From Deltaproteobacteria bacterium (GTDB taxonomy: Bacteria > Myxococcota > SpSt-1050), in NCBI GenBank assembly GCA_026416535.1, contig JAOAFA010000059.1:61941-125940 (forward strand): a stretch of DNA of 64,000 bases, written 5' to 3'. The position numbers and the translations under genes are program-made. Below, piece after piece: positions 1 to 64,000 of the stretch; the stretch's first letter is position 1, and every line of letters starts with the position of its first letter. Under the pieces are notes generated by a model. It did not search any database. It had not been told where the DNA came from and saw only the letters and a list, made by a program, of their open reading frames with translations.

Positions 1-1128
1 GAAATGACACTTGCAATTATTATGCTTGTGGGTTCCTTTACAGCCCTATTTTCAGCCACAATTGCGATAACGCAAAACGACATTAAAAAGGTTTTAGCTT
101 ATTCTACAATCAGTCAGCTTGGATTCATGTTTTCTGCGGCAGGTGCTTATGCATTTAGTGCAGCGATGTTTCATTTGGTCACCCATGCCTTCTTTAAGGC
201 TGCCCTTTTTTTACTTGCAGGTTCAGTCATCCATGCATTGTCTGGTGAGCAGGATATAAATCGAATGGGTGGACTCGAAAAATATCTGCCACATACGTCT
301 CTTATGTTCTGGCTGGCCTCGCTTACAATAGCCGGAATTCCACCTTTCTCCGCATTCTTCTCTAAGGATGAGATCCTTTATAAAGTATTCATAAATGAGA
401 ATTCAGTTGTTCCCCTTGCTCCAAAGATTTCTTATACAATGCTTATAATTACATCATTTCTTACAGCTTTGTACATTTCAAGGTTGTACTTCAAGGTCTT
501 CACAGGTGATTATAAAGGTAGTTTGAAACCTCACGAATCCCCCAAAGTTATGTTAGTACCTATTTATATTTTGACAGTTCTATTTGCAATTTTTGGTCCG
601 ATTGGAATGGGCAGTGGAATAGGGCATATATTAGAGATACCAGCTAGAATATTCGGCAAAGATCTTCACTTGGTCAATACATTTGAAAGACTAGTTGGAC
701 CTTCTATAGCATCTTTCGGAACTATTAGTTTGGATGTATCGCTTGAAATTTTTATGATATTCATTTCTGTAATTGTTGCGTTTGCTGGTTGGTTATTAGG
801 AAGATATTTGTATTGTCACCAACCATCGCCTGTTGTTGAAGTAATAAATCAAAAGTTCTACCGTGTGCAGAACATAATATACAGAAAGTACTTTGTGGAT
901 GAAGTTTATGATTTTCTAATTGTTAAACCTTATTACTATATTTCAAGGTCGCTATTTGAATTGATTGATAGAGTTATCATTGAATTTATAATTATCGGCT
1001 TTATTGTCAAGGTTACTTACATAACTGGGTATCTGTTGAGATTTTTCCAAAACGGGTATTTATACAAGATAATCTGTGTAGGTTTAATTGGATTAGGTAT
1101 ATTGGTATATTTTATGATGGGGAAGTAA
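1..1128 (+). CDS. nuoL: NADH-quinone oxidoreductase subunit L (complex I antiporter-like subunit), 5'-truncated by the window edge
   Basis: The reading frame is open from base 1. The translation carries the NuoL/ND5 C-terminal region: 'KVLAYSTISQLGFM', 'HAFFKAALFLLAGSVIHA', and a long C-terminal amphipathic/transmembrane region. nuoM and nuoN follow directly. Confidence 0.8.
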   Translation, partial: EMTLAIIMLVGSFTALFSATIAITQNDIKKVLAYSTISQLGFMFSAAGAYAFSAAMFHLVTHAFFKAALFLLAGSVIHALSGEQDINRMGGLEKYLPHTSLMFWLASLTIAGIPPFSAFFSKDEILYKVFINENSVVPLAPKISYTMLIITSFLTALYISRLYFKVFTGDYKGSLKPHESPKVMLVPIYILTVLFAIFGPIGMGSGIGHILEIPARIFGKDLHLVNTFERLVGPSIASFGTISLDVSLEIFMIFISVIVAFAGWLLGRYLYCHQPSPVVEVINQKFYRVQNIIYRKYFVDEVYDFLIVKPYYYISRSLFELIDRVIIEFIIIGFIVKVTYITGYLLRFFQNGYLYKIICVGLIGLGILVYFMMGK

Positions 1129-2628
1129 ATGGAATTGCACATCCTTTCATACCTAGTATTTTCACCTTTGTTAGGTTTGTTAATCCTCTTTTTTATTCCA
1201 AGAGATGAAAAAGAGCTCATCAAAAATATAGCATTTATCTCATCTATTATCCCACTCGGCTTATCATTGTTACTTCTATTCATGTTTGATAAGACTAACT
1301 CTGGTTTTCAGTTTGAGACGCTTGTAAAATGGATTTCAACACTGAATATTAATTACCATGTAGGAGTGGATGGTATAAGTCTATTTCTGATCTTGCTTAC
1401 AACTCTATCAGTTCCTATTGTTATTCTCTCATCTTTTAAGTATATCACAGAAAGTGAGAAATTCTATTATATGATGGTATTGTTCTTGGAGATTGCAATG
1501 TTGGGGACGTTTTTAGCTCTTGATCTTGTTCTCTTCTTCCTTTTTTGGGAAGCTATGCTGATCCCAATGTATTTTATTATTGCGATATGGGGTGGGGATA
1601 ATAAAAGATATGCCACATTTAAGTTTGTCATCTATACTTCAATTGGTTCAGTTCTGATGTTAATCGGTATATTTTATGTGGGCAATCTCGCGGGCAGCTT
1701 TTCAATAAATGATGTATATGGTACAGTATTTTCAATAAAAGAACAACTCTTGCTGTTTGGAGCATTCTTTCTAGCATTTGCAATAAAAGTTCCTATTTTT
1801 CCTTTTCACACATGGCTACCAGATGCCCATGTAGAAGCACCAACAGGTGGTTCAGTAATTCTTGCAGCGATATTGCTCAAAATGGGAGCTTATGGAGTAA
1901 TCAGGTTTGTAATTCCTCTATTTCCAAATGCAGTAGTCTTGCTTGCACCTTTGATATTTGTGCTCGCTGTAGTTGGTATTATCTATGCTGCCATGGCTTC
2001 TTACGTACAGAAGGATCTTAAGAGATTAGTCGCGTATTCTTCTGTTTCACACATGGGGCTTATAATTTTGGGACTTTTTGCACTTAGTAGTGTTTCAATA
2101 AGTGGAGCAGTCTATCAGATGATCTCCCATGGTCTTTCTACTGGGTCACTCTTTTTAATTGTAGGTATTCTATATGAGAGAAGACATACAAGGCTTATTA
2201 CCGAGTATGGTGGTATTGCTTCAGCAATGCCAATGTTCTCAGTATTCTTTATGATAGCCTCTCTCACCTCTATTGCTGTTCCATTTACTTCCGGATTTGT
2301 AGGTGAGTTTATGGTTTTATTTGGAGCCTATTCCTCTGACTTTTTGAAGAATGTATATGAATATTCACAGATTTTTGTCTATGTTGCTGCCTCAGGGATG
2401 CTCTTTGGAGCGATTTACATGTTGTGGGCATATCAAAAAGTCGCTCTTGGTCCAAACATTAATCTGGAAAACCAGAGACTATTCGATCTAAGCCTAAGAG
2501 AGTTCATAGTCTTACTCCCTTATTCAATACTCATGATAGTATTGGGTATCCATACTGAATTCGTAGTATCACGCATCATGCCCTCAGTAGATAGAATCAT
2601 AGGAATTTTTTATGCAGGACTGAGATAA
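1129..2628 (+). CDS. nuoM: NADH-quinone oxidoreductase subunit M
   Basis: The NuoM/ND4 hallmark 'HTWLPDAHVEAPTGGSVILAAILLKMGAYGVIRF' is present. The protein is polytopic. The start codon immediately follows the nuoL stop. Confidence 0.85.
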   Translation: MELHILSYLVFSPLLGLLILFFIPRDEKELIKNIAFISSIIPLGLSLLLLFMFDKTNSGFQFETLVKWISTLNINYHVGVDGISLFLILLTTLSVPIVILSSFKYITESEKFYYMMVLFLEIAMLGTFLALDLVLFFLFWEAMLIPMYFIIAIWGGDNKRYATFKFVIYTSIGSVLMLIGIFYVGNLAGSFSINDVYGTVFSIKEQLLLFGAFFLAFAIKVPIFPFHTWLPDAHVEAPTGGSVILAAILLKMGAYGVIRFVIPLFPNAVVLLAPLIFVLAVVGIIYAAMASYVQKDLKRLVAYSSVSHMGLIILGLFALSSVSISGAVYQMISHGLSTGSLFLIVGILYERRHTRLITEYGGIASAMPMFSVFFMIASLTSIAVPFTSGFVGEFMVLFGAYSSDFLKNVYEYSQIFVYVAASGMLFGAIYMLWAYQKVALGPNINLENQRLFDLSLREFIVLLPYSILMIVLGIHTEFVVSRIMPSVDRIIGIFYAGLR

Positions 2629-4112
2629 TGACCGAACTATTGAGCAATATATCCTCGTTAGTATTTTTATTTGTTTGCGCAGTTTCACTTTTGATAATTA
2701 TATCGTTTAAGAGAAGAGAGAGTGATGGTTCTTTTATAAATACTCTTGCAATTATATCCCTCGTTGTTGCCATTGTATGGGAGATGAGCGAATTAATCTC
2801 TGGTAAAAATGAGTATATGGGTCATATGATTACCGTAAATTCATTTACGGCACTTTCATCAATAATACTCTACATTATTGGGATAATCACTATTGTGATA
2901 ACAGATTCATTTAAAGGGTTTTTGGCAGAGGATAAAGGTGATTCATCTATATTAATCCTCTTATCTATATGTGGGATGCAGATCATGATCATATCAAGTG
3001 AGTTTATCCTGATGTTAATTGGACTTGAAATTGCATCAATGTCTATTTTTGTTCTCTCATCTAGGAATAATCGTTCGAGATTAGCTATAGAAGCAACAAT
3101 AAAATATTTAGTTTTTAGTTCTATCTTTTTTGCAATCTCTCTCTTAGGTATAGCCATAGTTTATGGGTTTATGCTCTCAATAGGGGTAAACTCAGATATG
3201 CTAAGTTTTCATAATTTAGGATTTGTGGGCAGGACCTTAAATGCGGGAAATCTATTATTAACATCTGCGTATATTTTTATAATTTCAATCATTCTTTTGA
3301 AACTCGGGATTATTCCATTTCACATGTGGGTTCCCGATTTTTATGAAGGCTCCCCTTCGGTCGTTTCTGGTTTTGCTTCTACATCTATAAAAGTGGCATC
3401 TGTTGTTGTAATACTGAATATATTTTCTAAGATGTTTTTTATGCCTCTTATCTCTGATTATCATGCAGCATATAAGATGCTCGAGGTTCTTACTATCATA
3501 ACAATTATTGTTTCTACGGTTGTTGCGCTTCATCAAACGAATGTAAAGAGGCTTATTGCGTATTCAAGTATAGCTAATGCCGCTCTTATTATGCTTGGAC
3601 TCTTATCTTATCTCGTAGCATCAGAGCAGCTAAGAATAGTAGTGAAGGTGAATTTAGTCTTTTTCATTCTCGTTTATTCACTCATGACACTGCTAGCATT
3701 TGGAGTTTTCTCAAGACTCGAAAAAGAGGGGGGTGGAAATCAACTAATTAGTAGTTTTAATGGGCTCTATTTTAAAAATCCATTTTTAGCATTATCGCTC
3801 TCTGTTGCTTTATTCTCATTGGCAGGGCTGCCTCCTACAGGTGGTTTTTTTGCTAAGCTGTTCATATTTAAGTCTGCAATAGACTCAGGTCTCATTGTTA
3901 TTTCGGTTGTAGCAATTTTGATGACGATTGTTTCGTTATATTACTATCTCAATTTTGTAATAGTTATGTTTATCAAAGAACCATCAACCAACGAACGCTA
4001 TAGTGGTTCTACATTATTCAACTTTACTATCGGCATAATTGTTTTTGCGATATTGCTAGCTGGAATCCTCCCCAACAAGCTGATAGGAGTATTCGAGCTA
4101 TTACTGAAATAA
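2628..4112 (+). CDS. nuoN: NADH-quinone oxidoreductase subunit N
   Basis: The NuoN/ND2 motif 'FHMWVPDFYEGSPSVVSGF' is present. The start overlaps the nuoM stop as TAATG. The protein is polytopic. Confidence 0.85.
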   Translation: MTELLSNISSLVFLFVCAVSLLIIISFKRRESDGSFINTLAIISLVVAIVWEMSELISGKNEYMGHMITVNSFTALSSIILYIIGIITIVITDSFKGFLAEDKGDSSILILLSICGMQIMIISSEFILMLIGLEIASMSIFVLSSRNNRSRLAIEATIKYLVFSSIFFAISLLGIAIVYGFMLSIGVNSDMLSFHNLGFVGRTLNAGNLLLTSAYIFIISIILLKLGIIPFHMWVPDFYEGSPSVVSGFASTSIKVASVVVILNIFSKMFFMPLISDYHAAYKMLEVLTIITIIVSTVVALHQTNVKRLIAYSSIANAALIMLGLLSYLVASEQLRIVVKVNLVFFILVYSLMTLLAFGVFSRLEKEGGGNQLISSFNGLYFKNPFLALSLSVALFSLAGLPPTGGFFAKLFIFKSAIDSGLIVISVVAILMTIVSLYYYLNFVIVMFIKEPSTNERYSGSTLFNFTIGIIVFAILLAGILPNKLIGVFELLLK

Positions 4113-4189
4113 TTCTTAAGATCAATTCGGTGTATTTGTTAAATTTAGGAATTCATAAAATCTAATTTTTATGATATAAATAGTAATAT

Positions 4190-5137
4190 ATGCATAGGTT
4201 GGGGAATAAGAGATTCCTTATTACTGGGATAAGTAAGTTTCCTGCTAATAAGATAGTCAAGTTCTTGGTGGAGCATAAGTTTGATGTAATAGGTGTAGAT
4301 ATAAGATTCCCGGCATTTAATCCTCCTGGTATCAGGTTTTATGAAACAGATCCGTATTTTTCAAATATCGGTTACATATGTAAGAGTGACAAAGTAGATA
4401 TTGTTGTTCATCTTATGTTTGACTATGATATATATTCTGAAAATCATCCTTATAATAGAAATAATTTTATCAGGTTTGAGAGATTATTTAACTCCTTTGA
4501 GAAAGGTCTCTTTGAGAAATTGTATATATTCTCATCTTCATTGGTATATGGAGTCAATTTTTCAAATAATAGTAAATACGTTGAAACTGATACCTTAATT
4601 GCATCTTCGTCAATAGCTTATTTGAATGATATGTTGGTGATTGAGAGGTATCTAACTAATTATTTTTTAAGAGGAGATGATAAGGGACTATTTCTGTTTA
4701 GAATAGCCCCACTTTACCATAATTTCTCAGAAGATATTGTCATAAAGTATCTGAAGAAAGTTCCTTTATTTTTTTCAATAGCTCAAAGAGATCCTGAGTA
4801 TCAATTTTTGTATATTACTGATCTTATCAACTATATACTTAACTCAGTCGTGTTGAGCTCGGGGGGAATCTTTAATATTGCTTCATCGGATACAATAAGG
4901 CTAAGTGAGCTCGCTGTTTGTATGAATAGGCCTTTTATATATATACCTGAAAGTCTTTCAAGGGGCGTGTTTAAATGTTTAAAATTTATTTCTAGATCAG
5001 AGTTGTATAATCAGGAACTTATTGATATATTGTCATTCCCTTGCCTTGTATCTATAGACAAGGCAAGAAAGAGGCTTAATTATGAGCCTGAATATGGGTG
5101 TAGAGATTTGATTGAAAATATAACGTTATTTGAGTAG
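4190..5137 (+). CDS. NAD-dependent epimerase/dehydratase (extended SDR)-like protein; catalytic motifs look degenerate
   Basis: A Rossmann-like N-terminus ('RFLITGISKFPANKIVKFL') and a C-terminal 'GGIFNIASSDTIRLSELA' block are typical of the SDR-epimerase fold. I see no clean GxxGxxG motif and no YxxxK motif. Confidence 0.35.
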   Translation: MHRLGNKRFLITGISKFPANKIVKFLVEHKFDVIGVDIRFPAFNPPGIRFYETDPYFSNIGYICKSDKVDIVVHLMFDYDIYSENHPYNRNNFIRFERLFNSFEKGLFEKLYIFSSSLVYGVNFSNNSKYVETDTLIASSSIAYLNDMLVIERYLTNYFLRGDDKGLFLFRIAPLYHNFSEDIVIKYLKKVPLFFSIAQRDPEYQFLYITDLINYILNSVVLSSGGIFNIASSDTIRLSELAVCMNRPFIYIPESLSRGVFKCLKFISRSELYNQELIDILSFPCLVSIDKARKRLNYEPEYGCRDLIENITLFE

Positions 5138-5149
5138 GAGGAAGTCGAT

Positions 5150-5803
5150 ATGTTTAAGTTAGGTGTAGTTTTTTTAATATTTCTATCTTTCGCATCTTGT
5201 CAAAAACAAGAGGATAGTGAAGAGTTATTTATGAAGGCCGAGGGATTTTTGAAGTTGAATATGTATAAAGAGGCGCTTGATATATATATTGAACTTAAGA
5301 GTAGGGAATATAAAACGGAAGTAGTTAATGAGAGAATTAAGTTGGCCTCATCAAAGCTTGCAAAAGAGAAATTACAGGGGGAAACAAAGGCACCTATTAG
5401 ATCTGAACAGACTGATGTGGTAGTAAGGAATGTCCCTACAACTTCTTTGTCTGAGTTTAAGGTATCAAGATGTGATAATAGCTATAATGAACGTATTGAG
5501 AATATAAAGAATGAGATGAAACCCTACCAGGAAGAACTCGCTGAGATCGATAAAAAGCTTGCAAAAATTAGCTCTGAATACAAGATAGTTCAAAAAGATG
5601 GTGTCTATCACATAGCAGTTTCACCAGATATTCCCAAAGAGAAACAAAGAGAGATTGCCGAGGGACCTGCAAGAGAGTTTGGAACTCTTAATGCAAGAAA
5701 AAATGAAGTTCTTCAATTGATTAATAGGTTTGATGTGGAGATATCCAAAGTTTTGGAGGAGGCAAGAAAGGCTGGGCAACCATCGGATTGTTTGAGAAGG
5801 TGA
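5150..5803 (+). CDS. hypothetical lipoprotein (coiled-coil rich)
   Basis: Signal peptide with lipobox 'LSFASC'. A GGAGG ribosome-binding site lies upstream. The gene stops 3 nt before the psd start. Confidence 0.5.
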   Translation: MFKLGVVFLIFLSFASCQKQEDSEELFMKAEGFLKLNMYKEALDIYIELKSREYKTEVVNERIKLASSKLAKEKLQGETKAPIRSEQTDVVVRNVPTTSLSEFKVSRCDNSYNERIENIKNEMKPYQEELAEIDKKLAKISSEYKIVQKDGVYHIAVSPDIPKEKQREIAEGPAREFGTLNARKNEVLQLINRFDVEISKVLEEARKAGQPSDCLRR

Positions 5804-5806
5804 TTT

Positions 5807-6619
5807 ATGGAGAAGTTCCTTTTGTATGTTCTAAAGTATGTTCCTAGGAGGATGATAACAGAGCTTATAGGGTGGATCTCTAAGATTGAAAATGAATATC
5901 TTCAGAGGCGACTAATTAATTGGTTTGTTAAAAAATATAAAGTAAATACAGATGAGATGCTTTATTCGGTTGAACATTATAGAACTCTTTATCAATTTTT
6001 TATAAGGGAATTGAAACCATCGGTACGAACAATTGATTCCAAAATTATAGTAGCACCTGTTGACGGTATTTTGACTGAGTGTGGGAATATATCTAATAAT
6101 AGGTTCGAATGTAAAGGCGAGATGCTCTCGATAAAAGATCTTGTGGCTTGTGAGAACTTTTTGGGAGATATACAAGAAGGTTATTTTACAGTGCATTATT
6201 TAAGTCCCTCTGATTATCATTGGATTCATTCTCCTGTGGATGGTGAGATTTATAAAGTTAGTCATATTAGGGGTGACCTGTATCCGGTGTTTGATGATAT
6301 GATAGCTCATAAAAAGGATATTCTTTGCATTAATGAACGTTATAATGTGTTTATCAAAAATGATAGATTGAAAATCTGTGTATGTATGATTGCAGCCATG
6401 GGAGTCGGCAATATTGTGCCATCAAATAAAATAATTCAATACAATACTGTGAATGGGGAGGTAGACTTGAATAAGCGCCCAATAGAGATATCAAAAGGGG
6501 AGAAATTAGCATATTTTGCTATTGGTTCTACAGTAGTACTTATATTTAATAATTTTGAGCCTGATTATGGATTAAAAGGTAAGCATTTGAAATTTGGTCA
6601 CGGTATTACGTATCTATGA
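5807..6619 (+). CDS. psd: phosphatidylserine decarboxylase proenzyme (short form)
   Basis: 'YLSPSDYHWIHSPVDGEI' (the PSD Y-H-R/W-x-H-S-P block) and a C-terminal 'FAIGSTVVLIF' (the G-S-T autocleavage/pyruvoyl site). Confidence 0.8.
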   Translation: MEKFLLYVLKYVPRRMITELIGWISKIENEYLQRRLINWFVKKYKVNTDEMLYSVEHYRTLYQFFIRELKPSVRTIDSKIIVAPVDGILTECGNISNNRFECKGEMLSIKDLVACENFLGDIQEGYFTVHYLSPSDYHWIHSPVDGEIYKVSHIRGDLYPVFDDMIAHKKDILCINERYNVFIKNDRLKICVCMIAAMGVGNIVPSNKIIQYNTVNGEVDLNKRPIEISKGEKLAYFAIGSTVVLIFNNFEPDYGLKGKHLKFGHGITYL

Positions 6620-8064
6620 AACTTGTGAGAATAGATAATTTTAGATTAAAACTTTTAAAAGAAGGAGAGATGATTACAGATGCGCATATTTATGCAAGTG
6701 AGAATATTAATCTGGAGTCGGAGGCAATAAATCAGCTTTATAATACCGCCTCTCTCCCCATTATATCCAGTGTACTTTGTACCCCTGATATACATATTGG
6801 TTTTGGAGTACCCATTGGAACAGTTGCTGCCTCTGAGACATCAGTGATTCCATCAGCTGTAGGATATGATATAAACTGTGGAATGAGTATGCTCGTTACT
6901 GGTATTAGATATGATGAAATTATTATAAAGGATGTAGCTCATAGGATTCATAGTAAGATTCCATTAGGAGAAGGTAAACATAATATAGCCTTTAAAAGTG
7001 AGGAATTGAAAAAGATCCTCTCTTCAGGAGTGGCTGGTTTATACGATGTGGTATCATCGAAGTCATTCTCTAAGAAATATTCTGAATTGGCTTACTTGTT
7101 TGAGGGACGATCCTATGAGAGCTTTAGAGAACATATTGAGGATGGAGGTGCATTATTTACAGATCCTGAGTCTGTTCCTGAGAGGGCTTTAGAGAGGGGA
7201 TATAATCAATTTGCTACTTTAGGTGGAGGAAATCATTTCATTGAGCTTCAAAGAGTGGTTAGTATTCATGAACCAGGCATAGCTCAGCGATGGGGTATTT
7301 TTGAGGATGAGTTGACTATAATGATTCACAGTGGTTCAAGGGGGTTAGGTCATGAGATCGGTGATACTTATATGAAGCTGGCTGTTGCTTATTGTAAGAG
7401 GAAAAATCTTATATTCCCAAACAATAACTTGGCATATCTACATCTAAGTGACCGTGAAGGTAATGATTATATGAGGGCTATGTATGCGGCGGCAAATTTT
7501 GCATTTGTCAATAGACATATTATGACATTAATAATTATGGATGTTATATCTAAAGCGAGTAGGCAGACTAAAATAAGTCTTCTCTATGATGTTCCCCACA
7601 ATATAGCAAAATACGAAGTTGTGGATAATAAGAGGCTCCTTGTTCATAGGAAAGGAGCTACTCGTGCCTATCCTTTGTCTAAGATGAAGAATACTGTTTT
7701 TGCAGATACCGGACAGCCCGTTTTGATTCCAGGTTCTATGGGAACAAAATCGTATCTCTTAGTTGGTACAGAGGAATCTGTTGAGACTTTGTATTCAGTG
7801 AATCATGGGGCTGGGCGAGTAATGAGTCGAACTGCTGCTTCGGGCATAGGTAGGAGAGGTAAGAGAGGTTCTTCACTTATCTCTGATGAGGAGTTTAGGA
7901 GATCGATGGAGAATATATATCTAATATGTGAAGATAGAAAGACAATTAAAGAAGAGGCACCATCGGCATATAAGGATATAGATGAAGTAATAAAGGTAGT
8001 CACAGGTGCAAAAATTGCAAAAGTTGTAGCAGTAATGCAGCCACTCGCTGTGTTAAAAGGTTGA
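6616..8064 (+). CDS. rtcB: RNA-splicing ligase RtcB
   Basis: RtcB blocks are present: 'PDIHIGFGVPIGTVAA', 'GYDINCGMSML', 'GGGNHFIELQ', 'HSGSRGLGH', 'NHGAGR'. There is an ATGA start/stop overlap with psd. Confidence 0.85.
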   Translation: MKLVRIDNFRLKLLKEGEMITDAHIYASENINLESEAINQLYNTASLPIISSVLCTPDIHIGFGVPIGTVAASETSVIPSAVGYDINCGMSMLVTGIRYDEIIIKDVAHRIHSKIPLGEGKHNIAFKSEELKKILSSGVAGLYDVVSSKSFSKKYSELAYLFEGRSYESFREHIEDGGALFTDPESVPERALERGYNQFATLGGGNHFIELQRVVSIHEPGIAQRWGIFEDELTIMIHSGSRGLGHEIGDTYMKLAVAYCKRKNLIFPNNNLAYLHLSDREGNDYMRAMYAAANFAFVNRHIMTLIIMDVISKASRQTKISLLYDVPHNIAKYEVVDNKRLLVHRKGATRAYPLSKMKNTVFADTGQPVLIPGSMGTKSYLLVGTEESVETLYSVNHGAGRVMSRTAASGIGRRGKRGSSLISDEEFRRSMENIYLICEDRKTIKEEAPSAYKDIDEVIKVVTGAKIAKVVAVMQPLAVLKG

Positions 8065-8070
8065 ATTTTT

Positions 8071-8099
8071 TTGACATGCTGTGCCTAAAAATATATAAA
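8071..8099 (+). promoter_or_regulatory. candidate sigma70-type promoter for the downstream outer-membrane protein gene (TTGACA, 17 nt, TATAAA)
   Basis: TTGACA at 8071-8076, a 17-nt spacer, TATAAA at 8094-8099. This lies about 30 nt upstream of the 8130 start and just after the rtcB stop. Confidence 0.3.
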
Positions 8100-8129
8100 G
8101 AAGCTTGTTTGGCTTAAGGTTTTAATTTT

Positions 8130-9428
8130 ATGAAAAATGTTTTTTATAGTGTGATCCTTCTTATGATTAATTCATCTGTGGTTTTGAGTTCAGGTTCAGA
8201 CGTCATAGGTTTTGGCGCAAGAGGTATTTCAATGGGAAATACAGGTGCTTCTGCCAGTAATGATTCTTCTGCTGTTTTTTATAATGCAGCCCTTCTTATA
8301 GAGATAAAAAACCACTTGATGTTAGGTACTACACTTACAGATATGTACATTGATATAGTACCGTTTGAAGGGAGTAGTGGGGACAAGTATGGTGGTGTGA
8401 CAAATATGTATGGTTTATATCTCAGTGGCAAACATGATTTAAAGTTTAATAATTTTGCATTTGGTTTTGGGATCTATTTGCCAACAAATAGAATTCATCT
8501 TGAAAAGAGTTATTTTCCTGATGAAAGGGAACATTACTTTTCTAACAAGATCTATCCGGAATTGTATGGTGTTAGGTCAGAGGGAGAGTCAATATATTTG
8601 GCAGGTGCATATAGAGTTTTAAGTAACTTTAGCATCGGTGCAGGAACAATTATGAAAATTAACTCTTTTGCGCCATCGTATCAATACCTTCCCTCAATTA
8701 TAAGAACAGATCAAATGTATCTGAATCTTAATGCGGAAGAGAAGATAAAGTTGTTTCCGGTAGCCGGGATATTCTATAGACCAGTGGATAACTTGTCTAT
8801 TGGACTCTCTTATAGAGCAAGCACTTACTTTAAGATTGTATCTAGATCTTACACTGAGGTGCGTGGACTTACGAAGCCTGGTGAGCCAAATGTTTTTGAG
8901 GAGGTTTTTCTTTTTCAGTTTACTCCAAATGAATATACGGGGTCGATTTCAGTTAGATATTCTAATTGGTTAGCTACCACCGATTTAGTATATGAGGAAT
9001 ACTCAGATTATAGGGATTCGCATAATAGGAAACCTGTTGTTCCGTTTAAGGATATTATCTCTGCCCACTTTGGGGTAGAGCATCTTTTAACTGATTCCTG
9101 GCTGTTGAGAGGTGGTTATGTATTTAAACCTACACCTGTTCCTGAGCAAAATGGACGTACGAACTACGCGGATACTGATGTACATTATGTCACTCTTGGA
9201 AATGGATTTATATGGAATTATGAAGGATGGAAACTGCGTCTTGATTTATATGTCCTTTTGATGTTTTTCGAAGAGAGAATAAATAGAAAGACCAAAGATG
9301 CTTTAGATCCAGTAATTGATGAGGATCAGAACTTAGAAGGTATTCAGAGTAGAAATCCAGGGTATCCTGGATTCACAATGTCAGGGTTTGGTTATGGTGG
9401 AGGGATTTCATTAAGTATATTTTATTAA
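8130..9428 (+). CDS. outer-membrane beta-barrel, FadL/OmpP1/TodX-like transport protein family
   Basis: Signal peptide. An N-terminal 'GFGARGISMGNTGASASNDSSAVFYNAALL' resembles the FadL-family N-terminal hatch consensus (G.G.r..g.GgA..A...DaSAvfyNPAgL). The C-terminus ends in an aromatic residue ('ISLSIFY'). Confidence 0.5.
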   Translation: MKNVFYSVILLMINSSVVLSSGSDVIGFGARGISMGNTGASASNDSSAVFYNAALLIEIKNHLMLGTTLTDMYIDIVPFEGSSGDKYGGVTNMYGLYLSGKHDLKFNNFAFGFGIYLPTNRIHLEKSYFPDEREHYFSNKIYPELYGVRSEGESIYLAGAYRVLSNFSIGAGTIMKINSFAPSYQYLPSIIRTDQMYLNLNAEEKIKLFPVAGIFYRPVDNLSIGLSYRASTYFKIVSRSYTEVRGLTKPGEPNVFEEVFLFQFTPNEYTGSISVRYSNWLATTDLVYEEYSDYRDSHNRKPVVPFKDIISAHFGVEHLLTDSWLLRGGYVFKPTPVPEQNGRTNYADTDVHYVTLGNGFIWNYEGWKLRLDLYVLLMFFEERINRKTKDALDPVIDEDQNLEGIQSRNPGYPGFTMSGFGYGGGISLSIFY

Positions 9429-9440
9429 GAGGAGGAGAGT

Positions 9441-10037
9441 GTGAGAAACATTTTCAAGATTATCACATTAGATGATCTCAGTAGAATAGAGATAAAGAAT
9501 TATAATAAAGAGGACAAAGAAGAGATAATATCATTTTTATCTAATCAGGGAGTTTGTGATAGGGTCTTTTTTTGGGCGCACAAGGATGCGGAAGATGTCT
9601 TAAAAGAGTTTGATTTATTAATAGAGCAAGGTAATAACGTGATTGTGGCATTCTGCAGAGGAAGAGTGGTTGGAATAGGCATTTCAAAGAAATTTAGAGA
9701 ATATCATTTTAGGCATATTGAAAGATTCTATATCTGTATTGATAGATCATTTTGGGGTAGCGGTCTGGTTCGAGAGTTAATATTAGAGCTTGTGTACCTG
9801 AGTTTAGAGGATGGGAGAGAAAAGGTCATTATTGAGTTGTTGCCCGAAATGAAAGAGTATAGGAAGGAGATAGAAGGTCTTGATTTTGAACAAATAGCTT
9901 TATTGCCAGAATTTTTCATGGATGAATTAGGTGGGAAGAGAGACATACTGGTCTTTGCAAATAATCTGGGCAATCTATGGAAGAGCTTTGAGGAAAATAT
10001 AGATTTACAATTCCGTCCGCATATAATGGAAGATTGA
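9441..10037 (+). CDS. putative GNAT-family N-acetyltransferase
   Basis: 'VIVAFCRGRVVGIGI' followed by 'FWGSGLVRELI' resembles GNAT motif A and the acetyl-CoA P-loop. Similarity is weak. Confidence 0.35.
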   Translation: MRNIFKIITLDDLSRIEIKNYNKEDKEEIISFLSNQGVCDRVFFWAHKDAEDVLKEFDLLIEQGNNVIVAFCRGRVVGIGISKKFREYHFRHIERFYICIDRSFWGSGLVRELILELVYLSLEDGREKVIIELLPEMKEYRKEIEGLDFEQIALLPEFFMDELGGKRDILVFANNLGNLWKSFEENIDLQFRPHIMED

Positions 10038-10729
10038 TGATAATATACCCTACCCGGGATAAGATAGCAAAATATGTAAAGAGAAGTGTTCTATATGAGT
10101 ATTTAGGGATAAAAGAGTTGGATAAAGTCCCCAAAAATATAATAAGGGACATTGATAATTCAGAGGGTATATTTATTAAGTTAGTAAGTCCTTATGTTGT
10201 TTATAATGAGTTTAAAAAGTTTGAGTTTAGTGAAGAGGGAGTATCCATAAGTGACCATTTTATTAAATCTTTTGTTCTCTCATGGATAGCACAAAATGCA
10301 GTGTCAGTATATATATTCATCGCTACTATAGGTGATTTGTTGGAAAAAGAAGTTGCTTCTCTTTATTCTCGAGGTTCCTTTTTTATGGCACAAGTAGCTG
10401 ATGCGTATGGATCTGTATATGTAGAGGCTTTGCTTGAATTTTTAATAGAATACATTGAAATAGAAGAGGGTAAAAAGGGTTTATTGGTTTCTGCGCCATA
10501 TTCACCAGGTTATTGTGATATAGATCTTTCGTACCAGAAAGTGATCTTAGATTTGCTTGGTTCAGAGAATTCTATAGTCTCTATTAATGAGGCATATCAG
10601 ATGTATCCTGGAAAGAGCGTCTCTGGTATCTTGTTCAAGATGCCAGAGGGCAAAGCAAAGGTTTTTAAGAATTATTTTGTGTGTTGTGAACAATGCAGTA
10701 ATTTTTTATGTAAGCAACGCAAAAAATGA
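10034..10729 (+). CDS. stand-alone methionine synthase (MetH) activation-domain-like protein
   Basis: 'SAPYSPGYCDIDLSYQ...AYQMYPGKSVSGILF' aligns with the MetH reactivation-domain blocks 'RPAPGYPACP...' and 'MWPGASVSGWYF'. The C-terminus carries a Cys cluster, 'CCEQCSNFLCK'. Confidence 0.5.
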   Translation: MMIIYPTRDKIAKYVKRSVLYEYLGIKELDKVPKNIIRDIDNSEGIFIKLVSPYVVYNEFKKFEFSEEGVSISDHFIKSFVLSWIAQNAVSVYIFIATIGDLLEKEVASLYSRGSFFMAQVADAYGSVYVEALLEFLIEYIEIEEGKKGLLVSAPYSPGYCDIDLSYQKVILDLLGSENSIVSINEAYQMYPGKSVSGILFKMPEGKAKVFKNYFVCCEQCSNFLCKQRKK

Positions 10730-11844
10730 TATTTTTGTTTTTATTTTCAACCTCAACACTTACAGGGCAGGCAGCACAAACATTTAATATATTAAGGTAC
10801 CTTGTCAAATGTGGTCATCAGGTATTAGCGATAGCTGACCAAAACAGAGTTGGTAACTTAAATTCTTGCCTTGAAAAGGCAGGAGCAATTTTGCTAAATG
10901 ATATATCTATATCTCATAAAAATAAGCTCATAAATAAATGTAGAGAGGTTTTAAGACTTAGGTCTGTCGTGATGGATATTAAGCCTGATTTTGTAATTAC
11001 TTCATTTTCTAATGATCATTTTGTGAGCTATCTAGCATTAAGAGACGTTAATAGTAAGCCAAGAGTTGTTAGGTTTTATCATAGTAAAAAGGTGAGATCG
11101 GACTGGATTCATAAATCTATTTACAAAAATACGGATATCTTTGTATTCTATGATTGTGATATATATGCAGAGTTTAGTAAAAAATATAGTTGTATGAAGG
11201 ACAAATTTTTTCTGTTACCAGCTGGTGTTGACACCGATGTGTTTATTCCAGTCTTTAGAAGTACATTGAGGGACAAATTTGGATTAAATAAAGATTCTTT
11301 TGTTGTAGGATATGTTGGAATGTTTCAAAAAGGGAGAATGCATAGAGAATTAATAGATTTATTTTTTGCTTTGAAAAAAAGGGTTGATAATTCTCAGCTA
11401 TTGATGGTAGGCTCTGGAGAAACATTTTATGATATTTATAGGTATGCATATAAAAGACTGGGCAAGACAGATGTCGTGTTTACTGGTTTTGTTGATGAAA
11501 ATACGCTTGTTGATGCCTACAATGTAATGGATATCTTCATCCTCCTGAAAGGTGGTCAAGATTCCTCACTTAGAATGCTATATGAGGCTCAGTCATGTGG
11601 GACATATATTTTAACTTACAAAAGTTATCCAGCCTCTGAATTAATCAATGTATCTGAATATGGTGATTTTATAGTAGATGTAACTGACATTGAAAAAACA
11701 GCTGATATAATTTTTTCATCTATTAAAAATATCAAAAACGAAATGCGCTATCTAATTCACCAGAGGGTAAAGAGCAGATTCGATTATAGAATGTCCGCGG
11801 AACTTTTTTTAAAAATTTGCGAAAACCTTTATTACAGAAGTTAA
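10726..11844 (+). CDS. glycosyltransferase family 1 (GT4-like)
   Basis: The C-terminal half reads 'VGYVGMFQKGRMHRELIDLF...LMVGSGE...' (GT-B nucleotide-sugar domain, E-x7-E-like region). There is a 4-nt overlap with the upstream gene. Confidence 0.5.
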   Translation: MIFLFLFSTSTLTGQAAQTFNILRYLVKCGHQVLAIADQNRVGNLNSCLEKAGAILLNDISISHKNKLINKCREVLRLRSVVMDIKPDFVITSFSNDHFVSYLALRDVNSKPRVVRFYHSKKVRSDWIHKSIYKNTDIFVFYDCDIYAEFSKKYSCMKDKFFLLPAGVDTDVFIPVFRSTLRDKFGLNKDSFVVGYVGMFQKGRMHRELIDLFFALKKRVDNSQLLMVGSGETFYDIYRYAYKRLGKTDVVFTGFVDENTLVDAYNVMDIFILLKGGQDSSLRMLYEAQSCGTYILTYKSYPASELINVSEYGDFIVDVTDIEKTADIIFSSIKNIKNEMRYLIHQRVKSRFDYRMSAELFLKICENLYYRS

Positions 11845-11859
11845 ACAGAATAGAGAGAG

Positions 11860-12438
11860 TTATTTTAATCTTTTTTCAGCCTCAGCCCAATTTATGTTTG
11901 AGAAAAATGCCTCGATGTAGTCAGCTCTTTTTAAACCATAGTCAAGCATAAATGCGTGTTCAAAAACATCCATTATCAAAATCAGATTTGCTCCTGCTGG
12001 ATGAGAGACATCATGTTCATTTATCCAGAAATTTATTAATTTACCATTTAATTGGTCCTGATATAGCGCAACCCATCCTATTCCCCTCATGGTCCCTGTT
12101 GCCTTGAATTCTTTTAGCCAATTTTCGTAAGAACCAAAGTCCTCTGTTATTTTCTTATATAATTTACTATCTTGTTTTAGGATTCCATCTCCACCCAGAT
12201 TTTCGAAATAGTATTCGTGAAGTCGCATGCCATTAAACTCCCACCCCAGTCTCCTCTTAAGCTCTGCGAATTCTGGCGTTGAGAATTGGTTATCTTTTGC
12301 AAGCCTCTCTAAAGACTCAAGGACTTTGTTCGTGTTAGTTACATAACCTTGGTAGAGGGTGAAATGATTTTTTAGTAGCGTCTCAGAGAATCCCTTCATA
12401 CCGATAAGTCTTGAATAATCCTTTGGTGTGTAATACAT
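11860..12438 (-). CDS. sod: Fe/Mn superoxide dismutase
   Basis: 'DVFEHAFMLDYGLKRADYIEAFFSNINW' matches the Fe/Mn-SOD signature D-x-W/F-E-H-A-Y/F. An N-terminal 'LLKNHFTLYQGYV' metal-ligand region is present. Confidence 0.8.
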   Translation of the reverse strand: MYYTPKDYSRLIGMKGFSETLLKNHFTLYQGYVTNTNKVLESLERLAKDNQFSTPEFAELKRRLGWEFNGMRLHEYYFENLGGDGILKQDSKLYKKITEDFGSYENWLKEFKATGTMRGIGWVALYQDQLNGKLINFWINEHDVSHPAGANLILIMDVFEHAFMLDYGLKRADYIEAFFSNINWAEAEKRLK

Positions 12439-12452
12439 ATTAAACCTCCTTA

Positions 12453-12965
12453 CTATTTTAGTTTTTTAAGTTCAGATATTGCCCTTTCATAATTTGGGTG
12501 TTGAGTAATATCTGGGACAATTTCTTTATAGCTGACCATACCTGTCTTATCAATAATAAATACAGACCTTGCTAAAAGTCGATTTTCCTTTATGAGCACT
12601 CCAAATTTAGTCCCAAAATCTACATCTCTATAATCAGAAAGTGTGAGCACCCTATCAATGCCATTTGAATTACAAAATCTGGCGATCGCAAAAGGAAGGT
12701 CTACACTAATGTTTAATACAATTGTCTCGTTATCAAATTCTGAGGCATCCTTATTAAATCTTTTGAGTTGGAGGTCACACACTGGCGTGTCTAAAGATGG
12801 TGTAACGCTTATAACTATTTTTTTCCCGGAAAAGCCTCTTGAATCTACCTCCCTTAGGTCTTTATCAAGGGTGATAAAATAAGGTGCTTTATGACCTTCT
12901 TTTATCTCATTTCCTAATAGCGTAAGGGGATTACCTTTCATCGTTACTATTCCTTTTCTTTCCAT
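12453..12965 (-). CDS. tpx: thiol peroxidase (atypical 2-Cys peroxiredoxin)
   Basis: 'VISVTPSLDTPVCDLQ' is the Tpx peroxidatic-Cys motif, and the size (170 aa) fits. Confidence 0.85.
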   Translation of the reverse strand: MERKGIVTMKGNPLTLLGNEIKEGHKAPYFITLDKDLREVDSRGFSGKKIVISVTPSLDTPVCDLQLKRFNKDASEFDNETIVLNISVDLPFAIARFCNSNGIDRVLTLSDYRDVDFGTKFGVLIKENRLLARSVFIIDKTGMVSYKEIVPDITQHPNYERAISELKKLK

Positions 12966-13042
12966 ATTAGTATCCTCCTTTCAACTGATATAACATACTC
13001 TATATTATGATGTGAATCAAAATAAAAGGTTTCAAAAATTAA

Positions 13043-13573
13043 TTAATGTATTCCATAGAGATTATAGTGAACATTTTTCCTTATGATCTCACTTTCGGTA
13101 TGAGGTATTATTTCCCGCTGATCGGTATATCCAAGGGCTATGGCTCCCAAGATCTTGATTTTATCTGGAGCTGAGATTAAATTCCTTGTGTAGGCTTCGG
13201 CATCGCCAAAGGGTCCGCTTTCTTTATGAATCTGTACATAACATGTAGACAAGTTCATATCTGTTGCGGTGAGCATTATGGACATTGCTGCCATAGATGT
13301 ATCTACTTCAAAATGATTTCCTACTTCAGAATCGTAACCAATTAATATTATGGTATTGGTAGCTCGTAGTACAGAGCTATATGGAGTTGAAGTTGCTAAT
13401 TTTTTGATAGTATCTTTTTCTCTAATTATGAATAGATTTATTGCCTTGACCTTATCAAATGAGGGTGACCAAAAAGCGGCTTTTATGAGATTCTCAATTT
13501 TAATGGGGTCGACCTCTTTAGAATTAAATGACCTTATTGATCTTCTTTTTTTTATTACGTCAAAAAACTCCAT
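13043..13573 (-). CDS. nitroreductase-family flavoprotein
   Basis: 'IKKRRSIRSF' is the N-terminal nitroreductase signature, and the size (176 aa) fits. Confidence 0.7.
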   Translation of the reverse strand: MEFFDVIKKRRSIRSFNSKEVDPIKIENLIKAAFWSPSFDKVKAINLFIIREKDTIKKLATSTPYSSVLRATNTIILIGYDSEVGNHFEVDTSMAAMSIMLTATDMNLSTCYVQIHKESGPFGDAEAYTRNLISAPDKIKILGAIALGYTDQREIIPHTESEIIRKNVHYNLYGIH

Positions 13574-14011
13574 AACTATTCCTCCTTATTACATTATTGT
13601 GATGATTTATGTTTCGTAAAGATTCTAATAGGACTATATCATTTGAAGGTTATCAAATGTATTTATTTAGCGGGTAATTTTTTATTGATAGAGATCTAGG
13701 ATATTTAGTGTAACGTTGTCTGTCATTGGAGATTACTATGGGGGGGTATTTTTACCATGCGGAGTCATGCAATTAATAAAAAAGGTTATTGGTGTTTATA
13801 TCTAAATTCTGGGTAGAGGCAAGATGGCAAAATAAAAGGGTTCCATGGATGTAATGAGAGTATAATGAAAAGTTCTGTAATACAATGATATGAATTAATG
13901 CCAGTATTTGTATGTAATTTTTTGCTTTGTTATTAGGAACTCTCAAGGGGCTCAATTGACAAAAATAAAAATTTGTTTTAGTTTAACTAAACCATATTAT
14001 TAGGAGGAAAT

Positions 14012-15616
14012 ATGAAAGAGCCTGTTATAGGAATAGACTTAGGCACATCGTATAGTTGTGTGGCTACTGTGATTGATGGAGTTCCTACAGTTATACCGAA
14101 TGAATGGGGTGAGAGAATACACGCCTCCGTAGTCTCTTTTTTGGATAATGATAGAATAATTGTCGGTAACGAGGCTAAAAAAAGAATTATAAGTAATCCT
14201 GAAAACACTGTTTACTCAGCAAAGAGACTTATCGGTAGGTATTTTTTTTCAGAGGAAGTTAAGAAGGCAAGGGCAATGTGTTCATATCAAATAGTTGAAG
14301 GACCAAATTCTTCTGTTAGGATATTAATAAACGGCAGGCAGTATTCTATACCAGAGATATCTGCATTTATACTAAAGGAGATGAAGACAATTGCTGAAAA
14401 TTTTCTTGGGACGAAGGTTAAAAAGGCAGTTATTACTGTCCCAGCGTTTTTTAATGACAATCAGAGACATGCGACCAAGGATGCAGGTAAGATTGCAGGA
14501 TTGGATGTGATCCGTGTTATCAACGAACCCACAGCTGCTGCTCTTGCATATGGTTTTGGCAAGGGTATATCCCAGAAAGTTGCTGTTTATGATCTTGGTG
14601 GTGGAACTTTTGACATTTCAATACTGGATATAGGGAACGATATATTTGAAGTTATTTCTACGGCCGGAGATACATATTTGGGAGGAGATGACATGGATTT
14701 AAAAATATTAGAACATTTTATATCCCTGATTAAGGCACAATATGGCTTTGATCCTACCCAGGATAAACAGGTTTTACAGAGGTTAAGAGATCATGCTGAG
14801 AAGGCAAAGATAGGATTTAGTATGCAAGATAGAGTAGATGTATACATTAAGAATCTATTTATGGGTGCTGATTCTAAACCCAGAGATTTTCATACAGTCA
14901 TTACATCCGAACAATTTAGGGATATGGTTACACCTATTTTACAGAAGACTTTTAAGGTGTGCGATGAGGCACTCCAGACGGGGCGTTTAACTATAGGTGA
15001 TATTCAAGGGGTAATATTGGTTGGAGGGCCTACAAGACTTCCAATTGTAAGAGATTATGTTCGTTATTATTTTCAAAAAGAGCCATTGTATGGAATAAAT
15101 CCTGATGAGGTTGTAGCTATAGGTGCTGCGATTCAGGCAAATTCATTGTTGGATGAAAAGAAAAAATCTACGTTTCTTTTGGATGTCACACCGCTTACTC
15201 TTAGAATTGCTACAGTAGGAGGATTCACTGAGGCAATAATACCGAGAAATTCTCCTTTACCAATAGAGAGAAGGAGAAAATTCACAACTTCGAGAGATAA
15301 TCAGGATAGGGTGAGGATACGAGTCTTACAAGGGGAATCAAATAAAGCAGATGAGTGTGAATTACTTGGTGAATTTGAGTTTTCTGGTTTTAAAATAGCT
15401 CCACGGGGTGCAGTAACTATCGAAGTCTCATTTGATATAGATAGCGATGGCATTGTTAATGTGTCTGCGAGAGATGTTGAGACAGGGGCTGAGCAGTCTA
15501 CAACCATTTATTTGAATGCAGGATTATCGGCTGAGGAAGTTGCAATCTCGCAGGATTTGGCAGAGGAAGTCATAATTGAGAGAGATAGAAGTAATCTTCC
15601 TGAGATTAAAGATTAG
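14012..15616 (+). CDS. Hsp70-family chaperone, short/lidless form (HscC-like)
   Basis: 'IGIDLGTSYSCVA', 'VITVPAFFNDNQRHATKDAGKIAGLDV', 'INEPTAAALAYG', 'VYDLGGGTFDISIL' define the NBD, and the SBD-beta is present. Only about 40 aa follow the SBD-beta, so there is no full helical lid. An AGGAGG ribosome-binding site is present. Confidence 0.75.
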   Translation: MKEPVIGIDLGTSYSCVATVIDGVPTVIPNEWGERIHASVVSFLDNDRIIVGNEAKKRIISNPENTVYSAKRLIGRYFFSEEVKKARAMCSYQIVEGPNSSVRILINGRQYSIPEISAFILKEMKTIAENFLGTKVKKAVITVPAFFNDNQRHATKDAGKIAGLDVIRVINEPTAAALAYGFGKGISQKVAVYDLGGGTFDISILDIGNDIFEVISTAGDTYLGGDDMDLKILEHFISLIKAQYGFDPTQDKQVLQRLRDHAEKAKIGFSMQDRVDVYIKNLFMGADSKPRDFHTVITSEQFRDMVTPILQKTFKVCDEALQTGRLTIGDIQGVILVGGPTRLPIVRDYVRYYFQKEPLYGINPDEVVAIGAAIQANSLLDEKKKSTFLLDVTPLTLRIATVGGFTEAIIPRNSPLPIERRRKFTTSRDNQDRVRIRVLQGESNKADECELLGEFEFSGFKIAPRGAVTIEVSFDIDSDGIVNVSARDVETGAEQSTTIYLNAGLSAEEVAISQDLAEEVIIERDRSNLPEIKD

Positions 15617-15633
15617 GATTTTGGAGGTTATAA

Positions 15634-16140
15634 ATGTCTAGTATAACACCTGAAGAAATTATCATACTTTCTGAGGCAATTGATGAAATGGATTATTATC
15701 AAATATTGAAGGTAGACAGGACGGCAAGTGCGTCTGAAATTAAAGAGGCATATTATAGGGAGACGCGAATATTTCACCCTGATAATTTTATCCATCTGAC
15801 AGATAAAGAGTTAAAAAATCGCGTTCTTAAGATTTCAAAGCTTATTACAGAGGCTTACATGATCTTAAGAGATTTTGAAAAACGAAAGAGATATGATCAG
15901 CAGCTTTCAATGAGTGAGACTGGGAGAGATATCAGATATCGAGAGGATGAGGTTAAACAAGAGATTAAAGAAGATATCAATTCTCCCCAGGCAAAGAAAC
16001 TTTATAATCAGGCGCTTGTGGATATAATGCAAAATAGGCTCCATGATGCAATTAAAAATTTAAAACTCGCATTAGCTTTTGAACCAAATAGTCAGGTTAT
16101 TAAGAGAAAGATTGAGGAACTTCAATCGCAAAAGAATTGA
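15634..16140 (+). CDS. J-domain co-chaperone (DnaJ-like, J-domain only)
   Basis: 'DYYQILKVDRTASASEIKEAYYRETRIFHPDN' carries the HPD tripeptide. A GGAGG ribosome-binding site is present. The gene starts 17 nt after the Hsp70 gene. Confidence 0.7.
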   Translation: MSSITPEEIIILSEAIDEMDYYQILKVDRTASASEIKEAYYRETRIFHPDNFIHLTDKELKNRVLKISKLITEAYMILRDFEKRKRYDQQLSMSETGRDIRYREDEVKQEIKEDINSPQAKKLYNQALVDIMQNRLHDAIKNLKLALAFEPNSQVIKRKIEELQSQKN

Positions 16141-16162
16141 TTTTCATTTTTTAAATTAGCGT

Positions 16163-18523
16163 ATGAAAATTATTAAAGCCCTTTTTATAGGAATGCTATG
16201 GATATCTGAGGCCTTACCTCATGAATTAGTTGATTATAAAATCGAGGAAGAGAGAGACTTCATAAATTATGCAGATAAAGTAGTAAATATAAATATCTCC
16301 TTCAATATCTCATCAAACGATGCATTATTTGAAGAGGGCTATTATTTTTATAAGATTGAAGATTATGAAAGTGCGTTGAGAAAAATGGAGGATTATGTGG
16401 TTGTATCTACAAATCCTGAATTAAGAGATTACGCATTATTTATAGCGGGTGTTTCAGCCCTTTATTTAAAAGATTATGAAAGGGCATATAGGCTATTTGA
16501 GAGTATTATTTATATTCCCTATCTTGAAGATTATAAGATTTACTTTCTTGCATATTCGTCTTTCAAGCTTGGTAGGTATGACATATTAGAAAAAATGCTT
16601 GAAGTTGCTTCTAAAGAGTATCCTTCTACCATACTCCTGTTTGATATCGAGCTTTTGAGGCTTGACATGTATATAGCTCAAAATAGGTATAGGGATATAA
16701 TTAGTCAGGCATCAATGCTTCTTACGAAAAAAGATATGTCCAATGATAACCCTTTTTTAGATGAATTTTTGCTATTTAATCTTGCAAAGGCTTACTTAGC
16801 AATTGGTGATAATCAAAATGCAAAAGAAGTTTTGTTGAGGATTTATGTAGATTATCCATTATCAGTTTTTTCCACAGATGTGTATGACATTTTGACCAAA
16901 GACCTGAAGCTCTTTTTGGATGTACAAACAAGGGTTAAGAGGGCTGATGAATTGTTCTCTAAGCAGTTATTTAAGAATGCACTTGAGGAATACAAAAGGG
17001 TAGAAGAGATTATTAAGAGAGGCGATTATAAATCATCTTTTGAGATAGGAAAGAAGATTAAGTTAAAGATGGCAGATTGTTATGCCAATCTTAAAGAGAA
17101 CAACAAGGCAAGAGAGCTTTATATTGAGTTGCTTGAGGATAGTTATTATGGAGCTGATGTCAAGGCTTATTTGCTCTATAGACTTGCTCAACTGGAGAAA
17201 AGGAGGATTGATAACAGCGAGGCAATAAGACTTTATGAGGAACTTGCTGAGAAATACCCAAGATCAAAGTATGCTGATGAGGCAAGATATCTCTCAATTT
17301 GGCTTAGATATAACGATGGAAAGTATGAAGAGGCAATAGCCAGATTTAAACAGTTTGTCAGTAAATATAAGAGGTCTCCAAAAAGGTTAGATGCGCTCTG
17401 GTTTTTAGGAATAAATTTGTATAAATACAAAAAGTATGATGAGGCATATAGGTACTTTTATGAGATAAAGAGAATTGCTCCTAATACAGAAAGAGAGAAA
17501 CCTGCCTCCATTTACTTTCTTGGCAAGTTGGCATTTTTACTGGGTAAAAAAGATGAGGCAAAAGAACATTTTATTAATCTTATTGAGAATTTTCCTCTTA
17601 ATTACTATTCATTGATGGCTCAGAATAGGCTAAAGGAATTTTATGGTGAGGAAGTGGCTTTCCCAGAGTTTGAAACCCTGTATAGCCTTGAGGCAGATAG
17701 TCTATCGATATCAGAGGAACCTGAGAGATTTATTTTGGCTCAGGAGGGGCTTTTAAGGATTAATAAGGCATTACAACTAATAAGAGTAGGTTTAGAGAGA
17801 TATGCTAAGAGAGAGTTAAATTATATAAATATAAAACTTAACAATGATTATAAGGTGTTATATTTTTTAGCGAGTATAAAACATAAAGCTGGAGATTACA
17901 ACGGGAGTATGCGAATTTTAAGGGGTTTTTTCGTAGAAAAGATGCTTTATCGCCCATCTATGGGTGAGATAAGATTTTGGAAGAAAATGTTCCCCTTGGC
18001 ATACCTTGATTATGTTATTCAGAATGCCGAAAAGAATCAGATTGATCCATTACTCATACTTGCTATTATGAGGGAGGAGAGCCATTTTAGACCAACGGCA
18101 GTATCTCCAGCAGGTGCTAAAGGATTGATGCAGATAATGCCAAGGACTGGTAGTTTGATTGCAAAGTCTTTTGATATGGAAGACTTTGATGTATATATGC
18201 TTGATATACCAGAGATAAATATACAATTCGGTAGTTGGTATTTGTCTCAGCTTTTGATCAAGTTTAACAACCAGCTACCATTTGCTATAGCTGCATATAA
18301 TGCTGGTCCGAGTGCTGTCGATAGGTGGTTGAAGAGAAATAAAGATGTGGACTTAGATATTTTCATTGAAGAGATCCCTTATAGAGAGACGAGAAATTAT
18401 GTAAAAAGGGTATTGCAAACATATGGCATTTATAATTTTCTATACAAGAGTAGAGATAGAAAGAATGTTCTCCCCTTAGGTCAGAAGTTCGAATCTACCT
18501 CTAAAGATAATATAAATTATTAG
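16163..18523 (+). CDS. slt: soluble lytic murein transglycosylase (Slt70-like; TPR/superhelical N-domain plus SLT domain)
   Basis: C-terminal 'MREESHFRPTAVSPAGAKGLMQIMPRTG' and 'AYNAGPSAV' form the SLT catalytic domain. A long helical-repeat N-terminus and a signal peptide are present. Confidence 0.8.
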   Translation: MKIIKALFIGMLWISEALPHELVDYKIEEERDFINYADKVVNINISFNISSNDALFEEGYYFYKIEDYESALRKMEDYVVVSTNPELRDYALFIAGVSALYLKDYERAYRLFESIIYIPYLEDYKIYFLAYSSFKLGRYDILEKMLEVASKEYPSTILLFDIELLRLDMYIAQNRYRDIISQASMLLTKKDMSNDNPFLDEFLLFNLAKAYLAIGDNQNAKEVLLRIYVDYPLSVFSTDVYDILTKDLKLFLDVQTRVKRADELFSKQLFKNALEEYKRVEEIIKRGDYKSSFEIGKKIKLKMADCYANLKENNKARELYIELLEDSYYGADVKAYLLYRLAQLEKRRIDNSEAIRLYEELAEKYPRSKYADEARYLSIWLRYNDGKYEEAIARFKQFVSKYKRSPKRLDALWFLGINLYKYKKYDEAYRYFYEIKRIAPNTEREKPASIYFLGKLAFLLGKKDEAKEHFINLIENFPLNYYSLMAQNRLKEFYGEEVAFPEFETLYSLEADSLSISEEPERFILAQEGLLRINKALQLIRVGLERYAKRELNYINIKLNNDYKVLYFLASIKHKAGDYNGSMRILRGFFVEKMLYRPSMGEIRFWKKMFPLAYLDYVIQNAEKNQIDPLLILAIMREESHFRPTAVSPAGAKGLMQIMPRTGSLIAKSFDMEDFDVYMLDIPEINIQFGSWYLSQLLIKFNNQLPFAIAAYNAGPSAVDRWLKRNKDVDLDIFIEEIPYRETRNYVKRVLQTYGIYNFLYKSRDRKNVLPLGQKFESTSKDNINY

Positions 18524-18712
18524 TTAAATCTTCTTTACTTTGCCGGATTTAATGCACTTTGTGCATGCCAAAATTCTCTTGTGGACACCATTGAGATTTG
18601 CTCTTACTCTCTGTAAGTTAGGGAGGCTTCTAGATTTAGTCCTATTGTTTGCGTGAGAGACGTTATTAACGACCATGGGTCCTTTTGAGCAGATCTCACA
18701 TCTTCTTGCCAT
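18524..18712 (-). CDS. rpmB: 50S ribosomal protein L28
   Basis: '[38 protein letters not shown]' fits the L28 consensus (…CEICGKGP..GNNVSHSN..T.R...PNLQ.VR). Confidence 0.85.
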
Positions 18713-19032
18713 TTTCGTCCTCCATAAAGAGTGTATGTTTATATTTTACAATTTCATAAAAATCAAGAATATTTTTTGTGGGTGCTGAATCTTGGTTGAT
18801 ATTTTTATAAAAGAAATTGTAAATTAAAGATGGTATAAAGCCTATGTGGAGATAATTTAGTTTACTATTGCAAGAATATTTGAATTACTATTGAGATGAG
18901 TAAGTATTATTTATGGGATTACAGGGATATAGTGATTGATTTGGAAAGAGAAACTTTTTATTATCACTATTCTCCTTGACTGAGTAATTTAAATTGGTAT
19001 TTTTAGTACAGTCTTTTTCAGGGAGTAGCATC

Positions 19033-20820
19033 ATGTTTAAGTTTTTATTTGTTGTTTTTACTGGAATTTTGTTTTTTTCAACTAACATCTATCCCTGCAC
19101 GAATATTTTGGTTACAAAAGGAGCATCTCAAGATGGAAGTGTAATGGTGACTTATTCTGCTGATTCATTTGAATTATACGGTTATCTCCACCATTATCCA
19201 CCTGCAATTTATCCCTATGGTACAACGAAGAAGATATTTGACTGGGACAGTGGGAAATACCTTCTTGACATCAAAGAGGCAGAGAGAACATATAACGTAA
19301 TTGGGAATATTAATGAATTCCAGGTCGTGATAGCAGAGACGACTTTTGGTGGAAGAGAAGAACTAAAATCTGAGAAAGGTATAGACTATGGTTCTCTGAT
19401 GTATGTGACGCTTCAGAGAGCTAAGAGTGCGAGGGAGGCAATAAAGATTATGACTGAGCTTGTCTCCGAGTATGGATATTCAAGTAAGGGGGAATCCTTC
19501 TCCATTGCTGATAAGAACGAGGTGTGGATTCTGGAGATGATCGGGAAGGGTGATGAAAAGGGCGCAGTATGGGTTGCAGTAAAAATTCCTGATGGTTATA
19601 TAAGTGCTCATGCGAATCAGGCAAGAATTACGAAATTTGCCCTTAATGATAGCCAGAATGTGATTTATTCGAACGATGTTATAAGTTTTGCAAAAAAGAT
19701 GGGTTATTTTAATGGGAAGGATGAGGACTTTTCATTTGCTGATGCATATGACCCTCTTACGTTTAAGAAAATAAGAGTTGCAGATGCAAGGGTCTGGTCG
19801 GTATTTAGAAGGGTAAATCCTGAGATGAATAGATATATCTCATATATTCAGGGTAAGACTACGGAGAGGATGCCTCTATATGTCAAACCTGAAAAGAAAC
19901 TCTCAGTAAAAGATGTATTTGAATTAATGAGAGATCATTTTGAAGGGACAGAACTGGATATATCCCAGGACATTGGTGCAGGTATATATAAATCACCATA
20001 CAGACCTAGACCGTTATATTGGGAATATAAAGATAGTGAATACTTCAACGAGCGACCAATTTCTACATATCAAACAGGGTTTTCATTTGTCTCACAGTCA
20101 AGGTCAAATCTACCAGATGAAATAGGTGGTGTATTATGGTTTGGTGTGGATGATACGTTTTTCACAACTTATGTCCCAATATACTGTTCGAGTAGAGAAG
20201 TACCGTTTGAATTTTCTAAAGAGGCTGGTTCAATAAGTAAGTTCAGCTGGGATTCTGCATTTTGGGTACTCAATGCTGTATCTAACTTTGTAATCCCACG
20301 ATATAGTTATACATATAGAGATGTAAAGATGTTACAGAATCAACTTGAGGGTGAATTTTTGTCGGACCAGAGTCTTGTAGAGAAGAAGGCTTTAGAACTT
20401 TACAAGAAAGCTTCATATGACGCAATAGAATTTCTTACTGAATATTCAAAGAGGCTAACAGCAAAGATGGTTTCGGCATATAGATTGATGTTTGAAGAGC
20501 TAATGGTGAAGTATGTGGATGGGATCTCAAAGGATGAGTTTTTTAAACCTGTCAACATTGGTTTCCCTGATGAAGTAAAGGAAAGAATTGTTAGGAATGA
20601 TGGTTTAAGATATAAGGTCAGGAAAATACCGGGTCAGGAGAAGACAGATTATGAGCTATATAGAAATAAATTGATTAAATTGTTGAAAGAGGTGAGGATA
20701 AAAGAGGCAGAGGAGTTGCTCAAGAAGGCACAAAAGGATTTTCCAAAAGATGAGTTTTTTAAGAAACAGCAGGAGAAATTAGATAGGATAAAATCTGAAT
20801 TGGAGCGTGATCTTAAGTGA
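19033..20820 (+). CDS. C69-family (dipeptidase A-like) cysteine peptidase, secreted
   Basis: A signal peptide is followed by 'PCTNILVTKGASQDGS', giving a Cys directly after the leader as in C69 Ntn peptidases. AGGGAG lies 8 nt upstream of the ATG at 19033. The ORF track begins 13 codons earlier. Confidence 0.55.
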   Translation: MFKFLFVVFTGILFFSTNIYPCTNILVTKGASQDGSVMVTYSADSFELYGYLHHYPPAIYPYGTTKKIFDWDSGKYLLDIKEAERTYNVIGNINEFQVVIAETTFGGREELKSEKGIDYGSLMYVTLQRAKSAREAIKIMTELVSEYGYSSKGESFSIADKNEVWILEMIGKGDEKGAVWVAVKIPDGYISAHANQARITKFALNDSQNVIYSNDVISFAKKMGYFNGKDEDFSFADAYDPLTFKKIRVADARVWSVFRRVNPEMNRYISYIQGKTTERMPLYVKPEKKLSVKDVFELMRDHFEGTELDISQDIGAGIYKSPYRPRPLYWEYKDSEYFNERPISTYQTGFSFVSQSRSNLPDEIGGVLWFGVDDTFFTTYVPIYCSSREVPFEFSKEAGSISKFSWDSAFWVLNAVSNFVIPRYSYTYRDVKMLQNQLEGEFLSDQSLVEKKALELYKKASYDAIEFLTEYSKRLTAKMVSAYRLMFEELMVKYVDGISKDEFFKPVNIGFPDEVKERIVRNDGLRYKVRKIPGQEKTDYELYRNKLIKLLKEVRIKEAEELLKKAQKDFPKDEFFKKQQEKLDRIKSELERDLK

Positions 20821-20831
20821 GGGCTGATTTT

Positions 20832-20857
20832 TTGACTAATTTGAAAAATGGTATAAT
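20832..20857 (+). promoter_or_regulatory. candidate promoter with extended -10 (TTGACT, then TGgTATAAT)
   Basis: TTGACT at 20832-20837 and TGGTATAAT at 20849-20857, about 30 nt upstream of a GGAGG site and the ATG at 20891. The spacer is short (14 nt), but the extended -10 TG can compensate. Confidence 0.4.
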
Positions 20858-20890
20858 ATTGGATTTCGTGAGGTGGTTTCGGAGGTCTTA

Positions 20891-21418
20891 ATGAAGAGAA
20901 AAGTTAGTAGTAGTCATACATATAAATTACTACATCCAAAGATAGTAGCACTTGTCACGAGCAGGTCAAGAAAGGGTAAGGAAAACGTGATGGCTTGTGC
21001 ATGGATGACTCCTGTGTCAGTTAATCCACCGCTTGTGCTTGTGTGTATAGTAAAGGAGTGGTTTACCTCAGAATTGATTAATGATTCAAAAGAGTTTGTA
21101 ATCAATATCCCAGACTTTTCGATGATAAAAGAGGTTATGATGGCAGGGACGTTGTCAGGTAGAAGAATAGACAAATTACAGGAGATGGGACTCACGGTAA
21201 AAAAAGGGAAGATGGTCAAGTCTCCTGTAATAGAGAAATGCATTGCGCACCTCGAGTGCAAACTGATAAAAAGGGTTGAAGCAGGAGAGTCATATGTATT
21301 TATTGGGAAGGTCCTTACAGCCTATGCTGACGAAAACTATTTTGATAAAAAATGGAAAAGTAGGGCAAATGTCCCACTTCATCTCTGTGACGACAAATTT
21401 GTGAAATTCAGAGAATGA
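20891..21418 (+). CDS. flavin reductase-like, FMN-binding split-barrel protein
   Basis: 'LLHPKIVALVTSRSRKGKENVMACAWMTPVSVNPPLVLVCI' is the flavin reductase-domain core. A GGAGG ribosome-binding site lies 5 nt upstream. Confidence 0.7.
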   Translation: MKRKVSSSHTYKLLHPKIVALVTSRSRKGKENVMACAWMTPVSVNPPLVLVCIVKEWFTSELINDSKEFVINIPDFSMIKEVMMAGTLSGRRIDKLQEMGLTVKKGKMVKSPVIEKCIAHLECKLIKRVEAGESYVFIGKVLTAYADENYFDKKWKSRANVPLHLCDDKFVKFRE

Positions 21419-21462
21419 GATGTATATTGTGATAAAAATAACTTACTTAACGGAGGGTAGAT

Positions 21463-21735
21463 ATGGCAAAGATTTCCAAAAGTCATTCACTGGGGAAAGA
21501 GATAGCAAAATCCAAGATTGAATCTTTAGTCCCACAACTTGCTGAGAAGTTTAACTTGAAGTATAGATGGGTTAATGATTACACTGTCTCATTTGAGGGT
21601 TCTGGTGCGAAGGGACAGTTTGTAATAACAGATAATTCTGTGGAGGGTGAGATTACACTCGGTTTTCTTCTCAAGGCTTTTGAAGGGAAGATTGTATCCT
21701 CTGTTCAAGAGAAGCTTAATGAGATTTTAGGTTGA
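21463..21735 (+). CDS. putative polyhydroxyalkanoate-system small protein (PHA_gran_rgn-like, 90 aa)
   Basis: The pattern 'I.KSHSLGKE.AK..IE.L...L.EKF.L...W..D..V.F.GSGAKG...V.D......I.LGFLLKAF' resembles the roughly 90-aa PHA-granule-region family as I recall it. Confidence 0.45.
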   Translation: MAKISKSHSLGKEIAKSKIESLVPQLAEKFNLKYRWVNDYTVSFEGSGAKGQFVITDNSVEGEITLGFLLKAFEGKIVSSVQEKLNEILG

Positions 21736-22382
21736 CTGTGATGAGGTTCTTTTTATTATTTTGCTTCTTGTTTGCACAGAATAAAGATAATACCTATCAG
21801 TTTGATGAGGGCGTGGGATTAGTATACAAGTATTTAATAGAGGATCTAAAAAGCAATCAGGCCTTTAGTATATCTCGAAGGTGCTCTATTGACCATGAAG
21901 AGTATGTCCATACGGTGGATCTCTTATTCGATAAACTTAAAGTGGATGTTATAAATACAACACCTGATTCGGATGATTATAGAAACTGTGAGGGTGTAGA
22001 GATTGAGAGTATTGCGCTGACTAAAGATAAAGCTCTGTGTTATAATAAGGAGGAACAGTCAATAATAAATATAGGATTTATAGTGTTTATGCACAAATCT
22101 TGTCAGAGTGAATTAATTAGATATTTTAAAGCATTTATGGGGAAGATGGAAAAAAGTATACCATTTGATTCAAAGATAATAGAGAATAGATGCTCTAGGT
22201 TGAGTATAAAGATGAAGTCCTCAAATAATAACTATTACAATATGGCAGTTGTGTGTGATGATAAAGTAGGAGTCGTTTTTTTGAATAAAGAGATGCTCAA
22301 GAATTTTGAACGTACGAGGAGACTCATAGAAGAGAGAGTTGAGGCTATTGAAAATAGACCTAAGGAAAAAGATGATTTTTAA
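21732..22382 (+). CDS. hypothetical secreted protein
   Basis: N-terminal signal peptide ('FFLLFCFLFAQN'). I recognise no motifs. The start overlaps the upstream gene by 4 nt. Confidence 0.4.
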   Translation: MTVMRFFLLFCFLFAQNKDNTYQFDEGVGLVYKYLIEDLKSNQAFSISRRCSIDHEEYVHTVDLLFDKLKVDVINTTPDSDDYRNCEGVEIESIALTKDKALCYNKEEQSIINIGFIVFMHKSCQSELIRYFKAFMGKMEKSIPFDSKIIENRCSRLSIKMKSSNNNYYNMAVVCDDKVGVVFLNKEMLKNFERTRRLIEERVEAIENRPKEKDDF

Positions 22383-22400
22383 TATTTGTTTACTTAAACT

Positions 22401-24671
22401 ATGACCGGTCTTCTCAACTATGGCAGATATTTTATAATTTGCTGTGTACTTCTCTTTTTATCATGCTCGCTTAGAGACAAAGATTTGCAAATAGAAGATT
22501 TTGTAGATGCATCCATTGATGATATTCTAGATGTTGAAGAAGTGTTAGATGTAAATAATTTGGGGGATGCACATCAGGATATATTGAAGTGTGAAAGTGG
22601 GGTTGTAGGTATTTATGGCCCTTATAATAAGATCGAAGTTTCTTTACCTGCGGAACTATATCCATTCCCTAATGACTATTATGTAAGAGTAGATTCTACA
22701 AGTCCTACTAACATTCGATTGAATTATCCAGGTGATGTATTTTTAAATGGCATTAACGAGCTTGTCGGATTCCCTACATATCCATTTTTGATATCAAGGT
22801 TTGTTGTGCAGTCTAAACCTGAGGGTAGATATAAAGTGATTCCGATAGTAAATAGTAGGTATAACAAGATATCATTTGATGAGGATTCGGTGTTTTTATT
22901 ACCTTTGGATGCTTTGTTTGAGCATAAGGATAAAAGGCAGATAGAGAAACATTTGGTTCCTTTAGAAATGCACTCAAGTGATAATGGTTCTTTGTTTGTG
23001 TTAGTTAGAGAAATTCTTTCCGAGGAGAGAGAATATTTATTTTTTATTACCGAAAGACTTAAAGTTAGAGTAATAGACACAGATGATAATTCATTAGGAA
23101 GCGAGGAATGTGTATCAACTACTCAAAACTTTGAGGCTGTGAAGTCGAGGAGATCTGTTGAATCAAGGTATCCCGGATTGGAAGAATATAGAAAGTCACT
23201 TGAGCCTATATTTGATGAACTTGAAGAGAAAATCAACATTAGCAGAAAAAATATTATTATGTTTTCAAAATTTAGGACTGGTAAGAATGTTAGCATATTA
23301 AGAGAGATTAAGAAATCCATTGATGATATGACTGACTTTAATCCAGAGATAATAGATGTCTTCAAGCCAATAGATGAAGGAGGTAGATTGACGGATAAGA
23401 TGAAAGGATATCTGCCTTGTGCAGCAGATATAAAGAGTGTGGATGAATTTTATGATTATGATTTTTCAAATGTGGACTCTGTAATTATAGGATATTATAA
23501 CTCGCCCAATTACTTAGATGAGAGAAACAGGCTCAATTTTGATCCAATCAAAAGGACATATGAATCAGTAAAGACTAATCGAGTTCAATTTATTATTATT
23601 TTGCCCAAAAATAATTTCATAAGAGGGATTATCCCTCCATTCCCTCTTGTTATTTTTCAGCACGCTTTTGAAGTTTGTAAGGAGACATCTTTGGCCTTGG
23701 CGGGAACATTTACATCGTTTGGATTTGCCATTGGTGCAATTGATATGATTGGTCATGGTGTGAGATCAGGGAAGCTCAGATGTGAAGATGGAAGGGTGTA
23801 TTGCGATACTCCTTCCTTAGATTTTATAAAAGTGGATGACATGCTTACTACTGTTAATTGGTTAAGACAGTCTGCAATTGATACTATTGCCTTTTATAAG
23901 ATGCTAAAAGGTCTTAAAATTGATGTTGTTCCTTCGATCTCGGATGTAAATGGGTCCGTAATTGTCAATAAATCTGGTGATGGCATAGATGATTTTGATT
24001 CTGAAAGACTTCTCTTTACTTCTCAATCATTAGGCTCTTTTTTGGGTATCTCTATTGTTAGCCTGGTAGGTGACTTTAAGGCGTCGGTGTTTAATGTGCC
24101 TGCAGCTGCATTTTACAAGCTGTTGTCAGTTGAACTCTCTGAAAATGGAGATATATGGGAGCTTAAGGATATGTATCTTCCATTCATAGTATCAATCCAG
24201 ACTCTTGTGGATGAGATAGAGGTTTTGAATTTTTCAAGACTTTACAATAGAGAAAATGGCGTTAATATAAATGTTCTTATTCAGGCAGCTAAGAATGATG
24301 AGGTAGTTCCACATAATGGAACTGAAATGCTTGGATATTTTATGAAATTGGAACAGGTAGATGCCCTTAGAGTAATTGAAGACGTTCCACAGGTCACTTC
24401 TCCACATTCAGGTTCATACCATTCAGAGAAAATTAGTGCTGCCTATTATCAATTTTATCCAGCAGAACATATTTTTTATCTTAAGAGTGTTAATAAGGGT
24501 GTTAGGGAATCAGCACAGTATCAGTCTGCAACCTTTTTGAGGAGCTCACTTTCTAGGAAGTATGAGGGGGGATTAATTATAGATCCGTTCAGTTGTTCTC
24601 AAGTAAGTGAATTTGTGAATGAAGCGAAAGGCTACCCACTCGAAGTATATCCTAATCCATTTTGTAAATAA
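22401..24671 (+). CDS. large hypothetical lipoprotein (possible alpha/beta-hydrolase-like region)
   Basis: Lipobox 'LLFLSCSL'. It encodes 756 aa. An 'FTSQSLGSFLG' small-x-Ser-x-small elbow appears about 540 aa in. The C-terminus ends '...EVYPNPFCK'. Confidence 0.4.
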   Translation: MTGLLNYGRYFIICCVLLFLSCSLRDKDLQIEDFVDASIDDILDVEEVLDVNNLGDAHQDILKCESGVVGIYGPYNKIEVSLPAELYPFPNDYYVRVDSTSPTNIRLNYPGDVFLNGINELVGFPTYPFLISRFVVQSKPEGRYKVIPIVNSRYNKISFDEDSVFLLPLDALFEHKDKRQIEKHLVPLEMHSSDNGSLFVLVREILSEEREYLFFITERLKVRVIDTDDNSLGSEECVSTTQNFEAVKSRRSVESRYPGLEEYRKSLEPIFDELEEKINISRKNIIMFSKFRTGKNVSILREIKKSIDDMTDFNPEIIDVFKPIDEGGRLTDKMKGYLPCAADIKSVDEFYDYDFSNVDSVIIGYYNSPNYLDERNRLNFDPIKRTYESVKTNRVQFIIILPKNNFIRGIIPPFPLVIFQHAFEVCKETSLALAGTFTSFGFAIGAIDMIGHGVRSGKLRCEDGRVYCDTPSLDFIKVDDMLTTVNWLRQSAIDTIAFYKMLKGLKIDVVPSISDVNGSVIVNKSGDGIDDFDSERLLFTSQSLGSFLGISIVSLVGDFKASVFNVPAAAFYKLLSVELSENGDIWELKDMYLPFIVSIQTLVDEIEVLNFSRLYNRENGVNINVLIQAAKNDEVVPHNGTEMLGYFMKLEQVDALRVIEDVPQVTSPHSGSYHSEKISAAYYQFYPAEHIFYLKSVNKGVRESAQYQSATFLRSSLSRKYEGGLIIDPFSCSQVSEFVNEAKGYPLEVYPNPFCK

Positions 24672-24901
24672 TTTCTTGCTCTATGTGAACTTTTACTTTG
24701 GTAAGTAGGGCAAATTATTTTTTATCGTAACGTTTACCATAACTCTAGAGTATAGTTAATGAATTACTTTAGTGTAAAATCTGCCAAGGTTATTAGTTTT
24801 CTTTAAAATAGTATTTATGCAAGAAGACTATATGGGCCCTTGGTAGGTATTGGTGTTTTGGTAGATAAAACTAGGATTTTTAGCTTAGGTGAAAATAATG
24901 A

Positions 24902-26698
24902 TCATAATCTATATTCTTCCTTATCAACAAAATATTGGGCTATTGACCGTTTCAAGGCAATAATGTTTGATTGAGGTGTTGTGTATAGCATATTAATTAC
25001 TTTCATGTCTTTTTCAAGTTCTTCTCCTGAAGTTATTGATGATGCAAGCAAGCGTAACTCTGAAAATGATTTTTCATAAGTTTCTAAGACGAAGGCATTG
25101 GCCATATCAACTTGAATTTTAGCTCTCTGAGGGCCTAAAAGTTCAATCGAGTTTAGTGCCCGTCCACATACCGAATCCATTGCACATATCGCTATTGTAA
25201 TATCAGCAAGGTACCTTATGTATTCTTGCTCCTTGATAAGGGTTTCGCCAAACTTTTGAATGCATTTGTTGAACAGGTATAGATATCCCCTTTTTGTGAG
25301 TTCGGTGAGTTTTACTGCGTCTGATAATGGTGAGTCTTTGATATCTCTTGTTATTAAGGATGGATCTTTCAATTCTTCCATCATCCTCTTTGATACTTCA
25401 GAGATATTGATTTTGCCTGAGGATATTCTTCTTATGATGGTTGAGATTATAACAAGTCTATTAATCTCGTTAGTTCCTTCAAACAACCTATTTATTCTCG
25501 AGTCTCTATATGCGCGTTCGACAGAGTATTCACGAGTATATCCATAGCCGCCATGTATTTGAACTCCTTCGTCAACTACATAATCGAGTATTTCCGAACC
25601 AAAGATCTTCATTATGGAGTCTTCTATTGCAAATTCTTCGATTCCTTCTATTGTCCTTTGTTGGGCATCGGGGGCAGATTTGTCGATGTTATGTAGGATC
25701 TTATCCATTAGTCCAGCAACTCTGTAGGAAACAGTTTCTCCCGCGTAGATTTGAATTGCCATGTTGGCAAATTTTTCTCTAATCATGCCAAATGATTCTA
25801 TGGGCTTACCAAACTGTTTTCTTTCCTTTGCATACTTTATAGATGTCTTGAATACGTCTTTTGCGGCCCCAATGCATATAACCCCTAGTTTAAATCTGCC
25901 AACATTTAATATATTAAAGGCTATTTTGTGTCCTTTCCCTATTTCTCCAAGTATATTTTCCACTGGGACCTTGCAGTCTTCTAAGATAAGTGGACAGGTT
26001 GAAGAACCTCTTATGCCCATTTTATTTTCTTCTTTGCCAATTGTAAGTCCAGGAGTTCCTCTCTCAATAATAAAGCCCGTAAATTTATCCCCATCTATTT
26101 TTGCAAATACTGTAAATACATCAGCAAAACCAGCATTTGTAATAAACTGTTTGCTACCATTAAGAATATAGTATTTTCCATCTTCACTAAGTGTTGCTTT
26201 AGTTTTTGCTGCAAGTGCATCTGAACCCGATCCTGTCTCTGTTAATGCGTATGCACCTAAGAGCTCGCCTGTTGCAAGTTTTGGGAGATATTTTTCCCTT
26301 TGTTTATCATTTCCAAAGAAGAGAATGGGGAGTGTGCCAATGCCAGTGTGTGCCATGAGTGCAACTGAGAACGAACCACTCATTCCAATTACTTCACTGA
26401 TTGCCATAGAGGCAGCCTTTGACAATTCTGCACCCCCAAATCTTTCTGGGATGTCACACATCAATAAACCTAATTCTCCTGCCTTTTTTAGAAGGCTCAC
26501 TAGGAGTTCGTAATCGTGTTCATCAATTCTTTCAATGTTTGGCATGACCTCATTTATTACAAAATCTTGTGCAGTATTTCTGAACTGGATTGTATCTTCA
26601 TCAAAGTCTTCGGGGGTAAAAAATCTTTTTTCGGTGGCTCTATCAAAAATGAAGCCTGCGCCCATCTGAGGTGATAATTTTTCATAAATACCTGACAT
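24902..26698 (-). CDS. acyl-CoA dehydrogenase, long form with C-terminal helical extension
   Basis: Blocks such as 'YALTETGSGSDA', 'LNGSKQFITNAG' and 'QIHGGYGYTREY' indicate the ACAD fold, with an extra roughly 200-aa C-terminal domain. My preferred start is the ATG at 26698, preceded by AAAGGAGG. The ORF track start at 26740 is the alternative. Confidence 0.75.
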   Translation of the reverse strand: MSGIYEKLSPQMGAGFIFDRATEKRFFTPEDFDEDTIQFRNTAQDFVINEVMPNIERIDEHDYELLVSLLKKAGELGLLMCDIPERFGGAELSKAASMAISEVIGMSGSFSVALMAHTGIGTLPILFFGNDKQREKYLPKLATGELLGAYALTETGSGSDALAAKTKATLSEDGKYYILNGSKQFITNAGFADVFTVFAKIDGDKFTGFIIERGTPGLTIGKEENKMGIRGSSTCPLILEDCKVPVENILGEIGKGHKIAFNILNVGRFKLGVICIGAAKDVFKTSIKYAKERKQFGKPIESFGMIREKFANMAIQIYAGETVSYRVAGLMDKILHNIDKSAPDAQQRTIEGIEEFAIEDSIMKIFGSEILDYVVDEGVQIHGGYGYTREYSVERAYRDSRINRLFEGTNEINRLVIISTIIRRISSGKINISEVSKRMMEELKDPSLITRDIKDSPLSDAVKLTELTKRGYLYLFNKCIQKFGETLIKEQEYIRYLADITIAICAMDSVCGRALNSIELLGPQRAKIQVDMANAFVLETYEKSFSELRLLASSITSGEELEKDMKVINMLYTTPQSNIIALKRSIAQYFVDKEEYRL

Positions 26699-26874
26699 CT
26701 TACCTCCTTTAATGTGAATAAGTAAAATTTTACTTAACATTATTTAAGGTTGCTTGCAAGTCTTTTATGACACATTGCGTAAAAATATAATATCTTGAGA
26801 CTTATTTATTTTGGTTGACCAAAAGATATTTATTTGATTGTATTTATATACCTAAGAATTGAGGGAGGTTTTTT

Positions 26875-28068
26875 ATGAAGTTTGCTAATAGAATTTCTAG
26901 ACTAGGAACTGAGACAGCCTTTGATGTTCTTGCAAAGGTTAATGAGTTAAAGGCGCAAGGTAAAGATATAATATCTTTTTCAATAGGTGAACCTGATTTT
27001 AATACTCCTGAAAACATTAAGAAGGCGGGTAAGGATGCGATTGATAGGAATGAAACTCACTATAAACCTGCTAATGGTATTTTAGAATTGAGAGAGGTTA
27101 TAGCTCAAAAATCTTTTGAATTAAGGGGGGTTAAGGTTGATCCAGCTGAGGTAGTGGTAACTCCGGGTGCCAAACCTATATTATTTCATACAATGCATGC
27201 ATTGGTGGACGAAGGTGATGAGGTAATATATGTAAATCCTGGCTTTCCTATATATGAATCTGTCATAAATTTTTTAAATGGTAAGCCTGTCCCGCTACCC
27301 CTTATTGAGGAAAAAGAATTTTCTTTTGATATAGATACGTTGAAGAGGTTAATCACTAAGAAAACCAAGTTACTGATTATAAATTCGCCCCACAATCCAA
27401 CCGGAGGTACACTGTCGAGATCTGATCTTGAGGCTATAGCCGAATTGGCTATTAAACATGATTTTTATGTAATGTCAGATGAGGTATATCATAGGTTCTC
27501 TTTTGATTCAAAATTTGAGAGTATTTCATCTCTTCACGGTATGAAGGAAAGGACAATAGTGGTAGATGGGTGTTCAAAAACTTATGCAATGACTGGATGG
27601 AGAATTGGATGGGGTATTATGCCTCAAGAGCTGGCCAAAGTTGTTACTAGGATGGTAATTAATTCGGATTCTTGCACTGCTGCATTTACTCAGTACGCTG
27701 CTATTGAGGCGTTGAAGGGTGATCAGACAGAATCATATAAAATGGCACAGGAATTTAAAGAGAGAAGGGACCTGATAGTTGAATTGCTAAATAATATTAA
27801 AGGCATAAGGTGTCTAAAGGCAAAAGGGGCATTTTACGTATTTCCTAATGTTACAGAGGCTTGTAGAAATTTGGGTTTTAAAGACTCGAGAGAACTTCAA
27901 GATTACTTGCTTTATAATGCCGGGGTTGCGGTCCTTGCAAGAACATGTTTTGGTTCTAAAAATGTTGGTGAGCAAGATGAGTACATTAGGCTTTCTTATG
28001 CGACTTCTAGAGAACATATCATAGAAGGCTTAAAAAGGATGAAGGAGGCAATTGAAAATAAAAAGTAA
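26875..28068 (+). CDS. class I/II pyridoxal-phosphate aminotransferase (aspartate aminotransferase-like)
   Basis: 'LIINSPHNPTGG' and the PLP-lysine region 'VVDGCSKTYAMTGWRIGW' are present. A GGGAGG ribosome-binding site lies upstream. Confidence 0.8.
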   Translation: MKFANRISRLGTETAFDVLAKVNELKAQGKDIISFSIGEPDFNTPENIKKAGKDAIDRNETHYKPANGILELREVIAQKSFELRGVKVDPAEVVVTPGAKPILFHTMHALVDEGDEVIYVNPGFPIYESVINFLNGKPVPLPLIEEKEFSFDIDTLKRLITKKTKLLIINSPHNPTGGTLSRSDLEAIAELAIKHDFYVMSDEVYHRFSFDSKFESISSLHGMKERTIVVDGCSKTYAMTGWRIGWGIMPQELAKVVTRMVINSDSCTAAFTQYAAIEALKGDQTESYKMAQEFKERRDLIVELLNNIKGIRCLKAKGAFYVFPNVTEACRNLGFKDSRELQDYLLYNAGVAVLARTCFGSKNVGEQDEYIRLSYATSREHIIEGLKRMKEAIENKK

Positions 28069-28081
28069 AGGAGTTATCGCG

Positions 28082-28999
28082 ATGAAAGCAGCAGTTGTTG
28101 ATATTGGTACAAATTCAGTATTGCTTACTATTGCAGATATAGAGGGTAGAGAGATAAAGAATGTCACTGAGTTATCACGAATTACAAGGCTTGGGAAGGG
28201 TTTTGGAGAAGATAAAGTAATTAGGGAAGAGAATGTAGAAATAACTTTAAGTGCACTAAAGGAATTTTCCGAGAAAATTCATAATAAGGGTGTTGATAAA
28301 GTCAAGTATATTGCTACTGAGGTGTTACGTAGTGCTAAAAATAGTGATTATGTGTTAAAGAAGTTATCGAGTGCATGCTTAAGTGATATTGAGATAATAG
28401 ATGGAGTAAAAGAGGGTTTTTATAGTTTTTATTCTGTTTCATATTTGAATCCGTCAAAGGATGTGTGTGTTATAGACGTAGGTGGAGGTTCGACAGAGAT
28501 TACTGCTGGTATGGATTCTGATATGAGATTTACCAGGAGTTTGAAGGTTGGAGCAGTTGAGATTTATGAAAAATTTTTCTCAGGGTATGATATATATCCA
28601 AGGGATAGCATATTAAAGGCGTCTGGGTATATCTATGATATTCTGGAGAAGAATATACCTATGGATGTAATTGGAACTTTTACTGCAGTGTATGTGGTTG
28701 GGGGCACCATAACTAATGTTGGTGCTATTTTGGAAGGGATGAACGAATATAAACCTGATTTGATTGAAGGGAGAGTAGTAAACATTGGTGAGATTAGAGG
28801 ACTTTTTGAGACTATATCTCAAATTAAGGGAGTAGATAGAACTAAAATAGTTGGTCTTGAACCAGAAAGGGCTGATGTCCTTCCCTCAGGGATATTGATA
28901 ATTAGGAGTATAATGACCTACTTAAACAGAGATAACATAAGGATTTCAACGAGGGGTGTTAGATGGGGGGTAATGTTTCAGTTGAGCGAGGAAGGCTAA
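28082..28999 (+). CDS. Ppx/GppA-family phosphatase (exopolyphosphatase / pppGpp phosphohydrolase N-domain only)
   Basis: 'AAVVDIGTNSVLLTIA' and 'VIDVGGGSTEI' are the Ppx/GppA ASKHA motifs. AAGGAG lies 8 nt upstream of the ATG at 28082. Confidence 0.75.
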   Translation: MKAAVVDIGTNSVLLTIADIEGREIKNVTELSRITRLGKGFGEDKVIREENVEITLSALKEFSEKIHNKGVDKVKYIATEVLRSAKNSDYVLKKLSSACLSDIEIIDGVKEGFYSFYSVSYLNPSKDVCVIDVGGGSTEITAGMDSDMRFTRSLKVGAVEIYEKFFSGYDIYPRDSILKASGYIYDILEKNIPMDVIGTFTAVYVVGGTITNVGAILEGMNEYKPDLIEGRVVNIGEIRGLFETISQIKGVDRTKIVGLEPERADVLPSGILIIRSIMTYLNRDNIRISTRGVRWGVMFQLSEEG

Positions 29000-29003
29000 T
29001 AGT

Positions 29004-30230
29004 ATGCAAAAGATATCCATAGTTAGGTTATCCCACAAGATGTTTGATTCAATAGATAATATAAAGAGGTGTGTAGAAATAATTAAAGGGCATTATGATT
29101 CCCAGGAGAGTCTTATTATTATTGTGCCGTATATAAAAAAATTTTATGAAAGCCTCAAAGAAAGTATTTCAGCGTTTTATACACTGAACAGGGAATCTGA
29201 CTTAAACCAATTATATAGACCCACAGAGAATATCACATCGAGAATCTTAAAGTTCGCCCTTTTGTCAAAAGGCATATATACGATTGAGTTTGATCAAAAT
29301 TTGATTCAGATCCCCAAGAGAAAGCTATTTTCTGAGCCAACAATACCAGATTTTTATCGTGAATTCATTGAGAAGAATTTACAGAGGGGGACTGTATTGC
29401 TTGTAAGTGGTTTATCTGTGATTGATGAAAAAGGTCAAATTGATATGATACTAGGTGGGACCGATAGGATAACACCAATACTTTTTGCCAAATTGTTGGG
29501 TCAAAATAAGGTAATATATTATAGAGAAGACTTGCTATTTTTTACATCAAATAGAGAGTATGTGTCTAAGGCAAAGTTGATAAAAGAACTTGATTATGAT
29601 GAGGCAGCAAATATATTGTCTATATTTTCTTCTACAGCAAGTAGTTTTGAACTTGATGATTTGATGATAGCGAAAGATTGGAATATAGAAATAGAATTCA
29701 GGAGTTTTCATGAGCCAAACAGATACACCAAAATTTCGGGAGGACAAATGAAGAAGAATGTCGTAAAATCAATTATCGGTGATCCAAACAAGGCAAAGGT
29801 CTCTATTCACCAAGTGCAGGACAGACCAGGTGTAGCAGCTCGAATTTTTTCCCCTCTTGTCGAAAACGGAATCCAGATTTTTGATATTAGTAATATTGTT
29901 ACTATAGATGGTTTGTCAGATATATCATTTACTGTTTTAAGAGAGGATGCAAAAAGAGCCTATATCATTACGGAGAAGTTTGCCAAAGAGTGTGGAGCGA
30001 CTTCTGTGGAATACGATGATAACATAGCTGTTGTATCAGTGGTTGGGACGGGATTATATAAATCTCCTGATGTAGCATTTAAGATATTTTCAGTCCTTGC
30101 TAAAAATCGGATTAACATTAATTACATAAATGCCAATGATATAAAGATTTCAGTTGCTATTAATAGAGATTATCTTGAGTTAGCTTTGAGGCTATTACAC
30201 GAAACATTTGAATTAGATAAGAATGAATAG
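29004..30230 (+). CDS. aspartokinase-like protein (amino-acid-kinase fold plus two C-terminal ACT domains); N-terminal nucleotide motif degenerate
   Basis: The C-terminal ACT pair reads 'VSIHQVQDRPGVAARIFSPLVENGIQI' and 'VVSVVGTGLYKSPDVAFKIFSVLAKNRINI'. 'LGGTDRITPILFAKLLG' resembles the aspartokinase 'LGRGGSDTTA' block. The first beta-strand reads 'ISIVRLSHKM' instead of the expected 'VVQKFGGTS'. Confidence 0.5.
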   Translation: MQKISIVRLSHKMFDSIDNIKRCVEIIKGHYDSQESLIIIVPYIKKFYESLKESISAFYTLNRESDLNQLYRPTENITSRILKFALLSKGIYTIEFDQNLIQIPKRKLFSEPTIPDFYREFIEKNLQRGTVLLVSGLSVIDEKGQIDMILGGTDRITPILFAKLLGQNKVIYYREDLLFFTSNREYVSKAKLIKELDYDEAANILSIFSSTASSFELDDLMIAKDWNIEIEFRSFHEPNRYTKISGGQMKKNVVKSIIGDPNKAKVSIHQVQDRPGVAARIFSPLVENGIQIFDISNIVTIDGLSDISFTVLREDAKRAYIITEKFAKECGATSVEYDDNIAVVSVVGTGLYKSPDVAFKIFSVLAKNRININYINANDIKISVAINRDYLELALRLLHETFELDKNE

Positions 30231-30747
30231 ATTTTCATTCTTTGTCTTTCTATTCATTGCTGTAATTGTGGGGATAATCGGGAAAGTGACGCTGGCAAAT
30301 GAGGTTTTATATTACTCAGATGATATAATCTGTGACTACAAGATTCCTGTTAGTATTGGGATTTGTAAGACATTGTTTTGTAAAGGAAGGTATGTCGACG
30401 CCAAGAGTCTTAATGTACTCAAAAGATGTGGGTGTGCAATTAGGGATATCTCAGTATCATATGGCAAGAAAGTCATAATTAATGAAGATTGTAGTGTATA
30501 TGAGTATGACATGAGTGGTTATGAAAGGTTGTTGTTGGGTATGAGATTAGACATGAATACGGCTAACTTAAAGGACCTAATAAGCATTGATGGTATAGGA
30601 GAAGAATTGGCAAGTAGAATTATTGAATATAGAATAAAAAATGGAAAATTTAAGAGAGTCGATGAGCTTTTGAAGGTGAAAGGGATTGGTATAAATAGTT
30701 TAGGTAGATTAGAAAAAAATGTGTGTATAGAATGTGGACAAAAGTAG
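30223..30747 (+). CDS. comEA: ComEA-family helix-hairpin-helix DNA-binding protein
   Basis: C-terminal 'MNTANLKDLISIDGIGEELASRIIEYRIKNGKFKRVDELLKVKGIGINSL' is the tandem HhH ComEA motif. An N-terminal transmembrane/signal segment is present. Confidence 0.7.
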   Translation: MNRFSFFVFLFIAVIVGIIGKVTLANEVLYYSDDIICDYKIPVSIGICKTLFCKGRYVDAKSLNVLKRCGCAIRDISVSYGKKVIINEDCSVYEYDMSGYERLLLGMRLDMNTANLKDLISIDGIGEELASRIIEYRIKNGKFKRVDELLKVKGIGINSLGRLEKNVCIECGQK

Positions 30748-30768
30748 ATAAAATAAAGATGTGAGCTT

Positions 30769-31899
30769 TTAGTAGTGTTTTTTTATGCGGTATTGTTGTG
30801 ATGACTGCCCATCTGGATTGATGACCTTGAAATTGTATTCTATGATTGTTTGAACATTGACTTTTATCTGGATTTTTGTCTCACTTCTGAATATGTAGGT
30901 GAAGTTGTTGTATTCTGTTATTTCCTTCCATTCATTTCCATAGTCAATAAATACCTTTGAGGCATCCTTTACAAAGAAACAACCATCTATGTTCCAATAG
31001 ACAGTGCTGCCAACCTTCCAGTCTTTTGGATCATAGTCAATGACTCTAGGTGCAGTTATTACACATTGTCCATCAACACAATTGTTGTCGTGACAACAGT
31101 TTAACATTTTTACAAATTCCAGACCAGAGGGTTTACATAGGTAGATATCATTGTTTATACATTTTTTCTCTTTTTCCGGTTCGCATATCATACATTCACC
31201 GCCTGAACATCCGATTGTGCACTCAATCTCTTCCCATTCTGTCCCTATAGGATTACATTTTATGGCTCTGTTATCATTACAGAATTTATCAGAGGGCAGA
31301 CAGACTACGCACTGATTGTTGAAACATTTATAACTACATTTTTCTTTTATGTATATTCCATCTTGAGTACATATTTTTATATTTTCATCATCAGCACATA
31401 TTTTTTCATTTGGAAGGCATTCCATACAATGATCATTCTTGCATCCAATTTTACATTCTTCTTTCAAAACTAAGTTGTTGCTTTCATCGCATATGTAAAG
31501 GTTACTGTCTTTACAGATTAGATTTCCAGCGTTGCAGATTTCGACATCAGATAGCGCATCTACGTATTTTGTGTCTCCAGTGTTAAAATTGTCATAATTT
31601 TCATTACTGTCATAAGTTATGCTATCCATAGTGGTTTCTTTAATGTCATATTCGGGTTCAGTGTCATAGTGTATTATGTCTGTAATTTGTATATCGATTA
31701 TTTTGATATCCAAGCTTGGAATATCCGATAAATCATTTGCTTTTATGCATTTTCCACTTTTTAGATCGCATCTGTATCCTTCAATACATTGATTTTGGGA
31801 GTTACAGAATCTATCTTCAAGTATAGAATAGTCAACAGAGCAATGCACTAATATAGTTGTTGTTAGAAGAAGTATAATGTAAAGCGCTTTCATCCTCAT
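30769..31899 (-). CDS. secreted cysteine-rich repeat protein (four tandem 6-Cys modules plus a C-terminal beta-rich domain)
   Basis: Signal peptide. Four consecutive modules of roughly 40 aa each fit C-x7-8-C-x10-12-C-x3-C-x4-C-x2-C. An acidic Asp/Tyr/Thr-rich linker precedes them. Confidence 0.5.
   Translation of the reverse strand: MRMKALYIILLLTTTILVHCSVDYSILEDRFCNSQNQCIEGYRCDLKSGKCIKANDLSDIPSLDIKIIDIQITDIIHYDTEPEYDIKETTMDSITYDSNENYDNFNTGDTKYVDALSDVEICNAGNLICKDSNLYICDESNNLVLKEECKIGCKNDHCMECLPNEKICADDENIKICTQDGIYIKEKCSYKCFNNQCVVCLPSDKFCNDNRAIKCNPIGTEWEEIECTIGCSGGECMICEPEKEKKCINNDIYLCKPSGLEFVKMLNCCHDNNCVDGQCVITAPRVIDYDPKDWKVGSTVYWNIDGCFFVKDASKVFIDYGNEWKEITEYNNFTYIFRSETKIQIKVNVQTIIEYNFKVINPDGQSSQQYRIKKHY
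31056..31542 (-). repeat. four tandem copies of a roughly 120-nt unit encoding a 6-Cys module inside CDS 30769-31899
   Basis: The protein-level periodicity (ICxDxNLYIC..ECKIGC..HCMEC / ICxDENIKIC..KCSYKC..QCVVC / FCNDNRAIKC..ECTIGC..ECMIC / KCINNDIYLC..NCCHDNNC..QCVI) maps to this nucleotide span. Confidence 0.5.
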
Positions 31900-32132
31900 A
31901 CTAATTATTAATTATATCCCTTAAGTAAGGGGTAGTCAAAGTTAATAATGGGTTAATGTGGATTTTTAATGACTGATGTAGAATACATGTTTTTGCGGTG
32001 TAAATTGAGCATTGGCTTTTTGAGATACACAAAAGCACTCATAGGTTATTCCTAGGTACACTTAGTTACCTCTTAGTCATTTAATGTATGAAATATGTCA
32101 ACTCTGATTTAAGGCTTAGTTGATATTTTTAT

Positions 32133-33062
32133 CTACTCGATTATATATTTTCTTGGATTTACATTTATACCATTTACTATAACTTCATAGTGCAGGTGTG
32201 GGCCCGTTGTCCTTCCGGAGTTACCTACTGTCCCGATGGTCTGACCTCTAATTACTCTATCGCCGGCTCTCACTTTTATATCATTCAAGTGTCCATACAG
32301 GGTAACAATACCAAGTCCGTGGTCTATAACTATCTCATTCCCAAGCCCTGCATTAAAACCAGTTGAGACTACAGTCCCGTCAGCAGGTGCAATAACAGGA
32401 ACACCGATACTTGTTGCGATGTCGATGCCTCTATGAAATGTTTTTTCTCCAGTAAAGGGGTCGTATCTGAATCCGAATTCTGATGTTATCCATCCATAGC
32501 ATGGCCACCTTGCAGGGGTACTCCTCAATATCTCCTTGCGCTCTTCAAAGTATTTATGTAGCTCTTCCATCTCCTTCTGGTTAATTTCTATTTCTCCAGA
32601 TAAAAGCTCAACTCTACTTCTCAGAATCGAAAGTCTCATCATCTTTGTTTTGCTGTTGAGGTATGAAAGGTCTTCAAGAGAAGGCAAATTTATTATATTC
32701 TCCTTATTCATATCACCAATAGGGCCAATAGATAGGTTACGATCTGAATCGTTGATACTTGCTATCAATTTTATCTTGTTTTTAAATATCTCCACCTTAT
32801 TTAAGGCCTCAGCTAACTTCTTTGTTTCGGCTGATAAATCCTTTAATTCTGAAGATAATTTATTATTTTCTGCCCGAAGGTGAAGATTCTCCCATGCCAT
32901 GTCTTGAAGAAAGGCATAGTGGATAACCACGATGAAAAATAATATCGCCAAAACACAAAATACCCCTAACCCCACTAATATACTTTTTTTACTAATTGAA
33001 AACTGATATCTCTTTGGAGAATCATCGGGTATAAAAAATATCGTGTATCTACTATTTTTCAA
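32133..33062 (-). CDS. M23-family metallopeptidase (LytM domain) with N-terminal membrane anchor and coiled coil (EnvC/NlpD-like)
   Basis: 'FHRGIDIA' and 'TGFNAGLGNEIVIDHGLGIVTLYGHL...GRTTGPHLHYEV' give the HxxxD/HxH zinc site. An N-terminal transmembrane helix and a long coiled-coil region are present. Confidence 0.8.
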   Translation of the reverse strand: MKNSRYTIFFIPDDSPKRYQFSISKKSILVGLGVFCVLAILFFIVVIHYAFLQDMAWENLHLRAENNKLSSELKDLSAETKKLAEALNKVEIFKNKIKLIASINDSDRNLSIGPIGDMNKENIINLPSLEDLSYLNSKTKMMRLSILRSRVELLSGEIEINQKEMEELHKYFEERKEILRSTPARWPCYGWITSEFGFRYDPFTGEKTFHRGIDIATSIGVPVIAPADGTVVSTGFNAGLGNEIVIDHGLGIVTLYGHLNDIKVRAGDRVIRGQTIGTVGNSGRTTGPHLHYEVIVNGINVNPRKYIIE

Positions 33063-33397
33063 AAATCACTCCTTCTTCTACCAGTAGTTTAATTACTCTT
33101 CTTACAAAATTCTTTCTTATCAAATTACCTATTGGATTGTCAAGAGAATTTTTTCAGTTAGCCGCTTTGAAATTAAAATGTACATTATTTTTCAGATAAA
33201 AAATGACACTTTGCAGAGATAAGAGTAAATAAAGAGGAAAAATAGAGAAACAAACATTCAATTAGTTTAATTACTTTTTTCAAGGTTAACATATTTGGCG
33301 ATAAAGAGATCAAACTATGAACTGCTTCTGATTGTTTAATGTTGCACAATGTAAACTAATGATGTATAAACCAGGTAGTGTATGGAGGTCATATGTC

Positions 33398-35026
33398 ATG
33401 AAATTTATTTATTCAATATACATATTTTTCCTTGTACCATGGTCTATTTTTGCAATGGATATGAAGAATTTACTTAGAAAATTCGATTTCTATACGTCTG
33501 AGGTAAGTATTAAGAACCTTCCTGACTCTGAAAAGAAGTGTATTTTAAAGCTCATGGAAACTGGACCCTACATTGATAAGATATTTTTAAGGCAGAATTT
33601 TTCGAAAAATTTAGAGGTACTTGAGGAGATTAAGAGGAGTAAAAATAAAGAGCTTATTAAACTCTTTAACATCCATTATGGGCCTTTTGACCGGACAGAT
33701 GAACACAGATCATTTTTCAGAGATTATATAAGGCCGCTTGGAGGTGGATTTTATCCTGATGACATGTCGAAAGAGGAATTTGACACATTTATTAAAGTTC
33801 ACCCTGAGAAGAAAGATGATCTTACCTCCCCATTTACAGTGGTCAAGAGGGATAACAAGAATTGGCTATATGCCGTTTTCTATCATAAGGAGTACGAAGC
33901 AGATGTAAAGGCAATCTCAAAGATCATGCTTGAGGCGTCTGAGCTTACACAAAATGAGAGCCTAAAAAGATATCTGAAATTGAGGGCAGAGGCATTACTA
34001 AATGATAAGTATTTCGAATCAGATATAGCATGGCTCGAACTAAAAGACCATCTGTTAGATGCGGTAATAGCACCCTATGAGACTTACGATGACATGTTGT
34101 TTGGATACAAGGCAGGATATGAAGGTATAATTCTCATGACTGATATTAAGGCAACACAAGATATAAAAATATTTGATTCATATGCTGTGGAGCTTGAAAG
34201 AGCCCTTCCGATTCCTGATGCTTACAAAAAGAAGAATATCGGAGCTCATAACCCTATTGGAGTATATTATGTGCTCCAATACAGTGGACAGGCTAATGCG
34301 GGGATAAAGTCTATAGCAGCTTCTTTACCAAATGATGAGAAGGTGAGGGAACAGAGAGGGGCCAAGACCATTATATTCAGAAATGTCATAGATGCAAAGT
34401 TTGAAAAAATACTTAAACCTATTGGTAAAGAGCTAATAGATGATTCACAAATTAAATATATTAGCAGAGATTCCTTTTTCCAACATGCCCTCTTACATGA
34501 ACTTGCCCATCCACTTGGGGCAAACTTTGTAGTAAAAAACAATGAATTTTCGAATGAGACAGTTAGATTTGCTCTGAAAGATAAATATTCTACTATTGAG
34601 GAGGCAAAGGCTGATATTCTTGGATTATATAATTTACAATTTTTCATAAACAAGAAACTTATAAAACCTGAGGAGGAATTGAATGCCTATGTAACACATC
34701 TTGCAAGCATATTTAGAACAATTAGGTTTGGTGCGAGTGAAGATCATGCGAAAGGGTGTGTTATACAACTCTACTATATTCTTGAGAATGGAGGAATTCT
34801 CTATAATGAAAAAACCCGAAAATATAGTGTCAATTTAGAAAAATTTAGAGAAGCTGTTAGATCACTAAGCTCGCTTTTACTCACAATTGAAGCCACTGGT
34901 GATTACGATTCGGCCTCTAAATTGATTGAGAAAATGGCATATATCAGGGATATAGAAAATGAGAATCTAAAAAGGCTTGAAAAAATACCAATAGACATAG
35001 TTTTTAATGTGAAGGTAATAAAATGA
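33398..35026 (+). CDS. M49-family (dipeptidyl-peptidase III-like) zinc metallopeptidase with pentapeptide HExxH motif, predicted secreted
   Basis: 'HALLHELAHPLG' (HELAH), and 33 residues later 'IEEAKADILGLY', which matches the second DPP III zinc motif 'EEaRADLFGLY'. N-terminal signal peptide. GGAGG lies 9 nt upstream of the ATG at 33398. Confidence 0.5.
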   Translation: MKFIYSIYIFFLVPWSIFAMDMKNLLRKFDFYTSEVSIKNLPDSEKKCILKLMETGPYIDKIFLRQNFSKNLEVLEEIKRSKNKELIKLFNIHYGPFDRTDEHRSFFRDYIRPLGGGFYPDDMSKEEFDTFIKVHPEKKDDLTSPFTVVKRDNKNWLYAVFYHKEYEADVKAISKIMLEASELTQNESLKRYLKLRAEALLNDKYFESDIAWLELKDHLLDAVIAPYETYDDMLFGYKAGYEGIILMTDIKATQDIKIFDSYAVELERALPIPDAYKKKNIGAHNPIGVYYVLQYSGQANAGIKSIAASLPNDEKVREQRGAKTIIFRNVIDAKFEKILKPIGKELIDDSQIKYISRDSFFQHALLHELAHPLGANFVVKNNEFSNETVRFALKDKYSTIEEAKADILGLYNLQFFINKKLIKPEEELNAYVTHLASIFRTIRFGASEDHAKGCVIQLYYILENGGILYNEKTRKYSVNLEKFREAVRSLSSLLLTIEATGDYDSASKLIEKMAYIRDIENENLKRLEKIPIDIVFNVKVIK

Positions 35027-35745
35027 GGGTTCTTAGTATTATATTTTTAATTGTTTTTTTATACTCTTGTACAAGATCGCCTGAAAAACTAGGAGATGAG
35101 GCATTTAAAAGGCATGACTATGCTATGGCAATTAGATACTATATGGCTGCCCTGTCTAAGAGACCAAATGATGAAAGGATTATAGAAGCCCTCTCGAAGG
35201 CAAGGATTAACTACGCGAAAAAATTCTTCATTGAGGCATCAAGGGGAATGCATAATAACGTGGAAGAGTGGGAGATATTATCACAACATCTTGAGGCAGA
35301 AGGAGGGAAGTATAAGATCGAGCTAGTAGAAACTTACTATACCATTGCTAAGAAATACATTGAAAATGGTAGAATTGATGATGCATTACAAGTGCTAAAA
35401 AAGGCCGCCGCTGTTGAACCGGTGAAAAAGATAGCGATAGGAAAAATTTTTGATATATTAGCCACCATACCAGATGACAAAGTAGAACAATATACTGAAA
35501 CATTTGTAAACGAGAATAGTCAGGATGTAGATGTTTGTATAAAGGCTGCGTCATTCCTAGCAAATAAAGAATTTTTAGATAAATCCATAGAAATTTATGA
35601 TAGGTGTATTTCTCTAATTTCAAAGCCAGCTTTAAGGGAACAGATTGTTATTGAAAGAGAGACCATCCAGAAAAGGCGCGAAAGAAAGAGGGATAAGCAA
35701 GGTTATCAGCCTGGTCAATGGGAAAGTGGTGATAAAAGAAGATGA
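35023..35745 (+). CDS. TPR-repeat lipoprotein
   Basis: Lipobox 'FLYSCT'. TPR-like helical repeats. There is a 4-nt overlap with the upstream gene. Confidence 0.5.
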   Translation: MRVLSIIFLIVFLYSCTRSPEKLGDEAFKRHDYAMAIRYYMAALSKRPNDERIIEALSKARINYAKKFFIEASRGMHNNVEEWEILSQHLEAEGGKYKIELVETYYTIAKKYIENGRIDDALQVLKKAAAVEPVKKIAIGKIFDILATIPDDKVEQYTETFVNENSQDVDVCIKAASFLANKEFLDKSIEIYDRCISLISKPALREQIVIERETIQKRRERKRDKQGYQPGQWESGDKRR

Positions 35746-36410
35746 GCTCTGTTCATATAAGCTCTCAAAACAAGATTAAAATAAACAAGATTATTGATTC
35801 TGCTAAGGAACGTGGCAGTAAAATTTTAGTTTATGATGCATTAAGGATATTAAAGCTTGCAGGTGCATCAGTAGTCGATTCTTTCCTTGCCTTAAATTCT
35901 CAGGAGATTATAGTGTTTGCATCCCAGATAGAACCTCCGATAGTCCTAAAAAAAATAGAATATGATAAACTTCCAGACAGTGGAATAGAGACTTACATGG
36001 ACATTAAAACTGCTATTGAGGCATTAGATATTGCCCTAAAAGATAAAGAATTAATAGAAGGGACATGTTTTTTAATTCAAGAGAAAGCGCCAAAGGACCT
36101 AAAACTAAAGGTCATCTGTGATGAAAACGAATTAAGGCTTGAAGATGTAAAGAACGGCTCCCAAATAATACTACCTCCAGATTTAAATATTGAAAAACTA
36201 ATTAGTCAAAAAGATACCCTAAAAACTTTTTTGTCCAGTTCTACGAATGCAGATAACTATGACATCAAAGCCCTTGGTATGTTACTCTTGATCATCTCAT
36301 CAATAAAGATGTCTTTCGAAACAATAGCAAAAATCGAAGTGACATCTTTCTACTTATATAGAGAAGGTCTGGGATATATAATCACAGATGCATTTATATT
36401 TCTCAAATAA
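35742..36410 (+). CDS. ATP-grasp-like protein related to the beta-subunit of ADP-forming acyl-CoA synthetases; catalytic His position not conserved
   Basis: 'IIDSAKERGSKILVYDALRILKLAGASVVDSF...PPIVLKKIEYDKLPDSGIETYMDIKTAIEALD' runs collinear with ACD-beta 'IIEKAK...EAKEILKLYGIPVPEF...[31 protein letters not shown]'. 'KLPDSGIE' replaces 'HKSDAGGV'. There is a 4-nt overlap with the upstream gene. Confidence 0.45.
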   Translation: MSSVHISSQNKIKINKIIDSAKERGSKILVYDALRILKLAGASVVDSFLALNSQEIIVFASQIEPPIVLKKIEYDKLPDSGIETYMDIKTAIEALDIALKDKELIEGTCFLIQEKAPKDLKLKVICDENELRLEDVKNGSQIILPPDLNIEKLISQKDTLKTFLSSSTNADNYDIKALGMLLLIISSIKMSFETIAKIEVTSFYLYREGLGYIITDAFIFLK

Positions 36411-36425
36411 ATTAAATGCCGAACT

Positions 36426-37103
36426 ATGATTAAAAATTGTGTCTTAATAATCCTACTCTTTTTTGCAGGTAGTGCTCTTGCTGAGAATGTTCCACTAAAT
36501 TTGGGCTTTGGGCCGGCTTTGAATTACATTCCCAAGATAATATCTAATGACCAGTTTTTACACTATTCGCTGAAGCTCGATATATATGCAGTTCTTGATA
36601 GAGATTTTATTGAAAAACACAAATCAAAAATACCAAAAAAATATAGAAAATTCGTAGAAAGTAAAGATGAATTAAGAGTATCCTATATATTTATCCCAGA
36701 GTCTCTATTTATATCTCCTAAGTACCAAAATACTGGTATATATGGAATAAATTTCAGACCTCTGTCTTTAGGTCTACCCATTGTCAAGACAGATACTTTT
36801 AAGAACAGATTAAACATGGGTATAAACCTTACCTATTTATTTATACATTCTGATAAGATCTTTAATGAAAAAGGTAGCATGCACTTTTTGAGACCAGCTT
36901 TAAATTTGCAATTTGACAACCTGTTAAAAATATCTAAAAAGTTTTTGGTCTCTTTAGGAGTTGACACCTACTTCTTTATTCCACAAAAAGTCGAAGATAA
37001 ATCAAACATTTTTGAGAGTGGAGATATAAACGATAGCATTTGGTTTATCGGGCAAATTTATGTTTTACTTAACCCACGAGTGATGTATAAAGTAAAAATG
37101 TAA
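36426..37103 (+). CDS. hypothetical secreted (possibly outer-membrane) protein
   Basis: Signal peptide 'LLFFAGSALAEN'. Alternating hydrophobic pattern. No motifs. Confidence 0.35.
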   Translation: MIKNCVLIILLFFAGSALAENVPLNLGFGPALNYIPKIISNDQFLHYSLKLDIYAVLDRDFIEKHKSKIPKKYRKFVESKDELRVSYIFIPESLFISPKYQNTGIYGINFRPLSLGLPIVKTDTFKNRLNMGINLTYLFIHSDKIFNEKGSMHFLRPALNLQFDNLLKISKKFLVSLGVDTYFFIPQKVEDKSNIFESGDINDSIWFIGQIYVLLNPRVMYKVKM

Positions 37104-37213
37104 AATACACATCAACTTCGACCTAACCCTTCTCAATGCACAAAATATATTAAAAACTGAGCTTTATCGATCTACCATTACTTAATTCGTGTTTTATAAA
37201 TATAATTATCTTG

Positions 37214-37400
37214 CTTATCTAAAATTTTCTTCCTAAGTTCCTTTGAGGATTACTTGTCATATCAATACTTAGTTGTTATCTAAAATCTAACATGTTTGAA
37301 AATGTAGACAAATATCCATATTGGGAAAGTGATACTTGTTGATAACAATTCCACATAATGTACTATCTAAAAACCATAGTTTGTTATTCAAAATCTATTC
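37214..37400 (+). repeat. repeated 'TTGTTATCTAAAATCTA'-like motif in an AT-rich 480-bp untranslated region upstream of galT
   Basis: Near-identical 17-mers at 37273-37289 (ttgttatctaaaatcta) and 37381-37397 (ttgttattcaaaatcta). Shorter copies 'tatctaaaat' sit near 37217 and 37363. An inverted repeat TTGTT-N3-AACAA lies at 37337-37349. Confidence 0.4.
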
Positions 37401-37586
37401 TCCATACTCTATAGTTTATATGTAAATTCCACCATACACAGTAGAGAGTTTCATAAGTGGGAGAAATAAGAGCTTCATGTTCTGTGTCAGATACAATGTT
37501 CATATCATTTTTATTTTTTTAACTATTTTAATTGCTTATCCATAAAAATCCAAATATAATCAATAAGCTTTTTAGGAGGTCAGTGT

Positions 37587-38588
37587 ATGCCGGAATTAAG
37601 GAAAGACCCTATTATTGGCAGATGGGTTATCATTGCTACAGAGAGGGCAAAGAGACCGAATGACTTTAAGGTTGTTCAAGAAAAGCCTAAAGGTGGATTC
37701 TGTCCCTTTTGCGAAGGCAATGAAGATAAAACTCCTCCGGAGATAATGGCATATAGAAAAAATGGTTCTCAGCCAAACACACCTGGATGGATTGTCAGAG
37801 TGGTGCCAAATAAATTTCCAGCTCTTATGATAGAAGTTGGATTAAATAGAGAGGGTATCGGGATATATGATAAGATGAACGGTGTTGGTGCGCATGAGGT
37901 AATCATAGAAGGGGTAGACCACAACAAAGCACTATCTGAATTTACTGATGAGGAAGTGGAATCAGTTCTTTGGGCATATAGAGATAGAATTATTGACCTA
38001 AAAAAGGACACGAGGTTTAAATATATAATGATATTCAAAAATCATGGTGAAGCGGCCGGAGCTTCTTTAGAGCATACTCATTCTCAGCTCATTGCCCTTC
38101 CGATTGTTCCAAGGAACGTGGCAGAGGAGATGAATGGCGCTAGGGATTATTACTCTTATAAAGAGAGATGCATCTTCTGTGATATAGTTAGGCAGGAGAA
38201 ACTTGATAAATCAAGAGTAGTTTTCGAAAATGATGATTATCTTGTGATATGTCCTTTTGCTCCAAAATTCCCTTTTGAGACATGGATCCTACCAAAAACT
38301 CATCAGACTCACTATGAGGATGGGCAGGTAAAAGAGTATAAAAATCTTGCAAAGGCACTTAGAACTACACTCAGAAAGCTTGCCATAGCTCTAAACAATA
38401 CCCCTTATAATTTCATAATTCACAATACCCCAATAGTTACTGAGAAAAATATACCATTTTATCACTGGCATATAGAGATCATGCCGTCGCTTACGAAGGT
38501 CGCTGGCTTTGAGTGGGGTTCTGGATTCTATATAAATCCAACACCTCCTGAGAATGCCGCTCAGCATTTAAGAGAGATTGAGGCCTAA
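37587..38588 (+). CDS. galT: galactose-1-phosphate uridylyltransferase (HIT superfamily)
   Basis: 'FCPFCEGNE' is the zinc knuckle and 'LEHTHSQLIALP' is the HxHxQ active site. A second half-domain is present. An AGGAGG ribosome-binding site is present. Confidence 0.8.
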   Translation: MPELRKDPIIGRWVIIATERAKRPNDFKVVQEKPKGGFCPFCEGNEDKTPPEIMAYRKNGSQPNTPGWIVRVVPNKFPALMIEVGLNREGIGIYDKMNGVGAHEVIIEGVDHNKALSEFTDEEVESVLWAYRDRIIDLKKDTRFKYIMIFKNHGEAAGASLEHTHSQLIALPIVPRNVAEEMNGARDYYSYKERCIFCDIVRQEKLDKSRVVFENDDYLVICPFAPKFPFETWILPKTHQTHYEDGQVKEYKNLAKALRTTLRKLAIALNNTPYNFIIHNTPIVTEKNIPFYHWHIEIMPSLTKVAGFEWGSGFYINPTPPENAAQHLREIEA

Positions 38589-38666
38589 TTTACTTGCTGA
38601 ATCCTAAGCAATGTGATTTATTCGACATAGACTATAGCCAATCTTAAATAAGGAGGAGGCTTCCTT

Positions 38667-40091
38667 ATGAAAAGGATATTTTTATCTTTTTTAACGCTTG
38701 CATATCTAGTTGCCATTTCATGTGACCCAAATATTGGGAGCGATGATGTTCATACTCCAATCCTTAGCACCTTTGATAAGGAGAGAGGGTTGATTATCTT
38801 ACCAAACGATCTCCTTAAAAACCCTGAGACAGGTAGACTAGCTCTACCTGAAGCAAGTGATGATTCTGAACTCACGAAAGAGATCAAAAGCTTTATGAAC
38901 ATGCTCGATGGCTGGTTGGTATCTCAGACCATTACCATACCTTTTGAATATGAATTAGATAAAACTACAATTAGACCCGAGAATGTCCTTCTCTTTGAGA
39001 TTGATATAAAAAATAAAACAGTTACTAAAAAAATGGCATCTGAATACTACGTTCTTTACAACTTCTCAAAGACCCCATCAGACAGACCGCCCTTTTTTAT
39101 AACTGTTAAAAATAAGCCAAGTGAAAAGAGTGGTGCTATGCCTGAAGACTTCAAACAAGGATATCTTTATCTAGTTGCAGTCACAAGTGCAGTGAAGACC
39201 AAGGATGGTAAGGAAATTATTGAGAATCCGGTTTATTACTTTTTGAAGAAGAGGGAACCACTTCTCAATGCAGCAAAAAAGTCTATCACAATATTGTCTG
39301 ATGAAGAGGCACTCCTACTCGAGGTGCATAGAAGATTATTTAATGAGCTTTTTAAATTGGTTGAAACAAAGGATAAAGATATCAGATCAAAAACAATTGC
39401 TTTTTCCTTTTTTTCAATTCAATCAGGAGCAAGAGCCCTCTTTAATCCTGCCATTGTTGGGCAGATTTTACCACAACCAAATGACCTAAACGGTAAGGCA
39501 AACGCACCTATAGATGTAAAGCCTTATATCTATTATGACCTGCCACTCGATGAGAGAACTGTGGCAAAAGGGGTGACGATGATGAAATTGACAGGAGATC
39601 AACCTATAATAATTGAACTCGCAAAGATAGAGGTCATAGAAGAAAAACCAAAGTTTAAACTCCAAATAACTCCTAAAAATTATTTAGATAAGAATTCAAC
39701 GTATTTGGTGTTTACAACAAATGATATCAAAAGTAAGCATGGAGTTGAAACAAGTGCATATTCTACATTCTCAATTATCAGAGCCAACTCCCCATTAATT
39801 ACAAAGACTAGTGATAACAATTATGTTTTGAATTCCCCTCTGATCGATAACACCCTGGATGCCCTTATCTTTGCTTCAAAAATGGGTATGTTGTCTGAGG
39901 AGGCGAATAGGAATATCGCATTAGCTACTCCTGATGATTGGAGGACCGCATATGATCTTTTCTTACAAAACCTGATAAAACTTGAAGAATTGAGGAATGC
40001 CTATCAGCCGCTTTTTAATAACATCGAGAGAGGCGGTATTCCTAGAAAAAATATTACATCCCTTTGGACATTTTCAACAACATCAAAATAG
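38667..40091 (+). CDS. hypothetical lipoprotein
   Basis: Lipobox 'LVAISCD'. GGAGG ribosome-binding site. It encodes 474 aa with no recognisable motifs. It sits immediately upstream of the FadL-like barrel gene. Confidence 0.45.
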   Translation: MKRIFLSFLTLAYLVAISCDPNIGSDDVHTPILSTFDKERGLIILPNDLLKNPETGRLALPEASDDSELTKEIKSFMNMLDGWLVSQTITIPFEYELDKTTIRPENVLLFEIDIKNKTVTKKMASEYYVLYNFSKTPSDRPPFFITVKNKPSEKSGAMPEDFKQGYLYLVAVTSAVKTKDGKEIIENPVYYFLKKREPLLNAAKKSITILSDEEALLLEVHRRLFNELFKLVETKDKDIRSKTIAFSFFSIQSGARALFNPAIVGQILPQPNDLNGKANAPIDVKPYIYYDLPLDERTVAKGVTMMKLTGDQPIIIELAKIEVIEEKPKFKLQITPKNYLDKNSTYLVFTTNDIKSKHGVETSAYSTFSIIRANSPLITKTSDNNYVLNSPLIDNTLDALIFASKMGMLSEEANRNIALATPDDWRTAYDLFLQNLIKLEELRNAYQPLFNNIERGGIPRKNITSLWTFSTTSK

Positions 40092-40110
40092 AAATTTTAG
40101 GAGGTCATCG

Positions 40111-41313
40111 ATGAAAAATTATTTTATCTTTCTAATAATATTTATGCTCTCAGGATTAGGACATGCTAATGGCTTTTTTCTCTATGAAGTTAGTCCATCA
40201 AGCATTTCCCAAGGGGGGGCCACGATAGCGGATGGGAGTGAACCGTCAGCCGTATTCTTGAATACAGCATCTATTACAAGACTTAAAGGATTTAACTTTT
40301 CACTTAACCTAAACATATACTTAAGCGACTCGGAATTTACTGGAGAGCTGTCGAAAAAGACAACAAAGGCTAATACTGGTTTCTTCCCTACTCCTTCTCT
40401 ATTTGTAACTTACAAAACACATAAATGGATTTCAATGGGTTTGGGTGTTTACACAGCATATGGTTTGGGAGTCAATTGGCCTGAGAAATGGGAAGGCTAT
40501 CATTTAGTCGAACATTCAGAACTACAAAGTTATTCAATTCAGCCTTCCTTGGCCTTAGGTCCTTTTCACGGTTTTTCACTCGGTGTAGGATTTAACCTGG
40601 TTTTAGGTGCTGTAAATTTCCAACGTGGTATACCGTTTGGCGACGGTGTATATGCAAAAATGAGGTTGGGAGGAACAACAACAGGTTATGGAAACAATGT
40701 GGGTCTTTTCTATGAACCAACGAAATGGCTAAGAATGGGACTTCATTATAGATCCCAAATTGTAATGAAGCTTACTGATGGAAAGGTAGATTTTGATGAT
40801 GTCCCCTTGCCTTTTACCTCAAATCTGAAGGATCAAAAGGTGAAGACTGGACTCATTCTTCCTCAGTTTCTAGGCATAGGGATGAGAGTAGCACCTTTTC
40901 ATAATCTTGAGTTAGAACTAGATGTTAATCAGATTTATTGGTCATCATATAAGAAACTAACATTTGAGTTTGAAGATAAATCACTAAACCAGATTCAGGA
41001 AAAAAAGTGGGAGGATGCCCCCCAAATAAGACTTGGGGTACAATATATCCTTAAAAAATGGATATTAAGATTGGGAATTATTTATGATATAACGCCGATT
41101 CCGGATGAGACATTAGATCCCATGCTCCCTGACAATGATAGAATAGACTATTGTTTAGGAATTGGTTATTCAATTGGGAAATTTAAGATTGATACCTCAT
41201 ATATGTTTGTAGATGTTTTAAAGAGAACAGTTGGGCAAGAGAAGAACTATTTTCCTGGCTCATATGATGCTTTTGTTCATTCATTCGCATTAGGGTTCTC
41301 AGGTTCCCTGTAA
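40111..41313 (+). CDS. outer-membrane transport protein of the FadL/OmpP1/TodX family
   Basis: The signal peptide is followed by 'NGFFLYEVSPSSISQGGATIADGSEPSAVFLNTASI', the FadL N-terminal hatch consensus. It ends 'FSGSL'. TAGGAGG lies 7 nt upstream of the ATG at 40111. The ORF track begins 38 codons earlier, inside the previous gene. Confidence 0.55.
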   Translation: MKNYFIFLIIFMLSGLGHANGFFLYEVSPSSISQGGATIADGSEPSAVFLNTASITRLKGFNFSLNLNIYLSDSEFTGELSKKTTKANTGFFPTPSLFVTYKTHKWISMGLGVYTAYGLGVNWPEKWEGYHLVEHSELQSYSIQPSLALGPFHGFSLGVGFNLVLGAVNFQRGIPFGDGVYAKMRLGGTTTGYGNNVGLFYEPTKWLRMGLHYRSQIVMKLTDGKVDFDDVPLPFTSNLKDQKVKTGLILPQFLGIGMRVAPFHNLELELDVNQIYWSSYKKLTFEFEDKSLNQIQEKKWEDAPQIRLGVQYILKKWILRLGIIYDITPIPDETLDPMLPDNDRIDYCLGIGYSIGKFKIDTSYMFVDVLKRTVGQEKNYFPGSYDAFVHSFALGFSGSL

Positions 41314-41410
41314 AGAGATATTGCCCCTTCTCCTAAAGTGTCTTTCATTTTTTATTTGAAATAAAGTGAAAATTGGTCTAATCACCAAAAGGATATACAT
41401 AAGGTGACAG

Positions 41411-43723
41411 ATGTTCTACTCTTTTAAGAGGATAAAATTACAGCATCTTATTATCCTATGCTCTATTATCTTTCTACTACCACTTGTAATTGTGTTAAAA
41501 TACTATCAATATGTTGAACAAAAAGGGGAGATGTTAGATAATTTTGAAAAACTAAGGCAGATTACGGACAATAATATAATTACGTCAATAAAGCTTGTTG
41601 ACAGTGCATATCATATCATAGAAGAGGCTGTTAAGAGTAATCTCGAAAGATTTTTAAATGAACTACATAATATTTATAAAGAGAAAAACGGTGATATTGA
41701 AAAAATTGATTTAGAGGAATTCAAAAACAGTCTTAATTACAACTACAAATCGGGATTGGATTTCTACATCATTGATGAAAATAATGTTATAATAAAAACG
41801 ACCTATAACAGGGATCTTGGATTAGATTTCAAAAAATATCCCGATCTATCTGCATTCTTTGATAGAATAAGAAATGACAATAAATTTGTCATAGACAGAT
41901 TAACTGCTGAGACATTAACAGGGAGACATAGGGTATTTGCATATTTACCAACCTATGATCACAGGTACATACTTGAGGCTGGATGTGGTCTTTTACAGTT
42001 TGGTGATATCCTAGATCAACTTAGTTATATGCGCATTGCTGAAGAGATAAAGGACATAAATCCGTTAGTAGAATACATAAGGGTATACGATAGACATGGA
42101 AACATCTTCGGGAATCCAGATTATAGACCGACTGAAGAATTGAAGTCCCAGATATTTCAACTTTTTTACAAAAGGGAAGGAACCAAGTTCGATTTCGAAA
42201 ATGAAAAAAGATATTTTATCTTTGTAGATTTAAACGACCCAAGATATCCCACTGATTCCAGCAAGATTATAGAGGTCAGATATAAGATCTCAGCAATTAA
42301 GGATAAGATAAATAAGGCTTTTGTTGATATATTATTAAATGGGCTTCTTATCTTTTTAATTACGCTTTTTGTAGCATACGCTATCTCTTATTTTATAGAT
42401 CACCCTATATCAAAAATGGTAAATGAGATAGATGAGATATCTGGAGGGAATCTCAATAAGCGCATCACAGAATCAAATATAATCGAACTAAATAGACTTG
42501 CACATAATATCAACCGTATGGTAGACAATATCAAATCACACATTGAAAAAATAAAAAGACAACAAGAGGAGACTTTAAGATTAGAGAATCAACTGAGACA
42601 ATCTCAAAAAATGGAGGCAATAGGTCTTCTTGCAGGCGGCATAGCCCATGACTTTAATAATATTATGTCTGCAATACTCGGCTATACCAACTTGTTGCAA
42701 ATTCAATTTGCAGAAAATAAAGAGGCAAAGAATAAGCTGGATCAGATAGTGCTTGCTATTGAGAGGGGGACAAGACTAATAAGAGTGCTTCTAACTTTTA
42801 GTCGTAAGCAGAGCATTAACTTAAGGGTTGTCGATTTAAATGAAGTCATATCTAACATTAGTAAACTGCTAAGAAGGATAATCGGAGAGGACATTAGACT
42901 TAATATAAGATTCTCAAATGAATCTGCGACTGTTCTGGCTGACATCACAAATATTGAGCAGGTAATTATGAATCTTGTAACGAATGCCCGAGATGCTATG
43001 CCACAAGGTGGGGAATTATCAATTAGCATTGATTTTACCAATGTAGATGAATATAAAGCTGCTGAACACAATGTAAAGGCGGGGAGATATGTACTCATAA
43101 GGGTATCTGACACTGGCAAGGGAATTGAAAAAGAAATTATAGACAAAATATTTGATCCATTCTTTACGACAAAAGAATCAGGAAAAGGGACAGGGCTTGG
43201 TCTTTCTATAGTATATTCAATAATAAAACAACACAATGGATTCATATCTGTAAATTCCGAACTCAATAAAGGAACTACATTTGAAATATTCTTGCCATAT
43301 TTGAGTGAATCATTTAAGGAGGATGATTTATCAAATCAACCTGAATTTATTGTGGGTGGGAGTGAGACAATTTTACTTGTTGAAGATGATGATGATATTA
43401 GATCAAGCTTGAGATATATCTTAGAAAAATACGGGTATAAAATAATCGAGGCGTACAATGGATTAGATGGCTATAACAAATTTGTGGCTAACCAGGATAT
43501 GATTAATCTTATAATAACTGATGTTGTTATGCCGGAAGTGAGTGGGGTAAAGATGTATGAAAGAATATGTGAAATAAGGAAGGATGTAAAGATAATATTC
43601 ATGAGTGGATATAGTGAAGAGATAATTGAACAAAGGGCTGCAAAAAATCTTGAGGTCCTCTTCAAACCTATTCATCCCCATGAGCTCCTTAAAAAGATTA
43701 GAGAGAAATTGGAGACAACCTAA
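41411..43723 (+). CDS. hybrid sensor histidine kinase/response regulator (periplasmic Cache-like sensor, HAMP, HisKA, HATPase_c, C-terminal receiver)
   Basis: Two transmembrane segments flank a roughly 270-aa periplasmic domain. The H-box is 'GIAHDFNNIMSAILGYTNLL'. G1/G2 boxes are 'DTGKGI' and 'GTGLGLSIV'. The receiver reads 'ILLVEDDDDIRSSL...DVVMPEVSG'. Confidence 0.8.
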   Translation: MFYSFKRIKLQHLIILCSIIFLLPLVIVLKYYQYVEQKGEMLDNFEKLRQITDNNIITSIKLVDSAYHIIEEAVKSNLERFLNELHNIYKEKNGDIEKIDLEEFKNSLNYNYKSGLDFYIIDENNVIIKTTYNRDLGLDFKKYPDLSAFFDRIRNDNKFVIDRLTAETLTGRHRVFAYLPTYDHRYILEAGCGLLQFGDILDQLSYMRIAEEIKDINPLVEYIRVYDRHGNIFGNPDYRPTEELKSQIFQLFYKREGTKFDFENEKRYFIFVDLNDPRYPTDSSKIIEVRYKISAIKDKINKAFVDILLNGLLIFLITLFVAYAISYFIDHPISKMVNEIDEISGGNLNKRITESNIIELNRLAHNINRMVDNIKSHIEKIKRQQEETLRLENQLRQSQKMEAIGLLAGGIAHDFNNIMSAILGYTNLLQIQFAENKEAKNKLDQIVLAIERGTRLIRVLLTFSRKQSINLRVVDLNEVISNISKLLRRIIGEDIRLNIRFSNESATVLADITNIEQVIMNLVTNARDAMPQGGELSISIDFTNVDEYKAAEHNVKAGRYVLIRVSDTGKGIEKEIIDKIFDPFFTTKESGKGTGLGLSIVYSIIKQHNGFISVNSELNKGTTFEIFLPYLSESFKEDDLSNQPEFIVGGSETILLVEDDDDIRSSLRYILEKYGYKIIEAYNGLDGYNKFVANQDMINLIITDVVMPEVSGVKMYERICEIRKDVKIIFMSGYSEEIIEQRAAKNLEVLFKPIHPHELLKKIREKLETT

Positions 43724-46026
43724 TCTCTTCTAATAACTGATTTAATAAATCCAATGTCTCCAGTCTTGATGCCAGAGATGTTTGCCTCATCTGTATTAAT
43801 ATGCATTGCTAATCTATAATCTTTGTTAACTCTTACAAGAACTTCGTCAAAAATAATTCCTCTCTCCCCTTCAACCTTGACTTGAACTAAGTCTCCATCC
43901 CTTATTCCAAATCTTAGCGCATCTTCAAAAGACATATGTATGTGTTTTAATGTCAGTATTACCCCTTTGTTTATTTTTACTGTGCCTTTTGGTCCTTCAA
44001 TTGTAATCCCGGGTGTACCTTCGATATCACCCGATGCCCTTATCGGGGCGTTGATCCCCAACTTAAATTCTTCTGTCATTGATATCTCTACCTGAGTGGC
44101 ATTTCTCTCAGGTCCTAAAATCCTAACATTATCTATCCTACCCTTTGGGCCTATAAGATTTACCCTCTCTCTACATGCATATTGACCTATTTGTGACAAT
44201 TCGTGATCAAAGGTTAGTTTATACCCTGCGCCAAATAGCTTTTCTACATCATCCCTTGAAAGGTGTACATGATATGCAGATACTTCAATAGGAATAGGAA
44301 TTGGTGTTATTTTATTGATTTCCTTGGTGATTTCAAAATTCTTTATGGCATCAAGACACCCCTTGGCGATCATAAATTCCTCGTCGGTTGGGATGATAAG
44401 GACCTTGACCTTTGAACCTTTTGCTGTAATATCGCATATCTGCTTGAAGCCGTCAGCTCTCTTATTTAAATCTTCGTCAATCTCGATCCCCATAAATTCC
44501 AAGCCTTGTAGAGATAAACTTCTAACCAGAGAAGAACCCTGACCAATACCACCAGTAAATACAATTACGTCTACACCACCCATAGCTGCAATATACGAGC
44601 CGATATATTTTCTCAATCTATAAGAGAAGGATTTAATGGCAATTAATGCCCGATAATTTGATTGGCTTGCAGCGTTTTCAATTTCTCTCATGTCATTAGA
44701 TAAACCAGATATACCTCTTAGTCCTGAAAACTTGTTGATAATTTTATCAAGTTGATTGTAGTCTATTTTCTCTGTCCTCATTATGTGAATAAGGACGCCG
44801 GGATCGACATCGCCACACCGAGTTCCCATAATGAGTCCTTCCACAGGGGTAAAACCCATGCTTGTATCTATTGATCGCCCATGATCTATCGCGCATATCG
44901 AGCATCCATTTCCCAGGTGGCACGTAATAATCGAAAGAGATGAATATCTCTTGCCTAGAAATTCAGCTGCCTTCAAAGAGACATATAGATGAGATGTCCC
45001 ATGAAATCCATACCGCCTTATCTTCTTTTCAGAATAATATTCGTAAGGGAATGCATATAAGAATGCATAGGGAGGCATGGTTTGATGGAATGCTGTATCA
45101 AACACCGCTATTTGGATAGCATTTTTAAATAACATTCTTGATTCTTTAATCCCAATGAGATTGATGGGGTTATGGAGTGGTGCATAGATGGACGCCTTCT
45201 CAATCTCCTCTTCTACTTCGTCGGTAATAATTGTGGGGGAATTGTATTTATCACCTCCATGAACAACCCTATGTCCAACTATATCTATGTCGCAGGGATC
45301 TTTGAATACCCTAAATCTATCACTCGACAGTACTTTTATCATCTCTAAGAATGCCTCTTTGTGGGTGGGCACAAAATTAATACTCTTTTGCTCGTTCCCC
45401 ATGTAGGTAAATTTATGAATTGCCTCTCTCTCTCCTATTCTTTCGATAATACCTTTAAATGGCTCATCTGGCTTATAAGTATCATAGTAGGCATATTTTA
45501 AGGATGAGGAGCCACAATTAATTACAAGTATCTGCTTCCTTTTTTCAAAATCTAATGAAATTCTCCTATAATCATTAGATTTTGTTTCTGTTTGGAACTT
45601 TGAAATCTCAGAGGCTCTTTGGACTATGAGCCTTGATAAATACGAGATTGCTGACTGTTCACTTATAAGCAATCTTGAAAATAGGCTCTGTGGGATCAAT
45701 AATATTTCTGAATGCCTACTCCCTATTACATTTACTACAGTCCTCTCGTTAGTAATTAAAGCTATTTCGCCAAAGATATCATATTCCTTAAACACTCCTA
45801 TTACTCTATGAGTTCCATCATTTTCTACCCTTACGATCTTAACACCACCTGAAAGAACAACTCCGAGAAATCTCCCTTTATCTCCTTCTTCAATGACGGT
45901 CTCATTCTCTTCTATTGTAACAAGTCTCGAACCGTCTATGATAATATTCAATTTTTTATCTGAAAAATTGTTAAATAGCTCTACTTTATTTTTTAAAATT
46001 GAAAACAAAATTTCTCGTGAGATCAT
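43720..46026 (-). CDS. three-domain fusion: cyclic-nucleotide-binding (CAP-effector) domain, acetate kinase, and PduL-type phosphate acyltransferase
   Basis: The N-terminal cNMP domain reads 'GDKGRFLGVVLSGGVKIVRVENDGTHRVIGVFKEYDIFGEIALI'. AckA blocks are 'ILVINCGSSSLKYAYYD', 'VGHRVVHGG', 'LHNPINL', 'RYGFHGTSH', 'CHLGNGCSICAIDHGRSIDTSMGFTPVEGLIMGTRCGDVDP' and 'VFTGGIGQGS'. The C-terminal PduL duplicated motifs are 'VSAYHVHLSRDDVEKLFG' and 'LTLKHIHMSFEDALRFGIRDGDLVQV'. Confidence 0.7.
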   Translation of the reverse strand: MISREILFSILKNKVELFNNFSDKKLNIIIDGSRLVTIEENETVIEEGDKGRFLGVVLSGGVKIVRVENDGTHRVIGVFKEYDIFGEIALITNERTVVNVIGSRHSEILLIPQSLFSRLLISEQSAISYLSRLIVQRASEISKFQTETKSNDYRRISLDFEKRKQILVINCGSSSLKYAYYDTYKPDEPFKGIIERIGEREAIHKFTYMGNEQKSINFVPTHKEAFLEMIKVLSSDRFRVFKDPCDIDIVGHRVVHGGDKYNSPTIITDEVEEEIEKASIYAPLHNPINLIGIKESRMLFKNAIQIAVFDTAFHQTMPPYAFLYAFPYEYYSEKKIRRYGFHGTSHLYVSLKAAEFLGKRYSSLSIITCHLGNGCSICAIDHGRSIDTSMGFTPVEGLIMGTRCGDVDPGVLIHIMRTEKIDYNQLDKIINKFSGLRGISGLSNDMREIENAASQSNYRALIAIKSFSYRLRKYIGSYIAAMGGVDVIVFTGGIGQGSSLVRSLSLQGLEFMGIEIDEDLNKRADGFKQICDITAKGSKVKVLIIPTDEEFMIAKGCLDAIKNFEITKEINKITPIPIPIEVSAYHVHLSRDDVEKLFGAGYKLTFDHELSQIGQYACRERVNLIGPKGRIDNVRILGPERNATQVEISMTEEFKLGINAPIRASGDIEGTPGITIEGPKGTVKINKGVILTLKHIHMSFEDALRFGIRDGDLVQVKVEGERGIIFDEVLVRVNKDYRLAMHINTDEANISGIKTGDIGFIKSVIRRD

Positions 46027-46796
46027 TTCTATCCTCCAGCTGATGATTAACTATATAAAAACAAAAAATATTACAATATAATTATTACACCGTATGAATC
46101 ATGGCTATTATCATGCCCTAATTGGTATACAAAATTTACAGTCATTATTGTTAAATGTTATATTTTATAAATAACAATAGTTAGTTGTCTCATGTCGATT
46201 ATTCATTATATGGTATGGAAAGCAAGATCAAAAAAACCTACTAATGACTTTGACTACCCAAATAGAAACTCATTATAACAGGGGATTGAAGCTAACACCT
46301 CCATATTTATAGATGGGATAATAGGTGCAAACATCTGTATTAAGTGGTAACATCTCTCGTCTATTTTATGTATGCTTATCATTAGTATTAAGGGCAAAAA
46401 ACTGGAAAAAGTTGGGGAGGCAGGTATTAATGTATGTATATGAGCGATTCGTGAGAGTAATATGCAGAGATTAGCAAAAGATATTGAATGATTTAGTGGA
46501 TATGGGGCTGAAGAGGTAAACTTCCAGGAAGGGATAATCGTTACGCAGGTACAATTTGGTGTTTTGTTGTATGCCATAAAAGTGAAATAAGGATGCAGTA
46601 GGCAGTGACATAACGACTCTAAGATTCCGCTGTTGTAGTTATGGTGGGGCATTTTTTGCTTGAAGATTAAAGGATATTGTGATAATTCCTTTCCGATTTC
46701 GATTTCACACAGCTCTCGAGAGTGCGGTGGTTCCATTCTGGTGCCGCATTCGATGACGGGGCTGGAGGCTTAAACCAAGTTTTAGGAGGTAGTGAG

Positions 46797-47717
46797 ATGC
46801 CAGTAATTTCGTTAAAAGAAATGCTAGAGGCGGGGGTTCACTTTGGTCATCAGACAAAGAGGTGGAATCCTAAAATGCGGCCTTATATTTTTGGTGAGAG
46901 GAATGGAATCCATATATTAGACCTCCAAAAGACACAGGCTCTGTTTGATGCGGCTTATAATTATGTAGTAGAGACAGTGTCTAAGGGTCACAAGGTTCTT
47001 TTTGTTGGGACTAAGAAGCAGGCATCTGATGTAATAAAAAATGAGGCATTAAGGGCAAATATGTTTTATGTAACTGAGAGATGGCTGGGTGGAACGCTCA
47101 CCAATTTTACGACTATTAGAAAATCTGTGGAAAGGTTAAAGAATATTGAAAAGATGGAAGCAGATGGAACATTTTCAAAACTTCCAAAAAAAGAGGTTAG
47201 CAGGCTGCTCAAAGAAAAGACAAAGCTTCTCAATTCATTGGGTGGTATTAAAGAAATGAATAAACTACCTGGTGTGCTTTTCTTAGTTGATGCTACAAAA
47301 GAGTATATAGCAAAAAATGAAGCCAATAAGCTGGGCATTCCTATTATTGTTCTTGCTGATACCAATTGTGATCCTGATGGGATTGATTTTTTAATACCGG
47401 GTAATGATGATGGTATAAAATCGATTCAGTTGTTCGCCTCAAAAATTGCTGATGCATGTCTAGAGGGGTTGAAAAAGTATGAAGAATTTATGAAAGAGGC
47501 AAAGGTAAGGGAAAAAACCGATGAAGATAAGTCAGATAAAGTTAGAAAACCCGGTTTTGATGTTGAGGTGATAAAGAGGAGAAAGAGAACGGCAATACCT
47601 CAACATGTAGCAAAAGAACTTGAGGAAGAAGAGAGCATTGAAGAAGAGGCTCAAAAGGAAGCTGAGGCAATTATGAGGGAGAGAGAGGCCTATCGAGAGG
47701 AATCAGAAAACAATTAA
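46797..47717 (+). CDS. rpsB: 30S ribosomal protein S2 with extended acidic C-terminal tail
   Basis: '[27 protein letters not shown]' begins at an ATG preceded by TAGGAGG (the ORF track begins 25 codons earlier). A roughly 70-aa Glu/Lys-rich C-terminal extension follows. Confidence 0.85.
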
Positions 47718-47738
47718 TAAATTATTAGGAGGTTAGGT

Positions 47739-48341
47739 ATGTCTGTCAATATGGATTTAGTCAAGGAATTAAGAGAGAAGACGGGTGCTGGAATGCTTGA
47801 TTGTAAAAATGCCCTTGAAAAGGCCAATGGAGATATAAACAAGGCTATTGAGTTGTTAAGAGAAAAAGGTCTTGCTATAGCACAAAAGAGAAGTGCTAAA
47901 GTAGCATCTCAAGGGGCCATTGGGTCTTATATTCATATGAATGGGAAGATAGGTGTTCTTTTGGAGATAAACTGTGAAACAGATTTTGTTGCAAAGACAG
48001 AGGATTTTCAGAAGTTTATGCATGAGATTGCTATGCAGATTGCAGCTGCAAATCCCAAATATCTTAGAAGAGAAGATGTCCCTGAGGAGGTAATCTCTAA
48101 AGAGAGAGAGATCTATACAAAGCAGCTCGAGGATCAAAAGAAACCACCTCAGGTAATAGAGAAGATAGTAGAAGGAAAGATTGAGAAATTTTTTGAAGAT
48201 GTATGCCTATTAGATCAACCTTATATAAGGGATGAGAAGAAGAAGGTTGGTGATCTATTGAAGGAGCTTATTGCTAAACTGGGAGAAAATATTGTTATCA
48301 GAAGATTCGTGAGATTCCAACTAGGTGAAACGTTGAAATGA
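47739..48341 (+). CDS. tsf: elongation factor Ts
   Basis: '[40 protein letters not shown]' is the N-terminal UBA-like EF-Ts signature. The gene sits in the rpsB-tsf-pyrH-frr context. Confidence 0.85.
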
Positions 48342-49072
48342 ATGATTTATTGTATAAAAGGGTTCTGATAAAGCTTTCTGGTGAGGCTCTTGCGGGTAGT
48401 CTCAAATTTGGTATTGATGAAAAGATACTTGAGTCTGTTGTGTCCGAGTTGAGAGAGGTGTACAGCATGGGTGTTCAACTCGCATTAGTTGTGGGCGGTG
48501 GTAATTTCTTTAGAGGGGTAAAGGCAGGATCTTCCTCTCTTATAGAAAGAGTAACAGCTGATCAGATCGGGATGCTTGCAACAATCATGAATGCCCTTGC
48601 AATATCTAGTGCTTTTGAGAGAATAGGTGTTTCTGCAAGGGTTCAATCAGCGATTGAGATTAATCAATTATGTGAACCTTATATTAGAAAAAGGGCGATA
48701 AGTCACTTAGAGAAGGGAAGGGTTGTAATTTTTGCAGCTGGGACTGGTAACCCTTATTTCACTACTGATACGGCGGCAGCATTGCGTGCAATTGAAATCA
48801 AGGCTGACGCTATTTTTAAGGCTACTAAGGTAGATGGAATATATGATTCTGATCCTGAGATAAATAAGGCAGCAGAACGATTTAAGAGACTTTCCTATTT
48901 GGATGTCTTAAAAAAGGGATTAAAAGTTATGGATTCTACGGCAGTCTCTTTATGTATGGATAATAACCTTCCCATTGTCGTTTTTAACTTGTTAGTTAAA
49001 GGAAATATTGTTAAGGTAATTAGGGGGGAAGATATTGGGACGGTTGTAGGTAGTCCTAAAAAAGAAGCATAA
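48338..49072 (+). CDS. pyrH: UMP kinase
   Basis: '[13 protein letters not shown]', '[11 protein letters not shown]', '[17 protein letters not shown]'. Confidence 0.9.
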
Positions 49073-49095
49073 CTTTGTCAAGGAGTGTGATTTCA

Positions 49096-49659
49096 ATGGA
49101 AAGTATTGATAGTGTTTTAAATGAATTCAAGGGAAAGGTTAGTAGGGCTATCGATGTCTATGCTAAAAACATTGCGAGACTTAGAACGGGGCGGGCGAAT
49201 GTTCAAATTCTTGATGGAGTAAAAGTGGATTACTATGGTAATCAGGTGCCAATAAATCAGGTAGCCACAGTTAGTATCCCTGAACCAAATCTTATTATGC
49301 TTAAGGTTTGGGATAGGAATGCGGTCAGTGCTGTAGAGAAGGCGATTTTGGCCTCAGACATAGGTGTGACACCATCAACGCAAGGTGATGTAATAAGAGT
49401 TCCTTTCCCACCATTGACTGAAGAGAAGAGAAGGGATCTCATAAAACAAGTAAAGAAGATGGCCGAAGAATGTAAGGTCGAGATAAGAAATTTTAGAAGA
49501 GAGAGCAATGACAAAATTAAGAGCCTTGAAAAGAACTCTAAAATAACTGAAGATGATTCCAAAAAGGCAATTGAAAGAATACAAAAGGAGACTGATAATG
49601 CAATTGCAAAGATTGACGAGATTGTATCCTCTAAAGAGAAGGAACTCTTAGAGATATAG
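49096..49659 (+). CDS. frr: ribosome recycling factor
   Basis: The RRF family pattern 'L..V.V.YYG...P.NQ.A.V...EP..L...WD' is present. AGGAG lies 10 nt upstream of the ATG at 49096. The ORF track begins at an upstream TTG. Confidence 0.85.
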   Translation: MESIDSVLNEFKGKVSRAIDVYAKNIARLRTGRANVQILDGVKVDYYGNQVPINQVATVSIPEPNLIMLKVWDRNAVSAVEKAILASDIGVTPSTQGDVIRVPFPPLTEEKRRDLIKQVKKMAEECKVEIRNFRRESNDKIKSLEKNSKITEDDSKKAIERIQKETDNAIAKIDEIVSSKEKELLEI

Positions 49660-49666
49660 AGCCCTA

Positions 49667-50410
49667 ATGTCATCGGAAAATAGAAGCAGGATAGATCTTG
49701 AGAGACTCCCTGTCCATATAGCGATAATTATGGATGGGAATGGGAGGTGGGCTAATGAGAGGGGACTTAAGAGAATAGAAGGACATAAAAAGGGGGGAGA
49801 TGTGGTAGATGATATTACTACTTACGCAAGGCAATTGGGTATTAAGTATCTTACATTATATGCATTTTCGACAGAGAATTGGCAGAGAGACCCCGAAGAG
49901 GTCTCGTTTTTAATGCAGTTACTCGCTGATTTTTTAAGAGAAAAGAGGGAAAAGATCTTAAATAATAATATTAGATTAAATGCAATCGGAAATATAGATG
50001 ATTTACCCCAGCTTGTTAAAGAGCGACTTATAGCTGTTATGAATGAATCCTCGAAGAACTCGGAGATGGTGTTAACTCTTGCTCTAAGTTATGGTTCGCG
50101 GAGTGAAATAGTAAATGCAGTAAAGTCCATACTGAGGGATAGTTCTCAAGGTAAGATTAGTGTAGATGAGCTTACAGAGCAAAGATTTTCTGATTATCTA
50201 TATACGAAAGGAATGCCTGATCCAGACATCCTACTTAGAACTGGCGGAGAAAAGAGAATTTCAAATTTTTTACTTTACCAGATATCTTATTCGGAGCTTA
50301 TATTTGTTGAAAAAAAATGGCCTGATTTTACACCTAGTGACTTAGAAGAGGCGATAATCGAATTTCAGAGAAGACAGAGGAGATTTGGTAGGGCAAAGTC
50401 TATTATTTAA
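49667..50410 (+). CDS. uppS: undecaprenyl-diphosphate synthase (cis-prenyltransferase)
   Basis: 'PVHIAIIMDGNGRWA' and 'LTLYAFSTENWQR'. Confidence 0.9.
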   Translation: MSSENRSRIDLERLPVHIAIIMDGNGRWANERGLKRIEGHKKGGDVVDDITTYARQLGIKYLTLYAFSTENWQRDPEEVSFLMQLLADFLREKREKILNNNIRLNAIGNIDDLPQLVKERLIAVMNESSKNSEMVLTLALSYGSRSEIVNAVKSILRDSSQGKISVDELTEQRFSDYLYTKGMPDPDILLRTGGEKRISNFLLYQISYSELIFVEKKWPDFTPSDLEEAIIEFQRRQRRFGRAKSII

Positions 50411-50421
50411 ATAGGTGATAT

Positions 50422-51222
50422 ATGGGTAATCTCGTAAAACGAATTATCTCTGCACTTGTATTATTACCTCCTGTCGTTTTTGTAATTTTTAAAGGAGGAT
50501 GCTATATAAATGTACTTGTAGGATTAGTTGTTGTGCTGTGTAGTATAGAGTATTTTAAGATGTTGGGTTTTGTAAGAACATCTTTGATTATCTCAGTATT
50601 CTTAACATTGTTGGGATATATCGGTTTGATAATATTTCCACTTGAATATGTAGTTTTTGTTCTTATTGTGGTCCTGACATTGGCTGGGATCTACGTTTTA
50701 TTGAGTATTAGAGAGATAAAGGGCTCTTCTGTTAGACTTTCATATCTGTTTTCTGGAATTATATATTTAGGATTCTTTCCTGCTTTTATACCTCTAATTA
50801 GAAACTACAGTGCTAAGGAAGGTTTTTATTATCTTTTGATGTTTCTTGCTGTTATCTGGTTATCTGATACATTCGCCTATTTTGTTGGTAGGTCGTTGGG
50901 AAGACATAAGCTTTATGAGAAGGTCTCTCCCAACAAGACCATCGAGGGTTCTATTGGGGGAATAGTTGGAGGTCTTGTGGGTGTTTGTATTGTGTCTCTT
51001 CTTTTCTCTAAGTCTCCATCTATGAAACTATTTATATTTGTTGGTGTGGTGGTTAATATTGTAGGACAGCTTGGTGATCTGTTTGAATCAATGTTTAAAA
51101 GGGATGTGGGAATTAAAGATTCGGGGAGCCTGATCCCCGGCCATGGTGGAATGCTTGATAGAGTTGATGCTATAATTTTTGCAGCACCAACGATGTATTT
51201 ATTGCTTAGGTTTGTATTATGA
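50422..51222 (+). CDS. cdsA: phosphatidate cytidylyltransferase
   Basis: Polytopic membrane protein with C-terminal 'SPNKTIEGSIGG...FKRDVGIKDSGSLIPGHGGMLDRVD', the CTP_transf_1 signature. Confidence 0.85.
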   Translation: MGNLVKRIISALVLLPPVVFVIFKGGCYINVLVGLVVVLCSIEYFKMLGFVRTSLIISVFLTLLGYIGLIIFPLEYVVFVLIVVLTLAGIYVLLSIREIKGSSVRLSYLFSGIIYLGFFPAFIPLIRNYSAKEGFYYLLMFLAVIWLSDTFAYFVGRSLGRHKLYEKVSPNKTIEGSIGGIVGGLVGVCIVSLLFSKSPSMKLFIFVGVVVNIVGQLGDLFESMFKRDVGIKDSGSLIPGHGGMLDRVDAIIFAAPTMYLLLRFVL

Positions 51223-52379
51223 AGCGGATAGTTATATTGGGATCCACAGGCTCTATAGGTACTCAGGCGTTGTCGGTAATTGAGAAAAACAGAGATAAAT
51301 TTGAGGTGTATGCATTGTCCGCTCATTCAAATATTGATTTATTACTTAAGCAGATAAAGAAATTTAAACCGAAAAAGGTGGCACTGTATAGTGAGATAGC
51401 AGCAGATAGGTTAAGTAAGATGGTAAAACATAATGGAGAGGTAAAGATATTGGCAGGTAGTAAAGGATTGGAAGATATATCATCAGATAGAAAGGCTGAT
51501 GTGATTTTAGTGGCTGTGACGGGGATTAATGGTCTTCCTAGTGTAATGAATGCATTGAAAAATAAAATATGTGTCGCACTTGCAAATAAAGAATCATTAG
51601 TATCAGGGGGTAGATTTGTTGTAGAGCAACTTAGAGTTAGCAATGGCATGATAATACCTGTAGATTCTGAACATTCAGCTATTTTCCAATTGTTGTCAAA
51701 GGCTGAAAAGAGCGCTGTTAGACGTGTGGTACTTACAGCAAGTGGTGGACCTTTTAGAGGTAAGAGTCTTGCTCAGATAAAGAATGCTAATATAAAAGAG
51801 GTACTCAAGCACCCCAGGTGGAATATGGGTAAAAAGGTATCTGTGGACTCGGCAACTATGGTTAATAAGGCATTTGAAATGATAGAGGCAAAATGGTTAT
51901 TTGATCTTAGTTCGGATAGAATAAATGTTGTTATACATCCTCAGGCTATTGTACATTCACTCATTCAGCTTGTAGACGGTTCATATATTGCCCATATAGG
52001 TCCAACAGATATGCGCGCCCCAATTGCTTATGCACTCTCTTACCCAGAGAGATTGGATAACGTAATTAGGGATACTCATTTGAGTGAACTCGAGGATATA
52101 ACATTTGAAAAAGTAAGATATCCATTTAATCGCCCGCTTAATATAGCACGTCACGTTATCGACTACGATAACGATATGGGTATTGTGTTTAATGCTGCTG
52201 ACGAGGTTGCAGTTGAACTATTCTTACAGAACAAAATCTCTTTTGGAGATATAGGTAAGATAATAGAGTATTCTATAAAACATTTTAAACCATCAGGCAT
52301 CAAAACAATAAACGATGTTTTGTTATTTGATATGGAGATAAAAACATTTATTAGAAAATATGTCTCGGAGAGGTTTTGA
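51219..52379 (+). CDS. dxr: 1-deoxy-D-xylulose-5-phosphate reductoisomerase
   Basis: 'IVILGSTGSIGTQAL', 'LANKESLV', 'PVDSEHSAIFQ'. Confidence 0.9.
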   Translation: MKRIVILGSTGSIGTQALSVIEKNRDKFEVYALSAHSNIDLLLKQIKKFKPKKVALYSEIAADRLSKMVKHNGEVKILAGSKGLEDISSDRKADVILVAVTGINGLPSVMNALKNKICVALANKESLVSGGRFVVEQLRVSNGMIIPVDSEHSAIFQLLSKAEKSAVRRVVLTASGGPFRGKSLAQIKNANIKEVLKHPRWNMGKKVSVDSATMVNKAFEMIEAKWLFDLSSDRINVVIHPQAIVHSLIQLVDGSYIAHIGPTDMRAPIAYALSYPERLDNVIRDTHLSELEDITFEKVRYPFNRPLNIARHVIDYDNDMGIVFNAADEVAVELFLQNKISFGDIGKIIEYSIKHFKPSGIKTINDVLLFDMEIKTFIRKYVSERF

Positions 52380-53998
52380 TGAGTCTTATATATTTTTTAA
52401 TTTTGATTAGTGTTTTAATCTTTGTCCATGAGCTTGGTCACTTTGTAGTGGCTAAGTTGATGAATGTGAAAGTCTTGAAATTTTCACTCGGATTTGGAAC
52501 ACCTATAGTCTCATTTAAGCGAGGAGAGACAACATATCAAATTAGTTGGATACTCTTTGGTGGATATGTGAAAATGCTGGGAGAGAATCCAGACGAAGAA
52601 CTCCCACCGGAAGAGGTGAATAGGTCATTTTATAATCAATCTCCATTTAAAAGATTATTGATAGTGGTAGCAGGACCCCTTATGAATATTTTATTCCCAT
52701 TTTTTATCTATTATTTTGTTTATGTATTTCCTTCGCAAGAAATCTCAAATAGAATAGGAATGGTAATGGAAGGTAAACCTGCGGAGAGAGCAGGGATTAA
52801 AAATTATGATAGAATAATAGAGGTGGATGGTAGGAAGATAGAATATTGGAGGGAGCTTTTAAGGGAGATATCTAAGAGACCGGGTGAAAGAGTTGAAATT
52901 AAGGTAGAGAGGGATGGGAAAATAATTCCTCTTATAATTGATATTGCAGCTGAAAAAGAGGTATCAAGGTACGGGTTTACGCAGATCCTGGGCAGGATAG
53001 GAGTGAGTCCGTATATGCCTGCCTCAGTGATATATATACCCGATGAACGTTCTCCTGCTTATGAGTTAGGTCTTAGATCTTTTGACCAAATTAAGAGTGT
53101 TAATGGGATAAGTACTGATTCTTTTTTGAGGCTTGAGAAAATTTTGAGGGAGAATGATGGGAGAGAGGTCAGACTTGAGATCGTGAGGGGTGAAGATAAG
53201 CAAAGGAAGGAGGTTATAATTCTTGCAAGAACTGTAGAGGAGCTCGGTATTGAACAGGCCGAATTATATATCCATAGAGTTGAGAAGGGCTCGCCAGCAG
53301 ACGTGTCTGGTATGAGGGTAGGAGATAAGATAGTGTCAGTTAATGGAATAAAATTAAACTACTTTGCAGAATTAGAGTCAATATTTGCAAGGGAACCTGA
53401 TAGGATGCATGAGTTTGAAGTTTTGAGAGGTAAAGATATGGTTAGATTGAAAGTAAAATTGGAAAAACAAGTGAAAAAAGATGATTTCAAGCAGGAATAT
53501 AATTATTTTGTTTTTGGAGCATATAATAATTCATATTTCACCGATGGAGAGATCGTTAGGAAGGGGTTTACTCCCATTGATGCAATAGACGATGCTATTT
53601 ATGAGGGATTAGATGTTATAAAGGCGACAGTAGTAGGTATTTATCAACTCATAACTGGACAGATATCATTCAAGAGCGTTGGTGGTCCAATCATGATTTT
53701 CGGTATTGCTGGGAAGGCCGCTAAAAAGGGGGTTTCTATTTTTCTCAACGTCATGGCCCTAATAAGTATTAACCTTGGAATAATAAATTTATTGCCATTA
53801 CCTGTTCTTGATGGGGGTCACATAATAATGAGCTTGGTAGAAATCATATCTCGTAGGCAGATCCCTGTGAGAGCAAGACTCGTTATAAATTTCGTTGGTA
53901 TGGTAATGATTTTGACTATGACAGTCCTTGTGTTGTTTAATGACATTGCTAGATACAGTGAAGAGATTGTCTCGTGGTTGGTGAGGATATTTAAGTGA
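52376..53998 (+). CDS. rseP: RIP site-2 metalloprotease (M50) with PDZ domains
   Basis: N-terminal 'HELGHFVVAK' (HExxH in TM1), internal PDZ-like regions, and C-terminal 'LNLLPLPVLDGGH' (the LDG motif). Confidence 0.85.
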   Translation: MMSLIYFLILISVLIFVHELGHFVVAKLMNVKVLKFSLGFGTPIVSFKRGETTYQISWILFGGYVKMLGENPDEELPPEEVNRSFYNQSPFKRLLIVVAGPLMNILFPFFIYYFVYVFPSQEISNRIGMVMEGKPAERAGIKNYDRIIEVDGRKIEYWRELLREISKRPGERVEIKVERDGKIIPLIIDIAAEKEVSRYGFTQILGRIGVSPYMPASVIYIPDERSPAYELGLRSFDQIKSVNGISTDSFLRLEKILRENDGREVRLEIVRGEDKQRKEVIILARTVEELGIEQAELYIHRVEKGSPADVSGMRVGDKIVSVNGIKLNYFAELESIFAREPDRMHEFEVLRGKDMVRLKVKLEKQVKKDDFKQEYNYFVFGAYNNSYFTDGEIVRKGFTPIDAIDDAIYEGLDVIKATVVGIYQLITGQISFKSVGGPIMIFGIAGKAAKKGVSIFLNVMALISINLGIINLLPLPVLDGGHIIMSLVEIISRRQIPVRARLVINFVGMVMILTMTVLVLFNDIARYSEEIVSWLVRIFK

Positions 53999-54654
53999 GA
54001 GTCCTTGCTATTGATACTTCATCTGATGTGGGGGGGATAACCATACTTAGTTCTAATAATGAAATTAATCGATTGGGGATAGGTGATTCAGGTAAACTAG
54101 CAGAGAATATTTATTCGATGATAGAGAAGGTGTTAATTAACTCTAATATAAATATTACTTGTATAGATTTATTCTCTGCAGTTCTTGGACCAGGTTCATT
54201 TACCGGTCTGAGGGTGGCACTATCCGTAATTAAGGCATTTGCTTTTTCTTTAAACAAACCTGTATATGGAATTGATACAATGAGGTTGATGGCTCATGCA
54301 GCTTTCAAGACAAGAGATACGAGTAGAGTGTTCATAGTTCAGAACGCAAGAAGGGGAGAAGTCTTTATATCCTTGTTTGATAGGTCTCTAAAAGAAATAG
54401 AAGGGGTGAGAATAATATCTAGCGCAGAGTTATTAAATGTTTTAAAAAGGGAGAAATGCCCAGCAGTTATAAGAGAAGTTGAGCTAGCAAACCTCTTTCC
54501 AGACCCATTAGAGGTGATTTGTGTAGAAAGGGACCTCTCACTTTCTTGTGCCGAACTTTCTTTAGTTGCTTTGAAAGAGGGTCTTGCGCCATTTCTTCCA
54601 TCAGAGCTTGAACCTATTTATGTAAGAAATGACGTTGTGAGAAGTAAGAGATAA
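53995..54654 (+). CDS. tsaB: tRNA t6A biosynthesis protein TsaB (inactive Kae1/YgjD paralogue)
   Basis: 'MRVLAIDTSSDVGGITIL' and 'GPGSFTGLRVALSVIKAFAFSLNKPVYGIDT'. Confidence 0.75.
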   Translation: MRVLAIDTSSDVGGITILSSNNEINRLGIGDSGKLAENIYSMIEKVLINSNINITCIDLFSAVLGPGSFTGLRVALSVIKAFAFSLNKPVYGIDTMRLMAHAAFKTRDTSRVFIVQNARRGEVFISLFDRSLKEIEGVRIISSAELLNVLKREKCPAVIREVELANLFPDPLEVICVERDLSLSCAELSLVALKEGLAPFLPSELEPIYVRNDVVRSKR

Positions 54655-55366
54655 AGTTTTCAGTATTTCATTCAAAACTTTGAGTTTCAAAAATGAAAAG
54701 GCTCTATTTTAAGTATATCAGCAATTATTACATTTATTGATATACTAGTAGGCAAATATTTCATCTCAAAGAGGCATGATATCTATCGTAGAACAGCCTC
54801 CTTGATGAATGTTGAATTAATAAATCCTCTAAAAACATATCGTCTCTACTTCTCTCAAGAAAGGCTTAAAGTCTTTCTATCTTGTGTGAGGAACTTTCAA
54901 ACTAAAGACTTCTCAATCATTAAAACTCCCAGCATTTTCTTTCTGTTTGGATGGGTGTATAGTTATAGCTTGTTTGAGGTTATGTAATGGTTTTTCCATA
55001 TTTGCCCTCATAGCTATGTTTTTGATGTTAGAGCTATGTCAGGGTAACCTCTGGATTTATATTAAGAATGAAAAATATTTAGTTTATGCTGGGTATTAGA
55101 ATGAAGTTTTTGTGTTTGAGTAATTGGGTGGAACATGGGCTTACGTTTTGAAAGAATGTAGAATATTCAACTTGCAATCTTATATTTCCAGAAGCAAATC
55201 CTATAATGTGGTAGGTCATGCAACTGATTTTGGATAATTATAGTGTGGATGTCAGGTGATTATTTGCTTGAAATTTAGTTGGTTGTAATGTAATTAAAAA
55301 ATCATATGTTTTTACTTTATAGCTAATTAGAGTTTGTGAGTATTTTTATCAATATTTTTTGGAGGA

Positions 55367-55918
55367 ATGATGATGGTAAGTAATCATGATATGTCAGTTG
55401 CTGATGAGATGTTTTTTGATGCAGATGAAAAAATAAAGAATGGTAAAATTGTAGAGGCAAGAGATATATTGATTGACCTAATTACTAAATCCCCAGAGTA
55501 TGGTAGGGCATATAATCATTTAGGATGGTTGTATGAGACAAAGTTTAAGGATTTTGTAGTAGCTGAAAGTTATTATAAAAAGGCATTGGAGTTAGTTCCA
55601 AATTATCCAGCTACTTATATAAATTATTCCATTTTTCTTTCCAATCTTGGAAGATTTGATGAACTCGAGGAGCTTCTCAATAGAGCAATTAGTGTGCCAG
55701 GTATCAGCAAGGATAGAGTTTACAATGAGTTTGGAATAATGTATGAGCTAAAAGGCGAATTCTTAAAGGCTATAGAGTATTATAAAAAGGCGATCTATGC
55801 ATCTCTTTCAGAAAAGGATATAAATTTGTATAGGGAGGCAATTGACAGGTGTAATTTGAAAAAAGAAATTTTGGATAGTAACGGTAATAACGTATTTGTT
55901 AAGGATGTGAAAAATTGA
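55367..55918 (+). CDS. TPR-repeat protein
   Basis: 'GRAYNHLGWLYE', 'ESYYKKALELVPNY', 'AIEYYKKAIY' are the TPR consensus positions. GGAGG ribosome-binding site. Confidence 0.5.
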   Translation: MMMVSNHDMSVADEMFFDADEKIKNGKIVEARDILIDLITKSPEYGRAYNHLGWLYETKFKDFVVAESYYKKALELVPNYPATYINYSIFLSNLGRFDELEELLNRAISVPGISKDRVYNEFGIMYELKGEFLKAIEYYKKAIYASLSEKDINLYREAIDRCNLKKEILDSNGNNVFVKDVKN

Positions 55919-55921
55919 GGG

Positions 55922-57277
55922 TTGGATATGAGGAGGCTTTTTGGAACTGATGGGATTAGAGGTATAGCAAATGAATATCCGATGACAGCAGAGATGGCAA
56001 TGCAGATTGGTAGGGCTATAGCTGTTTTATGTAAACATGGTAATCACAGACATAAAATAATAATAGGTAAAGATACGAGGATATCAGGTTATATGTTTGA
56101 GACCTCTTTGTCCTCTGGAATATGTTCTATGGGTGTGGATATTATGCTTGTTGGGCCTCTCCCTACACCAGCCATTGCGTTTATAACTCAGAGTATGAGA
56201 GCTGATGCGGGAATAGTCATTTCTGCCTCTCATAATCCTTATCAGGATAATGGGATTAAGATATTTTCGAGGGATGGTTTTAAGTTGCCTGATGAAATTG
56301 AGGAAAAGATTGAAGAGCTTGTCTTTGCGGCTTCCATGGATTCACTGCGTCCTAGTCCTGATAGTATTGGGAAGGCATTTAGAATTGATGATGCCTCTGG
56401 AAGATATATTCAGCATCTGAAGAATACATTTCCTGCCGAGATGACACTAGATGGGTTTAAAATTGTCGTAGATTGTGCAAATGGTGCAGCATATAAAGTC
56501 GCACCAATTGTTTTTTCAGAATTAGGTGCAGATGTAATAAGCACAGGTGTAGAACCTGATGGTATAAATATTAATAAAGATGTGGGGGCACTTTATCCAG
56601 AACATGTCTCGGAATTGGTAAAAAAACATAAAGCAGATATAGGAATAGCGCTTGACGGAGATGGTGATAGGGTAATTATTTGTGACGAAAAGGGGAGGGT
56701 AGTAGATGGTGATCAGATAATGGCTATTAACGCGGTAGATATGGCAAAATCTGGAAGGTTGAAAAAAAATATCGTTGTTGCCACAGTTATGAGTAACATG
56801 GGGCTTGAGATATTTCTTAAGGATAATGGCATTAGACTTGCCAGGACCCAGGTTGGCGACAGATACGTAGTTGAGTATATGAGGGGTAATGGGCTTAATT
56901 TTGGCGGAGAACAGTCAGGTCATATTATTTTCATGGATCATCTAACTACGGGGGATGGGATACTTGCTGCACTTCAAACCCTATCGGTAATGAAGAAGAA
57001 GGAAAGGCCCCTTTCTGAACTTGCGAATGTCATGAAGAAATTTCCCCAAGTGCTCATCAATTTTAAGGTTAAGGAAAAGAAGGATCTTAGTTCAATTGGC
57101 GAAGTCTCAAGGGCGATAAAACAGGCTGAAAAAAGTCTTAAAGGCAAAGGACGCATCCTTGTTAGATATTCTGGGACAGAGATGAAGTTGAGGGTAATGG
57201 TTGAAGGGGAGAGTAAAGAAAAAATTGAGAAGATTGCAAACAATGTATCAGAGATTATCAAGAAGTACGTCTGTTGA
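55922..57277 (+). CDS. glmM: phosphoglucosamine mutase
   Basis: 'LFGTDGIRG' and '[14 protein letters not shown]' (the active-site Ser loop), followed by '[10 protein letters not shown]'. Confidence 0.9.
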
Positions 57278-58032
57278 TGGGAGGGGGTATGAGACCTAAG
57301 TTGGGAGTAAATATTGATCATGTTGCAACTCTAAGACAGGTTCGAATGTCGGTTTATCCAGATCCTGTTCATGCAGCTGTTTTGTGTGAGTTGGGAGGTG
57401 CAGATGGTATTACTGTTCATTTGCGTGAGGATAGAAGACATATACAGGAAAGAGATGTAAAAATATTGAGGCAAATAGTGAAGACAAAGTTAAATTTGGA
57501 AATGGCTGCAACAAAAGAAATGGTGGAAATTGCTCTTGATATAAGGCCAGACTCGGTATGTCTTGTTCCTGAAAAGAGGGCGGAGTTGACCACTGAGGGT
57601 GGGTTAAATGTGGTTGAGTCTCAGGAGGTTGTAAGAGACGTTGTAAAGGCTTTGAAAAATGCAGGAATAGAAGTAAGTATTTTTATAGATCCAGACCTAG
57701 ATCAGATTTCAATGGCGAAGAGATGCGACACAGATGCGATTGAGTTACACACAGGAAAATATTGTGATGCACCTGATAAGAAGCATAGGGAGTATGAACT
57801 CTCGCGCCTTATAGATGCTGCAAAGGCTGCCTCTAAAATGGGTCTAAAAGTGAATGCAGGTCACGGGTTGAATTATCAGAATATCTTTGATGTTGCATCC
57901 ATTGAGGAGATAGAGGAGTTTAATATCGGACATTCAATAGTTGCGCGTTCTATCTATGTTGGATTAGAACGAGCTGTCAGAGAGATGGTGGAGCTTTTGA
58001 GGTTTTCGAGACAATCAAGAGCAAATAGATGA
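57274..58032 (+). CDS. pdxJ: pyridoxine 5'-phosphate synthase
   Basis: '[13 protein letters not shown]', '[12 protein letters not shown]', 'ELHTGKY'. Confidence 0.9.
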
Positions 58033-58781
58033 AGGTTCGCATCAATAAGTTCATAGCGGAGTCAGGTTATACATCGAGGCGAAAAGTAGATGATCTGATT
58101 GCCCAAGGGCGGATAAAGGTTAATGGCAGGGTTCTTCGCGAAATGGGGGTAATGATCGATCCGGATGTGGACATAGTAACGATTGATGACGAGGTTGTAT
58201 TGCCGGAGAAAGAAAAGGTTTATATTCTTTTAAATAAGCCTCCGAAGACGATATGTTCAAGTTATGATGATAGAGGTAGAAGGACAGTGATAGACCTAGT
58301 CAATTCAAAAGTGAGGGTTTTTAATGTTGGTAGACTTGATTATGATGCCGAAGGGGTTTTACTCCTTACTAATGATGGCGAACTCGCTAATATGTTGACT
58401 CATCCCAAATATCAGGTTGAGAGGATCTATCATGTGAAGGTTAAGGGTGTTATTAGTCCGTTAAAACTTTTGGAACTAAAAAAGGGGGTTCATTTAAGAG
58501 ATGGATTTGTCAAACCAGCCTCAATAAAAGTTATAAAATCAACTGGTATCAACACGTGGGTTGAAGTTATCCTAAAAGAAGGAAAGCATCATGAGATAAA
58601 GAGATTGTTTGAATATGTTGGGTATGATGTAATAAGGATAAAGAGGGTTGAATTTGCTGGTCTTAGAGTTGATGATATACCTGTAGGTGGCTATAGGGAA
58701 CTATCACCAAAGGAAGTCAAGAGGCTTTACGCTTATGTAATGTCCCGGACAAATAAGAATAAATCCAAAAGAAAAGATTAG
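58029..58781 (+). CDS. pseudouridine synthase, RsuA/RluB family (S4 domain plus catalytic domain)
   Basis: The S4 domain reads '[30 protein letters not shown]'. The catalytic Asp loop reads '[21 protein letters not shown]'. Confidence 0.75.
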
Positions 58782-59317
58782 TATTTACATATTTATGTTA
58801 TTTCTAAATTCAAGTCACATCTTTTTACTAATTTAAAATGACACATACCTCAAACCTTTTCTCCATGGGTGATTTAATGCTGGTTCGTATCTCTTCTTTC
58901 TCTCCTTTTTCTCTAAAACTTCTGTAGTTCTAAATCCTAAGAAGTCCTCTTCTCTTTCTGTTCTTGCCTCATATTCATCTTTATCAGTAGTCTCTGCATG
59001 GGATAATTTCTTACCTCCCCATAAAATCTCTATCCTTCCATCCAGAAGTTCGTATGCCTCCACACATTCCCCACACAAATCCCTTTATACCATTTAATGG
59101 AAGAAATTGGTAAATATCTCCATAGAATCTAATGAGATTGTCCTTGTTAACCTTTTTTGTTCATTTTGTTGAAAAGATATTTATCTCTTTGAGGAGAGAC
59201 TCATAGAGGCTTTCTAAATTGTGAGTATACCTTACTTTTCAAATGGTTATATCCTGTTTCATTTTTATGAAATAATCCGATCCAATAAATTTTTCTTGGC
59301 TTTCAATCAGTTTGGTA

Positions 59318-59350
59318 GACCTCAGCAACGGGGTTTGAGTTGCCTGAGGT
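59318..59350. repeat. strong imperfect inverted repeat / hairpin (about 11-bp stem with one bulge, 9-nt loop)
   Basis: acctcagcaac-ggggtttga-gttgcctgaggt. It lies in a 640-bp non-coding stretch. No T-run follows it (the next bases are tataaaattt). Confidence 0.45.
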
Positions 59351-59422
59351 TATAAAATTTAGTCTTCACACCTATCTATCTATCGTGTAGTTTATCCACA
59401 AGATAAAAACATAGGTTAAATT

Positions 59423-59788
59423 ATGGGAGGTAGTGCAATACTCTTTACAGGGGATAAGTTTGATGGTAGTATGAGTCTGAAAATGGAAGGGAATACGTGG
59501 AAGACGCAGAATATTAATCAGATAAGGCTCAACAGGGGGAGTGTATTGAGAATTGCAGTAAAGGTTCCGCTAAAAGGGGAGCTTAAGGGGATAGGGGTGG
59601 GGGATGGGCAGAGACAGCTTTTGTATGTTTTGCAGGGGACACAGTATGGGTGGAATGCGGAGTGGGTGAATTACCGGTATTTTAATACGCTACCGCATAA
59701 TCAGTGGAATGTGTATGAGATACCTGTGGGGGCAGACTGGTATGGTAGGTATGGGTATTATCCGAATAGTATATTTTTACGAAGTTAG
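59423..59788 (+). CDS. hypothetical protein; possibly the 5' part of a frameshifted gene continuing in ORF 59709-59921
   Basis: A GGGAGG-like site lies upstream. The product is Trp/Tyr/Gly-rich. An overlapping +1-frame ORF continues to 59921 past a TTTTT run near 59775. Confidence 0.3.
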   Translation: MGGSAILFTGDKFDGSMSLKMEGNTWKTQNINQIRLNRGSVLRIAVKVPLKGELKGIGVGDGQRQLLYVLQGTQYGWNAEWVNYRYFNTLPHNQWNVYEIPVGADWYGRYGYYPNSIFLRS

Positions 59789-60365
59789 GAAAGACTTGGA
59801 TAGTAAACGGGATGTTGGTTTGGCTACCTCAATTGCGATGGATTCTAATGGTAAGGTACATATTAAGTTAAGTTATTATAGTTATTCTGGGCAGGATTTG
59901 ATGTATATAACGAATAAGTAAGATATTTGTCTATGTGCATTTGATCCATAAGTCTTATATCCAATTCATTAAGTGCTCTTTCTATCTGTGTTTGCTCATA
60001 TTCTAATTCTACAAGGCTATACAAATCTACTTGATTATGATAGTGGTTACTCTCAAAAGATATCTGCTGTTGATAAGGTATATTCAAAATTCTGAGTTGT
60101 GAGAATATTGACCTAGTAGGATGTTGGTGATGAAGGAGGTTTATTTTAAGCGATTGTGCATTATGTTCACAAATGTTTAATTGTTTCAAATAATGCCTTT
60201 TATATAAGTTCTCATTTCTATTACTATACCTCCACTCCAACTCCTTTAGGTAATATACAAAAAACTCTTATTATAAGACTCTGTTTTACAAAATTTATTT
60301 GAATAAAGTTTCAAATTAGGTTAATCACTATAAACCATTTTCAAGGAGAAGGTCGGATAGGTAAT

Positions 60366-62954
60366 ATGATTAACAATAAAGATATGGTACAAGAATCAGC
60401 CTTAACTCCGATGATGCACCAGTATCTACAGATCAAGAGTCAATATCCTGATTGCATACTATTTTTTAGGCTTGGAGATTTTTATGAAATGTTCTTTGAG
60501 GATGCAATAAATGTCTCAAAGCTACTCAATCTGGCGCTCACGTCACGCTCTCGAGGAGATGAAAAAGTCCCCATGTGTGGAGTTCCTCACCACTCAGCAA
60601 AGTATTATATAAATAAACTTTTGGATATGGGTCATAAGGTTGCAATTTGTGATCAGGTTGAGGATCCAAGATTAGCAAAAGGGATTGTTAAGAGAGAGGT
60701 AACGCGAATTGTCACGCCGGGTATGGTACTGGATAGTGATACACTAGATGCAGATAAGTTTAATCTGATTTGTGCAATATATCATGAAAGAGATACGTAT
60801 TCGGCTGCCTTTCTTGATCCTTCTACGGGGGACCTCTTTGTGGCAGAATTACTCGATATAGTTGATGTTGTAGAGAGGATAAGACTAATGGAACCAAGAG
60901 AGATATTGATTTATAGTAGTTCGAAAGCAAGAGATCTGATAAGGGTTTTCGAAAAAGAAAGGATATCCTATTCTATAGCAGATGACAAGCTTGTGGAACG
61001 CTCGTGTAATACAGAATTTAACGCTCAACTAAATGAAGGGGTAATAGGAGCTATAAAAATAATAATCAATTACGTAGAGACATTACAAAAAAGGCAGATT
61101 GCACTTATAAAAGAACCTATTTTAGTAGATGAGAAAAAGTATCTCTACTTAGATGAGACATGTAAGAGAAATCTGGAGATATTCGTTAATTCACTAGATC
61201 AAAAAAAACATGGCTCGTTGTTTTGGGCTATTGATAAAACAAGTTCGGCGATGGGCTCTAGAATGCTGAGGCGCTGGCTACAATATCCACTCGTTGATAT
61301 TGTAGAGATAAATAAAAGATACGATGCCATTGATGAACTGAGAGAAGATACTATTAGACTTTCAGAACTCTCAGGATTTATGAAGGAGATAGCGGATATT
61401 GAGAGGTTGTCTTCAAAAATAGGGTATAGGCATGCAAATCCAAAAGACCTAATAGCGTTAAAGAATAGCATTAGGCCAGTAGCAAAGATAAAGGAAATTA
61501 TATCTCAAATGCATTCCGAATTGGTATCACACATAAACAAAAAGATTGACCTTCTTTCAGACGTGTTCGAAATTATTGATCGCAGGATTGTTGATGACCC
61601 ACCCACTACAATAGATGAAGGTGGAATAATAAAAACTGGATATAGCAATGAATTAGATGAACTAGTACGAATATCTAAGGATTTAAAATCTATAATAGCA
61701 AGTATAGAGGATCGTGAGAGGACCAGGACAGGAATCAACTCACTCAAGGTCAGATACAACAAGGTCTTCGGATATTACATAGAGATAACCAAACCCAATC
61801 TTCATCTAGTGCCTAAAGACTATATTAGAAAACAGACTATGGTAAACTCTGAGAGGTTTATCACAGAGGAGCTAAAAACTCTTGAAGAAAAGGTGTTGAC
61901 ATCTGATGAAAAGAGGAAGGCTCTTGAGTTAGACATCTTTATGAATACTCTTGAAGAGATTTCAAAAGAGACAGATAGGATAAAGCAAACAGCTATAGGT
62001 CTTGCAGAATTAGATGCTTTAATCTCCCTGGCACTTATCTCCCTAGAAGAAAATTATGTAAGGCCTGAGATAACCAATGAAAATATCATAGATCTATCAA
62101 ACGCAAGGCATCCCGTTTTATCTAAATTAATAGGTTATAACAGATATGTGCCTAATGACATACACTTAAATACTGAAGACATTCAGGTCATGATAGTTAC
62201 AGGGCCAAATATGGCAGGAAAGTCCACACTTATGAGGATGACTGCTCAGATTGTATTACTTGCTCAGATTGGATCATTCGTGCCTGCAACAAGTGCAAAG
62301 ATAGGTATAGTAGATCGCATATTTACTAGGGTGGGAGCGAGCGATTTCCTAACTAGAGGGCTCTCGACTTTTATGGTAGAGATGATGGAGGTAGGAACAA
62401 TCCTTAAGAAGGCAACTAAAAAATCACTGATTCTTCTTGATGAGGTGGGCAGGGGGACATCGACATTTGATGGTATATCCATTGCATGGGCAATAGCGGA
62501 AGAAATCCATGATAGAATCTGTGCGCGCACTATTTTTGCTACTCACTATCACGAACTAACAGATCTTGCTTTAACAAAACCCAGAATAAGAAACTTTAGT
62601 GTGGCCGTGAAGGAGTTCAATAATGAGATAATATTTTTATACAAGCTCATGTCTGGAGGCACAAGTCTTTCATATGGTATTCAGGTAGCCAAATTAGCTG
62701 GTATCCCAGATTCAGTTATCAGAAGGGCTCAGGAGATATTAAAAAATCTTATGGAGACAGAATTTGATGATATTGGTAGACCAAGACTTTCCAAATCAGA
62801 GAAGAGAGAGTCTAGTTCACAACTAAACCTATTTCATACTAATGCTAAAAATGAGATACTAAGAGAGATAGAAGAAATAGATATCAATAAACTAACACCG
62901 CTTGATGCACTAAACTTTTTATTTAAGATAAAAGAGAGACTAAAAAGCAGATAA
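60366..62954 (+). CDS. mutS: DNA mismatch repair protein MutS
   Basis: 'TPMMHQYLQIK', 'GDFYEMFFEDA' (the mismatch-binding Phe region), Walker A 'TGPNMAGKST', 'LLDEVGRGTST', 'FATHYHELT'. It encodes 862 aa. Confidence 0.9.
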   Translation: MINNKDMVQESALTPMMHQYLQIKSQYPDCILFFRLGDFYEMFFEDAINVSKLLNLALTSRSRGDEKVPMCGVPHHSAKYYINKLLDMGHKVAICDQVEDPRLAKGIVKREVTRIVTPGMVLDSDTLDADKFNLICAIYHERDTYSAAFLDPSTGDLFVAELLDIVDVVERIRLMEPREILIYSSSKARDLIRVFEKERISYSIADDKLVERSCNTEFNAQLNEGVIGAIKIIINYVETLQKRQIALIKEPILVDEKKYLYLDETCKRNLEIFVNSLDQKKHGSLFWAIDKTSSAMGSRMLRRWLQYPLVDIVEINKRYDAIDELREDTIRLSELSGFMKEIADIERLSSKIGYRHANPKDLIALKNSIRPVAKIKEIISQMHSELVSHINKKIDLLSDVFEIIDRRIVDDPPTTIDEGGIIKTGYSNELDELVRISKDLKSIIASIEDRERTRTGINSLKVRYNKVFGYYIEITKPNLHLVPKDYIRKQTMVNSERFITEELKTLEEKVLTSDEKRKALELDIFMNTLEEISKETDRIKQTAIGLAELDALISLALISLEENYVRPEITNENIIDLSNARHPVLSKLIGYNRYVPNDIHLNTEDIQVMIVTGPNMAGKSTLMRMTAQIVLLAQIGSFVPATSAKIGIVDRIFTRVGASDFLTRGLSTFMVEMMEVGTILKKATKKSLILLDEVGRGTSTFDGISIAWAIAEEIHDRICARTIFATHYHELTDLALTKPRIRNFSVAVKEFNNEIIFLYKLMSGGTSLSYGIQVAKLAGIPDSVIRRAQEILKNLMETEFDDIGRPRLSKSEKRESSSQLNLFHTNAKNEILREIEEIDINKLTPLDALNFLFKIKERLKSR

Positions 62955-62967
62955 GTCTTAATTTAAT

Positions 62968-63816
62968 TCATTTGCTTTTTATTTCCTTAAGTTTTTTTTG
63001 TGCCATTGCTGCATATTTCGACTTTGGATATTTTCTTACGAGCTCCTCTAAAATACCTCTGCCGTCATCCTTAAGTGAAATATTTATGAAGGAAATACCC
63101 ATCTTAAATAATACTTCGTCCAAAGAGTCAAAATTCGACGGATTGTCTCTTATTATCTTTTCATATTCAAGGATTGCATTTTGGAATTTTCCCTCACGAT
63201 AGTAGCTCTCCGCTATTAGCATGATTATCTCATACTTGTTCGAATCGTTCCATTTGTTGAGGGCCTCGTCAAAAATTACTCTTGCAGCCTCCCATTGTTT
63301 ATCAGCTAAAAATTTTTTCCCCAATGCTATGTACTCTTTCCTAGTAGAAGGCCTCTTTATGGCTGATAATCTCTCCTGGCCGCTCTCCTGCCTCTCAACA
63401 ATTTTTTGAGAGGGTTGTTGTAAAAGTTTATTGTAGGCCTCCTTTAGCTTGTTGAGTTCTACATTTAATTCTTCTATTCTATGAACATTTAATTCATATT
63501 TACCGTTTAACTCCATTATAGAATTTATAACTTTATCAAGTTGGACACCAAAGTCTGCTACGTTACTTCCGTAGGTGCTTCTTATGTTCTCAAGTGATTG
63601 AGATAATTTTTGTGCCTCTCTATCATAGTTCCTGAGTTTCTCTTCTGTGGTTTGTTGGTCTAAGTAATGCCTCTCTTTTAAATTTTTTAGCTCAGTCTTC
63701 AACCTGTTTATTTCATCCATCATCTGTTCACCTTCCTCACGCGATAAAAATATGAAACAGCCTCCCAGTAAAACAACGCATATTCCTATCATCAGAATTG
63801 TTGATTTATATTTCAC
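62968..63816 (-). CDS. cpoB: CpoB/YbgF-like Tol-Pal-associated protein (N-terminal anchor, coiled coil, C-terminal TPR)
   Basis: An N-terminal hydrophobic segment, a roughly 120-aa coiled coil and C-terminal TPR units ending 'ELVRKYPKSKYAAMAQKKL' match the CpoB architecture. It lies 16 nt downstream of a pal-like gene. The start codon is GTG. Confidence 0.55.
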   Translation of the reverse strand: MKYKSTILMIGICVVLLGGCFIFLSREEGEQMMDEINRLKTELKNLKERHYLDQQTTEEKLRNYDREAQKLSQSLENIRSTYGSNVADFGVQLDKVINSIMELNGKYELNVHRIEELNVELNKLKEAYNKLLQQPSQKIVERQESGQERLSAIKRPSTRKEYIALGKKFLADKQWEAARVIFDEALNKWNDSNKYEIIMLIAESYYREGKFQNAILEYEKIIRDNPSNFDSLDEVLFKMGISFINISLKDDGRGILEELVRKYPKSKYAAMAQKKLKEIKSK

Positions 63817-63832
63817 TTTCAGTAGGTAGTCT

Positions 63833-64000
63833 TTATTTCAGCACAAAATCATCTCTGCGGTTCTTTGCCCAGCACTCCTCATTAGATTCCCTGCAAATTG
63901 GCCTTTCCTTCCCATAGCTTATAGTGTCAATTTTTATATTTAACCCTAGATTTTTAAGATACTTCTTGGCAGCATCAGCTCTTTTTTGACCGAGTGACAT
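63833..64000 (-). CDS. pal: peptidoglycan-associated lipoprotein / OmpA-family C-terminal domain (3' end only; the gene continues beyond the window)
   Basis: The reverse-strand translation '...LGQKRADAAKKYLKNLGLNIKIDTISYGKERPICRESNEECWAKNRRDDFVLK*' is the OmpA_C/Pal consensus (LS.RRA.AV..YL...GV....I...SYGEE.P.......EA...NRRV). Confidence 0.7.
   Translation of the reverse strand: MSLGQKRADAAKKYLKNLGLNIKIDTISYGKERPICRESNEECWAKNRRDDFVLK

Follow-up and report, generated by a model that had tools for sequence, protein, structure and literature searches.

A widespread acetate kinase-PduL fusion with a putative N-terminal sensor domain of the cyclic-nucleotide-binding fold

The window, by which we mean the whole 64-kb stretch of DNA that was analysed, carries on its minus strand a complete gene (43720..46026, stop codon included) in which cNMP-binding (CNB), acetate kinase (Ack) and PduL domains share one open reading frame. 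The frame opens with ATG about 7 nt downstream of a Shine-Dalgarno sequence, GGAGGA, and runs for 768 amino acids with no internal stop codon. As the original prediction stated, the gene is convergent with a hybrid sensor kinase gene on the plus strand (41411..43723; HAMP-HisKA-HATPase_c-REC) and divergent from the rpsB-tsf-pyrH-frr cluster, from which it is separated by a gap of about 770 bp (46027-46796). The stop codons of the fusion gene and the kinase gene overlap by 4 nt. The proximal upstream region (46027..46200, minus strand) contains the GGAGGA sequence and two weak sigma-70-like matches, at 46191-46162 and 46171-46144 on the minus strand; a sigma-70 consensus scan returned 22 sites where 13.8 were expected, making such matches weak evidence. 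The upstream regions of close relatives have a Shine-Dalgarno sequence and AT-richness alone in common, with no conserved operator. Across the whole window no Rfam model reached its gathering score; in the 770-bp gap there is a single sub-threshold match, to the t44/rpsB leader. No conserved neighbour (cyclase, pta or shell protein) was found across phyla, and synteny is seen within lineages only. The fusion gene is a self-contained unit among housekeeping genes.

Profile searches with Pfam and NCBIfam support the predicted assignment of the three domains. PF00027 (cNMP_binding) matches residues 36-120 (60 bits, cut-off 27.5, E 2e-16), PF00871 (Acetate_kinase) residues 166-555 (477 bits, E 4e-143, profile positions 2-392 of 392), and PF06130 (PTAC/PduL) residues 579-753 (251 bits, E 7e-75, profile positions 1-175 of 176, including both repeats). 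Two NCBIfam models also exceed their cut-offs: TIGR00016 for ackA (484, cut-off 293) and NF011652 for phosphate propanoyltransferase (258, cut-off 209). Only subfamily-level NCBIfam models do so for this protein; the equivalog-level Ack models all score below theirs (for example, NF009045 at 411 against 580).

The N-terminal CNB domain, delimited by PF00027, PDB matches and the AF2 model, covers approximately residues 1-150 (45577..46026, minus strand, as are all parts of the gene). A linker of approximately residues 151-164 (45535..45576), modelled with low confidence, joins its alphaC helix to the acetate/propionate kinase domain, which PF00871 covers at full length (approximately residues 165-560; 44347..45534). 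A second linker of about 17 residues (approximately 561-577; 44296..44346) leads to the PduL-type phosphotransacylase domain, residues 578-768 (43723..44295), defined by PF06130 and both of its His pairs. Mean column conservation is 0.66 in the first linker; the second is poorly conserved, with a mean of 0.48 and no invariant columns. The AF2 monomer model of the fusion is of moderate confidence overall (mean pLDDT 75, pTM 0.55). pLDDT is about 70-90 across residues 1-140 and below 50 at residues 144-154, and confidence is also low in the highly conserved stretch 372-405.

The fusion is a real single polypeptide, which several observations confirm. An identical protein is present in NCBI, under the name [quoted passage not shown]. 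The best 120 database clusters listed all have the same three domains in proteins of about 770-780 amino acids, ruling out a sequencing artefact that joined separate genes. The predicted absence of a stop codon or frameshift also holds outside the window: about 38 of 46 independent genome loci keep all three domains in frame, and the remaining loci are contig-end truncations or frameshifted assemblies.

These loci come from a scan of GTDB in which the architecture was found in at least 46 species-level genomes, all of them MAGs, under about 14 phylum-level labels. The scan used two exact peptide patterns and missed the window's own clade, so that 46 loci is a lower bound. The window copy is an unremarkable member of a family that is widespread and known so far from MAGs and metagenomes only. 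The original prediction had raised the prospect that the architecture is already a well-annotated common family. Common it is, and present in public databases, but it is poorly annotated: the names given to its members are "acetate kinase" or "acetate/propionate family kinase" only. Literature searches found neither the three-domain combination nor experimental work on the family, and the CNB census of Kannan et al. 2007 makes no mention of acetate kinase.

The Ack domain shares 44-47% identity with solved acetate kinases (E 1e-118 to 1TUU/1G99), and its model aligns with 1G99 and 6IOY in Foldseek at a TMt of 0.73. The PHOSPHATE1 and catalytic hallmark residues are all present in the window protein. 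Across 120 homologues, N7, S10-12, K14, R91, D148, H180, R241, D283, R285, G331 and E384 (MtACK numbering) are each found in 120/120, N211 in 117, and the acetate-pocket residues V93, L122, F179 and P232 in 118-120. The ADENOSINE motif is an exception. In the window protein it reads GGIGQGS (492-498), not GIGEN: G331, I332 and G333 are kept, E334 is replaced by Q (114/120) and N335 by G (115/120). Four different solved acetate kinases carry G[IV]GEN at this place, and by alignment the main clade of the family carries GIGQG instead. The change is a deviation of the motif and not a loss of the fold. N335 of MtACK, the equivalent of N337 in E. coli ACK, contributes to ATP binding and influences the Km, and the substitution N337E in the E. 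coli enzyme raises the Km for ATP more than 45-fold. Because this residue is Gly here, nucleotide use may differ from that of the classical acetate kinases.

The PduL domain matches PduL of R. palustris (5CUO) at E 7e-47 in sequence and, in Foldseek, at a TMt of 0.89 with an rmsd of 2.3 A and 45% identity. The two His-containing repeats quoted in the original prediction, AYHVHLS and LKHIHMS, are real and hold H586/H588 and H695/H697. Together with E647 and H742, these are the zinc ligands H586, H588, E647, H695, H697 and H742, corresponding to R. palustris H48, H50, E109, H157, H159 and H204, and the phosphate contacts R641 and S665 correspond to R103 and S127. We checked the roles of the zinc ligands, R103 and S127 against PMC4784909. 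All six ligands and both contacts are kept in 119-120 of 120 homologues; the CoA contact K70 is not conserved across the same set.

Nothing in the gene or its surroundings points to a microcompartment. There is no encapsulation peptide, as PduL directly follows Ack after the linker; no BMC shell genes (PF00936, PF03319) were found in the window or related loci; and the score of NF040837, the model for BMC EutD, is 249 bits, under its cut-off of 315. On these grounds of gene content and profile scores, the fusion enzyme is not BMC-associated. Also, the Pta profile PF01515 has no match at E <= 0.01 in the fusion protein or among the other ORFs scanned in the window.

A single protein that converts acyl-CoA to carboxylate and ATP is well supported as a prediction, because the Ack hallmarks, the PduL zinc ligands and R103/S127 are invariant or nearly invariant in the 120 homologues. 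Bifunctional catalysis is thus predicted at the level of domain identity and active-site conservation. The proposal that the protein is a one-polypeptide module for substrate-level phosphorylation has accordingly stood up, both predicted catalytic centres being intact by sequence.

The remaining domain is the putative sensor. The closest PDB sequence matches of the CNB domain are the CNB domains of PKA-R and PKG; in Foldseek, the model matches CNB structures at E 2e-10, the best being T. brucei PKA-R (6h4g). The elements of the AF2 model follow one another as expected: helices at the N terminus come first, then beta strands, a PBC helix (87-92) and an alphaB/alphaC helix (113-147), of which residues 124-147 are predicted as a long alphaC helix. 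The PBC spans F85-V100 (FGEIALITNERTVVNV), and T96 occupies the position of the canonical phosphate-binding arginine (RIalpha R209, CAP R82); all ungapped phmmer alignments to bona fide CNB domains place it there. Among 120 homologues this column holds T in 103, A in nine, S in seven and N in one, and R in none. An alternative alignment of the PBC, which places R95 at the canonical position by means of a one-residue deletion, was rejected: the Gly, Ala and Val positions on either side line up when no gap is introduced, and the basic character of position 95 is not conserved.

A representative-library search with the N-domain alone, in which multi-CNB proteins top the list and the family falls into a few 50%-identity clusters, gave no family count and served as the CNB background set. 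The 150 nearest CNB proteins contain 398 such domains, of which 281 carry Arg at the canonical position; it is missing from about 29% of the nearest CNB domains of bacteria. An Arg-less cassette alone is no proof against cNMP binding.

The original prediction placed flux through the enzyme under direct cAMP or cGMP control. This was not borne out, since the canonical Arg is never present in the 120 homologues and the neighbouring basic residue is unconserved. R209 is the key ligand of the cAMP phosphate (PMC2246266), and in trypanosomatid PKA-R a cassette with Arg replaced by Thr and Ala by Val binds nucleosides and not cAMP (PMC10959531). Canonical cAMP or cGMP binding is unlikely because the cassette keeps the ribose-contacting Gly-Glu and is without the phosphate-binding Arg. 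To judge from the residues, then, the sensor most likely does not bind its ligand in the canonical cAMP/cGMP way, and the putative ligand could be a nucleoside, a messenger of the non-cyclic or dinucleotide kind, or a cNMP that binds weakly.

It is nonetheless possible, if rather doubtful, that cAMP or cGMP is the true ligand of the domain and that this second messenger turns substrate-level phosphorylation on or off directly. PF00027 is matched above its gathering score, and the best PDB matches are cAMP- and cGMP-binding domains of PKA-R and PKG. The Phe-Gly-Glu of the PBC (F85, G86 and E87; G86 in 119/120 and E87 in 118/120) is kept in 118-119 of the 120 homologues, as is the beta2-beta3 loop glycine, G60, in all 120. 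The basic residue that precedes T96 (K or R at position 95 in 101/120) might partly compensate for the missing Arg, and the near-invariant alphaC residue R137, kept in 90% or more of homologues, could supply charge. Work on T. brucei PKA-R shows, moreover, that cNMP is not wholly incompatible with the domain when the ligand concentration is high. Against such a receptor, the canonical column has no Arg in any homologue, and the residue before it is one of Q, L, M and V in 18/120, while divergent full-length members have P or H there; even the conservative substitution R209K lowers the cAMP affinity of PKA about ten-fold (PMC2246266). Nor is there a cyclase gene in the 64-kb window, and none recurs beside the fusion gene.

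The domain could also bind no ligand at all and serve as a dimerisation or scaffolding module, its alphaC helices pairing as in CAP and setting the quaternary structure of Ack-PduL. Its mean column conservation, 0.63 with nine invariant columns, is below that of the two catalytic domains (0.75 and 0.79), its PBC is non-canonical, and the long alphaC helix at 124-147 would suit such a role. We think this improbable. The PBC is strongly conserved (F-G-E, the next Leu, Met-Thr, and the Ala, Asp/Asn and Val/Ile positions), which is hard to explain without a selected pocket, and the same CNB subtype is also fused straight to PduL without Ack.

Taken together, the evidence makes it probable that the protein, a member of a widespread family, is a stand-alone, non-BMC, bifunctional Ack-PduL enzyme with an allosteric CNB sensor. 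The PduL domain would act as a di-zinc phosphotransacylase that converts acetyl-CoA, possibly also propionyl-CoA, and phosphate to the acyl-phosphate, from which the Ack domain would transfer the phosphoryl group to ADP, yielding the carboxylate and ATP. The chemistry is reversible and would allow acetate activation as well. Covalent fusion would fix the Ack and PduL activities at a ratio of 1:1 and probably limits the escape of acetyl-phosphate, a reactive compound that is able to phosphorylate response regulators and to acetylate lysines. On channelling, as on the physiological direction, we are purely inferring. The CNB-fold domain, retained in all of the best 120 clusters listed and in all complete genome loci, would be an allosteric sensor that gates flux through the long alphaC helix and the linker. 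That one catalytic domain is instead a pseudo-enzyme, for example PduL as a sensor of CoA or acyl-CoA (a role for which the Pta-like domain of MaeB is a precedent) in a protein that is a regulated acetate kinase only, is very hard to credit. In its favour, the names given in databases refer to acetate kinase alone, and domain decay does occur in the wider family, as the divergent representative P0254 shows with its degenerate PHOSPHATE1 motif in Ack. Against it, the PduL metal ligands and phosphate contacts and the Ack catalytic residues are present in the window protein and kept in 117-120 of 120 homologues, and the model of the PduL domain fits 5CUO with an rmsd of 2.3 A.

Within the reading of a sensor-gated bifunctional enzyme, we tentatively entertain a more specific proposal: the family's CNB may be a bacterial "orphan" sensor of a ligand other than cAMP or cGMP, such as a purine nucleoside, a non-cyclic adenine nucleotide, a CoA-type metabolite or a cyclic dinucleotide, that gates a channelled acetyl-CoA-to-ATP enzyme. 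Taken with the family-specific N335G/E334Q change in the Ack nucleotide site, this would mark out a metabolite-gated enzyme of substrate-level phosphorylation, altered in its nucleotide use, widespread in uncultured anaerobes and hidden there by the name "acetate kinase".

If the fusion works as proposed, the last ATP-yielding step of fermentation and acetogenesis-type metabolism would fall to a single regulated polypeptide in many uncultured lineages, among them Fibrobacterota, Kiritimatiellae, Planctomycetota, Myxococcota, Thermodesulfobacteriota and Rhodocyclaceae. A metabolic reconstruction that relies on finding Pta will score organisms that bear the fusion as being without the pathway, and the label "acetate kinase" conceals the other two domains. 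The Arg-less sensor would be a tractable bacterial test case for CNB domains that sense ligands other than cyclic nucleotides, an idea that comes from work on trypanosome PKA, and the fused Ack-PduL could be a compact, Pta-independent part with which to engineer the regeneration of ATP from acyl-CoA. Specialists will find little surprise in the architecture, as fusions of consecutive enzymes and of CNB domains with enzymes are familiar and Ack-PduL was flagged in 2016.

In that report, Erbilgin et al. (PLoS Biol, PMC4784909) noted Ack-PduL fusions and suggested replacement of Pta and channelling. The proteins they described have two PF06130 repeats fused to annotated acetate kinases and are without an encapsulation peptide, a description that the window protein fits exactly. 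Their account is one sentence, with no biochemistry, and leaves the N-terminal CNB unmentioned, whereas the best 120 relatives listed here all carry it. The classical Pta-AckA pathway of E. coli and Methanosarcina thermophila has the same predicted chemistry, acetyl-CoA to acetyl-phosphate to acetate plus ATP and the reverse, and its Ack shares the catalytic residues; the fusion differs in using the unrelated PduL fold in place of Pta (PF01515), in joining the activities, in adding a sensor, and in having GIGQG for GIGEN. PduL/PduW and Gram-positive EutD of the propanediol and ethanolamine microcompartments share the PduL fold and di-zinc site with the fusion. Unlike these BMC enzymes, the fusion has no encapsulation peptide or shell genes, falls below the NF040837 cut-off and is predicted to stand alone.

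The sensor has two parallels. Trypanosomatid PKA-R (6FLO, 6HYI, 6H4G) has T318/V319 in place of the canonical Arg/Ala, as the window protein has T96/V97. However, its main determinant of nucleoside preference, E311 at the A202 position, is Ser or Ala in the fusion family and not Glu; the likeness is partial, and the ligand is therefore not transferable. The second parallel is mycobacterial Pat (Rv0998 / MSMEG_5458), in which a cAMP-binding CNB is joined to a GNAT domain that acetylates Acs. Here, too, a CNB is fused to an enzyme at the acetate/acetyl-CoA node, and residues 16-102 of the window protein give a weak match to the NCBIfam Pat model. The fusion family differs from Pat in that its cassette is non-canonical and its putative sensor is joined to the pathway enzymes themselves.

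The fusion gene (43720..46026, minus strand) is a single open reading frame of 768 codons that runs without interruption from an ATG start, with a Shine-Dalgarno sequence, GGAGGA, about 7 nt 5' of the ATG. Pfam annotation placed all three predicted domains on the one polypeptide: a cyclic-nucleotide-binding (CNB) domain (cNMP_binding, residues 36-120; 60 bits, E 2e-16), an acetate kinase (Ack) domain (Acetate_kinase, residues 166-555; 477 bits) and a PduL domain (PTAC/PduL, residues 579-753; 251 bits), the last two profiles being covered entirely. Consistent with this placement, the protein matched two NCBIfam models at the subfamily level, TIGR00016 for ackA (484 against a cut-off of 293) and NF011652 for phosphate propanoyltransferase (258 against 209). 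On these results and the structure matches below, the original prediction was correct in its coordinates, its description, including the unbroken frame, and its statements of context. The linker between Ack and PduL spans about 17 residues and is poorly conserved in the family alignment.

An AlphaFold2 model of the protein, built from 32 family sequences, was of moderate quality (mean pLDDT 75, pTM 0.55). Its PduL part superimposes on Rhodopseudomonas palustris PduL (5CUO) with a TM score of 0.89 and an rmsd of 2.3 A, and its Ack part on solved acetate kinases with a TM score of 0.73. The best solved match of the CNB part is 6H4G, the PKA regulatory subunit of T. brucei; secondary-structure elements of this domain occur in the expected order, and from its long alphaC helix the chain passes, by way of a low-confidence linker, to the first Ack strand. 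The model is unfit for use at residues 372-405 and 475-483, where pLDDT falls to about 30-50. These residues form the most conserved Ack segment (PHOSPHATE2/LOOP3), and their low scores probably reflect the shallow, single-family alignment, not disorder.

Among the matches listed, every one of the 120 clusters at 90% identity, down to 51% identity, carries all three Pfam domains on a protein of about 770-780 aa, and the family is larger than this. The identical protein in NCBI is named 'MAG: acetate/propionate family kinase [Deltaproteobacteria bacterium]', and the sources use no name for the protein other than 'acetate kinase' or 'acetate/propionate family kinase', apart from fragments, which are called 'phosphate propanoyltransferase, partial'. 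The family is thus already in the databases. Erbilgin et al. (2016, PMC4784909) noted PduL signatures in multidomain proteins, mostly annotated as Acks and without encapsulation peptides, and proposed that joining PduL to Ack may stand in for Pta and promote channelling. The central idea of the original prediction, a one-protein Ack-PduL module, was therefore in print as a suggestion in 2016; its bifunctional reading is supported by the residues described below, but it is not new. We found neither a mention of a CNB domain in an Ack-PduL context nor a report on the biochemistry of the fusion family in the literature searched. With the window gene, a family that is known to databases and uncharacterised gains a new member.

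Two exact peptide patterns from the N-domain, run against GTDB species genomes, matched at 46 loci, a lower bound, all of them from MAGs. Their labels include Fibrobacterota/Chitinivibrionales, Kiritimatiellae, Verrucomicrobia, Planctomycetota, Binatia, Spirochaetales, Nitrospirae, Anaerolineales, Acidobacteriota, Thermodesulfobacteriota/Desulfarculales, Hydrogenedentes, Myxococcota, Elusimicrobia and Rhodocyclaceae. All three domains lie in one frame at about 38 of these loci, and the rest are truncated at contig ends or contain frameshifts. Where the gene is split into two to four frames, in L023 (an Anaerolineales MAG chromosome), L028 and L049 (a Sulfuritalea MAG), the breaks are suspected to be assembly indels and not true pseudogenes. 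At shallow depth the pairwise identities group by lineage. One cluster at 62% identity or above mixes at least nine phylum labels, a mixture suggestive of strong constraint or a degree of horizontal spread. Two loci labelled Fibrobacteres (L013) and Candidatus Binatia (L015) encode fusion proteins that are 96% identical; so close a match suggests very recent transfer or a mistake in binning or labelling.

Hallmark positions of both enzymes were scored in an alignment of the 120 best homologues, after mapping of Ack residues onto the Methanosarcina thermophila enzyme by phmmer alignment to 1TUU and of PduL residues onto the R. palustris enzyme by alignment to 5CUO. In MtACK numbering, N7, S10, S11, S12, K14, R91, D148, H180, R241, D283, R285, G331 and E384 are invariant, N211 is kept in 117 of 120, and the acetate-pocket residues V93, L122, F179 and P232 in 118-120. 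The six PduL zinc ligands (H48, H50, E109, H157, H159, H204) and the phosphate contacts R103 and S127, with roles as assigned in the structure paper (PMC4784909), are present in 119-120 of 120; the CoA contact K70 is variable. Because these hallmarks are conserved, both domains are predicted to be active, and the combined reaction acyl-CoA + Pi + ADP <-> carboxylate + CoA + ATP is a well-supported prediction.

The Ack ADENOSINE motif reads GIGQG (Q in 114 and G in 115 of the 120), whereas four different solved Acks show G[IV]GEN. Its final Gly replaces the Asn equivalent to E. coli N337, mutation of which raises the Km for ATP more than 45-fold (PMC4390882). GIGEN is kept in P0216 and P0254, which represent divergent clusters within the wider family, so the change is specific to the main clade that includes the window protein. 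In P0254 the PHOSPHATE1 motif is degenerate (IISLDFGQKRIRF versus VINCGSSSLKY), and its kinase domain may be inactive.

Comparison of the family loci revealed no neighbour gene conserved across phyla, and the fusion gene stands alone as a unit. Among the ORFs scanned in the 64-kb window, none encodes a microcompartment shell protein, Pta or a cyclase. A convergent hybrid sensor kinase gene (HAMP-HisKA-HATPase_c-REC, 41411-43723, plus strand) shares a 4-nt stop-on-stop overlap with the fusion gene, and the same overlap occurs in relatives at about 74% identity from the clade of the window protein (L050, 8304-10619; L051, 7826-10141). The downstream side of these relatives is conserved, with a hybrid histidine kinase, a FadL-type porin and a lipase-like gene. 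Since acetyl-phosphate can phosphorylate receiver domains, a functional link between the two genes is conceivable. The upstream side differs: a PLD-family gene follows after about 96 bp in the relatives. The 770-bp gap before rpsB in the window (46027-46796), without a convincing ORF, therefore marks a break in synteny rather than a regulatory region conserved with the fusion gene. Its sole annotation is a sub-threshold Rfam match to t44, the rpsB leader (46688-46774; 18.6 bits, E 0.5), just upstream of rpsB. The gap also holds a terminator-like hairpin (46625-46649, plus strand), and no feature was found that accounts for its stretch at about 46200-46620. The window also encodes two FadL/TodX-type outer-membrane transporters and a lipase-like protein (8130-9428 and 38667-41313) and a 612-aa ACAD9/ACADV-type long-chain acyl-CoA dehydrogenase (24902-26740). 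The porins and the dehydrogenase are compatible with acetyl-CoA supply by beta-oxidation, and suggest fatty-acid uptake and beta-oxidation as its possible source in this organism. Three ORFs, at 22401-24671 (plus), 30769-31899 (minus) and 36426-37103 (plus), of 756, 376 and 225 aa, had no Pfam match at the thresholds used.

At the level of sequence and predicted fold, then, an active-looking PduL and an active-looking Ack share a single chain behind a CNB-fold domain. Such a fusion would fix the stoichiometry of Ack and PduL at 1:1 and could limit the release of acetyl-phosphate, with the direction of flux presumably set by physiology. Either the N-terminal domain of Ack or the oligomer might respond to ligand occupancy of the CNB domain, signalled along alphaC and the linker that follows it. 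In one protein, P0137 (364 aa), the same CNB subtype is joined straight to PduL without Ack (L052, 91-1185, with the beginning of a malic-enzyme gene next, at 1263-1718, on a 1.7-kb contig). The protein could be a genuine variant or could stem from misassembly; as a single observation, this CNB-PduL arrangement offers a hint that the target of the sensor may be the PduL step.

The ligand of the sensor and the altered adenosine motif are the points of most interest. In sequence, the N-terminal domain most resembles bona fide cAMP- and cGMP-binding domains from PKA-R and PKG. Its phosphate-binding cassette (PBC) is non-canonical (family consensus FGEMSLMTGDKTMADV; window protein FGEIALITNERTVVNV) and aligned to canonical cassettes ungapped in every phmmer alignment. 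In the 120-member set the column of the canonical cyclic-phosphate Arg holds T (103), A (9), S (7) or N (1), never R, and the Ala that follows it is Val, Ile or Met. The residue before the Arg column is basic (K or R) in 101 of 120 and otherwise Q, L, M or V, and is P or H in divergent full-length members (P0216 and P0254 have Pro-Ala or His-Ala at both key positions), so that no conserved stand-in for the Arg is seen. For comparison, the Arg is present in 281 of 398 CNB domains from the 150 nearest non-family proteins and absent in about 29%. The ribose-contacting Gly-Glu and the Gly of the beta2-beta3 loop are conserved across the family. Because the domain is present in every member and these pocket residues are kept, we read it as a retained sensor. 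The direct cAMP or cGMP control of the original prediction, however, lacks residue-level support, and on this pattern neither nucleotide can be assumed to be the ligand. At four Rhodocyclaceae loci (L042, L043, L046 and L047) the fusion gene is followed at 0-2 kb by a convergent gene for a membrane diguanylate cyclase of the GGDEF (GGEEF) type; this arrangement is limited to that lineage and is a possible lead for c-di-GMP as a candidate ligand.

In PKA RIalpha the key phosphate ligand is R209, even R209K costs roughly ten-fold in affinity, and CNB families with non-canonical cassettes sense other ligands (Kannan et al. 2007, PMC2246266). Trypanosomatid PKA-R binds purine nucleosides instead of cAMP (PMC10959531) and carries Thr and Val at the two key PBC positions, but its decisive Glu, at the A202 position (PMC10959531), is replaced by Ser or Ala in the fusion family.
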